A DNA stretch of 61,622 bases, counting the filler, from Sluysia triapertura (lineage: Eukaryota), in the NCBI GenBank assembly GCA_046118255.1. It is 5 parts of 5 records of this genome, joined end to end, with 100 filler letters (N's around TTAATTAATTAA, not from the genome) between each part and the next. Parts side by side here need not be neighbours in the genome. Positions count along the whole stretch, not along the records: positions 1 to 12,601 come from JBJNIA010095445.1; 4 more parts are not named here. One strand, written 5' to 3'. The translations under genes were made by a program, and so were the position numbers. Below the pieces are notes generated by a model that made no database searches, was not told where the DNA came from, and saw nothing but the letters and a program-made list of their open reading frames with translations. Below, in pieces: positions 1-61,622 of the stretch (position 1 is the first letter of the stretch; each line of letters begins with the position of its first letter).

Positions 1-539
1 TGATTTTAACTTATCCGTATTACGGTATAAGCAAAGTTAAAAATGATTTTACGTATGAGTTTACTTCTCCCTTTTTAAGGTGAGAAGGTTTCAAAACTTA
101 AAAAATATTAAACTTACTTTCATGGAATGATTTTACCGATGAGTGTTAATTTTTTACCAACTGACTATTGAGAAATTCCGTAAAAGTCAAAGACTTTTAT
201 ATAGAATTTCTCACCCGCCATATTGTGGTATAAAATTTGAATATTTCTCTCATTAAAACAAAATGTATTATTTTTTGGCTCAATAAAACAAAAATTTTTT
301 GAATTTAAATTTCTTAATATAACGAAATCTTTTAAATTTTGATTTTATAATATTTTATAACAATAAATATTTTACTAAATAATATTTTATTTAAAATAAA
401 TATTTTAATAAATAAATAAATAATCAATAAATAAAACAAATTACTATCATTAAATAACAAATAAAACAATTATTAAAATATAATAGTTAATCATTTTGAA
501 ATTTTCTGTTCATACTAATCACTTTGAATGAAATTTGAA

Positions 540-1400
540 ATGTTTTAGTTCTCACATATAAGTTGTCTGACTATGATGAAGCTGCATATTTGGATATTTT
601 GTATTTTTAAAAATCTCAACTTAAATGGCTGTAGAACTTTGCAATTCCCTTTTAAATTTCCCGTTTTTCAACAAAATAATCTAATTTTTAGCTAAAGATA
701 TTCCTTGCAGATCAACTAAATCTAAAAATGAGTTGATGAAATATTATAAGCGTCTTTGCAATCATCGGCATAGTTGCGAGGGGAAATGTTTAGTAGCTCA
801 TTTAAAGTTCTTCAAATAATTCACAGACCTCATCAATGTTCACATCTGAAAACCCATCACCTTCAAAATTAGAAACAACGGCTATTAGTTTTTTATATTC
901 ATCCTCCTGAGATGGGTTCTTCTTTCTGAAACATCTGATGCAACAAGGGTGTCCAACATGCATTAAGTATAGACTGTTTTAATTCTTTGCAAGCTAAATC
1001 TAAAACTGTGACACAGTCTAAAATAGAATACTCTTTCCAAGCTCGGATAAGCGTTAAATTTTTATCTTTTTCCAGTCTTTTGAAAATTATTTGAAATGCC
1101 AATCGTACGTAATATGCTTTAAGTGTTGAAATAAAACCTTGATCTATTGGTTGAATCAATGATATACAATTTTAAGGAAAAAATGCAATTTTTACATTAG
1201 GATGATCTAATTTTATACTGTGGCAGCAAGCATTATCAACAAGCAATTAAAGCTTAGATTTTTTTCTTAAGAAACTTCTGGAACAAAAAAATTATATAAC
1301 CAGTTTTCAAATAGATTCCCCATTATCCAGCCATTTTTATTTTCTCGTCAAAAGACTGGTAAGTTAGACTTATCTAGGTTTTTCATTGCTCTGGGATTAT
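540..1400 (-). mobile_element. Decayed pogo/Tigger (DDE_1) transposase remnant
   Basis: ORF 899-1159 begins IQPIDQGFISTLKAYY, matching the pogo QP.DQG.I...K..Y motif. Upstream broken frames give NPRAMKNLDKSNLPVF and ENKNGWIM..LFENW. Stops and frameshifts present; boundaries approximate. Confidence 0.8.
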
Positions 1401-3037
1401 ATAAATATAGGGTTCTATATTAAATTTAAAACAAAATTAGCATCACAATTTTATACAAATCAAGAGTCTATGCTTTTATTAATTTAATAGTCTGAATGAA
1501 GATTATATAATTTATTGTTATTTTTCACATTTTACCTTTTAATTTTAAAAAAAATAAAAAAGCCTATCAATTTCATTTACAAATAATGGAATGATACTGT
1601 CAGAGTAAATAACTGCTTTTTTATGTAGCCATTAATCTAAAGCAGCCTTTAATTTAATGCAATTAGATCCAGCTTAGAAATCTTCTTGCGTAACTAATTA
1701 AGAATAAATTCTTTAAATCGTGTAATATTGAAACACTGTTATAAAATTTGCAGATTTTGCATCGTGCTAAACAGTCTTAAATACACATGTTTTGTGATAC
1801 TGATGATTTTATAATACTAATCAGCAATATTCGATAAAAGATAGTATCAACATCATTAAAAATTATTTTGGTATCATTGGTAGTTGAATATTTTTTCGGT
1901 GGATTTACAATATGAATGATATCCATGTTTCTAGTATATGTTTTTGCGATGATTTTGTATAATGAGATGGAAACTTATTCATAGAAGTTAGGATATATTA
2001 TTGAACCCTTAGAGGCATAACCATGGTAAATATGGAACTAACATGGGTAGGTAACACAATATTATAACGTAATTTTACATAAATTATATAGTTGGTTTTC
2101 GGATTGAATAGCGGATTAAATATATTGAAATGCTAATCATTTTCTGATTATGTGACCATTAAAATTGAATTTGATTACTATTAAATTAATATTAAATAAA
2201 CTCCAATATTTAAAATGGTCATAAATATTGGTTACTTGGTTTTTAATATTAATTTAATGTAAGCGTAGAACACTGTTGTTTTTAATCAATAAATTCTAAA
2301 TCATTCAGTCTAGCATATCATCAAAAAATTTTGTAGTTGCGACTAAGGTATGCAGTCTTTTAAAACATTGTTTTTATGCATAGAAATAGTATATTTTGTC
2401 ACATTTTTTGTCACAATTATTTTTTGCTAGGCTAACAAATATTCCATCTTCACATGGTACTATAGCAGAAAGTCCTGACATAATTGATTCTTGAAGTGGC
2501 TGTAAATCGCTTAAGGTATTTTACATTACTGCTTATTACATCTAGATAAATAATCTGATTTCCGTTTTATTTTAACTAGCTCGAAATTTTGGAAAAGCTT
2601 AAAAGTTTGAAAATTTAAAGCAATTTGTTTCCACATGTGTTTTACTATCAATATCGCTTACGAAATTAATATTAGAATTATTTCGTATTAAATAAAAAAG
2701 TATCATTATCATTCGTATATAATTTTAAAATTAAATTGTAAATTAGAATGTTGTGTTATTAATTTAATTGGTAGCCTCGTTCATTATATTTGTTAAAATT
2801 CTGAATAGTCATGTGCTATAAACTAAACATTAAAGTATCATCGTACATGTTCTTAACGTACATATAGCTTTTCCAATCACTGATGTCTTTCCAAATTTAT
2901 CTAATGTACAACCAATATTTTACTGCTATGAAATTAACAATTTTTTGTTAATCATTTACTATTAAATACTTTATCAACAAATTGTAACAAATAGATTTTA
3001 ATTATTTTTTTCATTTGTTCAGTTTATTATAATTTAG

Positions 3038-3467
3038 ATGGTGGAAATCAAATTCTTTATGTGCACCTACTTCTGGTGCAACGGAAATTTCTTCAAATTC
3101 TCTTACTGTTACAGAATTAGCGGGAGTATTTTTGGTACTTATTTGTGGTCTAGTTATATCCGTGTTGGTTCTTTTTGTTAAAATTATAATATTGAAATGC
3201 AAACCACATCTTCATTTACAAAAGTGCTGCCGAAATTTATTCAAGAATTTACCTTTAACTTCTGAAGAACCAATTCCCAAATATACTCCAAAAAGCACTT
3301 TAAATAGAAATGTAACCAGTCCAAATAATACTGGAACATTCCCATCAACCTCAAGCACACCACCATCACCAAATCTTATTTATGATATGAATTTTATGAC
3401 ATCACATGATCAAGTTGTAACTAGATTATTACCAAATACAAATCCTCAAAATGAAACCAAAATCTAA
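3038..3467 (+). CDS. Ionotropic glutamate receptor, terminal exon (end of S2, M4 helix, cytoplasmic tail)
   Basis: Acceptor ttag at 3034-3037, then phase-2 frame WWKSNSLCAPTSGATEISSNSLTVTELAGVFLVLICGLVISVLVLFVK, matching the iGluR pattern KWW...C...L....AGVF..L..GL. Stop at 3465-3467. Upstream exons not recognised. Confidence 0.8.
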
Positions 3468-4939
3468 AACATTGTTTGTTTGGAATATATTTCTTGTTAA
3501 TTTTCTGTATTTTATGTTGTTTATGTTGTAGATTATCTTATGAAAATTTGAATTTTTATGATAATAAATTTATTCATTCAGAAACAATCCAAAATTATCG
3601 CTAATAGTAAGTATTATTTTTTTACATTGTACTCATTTCGAAATTCGTGCTACTTAGTTTTTTTTAATGGAAAATAATATTAATGGAAGAAATTGTAACA
3701 AACAAACCTGAAACCTTGTTTTACATACTTCTTTGAAACATTTAATTCTTTTTAATCACTTTATGGATATTTATTTAACAAGATCGTTTCATTTAATTAT
3801 TTTAATACCTGGATCGAAACGATTTGTGTGTCAGCTGTAAGGATGGAAGTAACAATTTAAATATCACTAAGTGAGCTTTTATTCTTTCTAAAGCAAAACT
3901 TCAAAGAAGATATTTAAATAAATTTTGAAACAATTTTTATTAAACGAATTTTTACCTTTAATTCGATTTTAATATTATTTTTTACTTAATACTTTAATAA
4001 TTTGTTTAATAAAAATTTCAACTTTTTAATGTCGAAAAATATTTATATTTATAAATGTTTTCAATCAATTAAAACAATAAATTTTTCGATTTCTAATTTT
4101 CTAGATCGTAAACAGTTGTAAAATTTTGATCTCTAAATGATGTAACTCGTAAACGTGTTATAAATATATATTCAATCAATTAAATCACCTAATAAATCGT
4201 TCAACTAATGTTTGCCGTACCACGTGTAATTACGACGCTTAGAAATTAATATTAATAATTGTGCCGAGTGGATTTGCGTTGTGTGACTTTTATTATGCAT
4301 TGGGGCCAATAAGATATAACTGTAAAAGTTTTTCGATTTCTGTATTGTAATTTTACTACAGCCAGTTATGTTTTTTCTACATTACAGAATTTCTTACTAA
4401 GGCTAAAATAATTCTTCATTTTTTATAATGATTTTTATTATTATAGTTAACATTTTCCTACATAGATTATGTTTCCATGATTATACAAAATTATGTAATA
4501 ATTTATTTAATAATAATTTAATAATAATTATGTAATAATTTATACAAAATTATGTAATAATTTATTTTACCGTTTCCATGATGATTTAATAATGTACGTA
4601 GTTTTGATTTGACTTTTTAGAAATTTTTTAGTTTTTTAACTATTTATTGTATTTTTGATTATTATATTTTAATAATTTAATTTATTTTCGAATAATTAAT
4701 TCAAATAAGTGTCAAAGTATATATCTACTTTACAAATTATTAAGAATGTAGTATTAAAATTTTTATTTGAACTTCTTGAAACATTTTTATGTTGAAATCT
4801 CTTGAAAATGATCATTCATTCATTATTGTTTCCACTGAAGCTATTTTAATGCTTTTTAGAAGCTTGGATATCGAAAGAGTTATTTTAAATTTATTAAGAT
4901 TTTATCAAATATTATAAATTGTTAGTGAAAGTTTCGTAA

Positions 4940-5250
4940 GAAAACATGTTTTATACCAAAAATTAAGTTATAACTAACGGAAGATTTGTTTTCCTTTAAA
5001 TTTCAGCGAAAACAACTTCATAACCTCTTATCTTTCACAATGACAATTAAAAATTACGAAGGAGAAACTTTTAACAAAGTGGCAATTTAACTGGAATCTC
5101 CCATTTTTGCACCCGCACAGTTATATTTGATCTTGTCTCGGCCAAATCAGTGCATTAGTTAAATATTCAACGATAAAAAATATTTCTTATAGAATAGAAT
5201 TTTAGTTTATTTAATTGTATAAAGTATTCGTGCAAATGCAGCACGTATCA
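4940..5250 (+). mobile_element. Helitron remnant: PIF1-type helicase C-terminus plus 3' hairpin
   Basis: FIPKIKL*LTEDLFSFKFQRKQLHNLLSFTMTIKNYEGETFNKVAI*LESPIFAPAQLYLILSR follows the Helitron consensus FIPRI...PF.F.R.QFP...FAMTINKSQGQT...VG..L..PVF.HGQLYVA.SR. CGTGC/GCACG hairpin at 5229-5245. Confidence 0.7.
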
Positions 5251-5864
5251 CAATAAAGTTAACATAAATAAAGTTAAGTATCCCAATTAAATGTTTTAAC
5301 CAATAAATGTTAAATTACATATCATGCAAATACTAATTAACATTTAACGTTATANNNNNNNNNNNNNNNNNNNNNNNNNNNNNNNNNNNNNNNNNNNNNN
5401 NNNNNNNNNNNNNNNNNNNNNNNNNNNNNNNNNNNNNNNNNNNNNNNNNNNNNNNNNNNNNNNNNNNNNNNNNNNNNNNNNNNNNNNNNNNNNNNNNATT
5501 AATATTATAATTACTATTATAATTGTCAGATTTTGCTAGTTTCTCCTGACACCAAAGTGTGGAGGGCAAGAAATATTTTTATTTATAAAACTTAAAATTA
5601 TTTTTCTTTTTCTTTTTAATTTTATTAAAAATTATCTTAACTAAATAACTTACAACTAAATTACAATGTTTTAAAATTATCAATTTTATCTTTAACAACA
5701 TAGGCTTAAGGCCTGTAACAATTAAAAAAAACAAAACTAATAAATTTAATATACCGGCAAAATGTGTTACTGTGTAAAAAATAAAATTTAAACAACAATA
5801 TAATAAATACATAACTGTAACTTCAAATGTAAAATACTGTATAGTGTTTTCAGTTCGTTGCAGA

Positions 5865-6173
5865 TCACGAATTTTCAAAATTCTCAGAGATAAATAAGAC
5901 AAACAAAGCTCCTTGTGCTACAGAACCACCATCATTAGTTTCAGTTACATCATCACGTACAAGAGATTTCATAGTTTCTGTGAAAGAATAGTTTTTTATG
6001 TCATCTTTATCCATATATGACGATTCTGCAATATTCGAATTGAATTTGGAGTAGACTATTTTGAAGATATCATTTAAACTTAGACCATACGGATTTGAAA
6101 CTACTTGAGTGGTATGAGCAACAGGCATATGTTGAATGAGAAGAGCATAATGACGTAGTTTTTCTTGCATTTC
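5865..6173 (-). CDS. Candidate exon of unidentified minus-strand gene or pseudogene
   Basis: tgtag acceptor then phase-0 open frame EMQEKLRHYALLIQHMP...; phase-compatible with 6853-7050. Confidence 0.45.
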   Translation of the reverse strand, partial: EMQEKLRHYALLIQHMPVAHTTQVVSNPYGLSLNDIFKIVYSKFNSNIAESSYMDKDDIKNYSFTETMKSLVRDDVTETNDGGSVAQGALFVLFISENFENS

Positions 6174-6852
6174 CTACAATCATCAAAATGAACGATTTGG
6201 TTATTATTAACTGACACAATTTAAAAATATTAATAAATTACTTTATTTCAATGTTAGAAACATAAAAGTGAATTTTAAAATCGTAAATATAAAGAAACGA
6301 TAATAAGAATGCTTTTTTGCTTATATAGTTAAATGAATTATATTTTTGTAAACATTTTCTTTGCATTTTTATTATATAAAAAACGTACTAATGTATGATA
6401 AATGTCGCAGAGGATACGCAAGCAAATTTTTATCAGTTGTTTTCAGGAATTAACAAAATTGAAGAATTAACTAAAGAATCTAACTTTGTGGTTAGAAGAT
6501 ATAAAAATTTCATAATTATGTATGGCTTAAGCGTAAAAATAAGACGATGTGATGACCAAAATTTTAAAAGATAAAATAAAAATTAATGAAGTAAAAAAGC
6601 TTTATTGTCTTAAAAGGTAAAGTTAAATTACATAATTTAACTTGATTTCTGCATTTGATAAAAAACATTAAAGATTTTCTAAATAATATGAAGTTTTCCA
6701 GTCTAACTACCACAATACAACTGAAAACACAACAGCTCCAGCGTAACATCAAAGAAATGCAGTGTTGTAATAAATAATTAAATAATTGTATTCCAAGAAA
6801 TAACTTATTTATTAACTTTCAATAATTTAAAGCATTAATTAAAACAAATTAC

Positions 6853-7050
6853 TTTTGGATTGTCCAATTTAACAAAATAAGAAAAGACAATTAAAGCATC
6901 GTCAAGATAATTTCTAGCTCGAAGTTTCTTCAAATAACTCACAACAATTAAATCTTTTGTTGGTTTATAATGACGATGACTTAACCAGGTTGCATTTTTT
7001 AAAAGAGCACGATTATACAAATCCTTTCCCCACCTGTCGGTTAGATTTGT
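6853..7050 (-). CDS. Candidate internal exon (66 codons) of unidentified gene
   Basis: tttcag acceptor and gtaatt donor, phase 0/0, open frame TNLTDRWGKDLYNRALLKNATWLSHRHYKP...DNPK. Confidence 0.55.
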
Positions 7051-7289
7051 CTGAAATTAATACTAAATATTAAATATATTCAATTTCAAATCAATATCAA
7101 AACATTTTCTGGAAACGTTATAAAATTCTTGAAATAATTCTTTTTATCGAATGTGTCAAAATTTACTCTTAAAATTATTATCATTATTTAATCGATTTTT
7201 CCACAATTAAATCTTAAAAATTGTATAAAATTATCTACCATTTAATTATTTACACCATATCATCAATTATAGATAGAATGAAAAAATCA

Positions 7290-7455
7290 AAAATGGATTG
7301 CAAGTGCTGTGGTTTTCTAACACTTAATTTACGGCAAAATATTTTTGAGCAAGATTCAGTTGCCGTAAGCGTCTTACAACGTATCGTTGACGCTTCTGTA
7401 ACTAAAAGATCACTTAAAAAAATAACTAACAAATTATTCGTAGAGCGTCTTACAA
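7290..7455 (-). repeat. Dispersed repeat, probable LTR fragment (second copy at 45545-45720)
   Basis: Minus strand CTCAAAAATATTTTGCCGTA-AA-TTAAGTGTTAGAAAA recurs at about 45653-45688 on +; the copy starts TGTAAGAC. Confidence 0.65.
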
Positions 7456-7901
7456 TTACTAAATAATTAAATAACATAAAGTATCATTCTTTTATTAAAA
7501 ATACAAAAAATTCAAATAGTTCAGAAATACAATGAAATAATAGATTACAAGAATAAAAATAATTAATTCACAGATTAAAGCTCCGTGAACCTTTAATCAG
7601 GTGTTATAAGAATTTACGTGGAGTTTATCCCTCAATATGTCGGGACTTAAAAAATCTTAATAAATTAACATAAAATTTGAGTGGAGTTTGATTTTAACTT
7701 CAAAAGTTAATATCTCCCTTAACAAATATATAAATTAACAAAAATTTGTTCGATGAAAAATTACGATGAATTGCGACGATTACTAAATTCACGATTATCT
7801 TGAATTTCGCATAAAATTACCAAATTTTGTGATTACCAAAATGACGATTTTCATTGCAAGGTGCTAGTATATATACTAGTCATCATCCAATGAAAATCGA
7901 T

Positions 7902-7941
7902 AGAATGTTCTAAAATATTCTAGAACATTCCAGAAGCTTCT
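7902..7941. promoter_or_regulatory. Heat-shock element array (8 alternating nGAAn/nTTCn units)
   Basis: aGAAt gTTCt aAAAt aTTCt aGAAc aTTCc aGAAg cTTCt: 7 of 8 units perfect. Function untested. Confidence 0.6.
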
Positions 7942-8813
7942 ATTCTATTTTTAGAAGCTTATTTTTTGTTTTAGAAAATTTATTTTCTTTTTTGGAAAAT
8001 AATTATTTTTTAAGTAATTTTAAAAATTATAAATGGTTTTAAGATGTTTTATATGCTTTTAATTAATATTTTAAATATTTTTGAATAAGTTTAAGGTGTC
8101 ATTTTAACATTTTCGAATTATTTTATAGGGTTGCGATGACAACTTAACACAAAGATCAAATAAGATAGATGAAGAATGTTCTCAGAATCATAATTTGAAA
8201 CTGATGATGAATTAGATTACTTTTTTTGAAAATTATCATTAAATCGATAACGAACTAACTCATCAAACAGTTATGATGAAGAAGAATATGAGTAGAATAT
8301 GAGTAGAAGATTTTGTTGACAGAGTTTTAGGATAAAGATAATGAAGAAAACAATGAAAGACAAAATACTGAAATCGAAGCAAGACGACAAAACACCTTCA
8401 AACATTTATACAAAGTAGAACATTATGAAGGAAGCATTTCATACACACATTCTATAAAAAATGAAAGATTTTAAAAAATACTCGTAAGAAACACATGCAA
8501 TTCACCACTAAATAAAAATGTATAACTCATATATAAATAATGCAGTGGAATTTTGTAAAATAATTGCAAAAATAAATTGACACTAATTTAAAAATTGGCA
8601 TTTGTCATACTATTTCTAAAACAGAATGAACTTTTTAAATAATTCATAATTTTTCTCCTTTTTATTGTAGATTTTTGTAACTTATCACTAAATAACTATC
8701 ACTGCATATTCTGTATAAATTTTTATATCTTACGACATTAATTTTAGTTTCCATGAAATATTTAATTTATAATAAATTTTCAATTAAAAAAGAAAAATCT
8801 AAAAAAATCTTAC

Positions 8814-9203
8814 TTTTTCATAAATCTTAAAAGTTTTCATTTGTTCTTGAGCTATATATAAAATGGTAAAACGTCTTACAACTTTAGTGTATAATTCCAT
8901 TTCATCCGATGACGATTCAATTTGATTAATATCCATATCAATTTCATATATGTAAACTAAATAATTCAACAAATGTATAAATAATTTTATATTATTTGTA
9001 TACAAAGGAATATTTAAAGTTATTTCATTTACTGCATATTTTCCACTTTGAGCTTGTAACTCTTTAAATATTGATTGTTCATCTACAGCTATAGAATAAT
9101 TAGTTTTAGCTACCAGCAATGATGTTAAACCCTGAGTACTTGAAACCGATTCTTTATTTGGTGTTAAATAACGAAGCGTTTCTGTATCTGTATCCAAGCA
9201 ATT
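8814..9203 (-). CDS. Candidate internal exon (130 codons) of unidentified gene
   Basis: ttag acceptor and gtaaga donor, phase 0/0, fully open NCLDTDTETLRYL...KIYEK in very AT-rich DNA. Confidence 0.5.
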
Positions 9204-10580
9204 CTAATAACATAAACAATATATTATTAATAATGTTTTTGGAAAACTATAACGTATCCCACAAAAAGTGTCGGACATGAACAATAGAAAATTAGTTACG
9301 ATAACAAACCTATAATGCTATATCAAACAATATATTTCTTTCACTAGAGTTTTTCAAACAGAGTTAAAATATAATTAATCAAATGATCATCAACTTTCTG
9401 AAGCAGCTCAGAATGTTCTCTTTTTGACAAGCATTAAATGAAGTATTAACTCGTCAAAATTCAAATATCCTTTCATAATTAACAGTGATGCCATCATACG
9501 AAATTTAATGACAAAATTTTACAACTATTTGGAAGCCATGTTCTTTCATTTAGATGATTTAGGGCAAATCTCATCATAAGCATAAACATTAAATCATGCA
9601 TTTTTTCTGGTCAGTTCCTCAACTATTTCCAATGCAAAGAACATTTAATGGTTTTTCATAAGAAAATTAAATGTCAATTAAACATGCATATGCAAAATTT
9701 ATAATTGTATAATCCAAATTGTATAATATGATTACTAAATCTGACCTTGAAAATGGACATTTTTAATGAACATACATTATTCATCAGTGAATAGAAACAA
9801 AGCCTGTATGAAAACGTTTGAGTTTTTTTTATTTTATATTAAATTTTTTAAAACGTATATATCCGTTTGTACTATTAATATTTCATATTCTTTACGACTT
9901 AAATGTCATCAAAAATGTGCCCTTTAGACTGTAGAACATTTTGATGAAATGTTAAATTTTAAATGTTAAAAATTATGAAATAATGACCAAATAAATAAAA
10001 ATGTTTCACTTAGGGTATTAATCATTTTAAGTTTTTGTTTCTCATTCCACCCATTTGATATTATTTGATATTTTGAGATATATTATTACTTGTTGTATGA
10101 TATCACTTTATGTTATTTATTTAAAACATTTATTATTTCCATTTTTATTTATGTTAAAAAGACATTAAAACTTAATATTTTTTCAACCTACAACTAGGTG
10201 GTTTTCGGTATTTTTACTCACAACGAACTCTTAATTAAATTGATGGTGATTCTTTATTATCAAAGTAAAAAATTATCAAAGCAATTCTCCTTTTCCGCAC
10301 AATATCCATGAGAATGAAAATATGTTAAATTAAGAATGTTCTTTGTGACTAAAACTCGTTTAAATTTTAAATGAAATTCATAAATAATCAACTAAAGGTT
10401 GCACAGCTTCTAATTATGTGTCCCAACAGAAAAATACGAGAGATAATTAGGCTATCTTTTAGAAATTGTCTATCATAATTCTCTACTTTGTAACTTTCTT
10501 TTTCGATAGATGAAAATAGGACAATCCTCCAAAAGCGGCCCTAGTGTAATATTTGTTAAGTAAAAATTAATATAAGACCT

Positions 10581-10604
10581 GTCTTATTTTCGGGAAACAC
10601 GATA
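10581..10604. mobile_element. Isolated Tc2/pogo-like terminal inverted repeat followed by TA
   Basis: GTCTTATTTTCGGGAAACACGA+TA is the reverse complement of a CCGTGTTTCCC(C)GAAAATAAGAC-type end. Partner end not found. Confidence 0.55.
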
Positions 10605-10825
10605 GTTAATACTAATAATAATATTCTAATTATAATTATAATTATAAATCCATATATTCAACAATGAATTATTGTGACACTCAGAATATAATACAAATTA
10701 GAAATCAATCCAGTACATTATATTTATATACTGTTTAATTACTGAATGACACAATATCTTTATTTAATTTCAATTAATTCGCTTAGTTGGTATTACTGCT
10801 TACACAAGTATTTTGGATTCAATTT

Positions 10826-10917
10826 AATAATAATGATTATTATTACTATTATAATTACAATAATAATAATCACAATAATAATTACAATATTAAAAATAAT
10901 CATAATCATAACAATAT

Positions 10918-10970
<53 letters not shown>
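10826..10970. repeat. (AAT)n microsatellite, degenerate grading to pure
   Basis: Directly visible; explains the poly-I and poly-N ORFs. Confidence 0.95.
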
Positions 10971-10971
<1 letters not shown>

Positions 10972-11077
10972 TATGTTCCATTATTTTTATTTGATTATTA
11001 TTTTATTTTTTCTTCGTAATATTTTATTATTACGTTTCTAATGTATTGTTTGTTCTTATGTGTAACTTTTTCTGTTT

Positions 11078-11638
11078 GAGCGCCCCGGGTAAAACAAAAT
11101 TTGGCGTTCTTTCGTACAAGAATATACAAGTTTACTGTAAATTAAAAAATAGTAAAAGGGCAAAAAATCAAAATTAGACAATAGGTAACTATGTAAAAAC
11201 ATTATTTATTTAAAAACTAATACAATAGTTATTTACTTACAAGTGATACAACATATGGAATAACGTAACGAGCGCATATGAAGTTTGAGCCACGAAGGAA
11301 CGAGTACTTTGAAAAGTAAGTTATGCTTTTCCTGTTGTATACATGTGGCATAAGATTTTTTGTAATGTTATTTATCAAAAATCCAATAACATAGTTAATT
11401 AAATTAATTTTTTTCAAAATCAGTTTGTTAACAGTTTACAATATTAAAATAATTGGCGTTATGACCTTTTTATTTGGTATTATTAAAGAAAAAAATTTAT
11501 TGCTAAAAATTGCTAAAAAAAATTTATCAAATCTAAAAACATAATGAATATAAAAAATATTATATTTCTGTATTGGTGACCCTTAAAATTTGGCGCCCGA
11601 GCAGTCACCCGGCTTACCCGCCCTTTTATCGAGCGTTG
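11078..11638. mobile_element. Probable non-autonomous DNA transposon (hAT-like MITE)
   Basis: GC-rich ends sharing GCGCCC and AAAATTTGGCG motifs flank an AT-rich middle. Confidence 0.4.
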
Positions 11639-12543
11639 TATGTTGTAAGGTTTTTTTATTTGAAATTGATAATAATTAATAAAGCTAAGAAATTAGATTT
11701 CGAAAGTAGCATATTTTTGATGTTATATATTTATGTGACACGTTAGTATATTTAGGAATTATGTTTGATGCTGAAGGATGGTGTGATGATGGAAATGTTG
11801 GAAATGAACTATTGTTAAGCAACTGGATTTTATCGAATTTGATTTAGTCTCGTTTATGTTACTTAAAAATTTTGAGATGTGAGACTGATTATTTATATTA
11901 TGTATTCATGAAAAAATTCTTGGTATGAATTAAAATATGACTTTATATTCTCATACCATAAATTTTCGTTTATATCTCAATGTACATTATATAAGAATCT
12001 ATATTCATTCATTTCTTTGTTAAGTGAATTTAATCTCAGTTTTATAACTTTCATCATGTTTGATCTTAAACTTTAGAATTGCTCTTTTTTACTTTTTATT
12101 ATTTATTGATTTCATGGAAATATAATTCAGTTTCGAATTTCGGTTGAGATTTATTTCAATCTCAATAAGAATCGAGGAAAGTTTATTTCAAACCCCATCA
12201 CATACATTAATTAAATTAATTGTATTTGATATATGGCTCAATCTCATAAACTTTATGCTACTGGGATCTAGATTTACCCGAAACTTGTTAAGACTAAAAT
12301 GATAGAATAACGCATAAAAACTTACGATTGCTTCTAAGTACTACGGAAAATTTTCATTGTGTTTAAATACCTAAACATTAACTAAAACACAAGAAATTAT
12401 TGTTTATTGCAAACATTAGCTTCTGAAAAAGTACCTTCGGATTGCATTTTATTGATAACATTTATTAAATGTGGCGAAAAAATTCCCAACTTTTAGGTTT
12501 TTTGAATTTAACCGGGAATTACCAATGTAAGCAGATAATATGC

Positions 12544-12601
<58 letters not shown>
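12544..12601. repeat. (AGT)n microsatellite at contig end
   Basis: Directly visible. Confidence 0.95.
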
Positions 12602-12701
12602 NNNNNNNNNNNNNNNNNNNNNNNNNNNNNNNNNNNNNNNNNNNNTTAATTAATTAANNNNNNNNNNNNNNNNNNNNNNNNNNNNNNNNNNNNNNNNNNN
12701 N
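12602..12701. other. Artificial assembly spacer
   Basis: 44 N + TTAATTAATTAA (stop in all six frames) + 44 N. Confidence 0.95.
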
Positions 12702-12921
12702 AGTTCAGTCAACGATGATGTACCAGAATGTAATAAAGTAGAAGTTGAGGATGATGCATGTGTAAATATTGCAGAAGTTCCAGTTAAAATGAATGAAACA
12801 AGTTATACAAGTTCAGTCAACGATGATGTACCAGAATGTAATAAAGTAGAAGTTGAGGATGATGCATTTGCAGACATTGCAGAAGTTCCAGTTAAAATGA
12901 ACGAAACGAGTTATATAAAAG
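12702..12921 (+). CDS. Exon fragment made of 108-bp (36-aa) acidic tandem repeats
   Basis: Units start at 12702 and 12810, both in frame (SSVNDDVPECNKVEVEDDAxxxIAEVPVKMNETSYx). Donor G|gtatt after 12921; possible acceptor ttccag at 12991. Confidence 0.55.
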
Positions 12922-14084
12922 GTATTATTTTAAATCATATCTGTATATATATAAATATTTACCGTATAACATTTTATTGTTTTAATTCCAGAATTATGCG
13001 TAACAAGCCCGAATCCACGAGGAGACAGATTCAGTTGAGCAGGAGCAATAATGAATTTTATCCCCCTTTTATGTTTTATAAAATATTAATAAACGTTTCA
13101 AGTCTTAGTTTACATGTTCATAATTTAAATTTTAATAATGTTGACCCGTCAGCAAAAGTTTTATATAATAAATTTTATTACGAATCAATTTTAAATGTTA
13201 ATAATTCTGGGACAAGCGTCTTCAATGAACGATTTTATCATAACTCGATCTCTAATAAGAGTAAAAACTCGATAAATCTCAGTGATACTCTATCATATCA
13301 CAAAGCCCTCACTATATTATAATGCAAACTTTGCACAACTAAGTCTTTAATACAAAATACAAACATTAATTTGAGTGAATTAGATCCAATAATAAAAATT
13401 TACAAACTTTTTCCACACAAAGAAGAAACAACGAATGTAATATCGTAATTAGACGATATTTCTCGAATTGAAAACGAGTGAATAAGGTGTAATTTTTCAA
13501 ATGTATTCAATTAACGAATTTTATGCTTGAATAGGAACTTATTTCCAATTGTTATAATGTTTAATTTGACTATATAAAATGTGGCTGTGACTAGTCTTGT
13601 ATTCAGCCATATTGATTTGATTAGTTATTGATTGTAACTGATTACATGTACTTTTAATATTAATTAATTTAATTTCTTTACTTTATTTAGATTAATAATA
13701 GGTTTTAAAATAAATTTAATTTTACAATATTATCAAAAGTTTAATATACTTTATGATATCGTCTTATTAAAACGAATTCTTATTTTAAATGATATTAAAT
13801 CAAACATATATAAATTATTTTCAGGTTTAATATTAATTAATTAACAAATTAATTTTTTAATTGAAAATCGATCGAAATATATATGGTTTATTTGCTTTCG
13901 ACAAAATAATGCTTTAATCAATTTTTGTTAATTATTAAATGGTTCAGAAATTATGCACTATTTATTGTACTAAAAATAAGTTAAATACTTTGTTTCATTT
14001 TTGCTGGTTGTTTAGCATTTAATATCACTGAATAAAAGTTTATAACTGTTAACTTTTTAATATTATTTAAGCAACATAATCATC

Positions 14085-14181
14085 ATGAGCATCTTTGCGA
14101 TGTTTTGGATATTATTAAGTAATATTTCTGAGCTTTTATTATTCCTGAATTTAGCTTTAGGTACAAATGTACTGAGTCAAG
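14085..14181 (+). CDS. Candidate first exon encoding a signal peptide
   Basis: MSIFAMFWILLSNISELLLFLNLALGTNVLSQ followed by a consensus donor AAG|GTAAGT (phase 1). Confidence 0.5.
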
Positions 14182-14412
14182 GTAAGTTTCTAAGTTTTAT
14201 ATAAAACATAAAATACAAACAAAATATTTGCAGTTTATTTATTTCTTACATCTTAACACAAGCACGTCTTTAGATAATAATTTTAATTATTATAGAAAAT
14301 CAGTTTGGAATTAAAGCTTTATGTAATTGCAATATTATTTTAAAGTTTAGCAAGATATACCATTATTTCTTTCGTATTATTATTTTTATTTTTATTTTTT
14401 TAATTATTTATT

Positions 14413-14419
<7 letters not shown>

Positions 14420-14468
<49 letters not shown>
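14420..14468. repeat. (ATT)n microsatellite
   Basis: Directly visible. Confidence 0.9.
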
Positions 14469-14470
<2 letters not shown>

Positions 14471-16857
14471 TCGTATTAAAATTCGTATACTTTATTTTTG
14501 TATTAAATATAATCAAAGACGTTTTGAGTCGTAGCACTAACTTTTTCATTGACTGAAAAAGTTATTAGATATGCTTATTTAAATTTATTTTTTGTTTTCT
14601 TTAATTCTGTGTGTTATAAAATAGAAGTAACTATTTTTTGGAATAACTGAAAAATTCATTTTGGGCAGATAAAGCAAAAAGTAGTTGAATGATATAAAGA
14701 GCTTGAGAGCGAAGAGATCTTGGTCTATTAATCGATGTACATATCTTGTACGATGGCCCTAATTTTTTTAATTTGTCCTTTGTGCAGCTTGTGGTAATAA
14801 GCTGTCATTAATTTTATCTTATTTTAAGGCCGTACAAACTATGAACAATTAACCTTTTCTTAAAAACCAATCTGAAAAAACAAAATAACGCAATGAAATA
14901 AATAAATAAATAATGCAATATCAAAACACAATAAAATATAAAACGAATGTCTCATGTTTACACAAAGTGCATAAATGGTCGAATTCTGGAAATCATCTAA
15001 TTGGACTATCCATGATGATGTAATAATGTAGGATTGTGATTCACAATATGATTCGACGAAATATTATCGTGAGTTTTGAAGCCACGATTACTGAGTATTT
15101 TAATGACACTAAGGCAAGCTGTAATATTCGGTTAGGTATTAAAAAGAACGCTATAAATAAATGCATCATCCTCAAATTCATGTCTTGTAAAATAATCTTA
15201 GAAACGGTTTCATTACATTAGACAAAGAATATTGTCTCTCAGGTAAGACTGCGATTGTTTCTCGGATGAAAATACTAGTTTGAAATGAATTTCCTAGCAT
15301 TACAAAAATATTTAGAAGTATCTAATAGCGTCCTATAAGTGCAAGCTAAGCAACAATATCTAACAAAATTTAGTTTATCTTTTACATATAACTTCATGTA
15401 TGGTTTAATGATTACAATTTTGCATTGTGTACCAAAAAACACCTTAGAAGAGTCATTTGTACCGTTATATGTTTGTTTTTAAAAACTCTCGCACAGGTAC
15501 CTCCATGAGCAACCATAATTCTCTAACACATTTAAAGTTTAGTTTATATGTTACGCATAACTTCGTGTATCTTTTAGATAATACAATTCGACATGATGCA
15601 CAACAAAATACTGTATAAAAATAATTTTTTAATTTGTTTAACATTACTTTCAATTTTATTTTCACCAGCAAAATTCCAAATAATATCGATGCATGTCGCA
15701 CATGGTTGCATCAAATTCAAATTGTTCTATGGATATATCATTCTTAAAAATTCCAATGTCGTATATAATGACATATAAATAGTTTTTGAATGAAGACTCA
15801 CAATATGCCTATTTCTGTGTCACTGAATTGTATGTAAAATTTAATCTTTACTTTACCTGGTTGATCTGGTTAATGTAGTTTTTGTACTAAATACATCAAT
15901 CATAAATAACACCAATTGGCATGGTTTTAGTTTCGCATTTTAATCTTAGATATTTTATAGATTTTTGAAATTAAACCTATTGAATTATTTAAAATAATTA
16001 TATGATAATAAAATTAATGATAATAATAAAAATAATAGTAATAATCAAAATAATAAAAATAATAATAGTATTAAGTATAACAATATATAATAATATAATA
16101 GTATAGTGTATTATAAAATAAAATATAAGATTATAATATAAGATTATATAATATTATAATAAATTTAACAATTACTATTAGAAAAGTCAAAATATGAATT
16201 GAGAAAAAATGGTTAAACTTAGAAAATAATTAAAATGTTAAAAGGTGTCTTTTGTTTCAAATTGATTATCATTATCAAATTCATTATTACATTAGAATCA
16301 CATAAATGCTTAGCGTAGAATAATAACACATTCCTACGGAGCTTCCGTTTAATCAGCGGCTTCTCTTATTGCTCTATGCTTTCTGCGTCTTTGGATTTTC
16401 ACACTTTTAAATTATTTCTTTCAAACTACTAAACATTACTACGATATTTTAAATATTTAAATATTTATTTTTATTTTAGATTCAATAAATTTATTTTACA
16501 TTATTTTTGTTGGTATAGTTTATGTGAATAATTTGATTCATAATTATAAACTAATTTAACATCTCATTATCTATCTTTTGATCTTGCAATTACAATTTGA
16601 AACCAACGCACTTTTACAGTAATGATTATAAAATTTGTCCGGTCTAGTATTACCATTATTGATTAAATATTAAAATACGTAGTAAATGCAATATAAATAG
16701 CATAAATCTATGTAGCGCTAATATCTGCCATGATATAATAACTAAAATATCATTTGTCATAGTATTAAGTTTACAAAAAGTTTAAAGCAATGCTTTTTAT
16801 TTATTTTTTGGTGTGCATTCATTCAGTTCACATTGTTTTACTTGACTGCTGTCTCTC

Positions 16858-17283
16858 CCGATCGATGTAGCACTTTATGCAAGGTCGCCAATTTGAGTCA
16901 TTCGATGAAGTTGAAGAAGCATGTCAAGAATCACAAATAAAACACCGAATATTAAGAAATTTAAAAATGCAATAAAGTGAAATAATATTTCTATTGTGCT
17001 AATGCGATATTTCCATGTTAGTTTACATACAACTCAAAGTTTGAATAATGTTATAAAATAATTATTATAAAAATTAATAAATATAATCATAATAACAATA
17101 ATAATAAAACTAGTATCAATATATTAGGCCTTTGACTTATTATTTTTTAGATTCAAAACTGAAATAGTAATGTTTTGACCACATCCGGAAAGCTGACAGA
17201 TCGTTGGAAGAAACAATGATGATCTTTATTTTGAACAAATCATTATTTTAACACTGCGCATGAACTTTTACCTCAACCTGATA
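16858..17283 (+). mobile_element. mariner 3' remnant with right TIR, split by an insertion of about 210 bp
   Basis: RSM*HFMQGRQFESFDEVEEACQE [insertion] FLDSK...KLTDRWKK...DLYFE, then GCGCATGAACTTTTACCTCAACCTGA+TA (mariner-type TIR). Confidence 0.75.
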
Positions 17284-17299
17284 TCTTTGAAATATAGCG

Positions 17300-17660
17300 A
17301 ATTTTGATTTCTTAAATAGTTCATAGTCTTCCAATAATTTGACATTCTCTGGTAGCTGATTGTAGATTTTCGGCACAGACGATATATAGTATGTCAATTA
17401 TCATCGCATGTAAGTTAAATGTATTTAGATTTTGTTTTTGATATTTTATTATTTCTACGAAATCTTTACGATTTTAATAATGTAAGCTTTTGTATATTAT
17501 CATCATGATTTCGAATTCTACTCAAGCATTCTTTGAGATAAAGTGTTGCATGAAATCTCATTTTATAATTAAAAATAATATTTTTGTAACATTCGAGATT
17601 TTCTGTACAGAATTGAGTTGTGGTAATTCGAAACTGTAATACATCACAAAAAATAAATCT
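17300..17660 (-). mobile_element. L2/CR1-type LINE ORF2 C-terminal remnant
   Basis: IIFNYKMRFHATLYLKE resembles I......H.TP.LK.L; VPKIYNQLPENVKLLEDYELFKK resembles AP..WN.LP.........FK. Confidence 0.6.
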
Positions 17661-18011
17661 ACTAAATAAACTCATTCAATTATGCATCACCTTACTCATT
17701 AATACTACCAGCATTATTACTACTATCATTACTACTATTTATGTCTTTACTACTATTTTTATGTTTACTGCTGCTATATTTGTGCTGCATATTTTACTAT
17801 AATTTATGCAAATTATATTCATTATCAGGGTTCGCCTACGATTATCGTTTTATGCTTGGTGCGACGTTCCCATAGGATTTTATTAAGAAGTGTCTGTGAA
17901 AAAACTTTCCTACATAGCTTTACTTAACTATTTATTTTATCATGTTGACCTTTATATCCCATCTTTGATTTGAGTATGAACTTTATATCCTGAATTATGA
18001 TTAAATAATAT

Positions 18012-19086
18012 TGTGGTATATTAATTTATTGATTATTTTATTATGATTATTGATATTATTGATAATATTTGTGTATCAATTTATTGATTATTATTAATTT
18101 TTATTTTACGTGGAATAATCTAAAATTAGTTGCATTGGAATTATTAGATTTATTAATTAATGTAAATTTTAATATTAAATTTATTAAATGTATATTTTAA
18201 TATTTTCAAAATTAATTTAAATTTGTTTTAATAAATAAAATATTTTGTTTTAATCTGGCCAAAGCCAGCTAAATCAATTATAAATAGTTTCAAAATTCAT
18301 TAAACAACACATAAATTTTTAAAACATAATTTTTAACGAAGTTTTGTTAGTTAATCTTTATCAAGCTTTTCTCAGCGAAGTGACAGAGAAATTAATTTTA
18401 AAGGATTCCTGCTAAGAAAATTTTTACTAAATTCCGGTTTTTAATAAATACGTTAGTTTGTTATATTAAGTTACGGATATACAATATATATCATCGCAAA
18501 ATAGACTTAAAATCACTTTTGTAATTATTTCCAAAAATCTTATAATAGATTTTTCGTAAACTAATTAATAAAATATCATCAACTTATTTATTTTATTATA
18601 TTTATCTAGTGTCTAATAAAAATTTTCTAAGCATTCATTTTTTCATTATTAAATTTTATAGTTTTAATTATAAAATTCTCACTGGAGTAAAGCTTTAATC
18701 TATTACAATTTAATTCTAATAAGACAAAATCATTTTTTATAGATCCTTTTCATAGGATATTCGTAAATTACTTTGTAAACTATTTCTATTAATATTTTTG
18801 CAGTTAGATATCTTAATTACTCAAATCTAATACTAGAGACAGCTGGTATTGATTTTCATTTATACCTCCAAATCTTAGCCAAAATTACTAAATTTGAAAT
18901 TAACAGCAAAGTTATTAAGCCAAGAATATCCTAGTAGAACCACTCACACTTTAGAAATTTATTCTAACTTTTACTCAAAAATCTTTTATCCCCAAATCCA
19001 ACAGCTAGCCCTAACTGGTAAGCCTAGTAAATCCTACTAGACTTAAAATCCTACTTTATTCTATCTTATCTCTACATATTCCCACA
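18012..19086. mobile_element. LTR-like repeat, copy 1 (TGTGG...CCACA)
   Basis: Inverted termini; block 18994-19024 is 29/31 identical to 22405-22435 and lies the same distance from a terminal CACA. Confidence 0.55.
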
Positions 19087-20859
19087 ATCGGATAATTTTA
19101 TATATCCTTCTCCCTTTATGTTTCTCTTTTTATATGTTGCAAATTATTTTCTTATAAAAACTTTTCTTAAATTTGCTTTTATATTCTTCTTAATAAATTA
19201 TAATTCTACTTCTCTAGTTAAATTGCAACATTTTTTCTTTAATTTTTTATTCTTTATTTTTACTTTAGCAACGACACCAAAAGTCCCGAGCGCTTACTAC
19301 AAAAACTAAAATATTGTTTACACAAAGCCAAATTTACTGTAAGAAGAAATCACTAATTAATAAGATATATATAACTAATTTATTATTTATATTCGTAATT
19401 CTAAAATAATAAGATAAATAATTGTCTCTATTGAAAATTAGAAGTGATTTAAAGGATTTTAAGTTGATTTAATGTCTCCTAACAGAGACGGAAATTAAAA
19501 AATTTTTCGAGCACCATGATTAATTTGCCGCAATGTAATTAATGTTTAATAACCATTTTGTTTATATCGACATATATCCAACTAATTAATTCATTTATGC
19601 AAATTCGTCGGATGACTAATTAGTCAATTAATAATACTGTCAATGAAACCAAAAATGTTCAACAGCCGATTTGAATATTTCGACCAATAACCAATGAATC
19701 AATAAGTATATTAAATTCAAAAAATCCTTCCATATAACCAACGTAAAAATGAATTTATCAATAGAGTAGGTATAAAATCGAATTCGTAGAAACCTTCCAA
19801 ATTTTGTAGAAATCAACTGTTATCAATGTCTCAATGTAAAACTTTCACAAAATTCTTTATCTAACTTTTTATTTTTCAGGCCTCTGCTACTTTGAATCTA
19901 TGTTTATATATCAAATCAGTTAATTTCGAATTATTATTTATTTAGAATTTATTTTATTAAAAAAAGTAAGATTTAAATGATTTTTATTTGTCTTGTATTC
20001 GGTTTGTTTAATCATTTTAATTTCAAGTAAATCAGAAGAACCATTAATCTTATTTACTTTTAATTATTTCATTTCATTATTATCATCATTAGTAAATTGT
20101 TATTATTTTATAATTTCAGATCATCACATTTGTGTACTCCTTGATACTATATTTAATGTTATTATTATTATCATTATAATTATTTTATTATTAACAATGT
20201 TTCGATATATGTTTGTTTAATCTCAAATCTTATTTTCTAGTGTTTCTCAAATTTTATACTTTACAGTTCTTTTATTGACAATGTAAAACTCATAAAATTG
20301 TAACGTAAAAGTATAAATTTCAACTTGGCGGCTAATGTAAAATTGATAACTTTATCCTTTCCTTCGAAACTATACAACTTATATAATATGACAATAATTT
20401 AATGGTTTAATTTCACATCTTTTTTATGCATTTATCAATTCATTTTATATGGATCACTCAAAGCTTTTTCTCTGTAATTATGTTACTAACTGCTTTCTAA
20501 AATCCAATTATTAAACAAATAACACTTTACCTAGTTCGTTTACTTTTTACCGTCTCTTTCTTATTTAGAATTAAATTCTCACCTTAACTTTATCTTAAAG
20601 GTACAATGACTCCTCGCTTAATTTATTCGATCTTTTATATAAATTTGGAGATTCACTTCAATACTCGTCTTTGTTGAAGTACTAATTAGAGTTTTATGAA
20701 TTATTATTCTAAATCTTTGAGAAGTTTTACTTTTCGATCCCTTAATTCAACAGAACAAATATATGTCAACAAATACAAATAAATGATTAATTTTCAAATC
20801 CATAAACCAAGAATGACGCATCCAAAATTACGTAAATAAATATCAATTTATAGAAGTAA

Positions 20860-21170
20860 AAGACTATTTCCAAAATTGTTCAAAATTCAATATCTCTCTA
20901 AAAATAAAAATTAATAGGGGATTTTCTTAAAAATATTTAACACTTATATTCTTCTAAAAATAAAAATCAAGGAAGTTTCCCCAAAAATTATTTTAAATTG
21001 TAATATAAAATTAAAGGTGAATTTCTTCAAATTTATTAGAAATTCACTTTATCTAAAAATAAAATTTAGAAGAGGACTTTCTCCTAAATAATTTAAATAG
21101 ATATTATTTTCAAAATACAATAAAGCAGGAGTTACTCAAAAATTATTTAAAAATATTTTCTATAAAATAT
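20860..21170. repeat. Degenerate minisatellite, unit about 55 bp, 5-6 units
   Basis: Recurring CTAAAAATAAAA(A/T)T...GGA.TTTC...AAA(A/T)TATTT. Confidence 0.55.
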
Positions 21171-21618
21171 TAATACAAGCATTCAAGATGGCTACCTAAA
21201 TTTGTTATAAATAGAGAAATTTAGGAGAATAAATTTACAACAAAATCATACGAAATTTGGATAATATTTTTTCGACAACTTCAACAAAATTCATAAAATC
21301 CAAACTTCAATAAAGAAGGACCTAAAATTTTTCATGAAATCTTTTTTATTTGTGTACTAGACCTTAAAAGGCTAGCTAAAATCCTTCAATATCAAATTTT
21401 TCTATTACTAAAATTTTATTATTATTGATTTTTATTCAATTATTGAATACGTACATATAAACTATTTTGATGAATTAATATTTTATTCACTTATTGATTT
21501 TTATATTTGATTATTTTTATGTACATAATTTTTTTGGAATTTAATATAAAGTAAAAATAATTTTATTATATTCTTTTTCAATTAAAGAATCTATTAAAAT
21601 ATTTTTAACGGACGTGAT

Positions 21619-22496
21619 TGTGAAAAAAATTATTATTTCAAAAAATATTATTTTAAATTATTACCTTTTTTTGGTTTGTTTTGGTCAGACTAAAACAACT
21701 ATATAAGAAATAAAAAATTAGAACATCACAGACAACAAAATTTAATTTACACATTTCAAAAGTTTTTTAACACATTTCTAACAAGATGTTTGGCCACCAT
21801 TTTTAAATTTTTTGAAGACAGGTAATCATCTAGATCCAATCTCTGTTGAATTTTTCACAATCACGTTAGTTTAATTATAGTAAGATTGATATTTTTATAT
21901 CATTTATGAAATACACTTAAATTATTAAACCTGTTGGGATCATGTAGAAGATCCTGTGAAAAAACCTTTTTTTTCAAATCACATCTAACGTTAAACTAAC
22001 TAAGAATAGTTAGTTTTGGTAAATTTACTATTTTATTTTTTTTATTTACTATTTATATGTATTCCCAATTTTTGTATAATAAAATTTTATTTGTAATTCC
22101 TTAATTAATTAACTTTTATAGCTTTAAAATCTATTATAAACACTTGCTTTCAAGAATCTAGAATTTAACTCTAGCAACGCAAAATCCATACAGCGATTCC
22201 ATATAACGGAATCTACGCAAAATTATTAAATAAATTTCGATTTTCATTTATATTTTAAGAATCTAAATATTTTCTAAATATTACCACGCAAAATTTTCAA
22301 ATAAGGATCTTAGCACTACAATAGACATTAATAAAGTTTACCTCCAGATAGGATTAAGCATTAAGGCTCTGTTAGCATATTTTTGAGACTTATCTTGATT
22401 TATAAAATCCAACGGCTGGCCCTAACTGGTAAGCCCAATACGTTGTGAACTCACTTTAAGTTAAGTTTTTATTCTATTTGCTTTACTTTTCTCACA
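21619..22496. mobile_element. LTR-like repeat, copy 2 (left end uncertain)
   Basis: Shares AAATCCAACRGCTRGCCCTAACTGGTAAGCC and terminal CACA with 18012-19086. Confidence 0.5.
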
Positions 22497-22789
22497 GTAT
22501 TAAAAAAATTTAAAAAATTAACTAAATAAAAACAATTTAAATTTAATTTCAAAACCTTTAACAAACCAGGCTTAAGGCCTATAAAAAGTAGCAATTTAAA
22601 ACGAACAACAAAATTTGACATGTTATTAATATAACAAAATATAACTACTAAAAATCACAACTAAAATCACAATTAAGGAAATTATCTTCAGTTAAAAACA
22701 TATCTGCATTTAAAAGCTTCATATTTTCTACAATTTCTGAACATAATTTTTCAGCACTTAATATTGTAAATTCGATTCCGTCATTTTCA

Positions 22790-23794
22790 CCTGTTGTGAC
22801 AAAATTTTTCTTCGTCTTTTATAAGACATACGAACGTAAATCTAACAATATTTACTATGAAAACCCCATCAAGTCTGCTCGGTTTTAATGTGCATTGCAT
22901 ATCATCAAAATAGAACTGAGGCTTTATTTCAGTATAGTATGTTAAATATTTATTAATAATTACTTCGCCATTTGCCCTTATTTTGGAATCAAGTTTTAAT
23001 GCACAACGAGAACAATTTGATACAATAACTAGGATGAATAAGTAAGGACTTCTTTCATTCATTTAAAGAAAGGTTAGTTACATTATATAATTAAATCAAT
23101 ATGTATAACTTTTTTAATATTTATTTATCTTTAATTTTTAGAATTAGTATCGGCCACACAAAACGTTGATTTCCGCAATAATTCCATTTACTTTAATGTT
23201 TGACTATTTTTACTTTTATTTTTATTTGTCGTATTAGTACTACTATCAAATTGTATCTTACTGTCTGATTTCATTTTTTCTTCGAAAGACCAATTGATAA
23301 TTGACTTAATTCAGCCAATATTTCTCCGTCATATATTTTGCGTATTTATTATTTTCCTTTTTATCACTATGGGGTACTTTCTAAGGTTTTGTAAATCTAC
23401 TTTTAAATATTTCTTAAGCTTCAACTTATTTTCAGTTATGGAATGTATTTTATGTCGTGATCTCATACGGTGAGGTAACGGACTAAGATTTTCTTTATTC
23501 GTTTGTAAAATTTCCGGTACCTTTACTTTTAACGAACCCTATAAACTACTGTGATTACTTTCACGATGAAGTGATTTATGAACATTTATATTCTGATTGA
23601 AAGTATCATCAATATTCCCTACTTTTAAATAAGCAGTTTTATGTTAGATGCATTTTGTGGCACAGTTCTTTTTAATAAATTTTGACGATTATTTAATCCT
23701 TCTGGAGTTAAACGACTTTCCATATAATTTCTACGTACTGAATAATCAGCTAATTCAGTAAATTGTTCAGTGCCAACATATTTTGGATCCAATT
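22790..23794 (-). pseudogene. Disrupted coding-like sequence of unknown origin
   Basis: Successive open stretches (LDPKYVGTEQFTELADYSVRRNYMESRLTPEG...; AYLKVGNIDDTFNQ...) broken by a frameshift and stops. Confidence 0.35.
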
Positions 23795-23894
23795 NNNNNN
23801 NNNNNNNNNNNNNNNNNNNNNNNNNNNNNNNNNNNNNNTTAATTAATTAANNNNNNNNNNNNNNNNNNNNNNNNNNNNNNNNNNNNNNNNNNNN
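23795..23894. other. Artificial assembly spacer
   Basis: N-run + TTAATTAATTAA + N-run, 100 nt. Confidence 0.95.
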
Positions 23895-24803
23895 TCTGGC
23901 TAAAACGTATTTCTCAGTATGTTTTGCATATTTTGATGAAATATTATTTACAACAGAACAGTTAATTTTTGTAATCATTCGTGACACATTAAATTCACTA
24001 AGGTTACCGGTGAATTTTATTTGCTAATTCTTGTAGTTCGTTATTTCTGCCGTTATTTTATTTATTTTAATTGAGTGCGTCAAACAATAATAACAGCTGA
24101 AGTTTTTATTACCACGTGCAGATCTGACAAAACCCAAATTATCAGTAAATCACTACAACAATTTTTTGTCGAGGTGAGTTATTTTACAATCAGGTAATAA
24201 TTTCTAATGCACTTTACCCGATATATTAATTTTTGCATTCCCGATCATGTATTTAATGTTTTTATACAAGCTCTAAAATTAATATGGCAGCAATAAAGAT
24301 CATGCCTCAAATAATTTGTCTGACGATTTATTTTCACCAGCTTATCTAAACGACGCCGAATATTATCAGATAGTGAAACAAGTTCTTCAAGCAGTGATCA
24401 GATAACAGGATTCTTACCATGTAGAAATCGAATTGAATCAGACAGTGAACATGCGCGAATAATCTTAAGATTACATGTTACATATGTATATAAGTAAAAC
24501 TATTTTTGTGTGTTCTATATTGAATTTATTTCTTCAAACCATTTTAGTAACGATAATAATGTAAAAAAAATAAAAGCATTAAAAATTTACTCTAATTATG
24601 TGTTTATAATAATCTTGGCTTCACCAGACCCTCATGGCATTCAACGTGTTAAGCAATTTTGCAACATGATTAGTAGATGCAGGATAAAACGTGTGTGATT
24701 CTGATAAAATGGTAATTTTACCATTGACGAAATTGCGGGAAAATATAACTTTGCAAAATTTTTAAAAACCGAAATAAATTGCATAAATACAATTCATAGT
24801 GAA

Positions 24804-25280
24804 TCCTTTAACTGCCATGAGCGCATTTTTGCGAACATAAATTTATTTGAGAAATTATATAAAATTTATGTGAGAAAAGCCATTAAAAGCTGGTACCACT
24901 TGCGTTAGTGTTAATATCAAAATTAATTAAAAATGTATAATTTTTCATGAATTTTCAATAAAATAGCATAAAATGTGAAAATTGGTAAATTTTGTATTCT
25001 CTATCAAAGTGTAATATAGTGTGGAATGTTCTAAAGCAATCTGCTATCTTCTAACAAAAGTAATAATAACTTCAGACTTTATAATATTTTCACTTATTTT
25101 ATTTGACTCAAATATTTTTCTCACAAAATGGTGGTACTTTATTGAAATAACTTTGTGCACACACTTTAAAAACAGAAACGATTACGCAAAACATTGTCCT
25201 TATTTAATCCTGTAAAAAATATGTAACATGACCTGTTTAAGCCTGATAAACTTGCAGAAATACGAGCAGCGGTAAAGGGA
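24804..25280. mobile_element. piggyBac-like MITE
   Basis: Left tgaa|TCCTTTAACTGC and right GCGGTAAAGGGA|ttaa form an imperfect TIR (9/12) with a TTAA-like target. Confidence 0.45.
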
Positions 25281-25483
25281 TTAAACGAATACATTTGAAT
25301 TAATTTCAGATTCGTGCACAATTATTTAAACTATAAAATCATTTGAACTTTTATGATTAACCACTGATGTCTGATATTTTATAATTTAATTTAATAGCTT
25401 AAACTGTTTTTAACGAATCAAAATTTGATCATTTTGTGTTATAATTAATCAGTTTTGTTTTTCAAAATTTTAATTTTATTCAG

Positions 25484-25560
25484 ATAAATATAGCATGTCG
25501 TATTTGGCTGTCCAGTTGAATGAATTTTCTGTTTTATTGAGATTTGCAGATTTCATTGAT
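25484..25560 (+). CDS. Candidate small exon, unknown protein
   Basis: ttttattcag acceptor, gtaagt donor, single open frame KYSMSYLAVQLNEFSVLLRFADFID. Confidence 0.4.
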
Positions 25561-26125
25561 GTAAGTTAAGTTGTTTTTTACGTATATATATTATAATTAT
25601 TGGGAAGTTTCTATTGGACAGTTGATTTTTATAAATACACATTCTTAGATGCACGAGGCTGACAGTACAGAAGCTTGATTTACTCATTATAGCAAGTTCC
25701 AGCATTCTGCCAAAAAGTAATTCAAATATTTCGAATAAAATTCATCGAATAAGATTTTCGATGAAACCATACAGAAATTGCTAAAATTGTATCACCGCAG
25801 CAATAAATGGATAGTACACCGTGTAAACATCAAATTCTTGTATCATAACAAGTCATTTGTTTTAAACCCTTTAAACTTTTTGAAAGAAAAACGACAAAAT
25901 GATCAATTTTTTCTCTTTAAGAAAACACATTTTGGAATTTTGTTTTGGCAAAAAATACAAAAAACAATCAAAATTTTAATTATAATTTTTGATTACGATC
26001 CACATTGTAGATAAGAGTCGAATATTGCAATCTTGTTCGTACATCGACTTTAATTATCCATTGGAATTGGTGTTTCGATAAAACATTTTTAGCATTAAAT
26101 ATATTCATTTGTACTTGTAAACAGA

Positions 26126-26185
<60 letters not shown>
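26126..26185. repeat. (AAT)n microsatellite
   Basis: Directly visible. Confidence 0.95.
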
Positions 26186-27279
26186 TTGAAAATGAGAAAA
26201 CATACGCAATTTTATTTTCTGCAATCACAAAATTATCTATAAAGATACGCTTATATTTGCAAGTTTACCACAGTTAGGTTAATATTGAACTAAATAATTA
26301 TATAGAACTTCGAGAAACAAGAATATTTGAAATTTCATGACTAAGATATAAGAAACAATGGTTTTTACATAAAATTCATAATAAATATCAATAAAACAAT
26401 CCTGCTCGAATTAACTCGAACTTGCACGTTTAAGGGTTTATTATCTAGACAGCAGATCGATTTATATTCACTGATCTGTAAGGAGAAGTCCTGGAATCTA
26501 ATTCTATCATAATAAGGTCAAGTAGATTTATTATTTGACATTCCGATTCAACGCAAAATGGTTCAGTTTGATTTGTATCGTAAATATTTGTTTTAAATAT
26601 TGTTTTTCTTTGATATTGTTTCTAAAGCTCTGATATAACTAACTGTTTTTCATTGAATTCAATTCATATTCTGCCAAATGGACGAGAAATATCAAATTTT
26701 AGTCTTTATAATCGCCTGTTGCACAAATTTCATTTTCGTTAATTTCTTCGTTAACCCTTTTTGCCTAATTCTTGAAGCCGCATCCAAATTAACATCAATA
26801 TTTAAACAATATTTGATCAGTTTCGATTTCAAAAACAATAACAGTAGACTTTCCAGGAAGTTTGTCTTGGAACTTACAATTTATTTTATTAAATATTACA
26901 AGATTCATAAAATTCGGANNNNNNNNNNNNNNNNNNNNNNNNNNNNNNNNNNNNNNNNNNNNNNNNNNNNNNNNNNNNNNNNNNNNNNNNNNNNNNNNNN
27001 NNNNNNNNNNNNNNNNNNNNNNNNNNNNNNNNNNNNNNNNNNNNNNNNNNNNNNTGGTCGCATTTGACAGGTTCGACGAAATGCGTTGTTTAGTTCTAAA
27101 ATTGTTGGGTATTGGATCACACGAGATAATTCATTGTAAGATTCATTTTATTTAAAATGATGTATCAATTAAATATTGTGGTAATAATTAAGATTATTTA
27201 AAAGTTATTTTAACACATTCTATGCGGGCTATTTTAACCCAGTCCAAGCTGAAAAGAGGGCAATTTTTGAACATTTGCG

Positions 27280-27616
27280 CAAAAAATAAATCTTTCAGTT
27301 TTTTAGTGTTTTCACTCAGAAGGTATTAATATAATGTAAAAAAAAGTTACGTTAGGAAGTTAAGAAGAGTTTGAGTTGATTTTGAAGTTTTAAAGGTTTT
27401 GTGTATTAAAGTGTTTGAATGTTTTAAAGGTTTGTGAAATTGGTTTTTTGTTTGTCTGTTTATGTAAGATATTTAATGTTTATCATTATTGTAAGTGTGA
27501 TGTTTTGTTGATTTATTTAAAACTACCATATTAAATATTGAGGTTGGACCACTACAATAAGTGATTCAGGGTTTAATAAGTTCCAATAAAATTAAATGGG
27601 ATTTCTGACCACTACA
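27280..27616 (-). mobile_element. Gypsy-family LTR fragment(s)
   Basis: G/T-skewed tract ending GGACCACTACA (27556) and again TGACCACTACA (27616), the same TGTAGTGGTC start as the LTR at 48375. Confidence 0.55.
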
Positions 27617-27838
27617 GTACAAGGTCCTGACTAATAATAACTTTAATAGTATGTAAGTCTGAAGATGATGCCCTGCTGTTTCTTGACACTTATTTTTGTA
27701 TTTTTCTGATAATTGGTGTGTGTGTGTGTGTGTGTGCTCATTTAAGTATTATTTACTGATCTTTTTTTTGGCACCGATCAGATTATGTACATGTACTTAC
27801 TAATAATTAGCATAATGTTTAAACGTTTATTTTTTCAG

Positions 27839-27935
27839 ATTCAAGCAAACTGTGCGCTGAAAATCGAATTTGTAAGTTTCAAGATCGCCGAACTATTCAA
27901 ATTAATGATCACAATTCAAGTGAAGTGCTTTCAAA
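27839..27935 (+). CDS. Candidate exon, unknown protein
   Basis: ttttttcag acceptor; SSKLCAENRICKFQDRRTIQINDHNSSEVLS; donor gtaaga (phase 2). Alternative donor gtaagt after 27871. Confidence 0.45.
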
Positions 27936-29212
27936 GTAAGATTTAAGTCCTTTAATTAGAAATAACTTATCTATTAAACAACTTTTTGTAACATTAATTT
28001 AATAAAATTGTTTGTGCTATTTCTATAATATCCATTAAATTAACACTAGACGTACCAAGGTTTGATGTATACCTGTTCATATCATCACCGGTCATTTGAC
28101 CAGTACCTATATATAAAATTAAGGGTGTATGACTTTAAAATTGAAATTTTAACTTAACAATAATTAAAGAAACTAATTTAATTATAACATTAGGCTTACG
28201 GCCTTTCAAAATCATGCGAGTACACAGTTAGTTTTATATTATATAACAAAACAAACACGAAAAAAAATCACAATTTCAGTTTTTGTAATTTTTGTGGAAA
28301 ATAAAACAGAGGGTTTGTATGGTCTGTTGGCAGGTTATCCTCTATGTTAAGAAACTGATTAATCATCTGCTTACATTCAATATCGTTCTTAAGGATATTT
28401 CGTTTTAAATATTATGTGTAGTTCCATAAATTATGTTTTTGTATTGTATAATCAGGATTAAAATATAACGTACAATTTTCAGGTATTTGCGTAAGTACTA
28501 GTAAAATTATCATTGCATAAAACGATGTTGAAATATATAATAGTGAATAAACCATTGTGTAAATTTCGAAATATTTCGATTCCAATCATAACTGTGCTAG
28601 AATAATTAGCATGAAATTGCAAAACATGATTAGAATAACTAATGGGGTTAATAAAAGTGCCTTTATATCGCCATTAGCTACAAACAATCACATTATGATC
28701 CGTAGATGCAAATACAAATACAAAATTTTATGTAATTTAAACCTGAAACCTTAAATTTTTCGTATTATTTTTTATTATTTCATTTACTTTCTTTGTTATT
28801 CACTGCTTCACTTATAGATATTTTGCTTTACAAGCGGACTTAAGAATTTTTGTAGTAATTTAAGTATGCTGCTTTGTACAAATTTTCCCTCGAACACGTT
28901 GAAAGTATGTTTTGGAATATTTCGAGTTATAATACCACCGTGAATATATCAAATTTGTATTTTAGAATAAAATACAATAAAACCTATTGCAACGAGTTGA
29001 TTAGGAGACCAACGCGAATATCGTCTTGATTTTAGATTGCCGATTGTTTACAAATCTATATCTATATTAATTAATTAATTTATTTGATTTATACAAATAA
29101 AAACATCAAAAGTGTATGTTTAAGTGTTCATACGTCTTTGTATTAAAAAAATTAAACTTTTGCTTCATCAAAATATTGTAAAAATTAAAATAGTGTTACG
29201 GGTTATAGGTCT

Positions 29213-29560
29213 TTGAATGTGCTTAAATGAACTCTTGATTGCTGATGGTAATATTTCTAAACTTCTCTTTATGCTTTAAAACTGTAAAGTTTTATCTGGG
29301 TAATCAAGATTAGAAAGGCTAAATTATTAGTGTTGACGTAAACATCTTCAATAATATCTGTGCTCTGTTAATATATTCATTTTACAAAATTTGTTTGGCG
29401 TTATGTGTTATGAATAATTGAATGTGCTTAAACGAACTCTGTTTTAAAATTAAACTGTAAAGATTTGTCTAAGAAGAGTAAATCATGATTCAAGAATCTA
29501 AATAATTATTGTTAATGTAGACTTCTTTGATAATACCTATGTTCTCTATCAATATTAGTT
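29213..29560. repeat. Diverged tandem duplication, period about 205 bp
   Basis: TTGAATGTGCTTAAAYGAACTCT and AAACTGTAAAG blocks occur twice in the same order. Confidence 0.65.
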
Positions 29561-29799
29561 TCTAATTTATCTGAAAGTATGATTTATTATTAATCTAAAC
29601 TTTTTTACTAATTTATTTTATAAGTGATATCTATACTCTATATTATCTGAAGGTATGAATTCGGTTACTCGTCCCAGTTATTCGAGATAGAAGTGCTTAT
29701 CGATTAAATTATTCTTTTAAATCGTATTTAGTTAAACCCTTGTATGTTTCGAATATCACTTAATCGATTTCGTATCCTACCTTATAAATTTTATTTTAT

Positions 29800-31080
29800 C
29801 GAATTAAAATTTTTATTCGAGTTACAATAACTTCCTAGTTATAATAAAATAATTCTTTAATACTTTTCTAGCCTTTCTTTTTATGGACTGTCTTCCCGAC
29901 TAAGAATTAGTAAATTTGACTTAATACATTGTCCATCAGCCATGGTCATTTCTGAAATAAGTAACTCGTCAATATTCTTATATATGTTCCTTGCCCCTGC
30001 TATTCCTTTTCGTACTTCCTTATTTAACTTTGATTCTGTGATATTTAATTCTCTTTATTGCCTAAAATCATTATTAGTTCAGTTTCATTTTCTGAATCTA
30101 TTTGACTTATCTTTTCGTCTTCACTTAAGTTGATTTCTTCGAAGAAATCCATTTTTTCCATAAGTATTTTTTTTTCTTTTGTATTCAATTCTTTTTCTTT
30201 GTTATCCACTTGTTATCTCTATTTCTGTCTATTTTCTGGTTTCTTCAAAAATTTTAGAAAATAATCAAAAATAATTTATAAATATCTTCGTGCCTTTCCT
30301 CTCCGTATCATTGTCTAACTTCCTTCTATGAAATTGTTGTAGTATTGTTTATTCTGTCAAATTACTCCGATTTCTTTCATATTCCTCTTCATAATTTTCA
30401 TCAAAACTATCATAGTTTTATTGTTTTCTCCTATCTTGCTTATCATATTAATTGTAATTTATCTGCCCCTTACTATCCTTATCAGTTCCCTTATCTAATC
30501 TTACTTTTCTCGCAAAAACTCGTGTTGGTGTTATCTTATTTAACTCTAGATTGTAGTTTCTTACAATTTCGTGTATAATGACCTTGTCTGCAGCAATTAT
30601 GGCAAATTATTTCTCCTATATTTGCTACTAATCCTACCAGGGCTTTTATTCCTATTAAAATTAATACTCTGATTACTTGGCCATTGGGTAATGGTCTTTG
30701 TTCGAATTCCTTGTAACTCCTCTTCTTGAACCGTATGTTTTGTATTTGTAATTGTAGTTATTTCCTCGCTAGTTATCTAAAAATTAATAATTTTTTTGAA
30801 AATTACTATTATTTAATGGACTTTTATTTTTATATGATTAATCTCTTAGATTATCTCTACTTCTACTAATGTTACTACTTATATAACTTATATTATCTTT
30901 TTCCTCAATACTTGGCCTTTTTTGACTATTTCCTTAAATGATTCGTTATCTATTAAACTTACATAAATTCTCCACTTAAATTTGTCTACTAGAGTTATCC
31001 TTTTTTCCTTCTGGAATTTTTGTTCTCGCTACTAAACTTACAAAAATCTGTAAAAGATTGTCGTCTGAATTTTATTCTTC
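29800..31080 (-). mobile_element. Decayed LTR-retrotransposon gag region
   Basis: CHNCCRQGHYTRNC at 30604-30563 is a CX2CX4HX4C zinc knuckle, preceded by N/Y/R-rich sequence; many stops; limits approximate. Confidence 0.65.
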
Positions 31081-31096
31081 GACAGTATTCAGTGGA

Positions 31097-31260
31097 ATAA
31101 ACCAAATAAATCGATACGTATATAATATTTACCAACGTAGATTGTACCAAATAACCAACGCATATTATACTAAGTGAATCAATACGGAGATTATACCAAA
31201 TAAATCAATATGTAGATTATATCAAATGAATCTACCTAGATTAAACTAAATGAAACGATA
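31097..31260. repeat. Degenerate minisatellite, unit about 26 bp
   Basis: Units resembling ATTATACCAAATAAATCAATACGTAG, upstream of the gag remnant. Confidence 0.7.
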
Positions 31261-31914
31261 AAAATAGTGCAATATTAACGATTAATAATTAATTTAAATT
31301 AAATTATTTTAAATTAACAAATTTTAATTATATTTTTATAGTTATTATTATTCGAACTAGAGAAAATAATATAATCAATATTATCATTATTGATAATATT
31401 GATAATATTATATTACCGATAATATTATCAATGTTATAATCTGTTTTGTTCACTATTTGATCTAAATGTCTTCTCCTAGACCAACTAGATATAAGATTGA
31501 ATTTTCACAATGTCAACGACTAGATTGAAAATATTAGATATAATCTTGTGGTTAATATCTTTCTACTGTGCCTTTTATATTTTTTTGTTGTATAGATCGA
31601 TATTATAATTCTAATATTAATTATTGTTTGTAGATTAAATTGTATTATAATCAATAATATTCCATTTAAAGTAATATTAAATTTTCAACATTTCAACGAT
31701 TCTATTCAATGCAAATAAATAATGTCATAAAAGTATTATTAATAAATAATAAATAATAAATAATTCAACTAAATATTACTATTAATAATTAATTTAGTCA
31801 TTTTACAGATAATATTACTATAGATATTTAATACAACTATAAATATTCAGTGTATGCTACTTAATTTTATCTAAACTGAATTTAAAAAATTTAAAAATGA
31901 GCATTATACTTTGC

Positions 31915-32100
31915 AATATTTTCCTCGATTTTAATAACTGCAGCACAGATTTTTGGTGTACGATTAGTTATTTTTTGTAAAGTTTCAGGCTGGATTTTTT
32001 CCAAGTGGCATCCATGTTAGAATAGGTTCTTCTTTCTTCATCTTTCTATCGAGTTTATTCCACATAACTCGATAGGGTTGAGATCTACAGATTTCTGAAT
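31915..32100 (-). mobile_element. Tc1 transposase C-terminal remnant
   Basis: SVDLNPIEL / WNKLDRK and LQKITNRTPKICAAVIK match SPDLNPIE..W and RMP..C.AVI. Confidence 0.7.
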
Positions 32101-33477
32101 AATGTGTGCCTATAGGATCATCTTAAACACAATGTATTTCTTTAAATATACCCTCGTTCACTTTTAATATTTATTTGCATATTTTATAATGACTTTAACG
32201 CTACCATTAAAATAACGGAAAAGAAATATGAAGTTTGAGTGGAAATTAACCCTTACTTTAAATAAGAGAAAAAACTTATTAGCAATAAAATTCCGTAGTT
32301 TTACATAAATAGAATGGAATCCACAGAGTTAGGAATCACTTTTAATACTGAATCCTTTAATTTTTATGAAGTTTATATTTTAAATCCAAAAGTCTTTTTA
32401 AATTTCATGTGTTATCGCCCTATACGTCAGGGAAACATGTATCATGTTTTGTTGTCCTTTTGTTAGAGAAAATAATGTGGTATAAATGTTTATTCAATTC
32501 CATTTATATGTGATTTTTAGTATCAATCATTTTTAAATATATAATTACAGCAATTATCAGTATTATTAACCTTCACAGCAATTTTATCTTTTCAAATATA
32601 ATTATTTATTTCCGTGTTTAATATATAATTTTCCGATAATTATTACAATTTTTATACAATAATTATTAATAAATATACAATTTAATTATTCATAAATATC
32701 ATTCTTTTGATACTTTACAATAATAATAAAATAATAGAAGAATAACAATGTCGGATATTACTTCCTTGTCCGATATCGACTTTATGTTCATTGATCTAAT
32801 TTTAAAATCTTAAACTTTTATATAAATAAAAATTAACAAAGATATCGATAGTTTAAATATTAATACTAATTTCATGAAACTATCATTGGTTTCCAGTGTG
32901 GAAATATTACAACTATCTAATAAAGATTGGGACAGAAGAGTTCCTTGTAGTCCTTCGATTTTTATAAAGTTTGAAAGCTATTTTTAAAGTACATCAAAAG
33001 AGATTTGTCGTGTCTTACAAATGTAACCAATAAATTTAACAATATCAAACTAAGTAATATTTCTATTGTTCATATCGTCCTGTAATTAATTATGGAGGTC
33101 AAGTTACTGATATTGATACAAATTAAGTATGTTTACTTAACTTAATGCTAAAACAAAATGACTTTTGGCACTAAGTTTATATTTCGATTAATTACACTCG
33201 TTAGACAACTTTGTTTCTTGTATTTACAAGGTTAATTATAAATGAGTTTACGTCTATCTTTAAAATATATGTTTATTAGCCTTTTTAAACTGGCTCTGTA
33301 AAAGAAAATAACGACGAATTTAATGTTTCCCTTGAATTTACGCCTTTGTTTAAAATAGAACGTACACATCGGGTGCCGTGAGTTTAAAGTTTGGGTTAGT
33401 AATCAATAATAATTTGAACTTTACAAATTGACATATATTCTAACTTATTACATATTATAAATTAATTTTTTATTCAG

Positions 33478-33525
33478 AATCTATTCTATTGTGCAACAAT
33501 TATCTAATATTAGTGAAAATAGCAG
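33478..33525 (+). CDS. Candidate 48-bp exon, unknown protein
   Basis: ttattcag acceptor, CAG|gtatt donor, phase 2/2, IYSIVQQLSNISENS. Confidence 0.45.
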
Positions 33526-34227
33526 GTATTGTTTATTTATATTTGATACATTTGTGATTTATATCACTTTAAATTGAACAGTTATATAAACAATTAATTT
33601 CATTTATTCCATTTGATATTTATTTGTAATTTCCAAAAGAAACAGCAATGTTTGTAGAAATTATTCATATTGATCGTCACAAGGGGAGATAACGAGTATT
33701 TCATAGATTTTCCAGAATATGAGTGCTAGTTAAACTAATACTAAACTAGATTATCTTTTGTAATGCCTCAATTTCTAAATATGATAATACATGTATAGAA
33801 GTGGTTTCTTATCGGCAAACATTTTCGTGTTTACACTACGAAGAGGGACGTACCTATAGGATTTAATAAATATTTATCCGCATTCGTACCTTGTTTCTGG
33901 TATTATTCTACAAGCGCAGTTAAAAATACTAATATAATTGTAAATTAAGTTGTCCAAGTTGATAATCTACTATCTTGTAATTCTCTAATTACTCATTACT
34001 CATTACTCATTAAGATTATCTTTTCAACACTTCAAGCAAACAGAGTTATGATCGAAATATCGGTACAATTTGTAAAAAGTTGTAAAATCTATAAACAATG
34101 AAGTATAAAAAACTTTCACTATTTTATGCATTAATTAATAATATTCTTTTTCTCAAATACAGTAAAAGAATGGCGCAAACATTTTTTGAAAACTATACAC
34201 TTATTTTTAATTTTGTTTTTGTTTCAG

Positions 34228-34324
34228 TTTTGAAGAACCTGATTATTACGTAATTCAGAAATCCGAAGATGGTATCAAGTTATATCAAGCAACAGAAGAT
34301 GTGTTAGTTCCTAATATTTATTAG
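34228..34324 (+). CDS. Candidate terminal exon, unknown protein
   Basis: Strong pyrimidine tract + cag; phase 2; FEEPDYYVIQKSEDGIKLYQATEDVLVPNIY*. Confidence 0.5.
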
Positions 34325-34599
34325 ATGTCGCGCTAAAGATACAAATGCCATTTTTTAATGTATTATCATTTTTAGGATAAAAAAAACCTCAAACTTAAAT
34401 AAAAATTAGATATCAAAAACGACAAATGTAATTTCTTATTTTATGGCATTTTATGTTATGTTCGCAACTATTCATTTCCTTCTGGACCCTCATTCTTAAA
34501 AATGCAGTGAAAGACTGAATGGGCATGTAATAGACACAATTGTGTTTATTGGGACAGTGAGAATCCCTATCGTATTACTGAAACCGAAGTAAATATGAA

Positions 34600-35520
34600 A
34601 AATCATTCAATTTCTCCTTGTCTCGAAATTCGACTGCCTAACCATTGCGTAATATTTTTCACGTTTTTGATCTTATACTTATCCCCAAATGACGGATTCT
34701 TCGCCACTTTCTCTGTGTTTATTTGTTGTTTAAAGGTCTTTCAGAATAGTGTTCTGAAAATTCTTCATTGTACTCTATCTGTTTTCCTAACTGTTTTGGT
34801 ATTTTGAAGTAAGTTTATCTTATAATTTTATGATTATTCCACACATCGTACATTTTTACATTTTACAAAATAATCACGTGCATTTTACAACAAAACATTT
34901 GCTAACTTATGTTTATTTTCTTTCATTTTGATAACCATGTGGATTGTATATTTGATTAGACATCAGAAATAGATTTTGATGATTTTGACCTTAATTGGAC
35001 AACATCTAGTTTTTATTTGATGCTGCTGTAACGTCATGTTCTTAGAAAAGGCTTAAAATATAAAAGCTTTTCTACTTAGTTACTTATTAACATTTTTGAA
35101 TATTGGATTTCTTGCAACAGTCTTCATTGGTATCTCCATCCATTAATTAGTAGTAACAAGGTGATGTAGATATTCTTAAACGAAACATTAAATTTGTTGA
35201 TTGCTGGAAATAATGGTGATGTATTTCCTTGGTTATAACACATGACCATGTTTAGCTCGAAATCATTTATTGTGTTACAACTTTTTACAAAGGCCGTTAT
35301 TAAAATTATAATTATCGTTAAAAAATCGGAAAATTTGTCAAACAGCTATTTATATTTACAAATTTTTTTAAGTCATATGTTGTATTACACTCATAGATGC
35401 TCAAAATGTCGTCCGAACAGCGTCTTAACCTGATGTCTTGTAATTGTTGAAAATAAGTTGGTAACACAGCTGGACATTTTGTCAGTCCCTAAGTCGGATT
35501 TTCACTTTTGAAAAGAATAA
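34600..35520 (-). mobile_element. Possible heavily decayed non-LTR reverse transcriptase
   Basis: QGNTSPLF near 35210-35235 resembles QG..LSP.LF; otherwise only weak, broken similarity. Confidence 0.3.
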
Positions 35521-35679
35521 TCACTTGCCTTTGAATCTCTGAAAGCTGTTTCCTGTTTCCTTCCATGATTTGGGTATCAAATAGAACGTAAAACAAATCA
35601 AAATAGAAATGAGTAAGCACGGATTTTATTCATGATCTCATCTGACCCCCATAATTTCCGCTTTTTTAGCGACCAGCCT

Positions 35680-35733
35680 ATAATAATAGTAATAGTAATA
35701 GTAATAAGAATGATATTAATAATGATGATATTG

Positions 35734-35791
<58 letters not shown>
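35680..35791. repeat. (AAT)n microsatellite at contig end
   Basis: Directly visible. Confidence 0.95.
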
Positions 35792-35891
35792 NNNNNNNNN
35801 NNNNNNNNNNNNNNNNNNNNNNNNNNNNNNNNNNNTTAATTAATTAANNNNNNNNNNNNNNNNNNNNNNNNNNNNNNNNNNNNNNNNNNNN
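35792..35891. other. Artificial assembly spacer
   Basis: N-run + TTAATTAATTAA + N-run, 100 nt. Confidence 0.95.
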
Positions 35892-37334
35892 ACCGTTTAT
35901 CAAATCACAAAAACAAACAAATGAGTAATTAATATTTTTATAATACATCACATTAAATTAATAATAAATTAAATTAATAATAACTATGCCTCGTCAATAT
36001 ATAATAACATGATTTTAGCTTACTTTTAATTTATCAAAATTTTACCCTCATTACATTTGGAGATTTTAAGTTTATTTAAACTTACTAAACATTTTAAAAA
36101 TTTTAAATAAAAGAATTCGATGCATCTCACAAATTAAAATTCCCAAATATTTCTTTCAAGCAAATTTTGATTCAAAAATTGTGTAACGGAAATATATGAA
36201 TTAGATTTCGAAAAATTAGTACTTATGTACTAGTTCTCGTCCAATTGGAAACAAGAATATTTTCACTTCACGTAATTATTATCATTTTTTTCATTATTAA
36301 TATTATTTTATTTCTATTATTATATTATTATATTATTATTTTTACAAAAAGAGTTGTGACAGCAACCTAACTGAATGAAAGAAAAATATTGGAATAAGAT
36401 TAACATTTGGCAAATTGTTTCAAAAACAATAAATATATAAGAAAAAGGATTGCTGATATAGCGTGATGATTTATAAATGTCAATATAAAAGGGTAATATT
36501 TATAGATGTTGGGATTTTATAGATGTGTAACATAATATTCATTAATTTTTAAAATCTAAAATTGATTTAATTTAAAATAAAATTAAAATCATTTTCATCA
36601 AGATTATAATGCTTTTCCTGAATTTAAAATGAGATTAAATAGAGTTAATATAAATTCAAAATTTAAGAACAAATAACAATTAGTTTTAGATTAAAATAAA
36701 ATAAATAATCATTTTAAAATGAGATTCTATAAAAATGATATGAAATCAAAGCTTGAAAAAGATCTAAGTAAAGTTATTTTAATAAGCAATTTGAAGTTTT
36801 ATTAAATTGAGATTCAATAGAACTAATATGCAATTAAAAATTAACATTATTCTCGATTAAAATTAATTTAAAAATTGGGTAGAGTAGAGAGAATAATGTT
36901 ATATAAAATTTAAAAGCATTTTAATAGACAAAAATCATACTAAAGTAAGATTCAATATAAATTGTATGAAATTAAATTTTAATAAAATAAAAATACCTGA
37001 ACTAACGACAATAATTATCACGTAGTATTATCATTATTATAATTATAATTATTATTATTATTGTAACATAATATTTATTAACATATTATTTATTTTTATA
37101 AACTGTAACAACACTTATTTTTATGTAATTTTCGTCTAATTTATGTAAAGTAAAAATAAAATTAAAGTAATTTATTTTATTTAGTAACATAATATTTAAT
37201 GTTTTATAATTATTTAAAGTTTAAATCGTTTTTTAAAGGCAATAAATATCATTATTATTATTATTATTATTAATTTGTTGTTGTTGAATGATTCTGTTAT
37301 ATAGACAATAGGAAAATTTCTATTATTATTATTT

Positions 37335-37375
37335 CATAATCATAATAATCATAATAATCATAATAATAATCATCA

Positions 37376-37428
<53 letters not shown>
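37335..37428. repeat. Compound (CATAAT/AAT)n then (ATT)n microsatellite
   Basis: Directly visible. Confidence 0.9.
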
Positions 37429-37439
37429 GTGTAATCTTA

Positions 37440-37650
37440 CTATTATTATTATCAAAAATTATAAAACTATAAACATACCATCACTATATTATAAAATTAT
37501 ATTGCTTTTTTGTTCTACTAATATTATTATACAAAAATTAAATACTATTATTATTAAACAGTAAAAACTATTGATTAAAATATACTCTATTATAAAATTA
37601 TATTAATTTTTTTGTTCCATTACTAATATTATTTACAAAAATTAGAACTA
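37440..37650. repeat. Tandem duplication, period about 100 bp
   Basis: TATTATAAAATTATATT...TTTTTGTTC...TACTAATATTATT...ACAAAAATTA occurs twice. Confidence 0.7.
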
Positions 37651-40600
37651 AAATGGTATATTATTACTTTTATTATTCGCTGATCTACAATAAAAGGAAT
37701 TAAAAAACCATACAACAGTAAGTTTTACGTTTTCGAAGGAACAATCAGATTCACAATCGTATCAACATTATAACGTTAATCATTAATCAGTTGAACAATT
37801 TGATGGTTGAACAATCGTATCCAGACTCTGTATTATTATAGGTGATTTCTATTGCCTATTTTTCTTTTTATAAAAAATAAATATAAAAATTAAAATTTTA
37901 TATATTAGAGATTTTGACCTTTATATATTTATTTTGCATTGAATTATAAATAAATCATTTAGTCATTACTTTATTTTAATCAACTATTTTGGTTTATTTG
38001 AGAGTGGGGCCCTAAAAAAGAAGACAGAATAATAAGTTGTAGTAATAAATGCAGAACTAAACAATTATAATCGAATTTATCTAAATAATTACATTGGAAC
38101 TTAAACATTTATATTACAGTTAATTATTAATTAGAGTATAACTATCGTTAATAAATTATTAAGCACTTCTATCCTGAACAGCGAGGACGAGTATATTGAT
38201 TCATACCTCCAGTTAAGATTAATATAAAGTGATAATATTAATTGAGAAGTTTTATAAATTTAATAAAGAGATTTGAATTAATCACATAGAGCAAGAATTT
38301 TTAGAGTATAAAACAAAATCCAGACATATTTAAATTGGATAAAGATTGAAATAAAGAGATAACGCTTAACATTTTAAAAACTTAGAAAAAATCACGACAA
38401 ATTTTACATTATTACATTAATACATTAACCCATTTTATAAAAAATTTATTACATTATTATTATTATTATTATTTTGTATTTAGAAATTATTAAATCGTAA
38501 CTATAAATGAAATATTGAGAATAGAAATTATTTTTCACTACCAAATAAATAACTATATGAATCGTTATTATATCTGGAAATTATCACCACGCTATAAAAG
38601 ACGTGCTATTTTAAAAAACAAGACGCACACTACAAAATAACAATATAAAGTCGATTTCACGAGTATTATTTAAGAAAACTCTCGGTATTCATTAACAGAA
38701 TAAACACGGATTGATTAAACGCGTGTTGATTATACTTATCCTAGACTTTTACCTAGTAAGTGATTTTTGTTGTTTCTTTAGTTTGGTTATTACAGTTTTA
38801 AAACATCTTGTCTAGATTTAATTTGTGTTCTGTAAAATATTTTATTTATAAAGTATAAAATATTGTGTCTTTTATCTTGTAAAATATATAAAATCTTGTC
38901 ATTGTTATTAATAGTGTTATATTTTATAAAATAAAGAATTTTGTCAGTGTTATTAGTAGTGTTATATAAATAAATCGCTTGAAGTTTAAATTTTTCTCTT
39001 TATTGAGAGCAGCATCCCAATGGAAGAATATTGTAAAACTAATTAAATTTAAAAGACATACGAGTAAATAAGTACTGTGAAAAATATTTAAATTCAAGTT
39101 TTAACTATTTAAGAATTTGAACCATTACCCGCGTTTACATTTCCGGTTATCAGAACGGGTATATGAACTCACACGTCTAGATAAATATTATAAGTATCCT
39201 TAAGCTTGTATTGAAAGGTTTAACCGTTTATATTTATTGTAAACATTCATTAATATGAGAAAGTGTTTGGAGTGCGTATTGTATAATTGTTTTAATGTAT
39301 AAGTAATCCTATTAAACAAAGAATAAATTATCAAAATAAATTAAATCTAACATAAGTATTATTCATTTGATTAAACTTGGAAATGTAGAATGCCTCTTTA
39401 TATATTTCAATATTTGAATGTCAAAATACATTATCAATTATCAAATGTTCTTTTTTAGTACTAGTTGCGTACGAAAAATTGGATCAGTATAATAAATTAA
39501 TACGTTTTAAATTACGTTAAGTTACGTATACAAATGAAACGTAGTTGTAAGTAATGTATGTCAATGAAATACTTTCAGTGGCCTGCAAACATTTACACAT
39601 TTGTAAATAAACGTAAATTTGATATATCAGATAAATTTGCATTCTATTTAGAGCTTGAATGTGAATTTTCAATAAGAAAATTTCTTTCTATGCAATAATA
39701 ATCAAAGATTAATTATCATACTCTTTGGAATAATAAATGCATTGTATTTATTAAGTATTTTATTTACTATTGTTGCACTTTTTAATTAATCAAAACTTTA
39801 TACTTAGATAAAACAAACTATTAATCTCAATTTATTTAACAATAGAATACTTATTACGCACAATATGAAACAAAATGTCAATTCAATATAAACACTATAA
39901 ATAATAAATTACCATAAAAAGTAATTTTAACCAAAGTATAAAGTATAAAAAATTAACTAGAGCTCACAAAACTTATATAAATATTTGAAGTAAAATATTC
40001 AATAATGGTTAGGTGTCTTTATGCGCTAAATAGCTTAGAATAGATGATCATGAAGTTTTCCATTAACTCTATTGCGGAAGCAAGAATTTAATTAATATCT
40101 CAATATTCTTATGAATTTCCCAATGAATGCTCTTACATATTCTTTGGATAATTTTTTAGCTTATTCACTTGAATCAAGCAATAATTTTTCATAATTTAAA
40201 ATATAATACTAACTTCGTCAAATAGACGCACTTGTCAAATCACTTTTGGATAATGAACTTTGTGAATAACAAGTTTATATTCAAAGGAAAACAAAAATCC
40301 AAATTTAAACCAGATTTAGACTTGGTTTATTAAGATTTTTTCAATAAATGTTTACAGTTTGAATTACGTATTAACGATTCGTCAAACATTTATAAATGTC
40401 TTATACGTATACAATACAAGGTCGCTCTTTAAATCGTATATTTTCTAAAAGAAAATTGTAGAATTCTGATTTATTGTGATTGGTCACTGACTAATTTACG
40501 ATTTAAAATTTTTTGCTTAATTAAATCTTGTTTTTTACTGGAATCGCCCATTTTGAATTTACCTGATTTTTATATAAATTACTAAGTTCTTTATTATTAA

Positions 40601-41828
40601 CCAGGTTTTGCTCGTAAGAGTGAAACAATAAAAAAGACTTAACATTTTTCACACCTACATTTAATGAAGCCAAAAATTATCATTTAAAAATTAAAGACCT
40701 TGTATTTCAGATATCTTGTATATTTGATAACTTGATTGAAATATAGAATCACTCGGTGTGTATAGAAATTTTTTATACTTAATAAACCTTAATTAAAGGT
40801 AACTATGTTAATTTGTGATATAATTGTAAAAAGATTAGGATATGCAAATACATAAACTAAAGAATAGACCCTCTGGAAAGAATATAATTTTCAATTGAGC
40901 AGGTATAAGTAAAATAAAATCTATTACACAAACTAAGTAAAATAGCAGAGGATTTAGAGATTTGCAGTTAATCGTATGTTAAAATTGTTCATTTACAATT
41001 ACAGATACGTTCACTTTACGTAACAGTCGTATACTGTAACTGTACCCTGCTAAATTTTATTTTACCGTAAGTTAATAAGAAAAAACCATAGCTGTATTAA
41101 CATTCAAGTGCATCAATTTAAACTTTGTGAAATTAATTTAAAAAAATACATTTTTCAAGAACACATTTTGCATAATTTAGGTGCTCGAAATACTGATAAA
41201 TTATGTTATTTTTAATACTCAAAATATTGTACTTAGAGTGATTAAAGTTGTAATAATTTTGCATACGTTTATCTAAATTAACAAATGTACTTTTTATTTT
41301 AAATGTTTAATACTTTAAAGAAAATTTTGTAGTTAATTTATATCTTACACAATTAACCAATTTTCTTGCTTGAGCCCAGCGTCACAAATATAATTGTGTG
41401 CACAAAACTAATGACAATTGATACCATATTTAAATAATAAAACGTCTGAGCTGCGATAGCGGTTTTTCCCCGAAGTCCTGGTGGCGAAATGGTTAGATTT
41501 GCCTAATTTTTCATGTCACAATTTTATGATGAAGTGTAATTCTCAAAGAGTTCATAAACGGTACAGTCTTATATTAATTATTTAAATAGTATTACATTTA
41601 TATCACGGTTTAGCAAACACTCAGATCGATGATTTAATGGCCTGAATAGTATTTATTTTCAACAAAATGTGTGCATTTCGAGTATTATATAAAATAATAT
41701 GATTTTAATGTTATTAATCATACTTTTATTTATAAAATAGCTAAAACTAATACATTACTTTATAAATAAAATTCAAATGTAAATTATTTACAAAAGTAAA
41801 GTTATTATGTAGCAAATGCTTTTAATCA

Positions 41829-42537
41829 TTAAAAAACCTTTTCAGCAGTATTTTCATTCCTTTGTTTTATAAGTTTTTCAGGTTTTATTATGCCACATTT
41901 TGAACCATGGTGCTCACATTCTTTTTTTAATAAACAATAAAATGGTGCTACCCATTTTCTAACAGGTTTTGATACAGTGATATCACGCGTTATATTATCT
42001 GAAACTTCTTTTATTTGAATTGGTTTAGTATATAATTGTCGTAGAGCACCAGTTACTGATGTTGACCGCTTTACTGTGACTACCTTACCTACAGTCTTCC
42101 AATCACAAGGTGGTGGAGAAACGTAATAAGATGAACCTATAATTCGCGAATAATGTTGCATACTTGTACCACTTGTTTCATCCTGATTCTCAGTAATAAA
42201 ATTAGGTCTTCTTTTTGATTCTTCTAACTTAGAAACCATTAAACTTTGTGAATAATAAGAACCACGATTGAAATTTATTCTACTTGATAACTTATATTCG
42301 TTTAGAACTTTGCAATATTGCTGATCAATATTAGGATTCATTGGCAAGTCAATGACACAAGATGAATTTAGTATATTACTTGTTTGATCTGATTGTTGTG
42401 GTTTAGACACATGTGACCACCTATTTTCATTTACACGTAAATTCGAAAAATGTTTTAAATTTTGTGATGTTTCAATTTTATTATCAGGACTTCGATCAGT
42501 TATATAAGAATGGGGTCGCATAATTAGAAATCTATCT
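41829..42537 (-). CDS. Orphan terminal exon or single-exon ORF (230 aa from ATG at 42521)
   Basis: Longest non-transposon ORF; ttattattcag acceptor at 42538-42540 in frame (phase 2, DRFLIMRPH...); AATAAA downstream on the minus strand near 41770-41775 region is not certain; no family recognised. Confidence 0.7.
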
Positions 42538-43199
42538 CTGAATAATAAATACGACTTCGAATATTACCATAAATCGTCCGATTTCAAGCATTATACACAT
42601 TTTATTTTATCTTTAAAATTCACATCATTTAAATTATTACAAATTAAATAATAAATTCTTTAGTAGAAATAAACAATATTAAGAAATATTGAATTTTCAT
42701 TTTTGTTTTATTACCTAACATAATAATAATGCTTAAATAGTGCTATGAAAAAAGTTACTCATAACTGTAAGAAAAATTTATCAATGTTAAAAACAAATTA
42801 TCATCATTCTTTTACAATCAAAGACATTAAAAAGAAATTTTGTTAAAGGATTTGAATCATATTTAAAAGGAATAAAACAAGTTTTATTAAACAATGTGAA
42901 GTTTAATATTGTTAAAAGAATGTATACACACATCATTATATCAATACATATACATATATCATTATAATTCACATTCTTTACTAAAACATTGTTGCATCTT
43001 TCTAAGGATTTTTATTATATATTAAATAGTTTTTCAGTTGACTTGTTGATTAATGTTATTTCTGCGTAGTTTTGAATGCGATTTGTAAGTAAAAACATTC
43101 ATACGTGTAAATGAGTAAAATATGTCTGTTGAAATTACTTTGCAAGAGAACGGGAATATTTTCATTAAAGTATTTAGTTTTGTTCAAAATAAAACTATG

Positions 43200-44100
43200 G
43201 AAATTATTGAGATCATGTAGAAAATTTGATCAAAGTTCATTATTTCCTCTAAATGGATATTCATTTTTCCATAATTGAGAGAAGGATCAAATGGTGGTGG
43301 TATTGATGTTATAATCGAACAAGTAACAAATTAAGTGACATTGTTCTACTTAAATATAAATCATTTGAACACATAGAATTAAGTATTACTGCGACAAGTA
43401 AAACAATATTATTAATTGCTATATATAGACGACCAAGTAATTCAATTAAAGAATTTTTAGAAGAATTCTGTGATTATTTGAATATTATTTTGGAAGAAGC
43501 CAAAGAAGTTTTAATAACAGAAGATTTTAATATAAAAATGAATGAAGAATGTAGAACAAGTAAAACATTCATCCAATTACTAAATATATTCAATTTAACG
43601 AACCGCGTGAAATTTAAAACTCATAAATGTGGAAAAATATTAGATTTATTAATAACCAATATTGATTGTAATATTTTTACTGATATAAAAGTGAATGACC
43701 TAATGGATATATCTGATCACTATTTATTCACTTTTAAAGTAGAATTTAAGATTACAAATTGTTTATCGTATAAAAATATTGAATACAGAAATTTATCAAA
43801 CATTGACATTGAAGAGGTCATATCGATCAAGTTTGAAAAAGAAACAAATTTTACAAATGACGTAGATAAAATGAGCAATTTATACAACAGAACATTATCC
43901 TTTTATTTAAACAAGCGTGCATTTTTAAAATGCAAAAATGTTGCAAAATGTGGTTTTAATGAAAAATTTTGGTTTGATTCTGAGATTATTGAGTAAAAGA
44001 AATGGAGAAATAAAAACTAATGAAACAAAAATATATTAAATATCTAAATAAACAATTCCAAGCTATTAAAATGAAAAAAGTAGATTTTATAATAAATTTG
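43200..44100 (+). mobile_element. L2/CR1-type LINE ORF2 APE endonuclease remnant
   Basis: Motifs GGG, FEHIEL, IYRRP, EDFNI (GDFN), THKCGKILDLLIT, ISDH, YRN and WF in the expected order; stops on both sides. Confidence 0.85.
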
Positions 44101-45544
44101 TTCAGATTTTATTAAAACTTTAACTGGACAATTATGAATATCTTACTGGGTTCGCGGAAGACTTAGTTATAGGATTTCAATGAGTCAATGCTTCCAATTA
44201 GTCCTTAATCTAAACTTATTCTAAAGAATTTATCTTTTTCGTATAAACAAATCAATTACTTTATAATGTAATAAAACTCGAGTAAGTCTCTAATATATAT
44301 ATTAAAAAAGAAAAACTAAGTAGTTTAAAAATTTTGAGTACAAAAAGCCAGTTTAATATATGTATAATATGAACAAAAATAAATTCAAATAATAGACAAA
44401 TATATACTAGGATTTTATCCTAAGTTATTTTATTACAACGAAAATTTAGATAAGATTTTAACCCAGGTGAAAGTTAAAAAATATTTTAAGTGTATTTTAG
44501 CACAAACTTATTTTTGTGAATACTTAATATAAATAGCTTATGGTTTTACAAATATATTCTCGATCCGAAGAATTTTCAAATATAAGATTTAGGTACAAAT
44601 TCTAAATGCTCCGTATGTAAACCAATTGTGTCGCCAACCAAGTAGTAATCCAACTGAATTTGATAATATCGACCACGAATAAAAATTATCCTTGTAATTA
44701 CGTCCTTGTGTACTTCACGTAAAAATTGTAAACGAACAACTTGTGTAAGCAAATTGTAAAACTAAATTGTGATTGCTATCGAAAACCGTAAACTATTTAT
44801 ACTAAACAAAATTTTTTTGAAGTCTACCGGCAAGCTTTAATATGTACCGGCTATTTTCTTTCGGTAGATATTATTTTATTTATTTTTAAAAGAAAATATG
44901 ATTAAAATTATTTGGTAAATTATATCTTGATAAAAATTAATTAATTAGTACAAAATTTCTTTTTTGTTTTCAGACAAAATTAATTAATTTGACTTTTAAA
45001 TTATATTTTTTTAACCAAAAATGTTTTTTCAAATTACTAAAATTATTCAAAACTTGTTTAAATTATTAAAAATAATTAAATTAACTAATCATATTTTTAC
45101 TAATTAAATTATTTACATATTCAACAATTGCATCAAGTGGCATCATCCGCAGTCCAACAGTAAATCAAGACCATTCTTGAACTCATGTTTTATTTAGACA
45201 ATCAATGTTTAGTAAATATATTACTTAAGATAAATTTAAACTTTTGAAGCTGAAATTATAAAACACACTAAAAATATTGTCTATTTCAATTAAACTCATA
45301 CTTAACATGTTAAAGTTATAAAATTAAACGTTCCGGAGGTTTAATTTTAAATTATTGTCCTTTTTATCATCTTTCACTTTTATATACATTTATTTATTAA
45401 CACATTTATTTATTCAGTTTTGTAAAATTAAAAAATTATAATCTTAGTTTCATTTCATTGAATAAACATTTTACTAAGAGTTGTAAATTAAATTATAAAT
45501 TTTTGAGACAATTAAGTGCATAGTTAATTTGTTAATTGAGCATT

Positions 45545-45720
45545 TTATAAGACCATCATTGAGGAGTATTGCTATTTTGATAAAGTATTACTTTATACAG
45601 TTACAGGAACGACCTCTTTACGACATAAGACGTTTACTGTAACCGGATCCTACTCAAAAATATTTTGCCGTAGGTTAAGTGTTAGAAAATGTCACAGCAT
45701 TCTTATATTTTCATTTTTTA
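45545..45720 (+). repeat. Dispersed repeat, inverted copy of 7290-7455
   Basis: Shared CTCAAAAATATTTTGCCGTA..TTAAGTGTTAGAAAA and flanking similarity. Confidence 0.65.
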
Positions 45721-45871
45721 TTTTCTACGCTTAAATTCATTTTGAGTTTTTTCCTATTTTCAGATTTTTTAGGCTTTGAAATTATTTCATTTATTATAAA
45801 ATTTATAAAAGTTTTATTTATATACTTTATAATTATTTTATTAATTGGTATTCTTACATATACATTAATAG

Positions 45872-45955
45872 CATACAAAGATCTGGAACATCGACGCAAT
45901 ATGCGTCACGAAGCATGGAGAAACCCTGGTTGGGATGAATGTGTCATGCATACTG
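45872..45955 (+). CDS. NIPSNAP: NIPSNAP family protein, penultimate exon
   Basis: tag acceptor; (A)YKDLEHRRNMRHEAWRNPGWDECVMHT; G|gt donor. Matches the NIPSNAP C-terminus WAYKDL..R...R..AWR.PGWDECV..T. Confidence 0.9.
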
Positions 45956-46187
45956 GTTTGTCTAAAATTTCTAAATTTATTATAATTAATTTTAAACCTT
46001 AGTACTGTGTTTTGGGTAAGCTAACAATGTGAAGTATCGTTATTCACGATTTTCCGAAACACGTTTCGTTTACGTTAATAATAAAAAATGAGTTGTGTTA
46101 TATTAAGTGTCAAGTGCAAAGGTTTAAAACATTACATTTACTTTTAAACATATTGAAAACAATTCTTAATTAATGTTTTAATTATAG

Positions 46188-46252
46188 TGCCACTAATTCG
46201 CCATATGAAAAGTAACATTCTTCGAGCAACTCCATTCAGTAAAATTTCATAA
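46188..46252 (+). CDS. NIPSNAP: NIPSNAP family protein, last exon
   Basis: Phase-1 splice gives VPLIRHMKSNILRATPFSKIS*, comparable to VPLVRHMESRIM in human NIPSNAP1. Confidence 0.9.
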
Positions 46253-48198
46253 ATCGATTTTAACATTGCCTTTATTGGTTAAACTTAACTGCTCTATTAG
46301 AAATAATTGCTATAGTTACAAAGATTAATTCATAAAGGTATTATTTGGCAGTAATAATAACAATAAAATTAATAATAATAATTATTATTATTATTATAAA
46401 TTTAAAATATAAATATAAATTGTATAAAAGCAATATATTACTTTTGTTTAAAATACAATTTATATTATATAAATTTCGTATATTGTTAAATAATAGACAA
46501 ACTAAATATTGTTTAAGACTTCAGAATTTACAGTAAATAAATTTAATATAAATATTTCTAATATTATCAAGTAAAATTTTTTATAACAAATTTTATATTT
46601 TTAAACTTTTGCATAATTTATTTGACAATATCATTTTATAATTTTGTTATTATTATGTATCATATTGGTATTTCTCTAAAAATTAGTTATTTTATTAAAA
46701 TAGACATTTTTAGAAATATATTAGTTAAGTTTTTAATTATAGCAAAGCTGATTCATGAGTTTTTTCAATAAAGATCATTTTTTATTAATGTAAGAATCCG
46801 AAGTTGAAATAATTAACTTAATAAAGTCAGTAAAATTATAACTATATATTATGACTATATAACTAAAATTATATATATATGTATTGCGTTGGAAGAACGA
46901 AAACATTAAAATTCATGCATGTATGCTTTATGATGTGGCCATACATCATAGTAAAAAAGCTAGCTACGTAGATCAAACAAGTATCGAATTTGTAAGATAT
47001 ATTGTAGTTATCATCTGTTAAATGAAGTAATAAAAAATAATTAAAATTATCAGATTTGTGATGGCAAGACAATTCCAAGGTAATATAAAAATTAATGACA
47101 AATTAAAAAATGTTGGTGCCCGCATTAATAAATAAAAATCACAAAAAAGTAACATAAGTTACTAGCCTTGATGTATTTTATTATGTATTTGTAATCAATT
47201 ACTAAAGAATAAACCTCAATCTCACTGTTTTCCGCAAATAGAGTGAGGTTCTTTAATAGGAAGTCTTAATTTTTCGTCGAGTCTCTGCTTATATAATCTA
47301 TTCTTGTTGGTCGGACATAAGCTGACCAAATTTAATGATTAAATGTTAACAATAATTTGCCCTATGTCCAATTTCGTTATCCTTTGTAATTACCCAAAGG
47401 TAATGGGATTTGTGATAAACAATCTTTTCAACATCCTTAAATTAAAATTTAATATTATTACATGAATATTCTATCAACCCAAATTATTAACTTAAATTAA
47501 GAATTAATGAAATACTAAATATATATTTCACAGAAATTTCTTGCACAATACGTTGCATGTCGAGTTAAGTAATATATTTGAATTGTTATCTTGAACATTA
47601 ATTTACTTATACTTATACTTAAACATTGGAACATATTTAATTTTACATTATAAAAACTAATTAAAATAACTATTTTTACGTTATCTACGTCGACGTACTT
47701 CGTTACACTTTATCATTAAGAATACTAATGAAACTCATCATTCTACACTAATTCGAATGTGATTTTATCATGAGTAAACGTTTTTCATTGAGTTATCAAA
47801 TTAAATAACAAATGTACATTAATATTTTAACAAATAAAACCTTATAAAGGGTTCTTTCTTCGTATATTTTATTTTTTCCAAATATTTAGACACTTATTTT
47901 ATTATGATAATGCTTTATCTTCATTCCTCAATGATGTTTATTTCACTTTTATGCCATGAGTTTTAACCCTTATTTTCCTCCTTATCCTTAACTAATTCAA
48001 ACAGTTTTATTTGCATAAGTTTTACCTTAGTTAAATAAGGGATTAATTTATTACTTACAATCATTTTCTAATTTGTTGAGCTATCGTAAGACTAGTTATA
48101 AAATCTATATAATTGTGTTATTATTGTTGGGATTAGTGAAGAATAAGGGTTGATATAAGGGTCAAAACTTAGGATAACAGAATAAGTTGAACGTTATT

Positions 48199-48298
48199 NN
48201 NNNNNNNNNNNNNNNNNNNNNNNNNNNNNNNNNNNNNNNNNNTTAATTAATTAANNNNNNNNNNNNNNNNNNNNNNNNNNNNNNNNNNNNNNNNNNNN
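48199..48298. other. Artificial assembly spacer
   Basis: N-run + TTAATTAATTAA + N-run, 100 nt. Confidence 0.95.
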
Positions 48299-49790
48299 AT
48301 TTTAGTGAAATTTGGTTTGTGTATATTAGGTTTGGCATTTTGATTGGGTTTAGATTATGAGTGTTGACCACTACATCAGCCCCCTCCGAAGAAGCGGAGC
48401 GGTATATTTTTATTGTTGTGAAAGATCTGGTATCTTCAATTGTATTATGTGTAACCCTTTTTCGTTTAGAAATGCAGCAGTGTTGTTAAAGGTTACAGTT
48501 TTTTCTATTGTTGAATTGTGGGAATCGTCTTCAACTAGCATGATTGCGGGTTTAAGTTTACACCAGTTTACTGTTTTGCGTTTTCCATCGTTATTGATTG
48601 AAGAGGTATTGCTGTTTGTATTGAAATGATTGATTTTGTATGGACCGGTGTATCAAAGGTTGAAGAGATTTTGGATTTTCTGTTTTTAACCACACAAATT
48701 TACTGTCTAAAATATTTTTGAGTATAAAGATGTGAGGAACCTCGTTGTGTTGTGTTGATTTGTTGAGCTCATTGAAGAAGAGGTGAGTAAGTTTTTTCTG
48801 TGGGATGATCAGTTTCGAATAATTCGAAAGGTACCCTAGTGTTGGTTCCTAATACAATTTGGGCTGGGGAGTATCCTGTTGAGGAGTGAGGAGCCTAGTA
48901 AAATTAGTGGTAACGCATCGATCCAATTGTGATTTATTGATAGTGCGCGCAAGGAGTTTTTAGAGTTCTGTGGAATTTTTCTATCATCCCATTAGATTGT
49001 GGATGATATGCTGTTGTTCGTAGTCTAATAGTGCCAAGTTGTTTGAGTAAATTATTGAAGAGATTAGACTCGAACTGAGCTCCTTGATCGGTGGTAATTC
49101 TTTTAGGGACACCAAAGTCTGAAATCCAGTTTGTTATTAAGATTCTGGATATGGTGTCTGTTGTGATTGATCTGATCGGAAACGCTTCGGACCATCTGCT
49201 GTGTCGGTCCAGTATGGTTAGAATATAAGTATATCCACGTGATTGTGGTAGTGGTCCGACTATATCCATGTGTATGGTGTCGAATAGTTGGCCTGTGGGG
49301 AAGTGAAGCGTTTGAAGTTTGATATTTTTGTGTATTTTCACCGATTGACATGTCAAACAGGCTTTGATGTCTTTGCGCATTGAATGCCATATTACTTTTG
49401 AATGTAGTAATTCATATGTGGCCTTAGCTCCGGCGTGTGTCATATTATGAATATGTTCGAAAGCCTTAATCCGGAGTTGTTGTCCATGTACTGGTCGAGA
49501 AGTACCAGATAGTTGATAGTCATAGAAAATTCCATTCTGTAATGATGGTTTTGTTGAGAATTTGGAAATTTCTTGACTAGTTGGAGGATTGTCTTGTAAT
49601 TCTTGGACTGTGAATATTGATTGAAATTCGATGCTATTTAGACCTACACGTGATAGTGCATCGGCGACCACGTTTTCTTGTCCCGGAATGAATTCTATAT
49701 TGAAATTGAATTGGGACAAGTAGCTGATGTGCCTGTAAACTCCTTGTAACAGTTCGGATACAAAATCTTTTGTGTAATCCTCTACCAATA
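48299..49790 (-). mobile_element. Ty3/Gypsy retrotransposon 3' part: end of RNase H, integrase, PPT, start of 3' LTR
   Basis: IPGQENVVADALSR; HHCC finger (HNMTH...CLTC); DDE core (IHMDIVGPLP, ITTDQGAQFES, AYHPQSNGMIEKFHRTLK); TGPY motif near 48640; purine tract GGAGGGGG then TGTAGTGGTCAAC from 48375. Confidence 0.92.
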
Positions 49791-51699
49791 TTGACAGTTA
49801 AGATTTATAAGTAATATTTCTTGTTCAATCAGAGTGAAAAATACTTTATTTTTCACGCATACCATATTATGGTGAAAATTTTCTTGATTATATATTCTTG
49901 ATATTTAATTTTTCTTTATAATTAATTTTATCATACAGTCAATTTTACTCTAACAAAATATACATTTTAATCTTATTCCATATATTTTTATAATCTTATT
50001 CCATATCATATATAGGAGTTAATCACATTCTATAATATAATTCTGGCTACATTTTCATCCGCTTTATTTATTTATTCTATATTTATTTTCTGTACATGCT
50101 GTAGTTTATTTATATCATTCTTAGTATTAATTCATCTTTGCGCTTTTATGGTGTTCTTGCAACTTCTACAGCTCCTTTCTTGACTAATTAAGTGTGGTAA
50201 ACTCCATTCTTTCTTATTTTTATTATTTTCTTTTCAATTTTTCAGTGAATTTTTAAATGTTTTCCCCATTTTCAAGCCTCTAAGTTTCACTTTACAGTTA
50301 AATTATAAATATAGTTTGTAAAAATGTATTAACTTTATTAAAATACGCAGTGTGTTACAATTTAAAATTATTCACAAAGTTATTTAAATGAAAAACATTA
50401 ATGATCTCGAAATTTTTCCAAATAGTATTGAGATCTTTATTTTATATATTTCGATGGATTTTTGTCAGCTATCTTTTTTGAATTTATTTTTCGACCTATT
50501 ATATATTTTTTGTTAATAAAAGTAACAGTAATAACATTGTCATTGAATTTATTATTTACAATGTTTATGTGCGTTTATAAAATTGTAATTCAATTAATTG
50601 ATTGTTTATTCTGGCTTAGTTTTCGTTGTATTTTTCATTTTTTAATTTTTCAAAAAGTATTTCTAATTTCTTAACCTAGAATTACTTAATTTCATTTCTA
50701 AAAATTATTTCAGAATTATTCAGAATTGCATTTCAGATTCTTTCAATATATTACATCATGTTAATTATGGGATTAAAACTTTTAAAATGTATTTTGAAAT
50801 ATAAAATATAACTTTTAAAAGACACTTATGGTTTGTGTAGTCCATGAATTATTGTCTAAACACAATAGAATATTTATTTTAAGTTATGAAATATTTTGTT
50901 TTGAAATTTCATGGTTAATATATTAATATTTGATTATTTTCATTTATTTTATTCGGTATGCAAAAAATATTAACCAAATCACATTTTTCAATGCGTATAT
51001 TAATATGTAAATGTAACATTAAATACTCTATAATAATTAACTACGGATATCTTTTTTTGTTTAAAATATCTTCCGAGACATTACTACGGAGTTTTTTTAC
51101 AATACGTAGATTAATTATTCAAATTTTAATAATTTTTGGCTTTTAACTAAGCTACTTAGATGTGCCATGTTTTGCCTTTCAAAATCTTCAAGATCTGGAT
51201 TAAATGATGGCTTTGATAACAGTTTAATGTTTTTAAATTATCTTAAATGTTGCGTGAAATATTCTTGTGTAATATTTCTAGTTTGTATTCAATGTTTTAT
51301 TTGATATCTTAATTGTTAAATCAATACCAAAACCAATGTCAATTTGAAAACAGTACCGAATATTATACTTTATGAAGGCGCTTAATTAGTTAGGTATTTT
51401 CGATTAAAACAACGTTAATGACAAATCACTAAATATATAGCTATTACAGTGATATCTCGGCTGTTTCTGATTTCTGTTAAACCAATGTTAAGTCTTGATG
51501 TTGGATTAAACAATTGCAAAATAAGAATACATAATTACAAAGTGAGTAAATCGCGAAAAATATAAATTCAATATTCTGTTATTATAAAATATGCATAACA
51601 CTGTTGTATATAAAATAAAAATGGCCTAGATAAAAAAGTAGAAGCATATAATATTAATAAACAACTTTGAGCATTGTATAATACAATGTGACTGGAGGT

Positions 51700-51930
51700 C
51701 ACATGCCAATACACTAGTGCATATCGATTGATAGACGTTTCAATTGAGGAAGTTATTCAAGAAAATGAATTTATTGGTAATCGATTGCAAAGACTTGACT
51801 GTATAGCCCAAAGTTTAATGCTATCGAACATGCTTGGTCAGTTTAAAAACTGACATTAAAATAGATTAGGCTACTCAAATGCAACAAATTTTAACCAGTG
51901 AAGACAGAGTTGAAACGACTTGGAGTATTT
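51700..51930 (+). mobile_element. IS630/Tc1-like transposase C-terminal remnant
   Basis: YSPKFNAIEHAWSV*K at 51802-51849 resembles YSP.LNPIE..W..LK. Confidence 0.5.
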
Positions 51931-53359
51931 TTAACTTCAAATTTTTTATTACAAAACTGAAATTGTTAATCCCAATTTAATGTCAGAAAATGTCTCTCAG
52001 CAATGTTACTAATGATGGCAATGAAACATTATTTCTTATGAAGCAAACTGAGGTTATATAGGAAATGTTTCTCAACAAAAATAAGCAAGAAAATATTAAT
52101 ATACATGTTTTTTCAGTACGAAAATATTAGAAACACATGATTATTTTGGAATATCCAGGTTTTAGTAGCGAAATTTATACGTTATAAATTAATAGAGTGG
52201 TCATTTAATCGTTTAGAATCAGATATCGATGTTTATTTAACTGAAGAATTTGAGACTAATCATGAAATTTTTGAAATGACTGAAAATAAAGTAGATGATA
52301 TTAACGACACTCTTTGATTTTTGAATTATGACAAGGTTGATGATCAAATTGGTGTTCTCATTTTTCATAGTTTTGACAAGTCAATCGACATTATGAATAC
52401 TGATCGCAATAGCAAGAAATGATGCTAATCTTACGTTAGATGGAACATTAAAGTTTGAAAACGTGAAAATTCACAATGGGTTTGCTGCCATGCGTTAGTA
52501 ACAGTTTTTTGGGTTATCTTCCTTTTAAATATTATGTAATACGTTCACATTTTCATGAATATAAAATATTTTGTAATCAATAAATATGGAATGCGTTTGT
52601 GTTCTTTCTTTGGATTATAAATGCCCTCACATAAAGGTAAAGCTATTCACGGCTTGATAAAAAAGCGAATCACTCATTTCCACAATTCTTAATGTCACTT
52701 TAGAAATTAACACAATGAAGACGGATGACGAAAATTCACATTTTTTATTTTTGAACCGTTGGAGACGAATGATGTTAATTCATGTTATTTGGAATTTTAA
52801 GCAACATCGTATAATTTATATAATTTACTTTTAATATAATTTCAATAAAATATACGGGAATTCAGGCTACATGATTTTCATCACATACCGTTGTCAATGT
52901 GTTAACTTTATTAAAGTTTATGATATTACGTTTTTTTATTGCAACCCGTACGACAATGAATTAAAAATTTAATACAGGCATAAGTCAAATTAAACTATTT
53001 TTAATTTTAGCTTTCCGGTTTTTAAAATTTATATAGAAAATGTAAGTCAAAAATTTAACATTGTGGATTCTACTTGGCATAAATAAAAAAAGTGAAAAAA
53101 ATTTTAAATTAAATCAAATTTTTCCAAATCAGTAATAAAATATTAAAATTTCAAACACATTTTCAATGCTTTCTCAGATACTTTATTTTGTTAACTGTTA
53201 TTTCAGTAGTATTGAATTCATGCTTATTGAAATGTCATACTAGGAATTATTTGTTAATTATTAAAATTGGAGTGTCTTATCTAAATGAATTTTTTAAAAA
53301 AATTGTGGCATATATGCGAGATTATAATATAATGAATTTAAATGAATATTTATTTATAG

Positions 53360-53434
53360 GTTCTACAAATTTACAGGAAAGTATAAAAAAGCCTCGTCGA
53401 TGTCTAATGTGTAATTGCAAAGTTGGTTTAACAG
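53360..53434 (+). CDS. AN1-type zinc finger protein (ZFAND5/6-like), penultimate exon
   Basis: tag acceptor; STNLQESIKKPRRCLMCNCKVGLT; G|gtaata donor. Confidence 0.88.
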
Positions 53435-55354
53435 GTAATATTTTATTAAAATTATTTTTAATTGTGCAAAAAGTAACTTTAGTTTAATGAAAATTTGGTT
53501 TATTTCTAACTATATTGAACTTAAATATAGTGACAATTTTTAATGACGCACTTTGCATTTTTTTCTTACGTAACTCATCGTGCAACTTTGTTAAGAAATA
53601 TTAGATTTGTTCTTAAAAAGAAAATAAAATGATTTTTTATCCCCTTCTATCAAAACTACAAAATGAGAGAAACCCCAATAAGATTTAAAGTCCAATATCA
53701 CTACTAAAACTAGGCCGAATTGAAATTAATGTCTTATTTTTTATTTAAAATTTATTTTTAAATAATTTTTAACATTTCATAAATTTTTAAACTTTTTTAA
53801 AAATATTTATATTTTGGGACTTAACCTAAGAAAGACTAAATTTAAGTTTTATTTATTTCATATTTAAGTTTTATTATTTATAATTATCAATAAAATTAAT
53901 AACATGTTTGATCAATAATACTAAGAGACTGAATTAGTTGTGATTATGAATATTCTTTCATTGTACGAAAAATTATGTTAATTAATTAATTCTTTAAATT
54001 TATAATGAATAGGCTAAAAGATGTAACTTTATCGGAAAAAATGGAATTAGAGTAGAAGGGCTCAATATATTTACAGTATAAAAAGAAAAAAATAGTGGTA
54101 GAAGATCGAATCTCCCATTTTAAATCGTACATGATTCATGACAACGTAATAGATATGAAAACAATTTTAATATTATGCGCCATTTGACATGTTTTATTCC
54201 TTGCGCATATCTCTACTTCAGGACAATAAAAATAACAATTAGTTTCGAATTTATTCATTTGATTATACAAAATATAGGCGCACTTGTGATTATTATAAAG
54301 AATTGATACAAACCCGAGAAAATTTTAGTCTCAAAACATCACTTGAAAAAACACAATCCATAATTTCATTTTGACAAAAATTCACCAATATTACAAAAAT
54401 TTTTTAAACATTTTTGTATAACCAAAATGCAATATTCCAACAACAGAAGCCAGGGTAATGCTATTTTGTTGTACAATCTAAAGAGAATGAGGATAAGAAT
54501 GTAACTGAAAACGGTGTCGATGATTTATCCTCTTATAGTACAAGCAATAATTAAAAAAAATAGTTTAAACATTTTATTATTCCAAAGTATTTTAATATAA
54601 TTTGAAAATTTTTTATACAAACTTTTTTACAATAGATTTTGAATTTCATTTAACGACTTATTTAATCTTGTCAGAAAATAAGTCTTATTTTTGAAATTTT
54701 AAAATTTTATAAGTTGGAGAAGACTGGTAATTCGTTTACTTAAAAGTTGAACACTGCTTGTAAGTCCGTTTTTTTCAACAAATTTTAGGTGGTTCTGATA
54801 TTTTTTTTAATAATGGTGCTATAAAGTTAACATTCGACTGTCAAAATTTTACTTAATAATTAGGAGAAAAAACGACAAAAAATGCATAACATTCCGAAGA
54901 GTAAATAACTTTTATGCTACCTTTTTTTATTTTTCCTGTATGAAGTTTACTTACATGATGTTGCGGTGTTAAATAAACTTTTCATTCTTATTATTAAATT
55001 TGAAATAATAAAACTTTTTCATGAGGTTTATGTGAAATACATTGAAATTTGAAGATTTAAATATATATAGTTTGCGTATTAAATTTTTAGAAAGAAATTA
55101 ATTTAAAGATCTGTATATAAAATTTTCCACTTTTCTTTGTGATATAATGTTTATCTTTTTTAAATACAAAGTATCTTTTAATTTGTTTACTTAAAAGATG
55201 AAGTCCTTAAAGGTAGCCACCAAACTAAACAATATTAACAAAAAAAACTATCAAAATACTAAAATCCGGAAACTGAATGGTAAGTTAGAAAATTATAAAA
55301 AAATAAGAAATAAAAGTAAATATTTTCTCAAGTGTTTCATTTCAATGCCATTTC

Positions 55355-56060
55355 AACCGAGTTAAATCTGGCGAGCTTAAATTTGGAAGTTTTAAGTCAA
55401 GTAGCACACTCACAGTGAGTGGAAAATGGGGTGTGTCCCCATCCTGCTGAAAATAGAAGTCTTCATTTTGGTATTGTTCACGTACTCGTGGATTTATTGT
55501 ATCTTTTAACATTTGATCACAGTTTGATCAATGTTTGTATGCTGAATAATGGGTCCAACAACACCTTTGCAAGAAAGCCCAGTCCATACTGTTAACCCAT
55601 GTTGATTGAGTTGTTTTTCAATACTAATATAAGGGTTTTCAGTTGCATAATAAATACAACTATGTCGATTAACGGCACCCGATAATTTAAAGTTTGTTTC
55701 GTCAGACCATACAATTTTGTTTAGAATACCCTTAAGTTCCTCGCTCAGGATATTTCTAGGAAACTGTAAACGACGATCCGAGTCATCTTCTAATAAACCA
55801 TGTATTAATAGAGGTGTGTAAATCTTTAGTCCCAGACGATTCATCGGGCACCCCAATGATTTACACGTAATATTAAGTTTCGATTTTTGTGGGCTCTGAG
55901 TGAACTTCATTTTCTTGCTTACTCACTATAACTGGTCGACCACTCTCGGTGCGTTGTGGATACTTTATCAAATTTGTCACGTCGATAGATCGTGAGCCTT
56001 GTTGGGGGAAGTGTTGAAAAGGTTTCAATCCACTGTTCTCGCACATTCGCTATTTTCTGA
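55355..56060 (-). mobile_element. Decayed IS630-Tc1-mariner transposase (DUF4817-like HTH type) in the ZFAND intron
   Basis: PPTRLTIYR, SGRP, IVWSDETNFKLSGAVNRH, TVWTGLSCKGVVGP, FQQDGDTPHF and SPDLT in order, with frameshifts. Confidence 0.8.
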
Positions 56061-56291
56061 AAACAAAAAATAAAAAATGATAAAAAACTGATTCAATTTT
56101 GTCCATAAGATTTTCTTTAAAATATTTCATAAAATGTATTAAAATAAATAAATATCCAAAGCTTCGAAAATAGATAAAATTATATTCGAAATTTTGTGAT
56201 ATTTAAAAAATTAAAAATAATACATTTGCAAAGTAAGAGAAATTGAATTTCTTAAAATTAAAGTAAAAAATTAATTCATAATATATTTCAG

Positions 56292-56440
56292 GGTTTGATT
56301 GCAGATGTGGCGGTCATTTTTGTGCTAAACATCGTTATTCAGATCAACACAAATGTACTTTTGATTATCAAGCTCATGGACAAGAACAAATCAAAAGTCA
56401 AAATCCTATGATAATTGGATCGAAGATTAAAAAAATTTGA
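56292..56440 (+). CDS. AN1-type zinc finger protein (ZFAND5/6-like), last exon
   Basis: Splice restores [29 protein letters not shown]...NPMIIGSKIKKI*, the canonical AN1 finger and tail. Confidence 0.93.
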
Positions 56441-57585
56441 AAATATATTACCTTTATCGCCACATAAATATACCTACCACCTTTTTTGTATTTCATACAA
56501 TACATCGTATAAATTGACAATTAATAAATAGATATTATTTTGCCTTTAACACAAAATGCATTCTTCCAATTTTTTGAAATTCACTTCTGTACTTGTTTCC
56601 GAAATATTGCCTCTGCTGTTTGATTTTCATAACAGTTTCCAAATTGCATCTCAAAAAGTTATAATTACATGAATTTTATGGCTCTAAAAATATGAAAAAA
56701 CAGTCTANNNNNNNNNNNNNNNNNNNNNNNNNNNNNNNNNNNNNNNNNNNNNNNNNNNNNNNNNNNNNNNNNNNNNNNNNNNNNNNNNNNNNNNNNNNNN
56801 NNNNNNNNNNNNNNNNNNNNNNNNNNNNNNNNNNNNNNNNNNNNNNNNNNNNNNNNNNNNTTTATGAAATTTGCTCTTAATTTTAAAAGGTGTTTTAGAG
56901 AAAGTTTGTAATTTCCTTAAAAGTTTGTAATTTCACACTGCTAAGTAATATTAACTGATTGTTTTCATAATTAGTTGTTTTGGGAATCATTATTTGCGTC
57001 AATAACTGTATATAATTTTAATTTATATTAAATTCAAATATAATCATTAATTCTCGTATATTAAAATTTAGATTTGAAGTATATTATAAATATTGACGCT
57101 ATTGTTATTTTATTATATTGATTATTTTGGCTTAATTTTTCTCATTAATTAAATGATGTGACACACGTTTTTAATTTGAATTTACATTAAAAATTGTATT
57201 TTAGAAAATTTGAGAACTCTTTATAGTAAAAGGCAAATTAAAAAATGAAAGTAATAAAGTAAAATGTAAATGTTTTAAGTTTGTAACTTGTTAAAAGCAT
57301 TTTTAAATAAAATATGTGTTTTATATTTAACATATTTTATGCGGAATTGTTTTAATATTAAAGATTTTACTTTTGTATTTTGAAATTTTGAAATTCGTAA
57401 GTGAACAAAAATTTTTATATTTTAAAAGTGCTTTATACTTCATTTTGATGCTCATTAATTATCTTGATCATCCACATAAAAGAAGTAACGAAAATCGACT
57501 TCAGGTTCTAGTAGCATCGGAAATTGATAATTCTATCGCAAGTGATGGAATGAACCGAAGATTGTTGTTGACATGCAAGTTTATT

Positions 57586-57717
57586 AAAGAACCTTTAGTA
57601 ATCAGTCTAATGTTAAATAGAAAGACAAGAACCCATATATGTGGAATTACTAAGCAACCCCTAACAATCGGTTTAGTGTTTATCGAAAAGGCGCGAATCC
57701 ATACATGTGGAGTTACC
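57586..57717. repeat. Two diverged 66-bp tandem units
   Basis: KEPLVISLMLNRKTRTHICGIT / KQPLTIGLVFIEKARIHTCGVT in the + frame. Confidence 0.7.
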
Positions 57718-57949
57718 TGTTTTCAGAAGCTTAATTTTGATCATTCGAAAGATGAACCATTATACCTGTTACTTCTTGCTGAGATAATGAACTGTTTAAA
57801 GCTTAATTGTTTATCTTTAAATGAATAAAAGTGAATCGGGTTGTAATTGAAAGGAAGAATGCTAGAAAAACTTATTGAAATTTATTAAAAGTTTGTAATT
57901 AAAAATAAGATTTGATCCTTGGGTATGATAGTTTGAGATGCTTGGTGAA

Positions 57950-58462
57950 AGGTCAAAGTTATTTTAGCTTTAAATAACGATTACAAAATGAATCTTACTA
58001 TATTATAATGTTATTAAGAATAAATGTTGATGATAAATATGTATAAATGAAGTAGATTCAGCTTGGTGTGGTTGGTTAAAGATTTTAATGTAAATTTTTT
58101 CTAATTCTGAGGTATTTGTTAAAGTGGTTGAATAGTGTTATTGTGTTTATGATTTGTGTATTATATATTGTAGTTTTGGTTTGTTTGAAGAGATAGCTTT
58201 TGAGTGAATGTTGTGAATTATTCGAGATTAATTATCGAAGTAATGTGTGAAGTGAATGATTGAAAGTGTTAATTGAGTTGTTGTTAAGTATGGGTTGTTA
58301 AGATGTTGTGAATATGTAGTATTGTTTATGTTGATTGGGTTGGTGTGGTTCGATGGTAAAAAGTGTAATTGTTTAAGATATTATGTTTTAGTGAATTTTT
58401 GAGTTATGGATATTGAGTATAATGTTTTACTAAATTTTAAGCTATGAGTGTTGGCCACTAGA
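57950..58462 (-). mobile_element. Gypsy LTR of the same family as 48299-48375 (left limit uncertain)
   Basis: 58443-58462 TATGAGTGTTGGCCACTAGA is 18/20 identical to 48356-48375, with similarity continuing about 75 bp; strong G/T skew. Confidence 0.7.
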
Positions 58463-59099
58463 TCTTGATTGGCTGTCCAACCAAAATCATTTTGGTGATG
58501 TTGAGTATGTAACTGATTTCGCTGGGCAACCAATACAATCGGTTAGTTCATTTATTTTATTCACTTGAAGATTGATGTTATACTGTGATGACTACCATCA
58601 TTAACATCGACATAGATTTGTAATTGCAAAACAAAATGTCACTGTTTATGATGGCAGTAACTCTGTTGATTTTGAACTGCTTTGATTTGAATTAATTTAA
58701 TATACAAAATGGCGATAATAATAATAATAATAATAACAAAGTGTTAAAAAATGCATAGTCTTTGTTTTAGTTCTTTTAAACGAACATTCCTTTGATATCT
58801 GTCTTATTCTGGAAATATTTAAATTTAGGCTTAAAATCTTTAAATGAACTTTTTTTAAATTAATTTGGTGCTACAGTGAATAGAAATTGATAAATTAAAT
58901 AAAAATTAAAATTAAAAATGTTGATAATAATAATAATAATAACGATTGTTATTATTATTTTTATTATTGGTAAACGCATAAAATCTTTGAATGCTTAACA
59001 AAATCTTACTTTAATCTTTATATTTCTCAACATATCTAAATGGTAGAAGGAAAAGGAACTTTCACCCTTATGGATTTGTAGTGGTGAAGCTTTTCCTAT

Positions 59100-59690
59100 G
59101 ACCATAGATAATTTTTTGCTGTTTTAGGTAACTTTGCATGATTGATTCTGATATTTTGACTTGGATAATGTTTTTGGCTGAAATGTTATTAAGGTATGGA
59201 TAATGTAGAAGTTAAAATGAGTGTTGATAATGTTTAAATATTAAAACTGAATAGTACCAGATGTAGATTTATTTTGGAAGTATTTGTTGATTTGAATGTG
59301 GATGTGATTGAATTGTTTGAGATGAAAGGATGTAAAATAAAATATTTTGAATGAATTTTTAATGTACTTTAATGGTTTAATACATTATTGTGTTTTGGAT
59401 GTTGTGAGGTGTTGGATAAGTATTCTCAATGAATCATTTACTGTGAATTGATGATATTCTTTGTGATGAAATTGTGGGTTTAAACTATTTCGAAGAATAA
59501 GTGTTTTGATTTTTAAGAAGAGAAATAAGATATGGAAACGGTTGTGGTGGATTTTATAAGAGTGTTGTATATTGTTGTGGTTTTAGCTAGAATGGATTTA
59601 AAGATGTATACTGTATGTTTGAAAGTTTATAAGATTTTAATATGTTAGCATTTTTTAAAATTTTTTAAGATTAGTGAGTTGGCCACCACA
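59100..59690 (-). mobile_element. Related Gypsy LTR fragment (left limit uncertain)
   Basis: G/T-skewed tract ending GTTGGCCACCACA. Confidence 0.5.
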
Positions 59691-59758
59691 TATGATACTT
59701 GGACTTACTACAGGGCCAGCACCTAGATTTGCAGCGTCAATAAAATGAAGTAAAATTG

Positions 59759-59761
<3 letters not shown>

Positions 59762-59795
<34 letters not shown>
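59762..59795. repeat. (AT)n microsatellite
   Basis: Directly visible. Confidence 0.95.
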
Positions 59796-59800
<5 letters not shown>

Positions 59801-61547
59801 GCTCTACGTCTTTCTTAATTCTAAACACTTATTGAAATTGAATTTTCCTAATAAAGAATTTATTATGACTTTTATTATATTAATAAGAACAAACGTAGTA
59901 TAATTATTTATTAAGAGATACAAAGCGTTAAATCAAATATTGTTTTATTCAAAAATTATCAAACTCAAAATGTTAATGATTATCAAGTGCACAAACTTTA
60001 GTCTTATTTATTAAGAGACACGCTCGATTTCTTTTATCTAAACTTCGAACAATTATAATTAAACTTTGAGTCCGCCTGTAATATACGTTTTATATCCCAA
60101 GGAAGACGTACTTACAGGTTATTAGTGTCAATAAAGGATGTGAAAAAAAGTAGATGATCAAATATAATTATTAATGTCACGTACGTCGTTACTGTTTCAC
60201 TTAAATAACTATTAACCTTTTAAATCTTTTTAATTATCAACTTTTAAATCTCCTAACTTTTCAAATCTCTTTAATTTCTAGTCTTACAATTATCAATATA
60301 CGTAATCAATTCAAAACTCTATTAAATAAAGAATAGTTTATTATCGTCAAATGAAATATTATACAATTCGTAAAAATAAAATATGACACAATTGCAATAT
60401 AATAATATAAATACAGGGAAACTATTTTCCGTGTTTACCAAAGAAGTATTTTATTACTGAGTTTGATCCAGGCGAATGCTTGGGTATATATTTTATTGCA
60501 AAAAAATATTAATGGAAAACCTAGCACAATTAGCTTACTTAGTCATAGAATCCAAAAATAATTGAGTGATAGAATCCGAGAAGTACATAAACCGCGTAAA
60601 AATTTTCCACCAATAAGTGTCCGTTCCAAATTACGAATTATTGTACCGATATAACTTTATGGTTATTGTCAAACTTGTGAACAAATTATTGCAATCAAAT
60701 TATTGAATCGTTATCTTGTTATAAACTTATTTCTACTTTAATTTTTACCGAAAGAAAATTAAAAATATAATAACCGAAACATTGATAAAATGTAAAAATA
60801 CTTTTATTTTGCCGAAATAATTAATTACTTTCTGATAAAACATTTTGATTAAAATATGAACAATTGATTAAAAGATTAAACATTTTGCCGAATTAAAGAT
60901 TAATTATATTTGTACTTTTAATTAATTATTTCTAAATTAAAATATTATACATTTATTTTTTAATCATTCTTTTAATATTAAAATTATACATTATTTTAAT
61001 CATTATTTATTTACATTAATATTTACACACAAAATGTCAAATTGAATTATATATTATAATATTAAATTTAATAGTAAAATATCACAATAAATATTATATA
61101 GGCGTTAAAGATTCGTTTAACGTTTATATTACTGCAATAATTATTTAATGATATTAATTTATACTTAATATTTAGTTATTAAACTTTACGAAATAAATTT
61201 ACATAAATGTTACAAAATTATAACTTGAATTTATTTTATTAATTAAATTTATATTAACAAAGTAAAAAAACTAAAGATTAGTTATTATAAAATACCTAAT
61301 TGATTTCCAACGATCAAAGTATAATCAGATTAATGAATTCAAAATAAAATATGGGTTTCTCCAAATATGAACTATATTTTCTCAAAGTATAACCAGAAAG
61401 CAAACAATGAAATTCAAAATAATATAATTTTCTTCCAGATATAAACTATATTTTTGTCGTAATTTTAAATGTGAGATTTTAGACAAATTCTCTTTGTTTT
61501 TATAGTTTTTGTTGCTAAGTAGTCTGTGAACAAAGAACTAAATATTG

Positions 61548-61622
61548 TACTCCCTCTGTCCGAAAATAAGAGTCCCATTTCATGCAAAAATTTGTCCGAA
61601 AATAAGAGTCCCATTTCAATTT
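61548..61622 (+). mobile_element. Left end of a Stowaway/DD39D-like Tc1-mariner element
   Basis: TA|CTCCCTCTGTCC terminus with a perfect 26-bp subterminal direct repeat (61557-61582 and 61593-61618). Confidence 0.7.

What the first reader, a model, noticed from the sequence alone, without database searches (positions are those of the whole stretch)
7845..7941. Eight-unit heat-shock element array fused to a 55-bp palindrome, probably transposon-borne
Seen: CGATTTTCATTG (7845-7856) and CAATGAAAATCG (7888-7899) flank the perfect palindrome CTAGTATATATACTAG (7864-7879), and eight in-phase alternating nGAAn/nTTCn units follow at once (7 perfect). Known: three units bind one HSF trimer, longer arrays bind cooperatively, and Helitron-borne HSE clusters rewire heat-shock genes in Caenorhabditis. 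Inference: this is a mobile HSF-binding cassette. It lies between candidate exons of a minus-strand gene and just upstream of a decayed acidic coding-like tract (about 8130-8400), and no chaperone gene is visible nearby.
Basis: partly seen in the sequence, partly recalled or inferred. Interest (0 to 1): 0.7.

Follow-up and report, generated by a model that had tools for sequence, protein, structure and literature searches.

The report
Heat-shock elements inside an abundant repeat
The eight-unit heat-shock-factor binding array is real, but it is one decaying copy of an 850-base mobile repeat with LTR-like ends, present in thousands of copies in this AT-rich, probably animal, genome; the repeat carries what reads like a complete heat-shock promoter, a known trick of transposons seen here in a new family.

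Summary
Observation confirmed. Positions 7903-7940 hold eight in-phase GAA/TTC units, seven of them perfect. Directly upstream lies the 55-bp inverted repeat 7845-7899.

Both sit inside an interspersed repeat, window 7305-8149 (845 bp). The repeat has sharp ends, 5'-TGCTGTGG...CCTAACA-3', and no terminal inverted repeats. Exact 4-bp target-site duplications flank 12 of 26 copies where both flanks could be read. The genome holds thousands of copies. They supply about 90% of its 1587 perfect six-unit HSE arrays.

It is not a Helitron. The ends are of the integrase type, so a solo LTR is the best fit. However, 100 left and 100 right flanks all differ, and no internal gag-pol part was found.

Two subfamilies differ throughout the middle of the element but share the palindrome and HSE core at 89-97% identity. 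Within individual copies the GAA/TTC bases decay like the spacers.

On the minus strand the array lies at about -98 to -61, a TATA box at about -33, and an initiator-like site at 7842. This is heat-shock promoter geometry, but it is inferred only. HSF binding and heat induction could not be tested because no RNA runs were available.

Verdict: a new member of a known kind (ONSEN, Macrostomum LTRs, Caenorhabditis Helitrons).

The parts
7305..8149 (-). One complete copy (845 bp) of a high-copy interspersed repeat with LTR-like ends (5'-TGCTGTGG...CTTAACA-3' on the + strand). The strand is given as the predicted direction of its promoter.
   Evidence: Copies align from 7305 to 8149 and diverge sharply beyond those points. 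First-look searches found 3824, 2989 and 1684 candidates. The 5'-end 20-mer occurs 544 times and the 3'-end 12-mer about 2300 times, against 0-70 for reversed controls.
7301..7304 (.). Left target-site duplication, CAAG, degenerate in this copy
   Evidence: The partner at 8150-8153 reads CAAA (3 of 4 match). Other copies have exact 4-bp duplications.
8150..8153 (.). Right target-site duplication, CAAA
7305..7404 (.). Conserved terminal block of about 100 bp, shared by both subfamilies. It contains an imperfect stem, GTTACAG...CTGTAAC.
   Evidence: Best hits are 88-92% identical. Read depth is about 50,000 against 1,000-3,500 in the middle of the element. Alignment A1. Covariation in the stem is not significant.
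7845..7899 (.). 55-bp inverted repeat: 12-bp arms at 7845-7856 and 7888-7899 around CTAGTATATATACTAG (7864-7879)
   Evidence: I5; z = -6.2. The arms are kept in 53-60 of 60 copies.
7868..7875 (-). TATA box on the minus strand (TATATAAA in most copies, TATATATA here), in the loop of the inverted repeat
   Evidence: Read directly from the sequence. Each position is kept in at least 55 of 60 copies. Its function is inferred.
7838..7846 (-). Initiator-like site on the minus strand (GTCATTTTG here, CGCCATTTT in most copies). The predicted start A is at 7842, 33 bp downstream of the first T of the TATA box.
   Evidence: Sequence reading. Inference from core-promoter consensus sequences; no RNA data.
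7903..7940 (.). Eight-unit in-phase array of GAA/TTC units (heat-shock element), 7 perfect; five contiguous perfect units at 7918-7940
   Evidence: Genome-wide there are 1587 perfect six-unit arrays against 0 for the reversed control, and about 45 of the first 50 carry this family's spacer bases. Subfamily-2 copies are 92-97% identical here to the window copy.
7941..8005 (.). T-rich conserved tail of the core, with further out-of-phase GAA/TTC motifs (for example GAA at 7954-7956)
   Evidence: 82-89% identity across subfamilies.
8129..8149 (.). Subterminal hairpin (GGTTG...CAACT here, GGTTGT-GATG-ACAACC in most copies) followed by the terminal TAACA
   Evidence: Subfamily 2 has GGTC...GACC at the same place, one compensatory change.

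Best explanation
The array and the palindrome are the conserved regulatory core of a high-copy repeat of about 0.85 kb. Its ends and target duplications are those left by a retroviral-type integrase, so it is most likely a solo LTR of an old LTR retrotransposon family. Window 7305-8149 is one old insertion, about 10-20% diverged from its relatives. Read on the minus strand, the core has the layout of a heat-shock promoter: eight HSE units at about -98 to -61, a TATA box at about -33, and an initiator-like site at 7842. The proposed mechanism is as follows. On heat or proteotoxic stress, HSF trimers bind the array cooperatively; eight units can hold two to three trimers. They then drive transcription leftwards from about 7842 through the 7305 end. 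In active elements this would have made retrotransposition stress-inducible. As a by-product it scattered thousands of potential HSF sites through the genome. Shown here: the motifs, the element boundaries, the target duplications, the copy number, the sharing of the core between subfamilies, and an HSF gene in the genome. Inferred: the LTR nature, the direction of the promoter, HSF binding and heat induction.
For: Motifs are present and non-random. Boundaries are sharp at 7305 and 8149 in about 40 copies. The termini are TG...CA. Exact 4-bp duplications flank 7 of 17 copies and 5 of 9 copies (paired by contig), against about 1% expected by chance. The unit has no terminal inverted repeats, which fits asymmetric LTR ends and not a cut-and-paste transposon. 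Copy number: 544 to about 2300 exact terminus matches and 1587 perfect six-unit arrays against 0 for the control. Summed read depth is 200,000-312,000 over 7813-8014, against 20-70 in the unique flanks. A second subfamily keeps the ends and the core (89-97% identity) while the middle is only 47-57% identical. On the minus strand the TATA box and initiator-like site are spaced 33 bp apart, and the array ends 28 bp upstream of the TATA box. An HSF DNA-binding domain is encoded in the genome at 81 bits. 53 of 61 copies keep at least 3 contiguous perfect units. There is precedent for HSEs in LTR promoters that confer heat induction: PMC12801592 (Macrostomum) and PMC3907296 (ONSEN).
Against: No paired LTRs, primer-binding site, polypurine tract or gag-pol part were found. 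All 100 right flanks and all 100 left flanks differ. The polypurine search found 1 hit. The TGG search found only an unrelated repeat. So 'solo LTR' rests on the ends alone. No RNA runs exist for this organism in the index, so promoter activity, its direction and heat induction are untested. Within copies the GAA/TTC bases are no better kept than the spacers, so individual copies show no sign of selection for HSF binding. In a genome with 24% G+C, TATA-like and initiator-like strings arise easily. The samples used to measure core conservation were partly chosen on the core itself.
Confidence: 0.55

Rival explanations
1. The 0.85-kb unit is itself the whole mobile element. On this view it is non-autonomous and is moved in trans, either by a DDE transposase or integrase that makes 4-bp duplications (for example the Ginger or Sola superfamilies, recalled from memory) or by an LTR-retrotransposon integrase acting on a single-LTR-like template. 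The HSE core would be a passenger or a promoter for the element's own transcript.
For: Each of 200 sampled flanks is unique. Paired ends on the same contig give units of 449-928 bp and never a longer form. Thousands of uniform short copies is the usual pattern for non-autonomous elements.
Against: The unit has no terminal inverted repeats, and cut-and-paste transposases normally need them. Asymmetric TG...CA ends are the signature of LTRs. Old LTR families can consist almost entirely of solo LTRs.
Confidence: 0.28
2. The GAA/TTC array is a slipped tandem repeat of a 10-bp unit (TTCTAGAANN). It would have no HSF role, serving another factor or no function at all, and its resemblance to an HSE would be incidental.
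For: The array is a 10-bp periodic repeat (I2 and I16). Variants with six rather than eight units are common in the genome, which is what slippage would produce. GAA/TTC bases are not better kept than spacers within copies. No binding or expression data are available.
Against: The 2-bp spacing and alternating orientation over eight units is exactly the canonical HSE and differs from the 3-bp spacing of STAT-type sites. The array lies at promoter distance from a TATA box. It is the best-kept segment between subfamilies, at 92-97% identity. The reversed control pattern has 0 genomic hits.
Confidence: 0.2
3. A Helitron-borne HSE cluster, as in Caenorhabditis.
For: A short hairpin lies just inside one end. 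HSE clusters are known in Helitrons (PMC6927752).
Against: 4-bp target duplications are present. The ends are TG...CA, not TC...CTRR. The flanking bases are not A and T.
Confidence: 0.02
4. A host heat-shock gene promoter or locus-specific enhancer at this place in the genome.
For: None beyond the motif itself.
Against: The same sequence occurs thousands of times with different flanks. No chaperone or other Pfam domain lies nearby. The element shows no similarity to six hsp70 loci of the genome.
Confidence: 0.02

Closest known systems
HSE-bearing Ty3/Mdg4 LTR retrotransposons of the flatworm Macrostomum lignano (PMC12801592)
   Same: An animal genome, with canonical HSEs upstream of the start site in an LTR promoter. 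In that system the HSEs are necessary for more than 250-fold heat induction.
   Different: Those families have 4-20 copies, one to four HSE motifs per LTR, and known gag-pol bodies. Here there are thousands of copies, one contiguous eight-unit array, no internal part found, and no expression data.
ONSEN / ATCOPIA78 of Arabidopsis (PMC3907296, PMC13602373)
   Same: HSEs in an LTR recruit the host heat-shock factor to activate the element.
   Different: ONSEN is a plant Ty1/copia element with few, full-length copies and experimentally shown HSF binding. Here the genome is probably an animal's, the unit looks like a solo LTR, and nothing has been tested.
HSE-rich Helitrons of Caenorhabditis (PMC6927752)
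   Same: One transposon family supplies most of the genome's dense HSE clusters. Here about 90% of the 1587 perfect six-unit arrays come from this family. There is the same potential to rewire the heat-shock response.
   Different: The transposon class differs: here there are target duplications, TG...CA ends and no Helitron termini. The array here is a single fixed block next to a TATA box, not a variable tandem cluster.
Drosophila-type heat-shock gene promoters (hsp70), from my own knowledge
   Same: Multi-unit HSEs lie within about 100 bp upstream of a TATA box at about -30, with an initiator at +1.
   Different: This is not a chaperone gene promoter, and it shows no similarity to the hsp70 loci of this genome. 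Those loci show only 2-3-unit HSE-like motifs in the 400 bp upstream of the ATG, by my reading of the sequences printed.
Dictyostelium DIRS-1 terminal repeats with heat-shock promoter elements (own knowledge, not checked here)
   Same: A retroelement terminal repeat that carries a heat-shock promoter.
   Different: DIRS elements use a tyrosine recombinase and make no target duplications. Here there are 4-bp duplications.

Membership tests
Canonical heat-shock element (HSF binding site) | At least three contiguous inverted nGAAn units in 5-bp phase | tested here: met
   Eight units at 7903-7940, seven perfect and five contiguous perfect.
Canonical heat-shock element (HSF binding site) | The organism encodes an HSF | tested here: met
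   PF00447 match at 81 bits in G000.
Canonical heat-shock element (HSF binding site) | HSF binds it, and nearby transcription is heat-inducible | not testable with these tools
   No RNA run holds the locus. No ChIP data are available.
Helitron | 5'-TC and 3'-CTRR termini, insertion between A and T, no target-site duplication | tested here: not met
   The ends are TGCTGTGG...CCTAACA. 4-bp duplications flank 12 of 26 copies. Flanking bases vary.
Helitron | Hairpin a few bases inside the 3' end | tested here: met
   GGTTGT-GATG-ACAACC lies 5 nt from the end. This feature is not diagnostic on its own.
LTR of an LTR retrotransposon (solo LTR) | 5'-TG...CA-3' termini with a short imperfect inverted repeat | tested here: met
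   TGCTGTGG against the reverse complement TGTTAGG, matching at about 6 of 8 positions. TG and CA are kept in nearly all copies.
LTR of an LTR retrotransposon (solo LTR) | Target-site duplication of fixed length, 4-6 bp | tested here: met
   Exactly 4 bp, exact in 12 of 26 copies, against about 1% expected by chance.
LTR of an LTR retrotransposon (solo LTR) | Some copies occur as pairs flanking a primer-binding site, gag-pol and a polypurine tract | tested here: inconclusive
   None was seen in 100 left flanks, 100 right flanks and about 60 loci, nor in the polypurine and TGG pattern searches.
LTR of an LTR retrotransposon (solo LTR) | Internal promoter (U3) and polyadenylation signal (R) | tested here: inconclusive
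   On the minus strand there is a TATA box at 7875-7868, an initiator-like site at 7842, and AATAAA at 7496-7491. These are motifs only, with no RNA evidence.
Cut-and-paste DNA transposon / MITE | Terminal inverted repeats | tested here: not met
   No inverted repeat joins the two ends.
TRIM (terminal-repeat retrotransposon in miniature) | Two direct terminal repeats within the unit | tested here: not met
   Only one weak 26-nt direct repeat (81% identity). By eye in the alignment its similarity looks weaker in most other copies.
SINE | Head derived from a pol III gene, an A-rich or simple-repeat tail, and target duplications of variable length | tested here: not met
   No Rfam or tRNA match. 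The end is CCTAACA. The duplication is fixed at 4 bp.

The most novel reading that the evidence does not exclude
The 0.85-kb unit is not a recombination remnant. It would be a self-contained, single-LTR-like non-autonomous retroelement: a heat-shock promoter plus the two integrase recognition ends and little else. It would be copied in trans by an LTR-retrotransposon's machinery under stress. That would explain thousands of copies without any internal part, and it would have seeded the genome with most of its strong HSF sites.
Probability: 0.12. Interest if true: 0.75.

Novelty: new member of a known kind. Interest (0 to 1): 0.45.

Why it matters
If the core is a working heat-shock promoter, this family would be a third independent class of transposon known to hijack HSF, alongside plant copia elements and flatworm Ty3 elements on one hand and nematode Helitrons on the other. 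It would also be by far the highest in copy number. Thousands of strong, cooperative HSF sites could soak up HSF, prime nearby genes for heat induction, and tie bursts of transposition to thermal stress. This gives a concrete system for asking how a stress regulon is rewired by a repeat. As it stands, the finding is a sequence-level prediction with no expression data.

Tried and rejected
- **Helitron:** rejected on the termini and the target duplications.
- **Full-length LTR element:** I searched with a 10-purine tract joined to the 5' end (1 hit), with TGG within 4 nt after the 3' end, and by reading 100 flanks on each side. The one recurring flank turned out to be an unrelated repeat that shares only ACAACCTAACA.
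- **TRIM or MITE:** no terminal direct or inverted repeats.
- **SINE, tRNA or known RNA:** nothing found.
- **Capture of a host hsp70 promoter:** no similarity to six hsp70 loci.
- **Conserved RNA or DNA stem in the 5' block:** RNAalifold predicts none, and covariation is not significant.
- **Genes in the window:** only a DDE_1 remnant. The two large minus-strand ORFs have no Pfam hit, and one of them is not on record as a called gene.
- **RNA evidence:** no RNA runs exist. The reads laid were DNA contigs only.
- **Empty-site allele:** no precise 7304/8150 joint was listed.
- **Metagenome scan for the core:** 0 hits.
- **Organism:** withheld by the tools. HSP70 looks metazoan.

Full report
**1. 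The observation**

The 12-nt arms CGATTTTCATTG (7845-7856) and CAATGAAAATCG (7888-7899) enclose CTAGTATATATACTAG (7864-7879). From 7903 to 7940 there are eight trinucleotides in strict 5-bp phase: GAA, TTC, AAA, TTC, GAA, TTC, GAA, TTC. A six-unit pattern with at most one mismatch matches only here in the window and in none of 200 shuffles. Folded as single-stranded DNA, the inverted repeat gives -14.7 kcal/mol against -3.6 for shuffles, z = -6.2.

**2. The feature lies inside a repeat**

A search of the window's own genome with 7750-8480 gave 3824 first-look candidates. The genome is 619 Mb in 263,945 contigs, and the window is about 24% G+C. The 40 candidates that were scored were all 80-87% identical over query positions 20-400 only.

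Extending the query showed that copies align from window 7305 to 8149 and lose all similarity outside those points. The unit is 845 bp here and 449-928 bp elsewhere. It begins TGCTGTGG and ends CCTAACA (CTTAACA in this copy).

Exact 4-bp direct repeats flank 7 of 17 full copies: GTAC, ATAT, AATT, TAAA, GTAA, GATA and CATG. I also paired left and right flanks from the genome-wide pattern lists by contig. This gave 5 exact duplications in 9 further copies: ATAA, AAAG, ACAA, GTAT and CTAG. The chance of a 4-bp match at this base composition is about 1%. The rest can be explained by decay, since copies differ pairwise by 13-27%. The window copy has CAAG on the left and CAAA on the right. The duplication is 4 bp and not 5.

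**3. Abundance**

| Pattern | Genomic matches | Reversed control |
|---|---|---|
| 5'-end 20-mer | 544 | 0 |
| 5'-end 13-mer plus flank | 2090 | 32 |
| 3'-end 12-mer plus flank | 2304 | 70 |

Given the divergence between copies, the true copy number is probably several thousand to about ten thousand. That figure is an inference.

In the DNA run that holds the locus, unique flanks have a summed contig depth of 20-70. The element's 5' 100 bp reach about 50,000, the middle 1,300-3,500, and 7813-8014 reach 200,000-312,000. These sums are not copy numbers. They do show independently that the palindrome and HSE block is the most widely shared part.

Two other coded organisms' runs hold short contigs 85-95% similar to these blocks.

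The genome has 1587 perfect six-unit arrays and none of the reversed control. About 45 of the first 50 listed carry this family's spacer bases. A six-unit variant that lacks one 10-bp unit is common.

**4. What kind of element**

It is not a Helitron. Target duplications are present, the ends are TG...CA rather than TC...CTRR, and the flanking bases vary.

It is not a cut-and-paste transposon or MITE in the usual sense, and not a TRIM. No inverted or direct repeat joins the two ends.

It is not a SINE. There is no Rfam or tRNA match, no tail, and the duplication has a fixed length.

Asymmetric TG...CA ends with a fixed 4-bp duplication are what a retroviral-type integrase leaves behind. A solo LTR is therefore the best fit.

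The weak point is that I found no internal part. All 100 listed right flanks and all 100 listed left flanks differ. A polypurine tract joined to the 5' end occurs once. The only recurring TGG-type flank belongs to an unrelated repeat that shares just ACAACCTAACA. The open frames in about 60 flanking loci showed no obvious retroelement-sized coding region; they were not scanned against Pfam.

So if full-length elements survive, they are under a few percent of copies. The alternative is that the unit moves on its own in trans.

**5. Subfamilies and conservation**

A second subfamily (L045, L046, L047, L058, L060, L069) has the same first 95 bp or so, the same core, and the same hairpin-plus-CCTAACA end. 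Its middle is essentially unalignable with the first subfamily.

| Segment | Identity of subfamily-2 copies to the window copy |
|---|---|
| 7405-7838 (middle) | 47-57%, one truncated copy 30% |
| 7305-7404 (5' end) | 53-72% |
| 7839-7902 (palindrome) | 89-94% |
| 7903-7940 (HSE array) | 92-97% |
| 7941-8005 (T-rich tail) | 82-89% |

These copies were picked by similarity to 7836-8012, so the contrast between core and flank is inflated. The read-depth profile agrees with it, however.

Within copies there is no extra conservation of the GAA/TTC bases. They differ from the majority state at 7.4% of cells against 5.5% for spacers. Among copies chosen on 7769-8149, the array (82% pairwise identity) is no better kept than the 3' part (83-88%).

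I do not accept that criterion, because dispersed transposon copies decay neutrally whatever their founders needed. What the result does show is that most copies, this one included, are not under selection for HSF binding.

53 of 61 copies still keep at least three contiguous perfect units, and this copy keeps five. The perfect inner palindrome is private to this copy: 57 of 60 others have T at 7869. AAA in unit 3 is the commonest state, in 45 of 60 copies.

**6. How it most likely works (inference)**

Read on the minus strand, the array is followed 28 bp later by TATATAAA in most copies (TATATATA here; + strand 7875 down to 7868). This lies in the loop of the inverted repeat. Thirty-three bp after the first T of the TATA box comes an initiator-like site. 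It reads GTCATTTTG in this copy, which fits the arthropod TCAKTY consensus. It reads CGCCATTTT in most copies, which fits YYANWYY.

That places the eight units at about -98 to -61, the TATA box at about -33, and the start at 7842. This is the geometry of classical heat-shock promoters, as I know it for Drosophila hsp70.

On the + strand, no TATA box follows the array within 60 bp. The TATAAAT at 8028 is AATAAA-like in most copies.

I therefore predict that HSF drives transcription leftwards through 7305. A minus-strand AATAAA at 7496-7491, kept in most copies by eye in the alignment, could mark the R region. In so AT-rich a genome this is weak evidence.

An HSF DNA-binding domain is encoded in the genome. 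By my reading of the sequences printed, the genome's intronless hsp70 genes show only 2-3-unit HSE-like motifs upstream of the ATG; the script found no perfect three-unit HSE within 800 bp upstream. These loci show no similarity to the element, so the core is not a recent capture of one of them.

No RNA run holds the locus. Binding, direction and induction are all untested.

**7. Context**

The element ends at 8149, so the 'acidic tract' at about 8130-8400 lies almost wholly in flanking DNA at unique depth and has no frame of 50 aa or more. The large minus-strand ORFs on either side have no Pfam match and lie in moderately repeated DNA. The only domain in the window is a DDE_1 (pogo-like) transposase remnant at 902-1159, minus strand. 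The organism is withheld. Its HSP70 is closest to metazoan clusters.

**8. Comparison with what is known**

Transposon-borne HSEs are established in three systems. ONSEN LTRs in Arabidopsis are one (PMC3907296). Ty3/Mdg4 LTR families in Macrostomum are another: they have one to four HSEs and 4-20 copies, and mutating the HSEs abolishes heat induction (PMC12801592). Helitrons in Caenorhabditis supply most of the HSEs there (PMC6927752).

This family works like the first two, as a promoter in an LTR-like unit. Its genomic consequence resembles the third, since one family holds most of the dense arrays. It differs in copy number, in having one contiguous eight-unit array, and in having no known coding partner.

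I file it as a new member of a known kind. The only route to something more novel is the single-unit retroelement reading, which I put at about 12%.

The majority states given above are per-position counts for short motifs only.

Noticed in passing
window 902-1159 (-): Remnant of a pogo/Tigger-type DDE_1 transposase (PF03184, E = 1.4e-6, C-terminal part of the domain only). It abuts a second short ORF at 802-963.
   Followed up: partly
window 8129-8149, and L045/L047/L058/L060 at the same place: The subterminal hairpin reads GGTTGT...ACAACC in subfamily 1 and GGTC...GACC in subfamily 2. That is one compensatory change, which hints that the hairpin itself matters for the element.
   Followed up: partly
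window 7358-7400; alignment A1: An imperfect 12-bp stem (GTTACAG-T-AAGCG / CGCTT-CTGTAAC) lies in the conserved 5' block. Subfamily 2 has GCTACAG/CTGTAGC. Covariation is not significant (47-53 of 500 shuffles reach the observed values), and RNAalifold predicts no consensus structure.
   Followed up: yes
window 7825-7846, and other copies: Many copies carry one or two AAGATGGCGAC / AAAATGGCGAT motifs, which look like YY1/Pho binding sites, just downstream of the predicted minus-strand start. The window copy lacks one 15-bp unit.
   Followed up: no
G000:C5:13516-13543, C1453:8534-8561, C2439:4046-4073, C528:1140-1167: Perfect six-unit HSE arrays whose spacer bases differ from this family's. They are candidates for genuine heat-shock gene promoters or for a second HSE-bearing repeat. 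They could not be fetched.
   Followed up: no
window 8520-9226 and 6500-7300: The flanks of the element are themselves moderately repeated (summed depth 100-466 and 40-105, against about 20 for unique DNA). This includes the 132-aa ORF at 8799-9197 (-), which has no Pfam match.
   Followed up: partly
window about 5380-5520; 10746-11041; 12540-12601: A run of N (an assembly gap, left untouched), a long AT-rich trinucleotide-type simple repeat, and a serine-codon-like simple repeat at the edge of the piece.
   Followed up: no
L077-L082: An unrelated repeat family shares the 11-mer ACAACCTAACA and continues into protein-kinase-like coding sequence. It turned up as a false lead in the search for a primer-binding site.
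   Followed up: partly
L032:1690-1727; L018:1955-2125; L019:306-548: Copies of the element lie next to or near other copies, some of them inverted. This suggests nested or clustered insertion.
   Followed up: no
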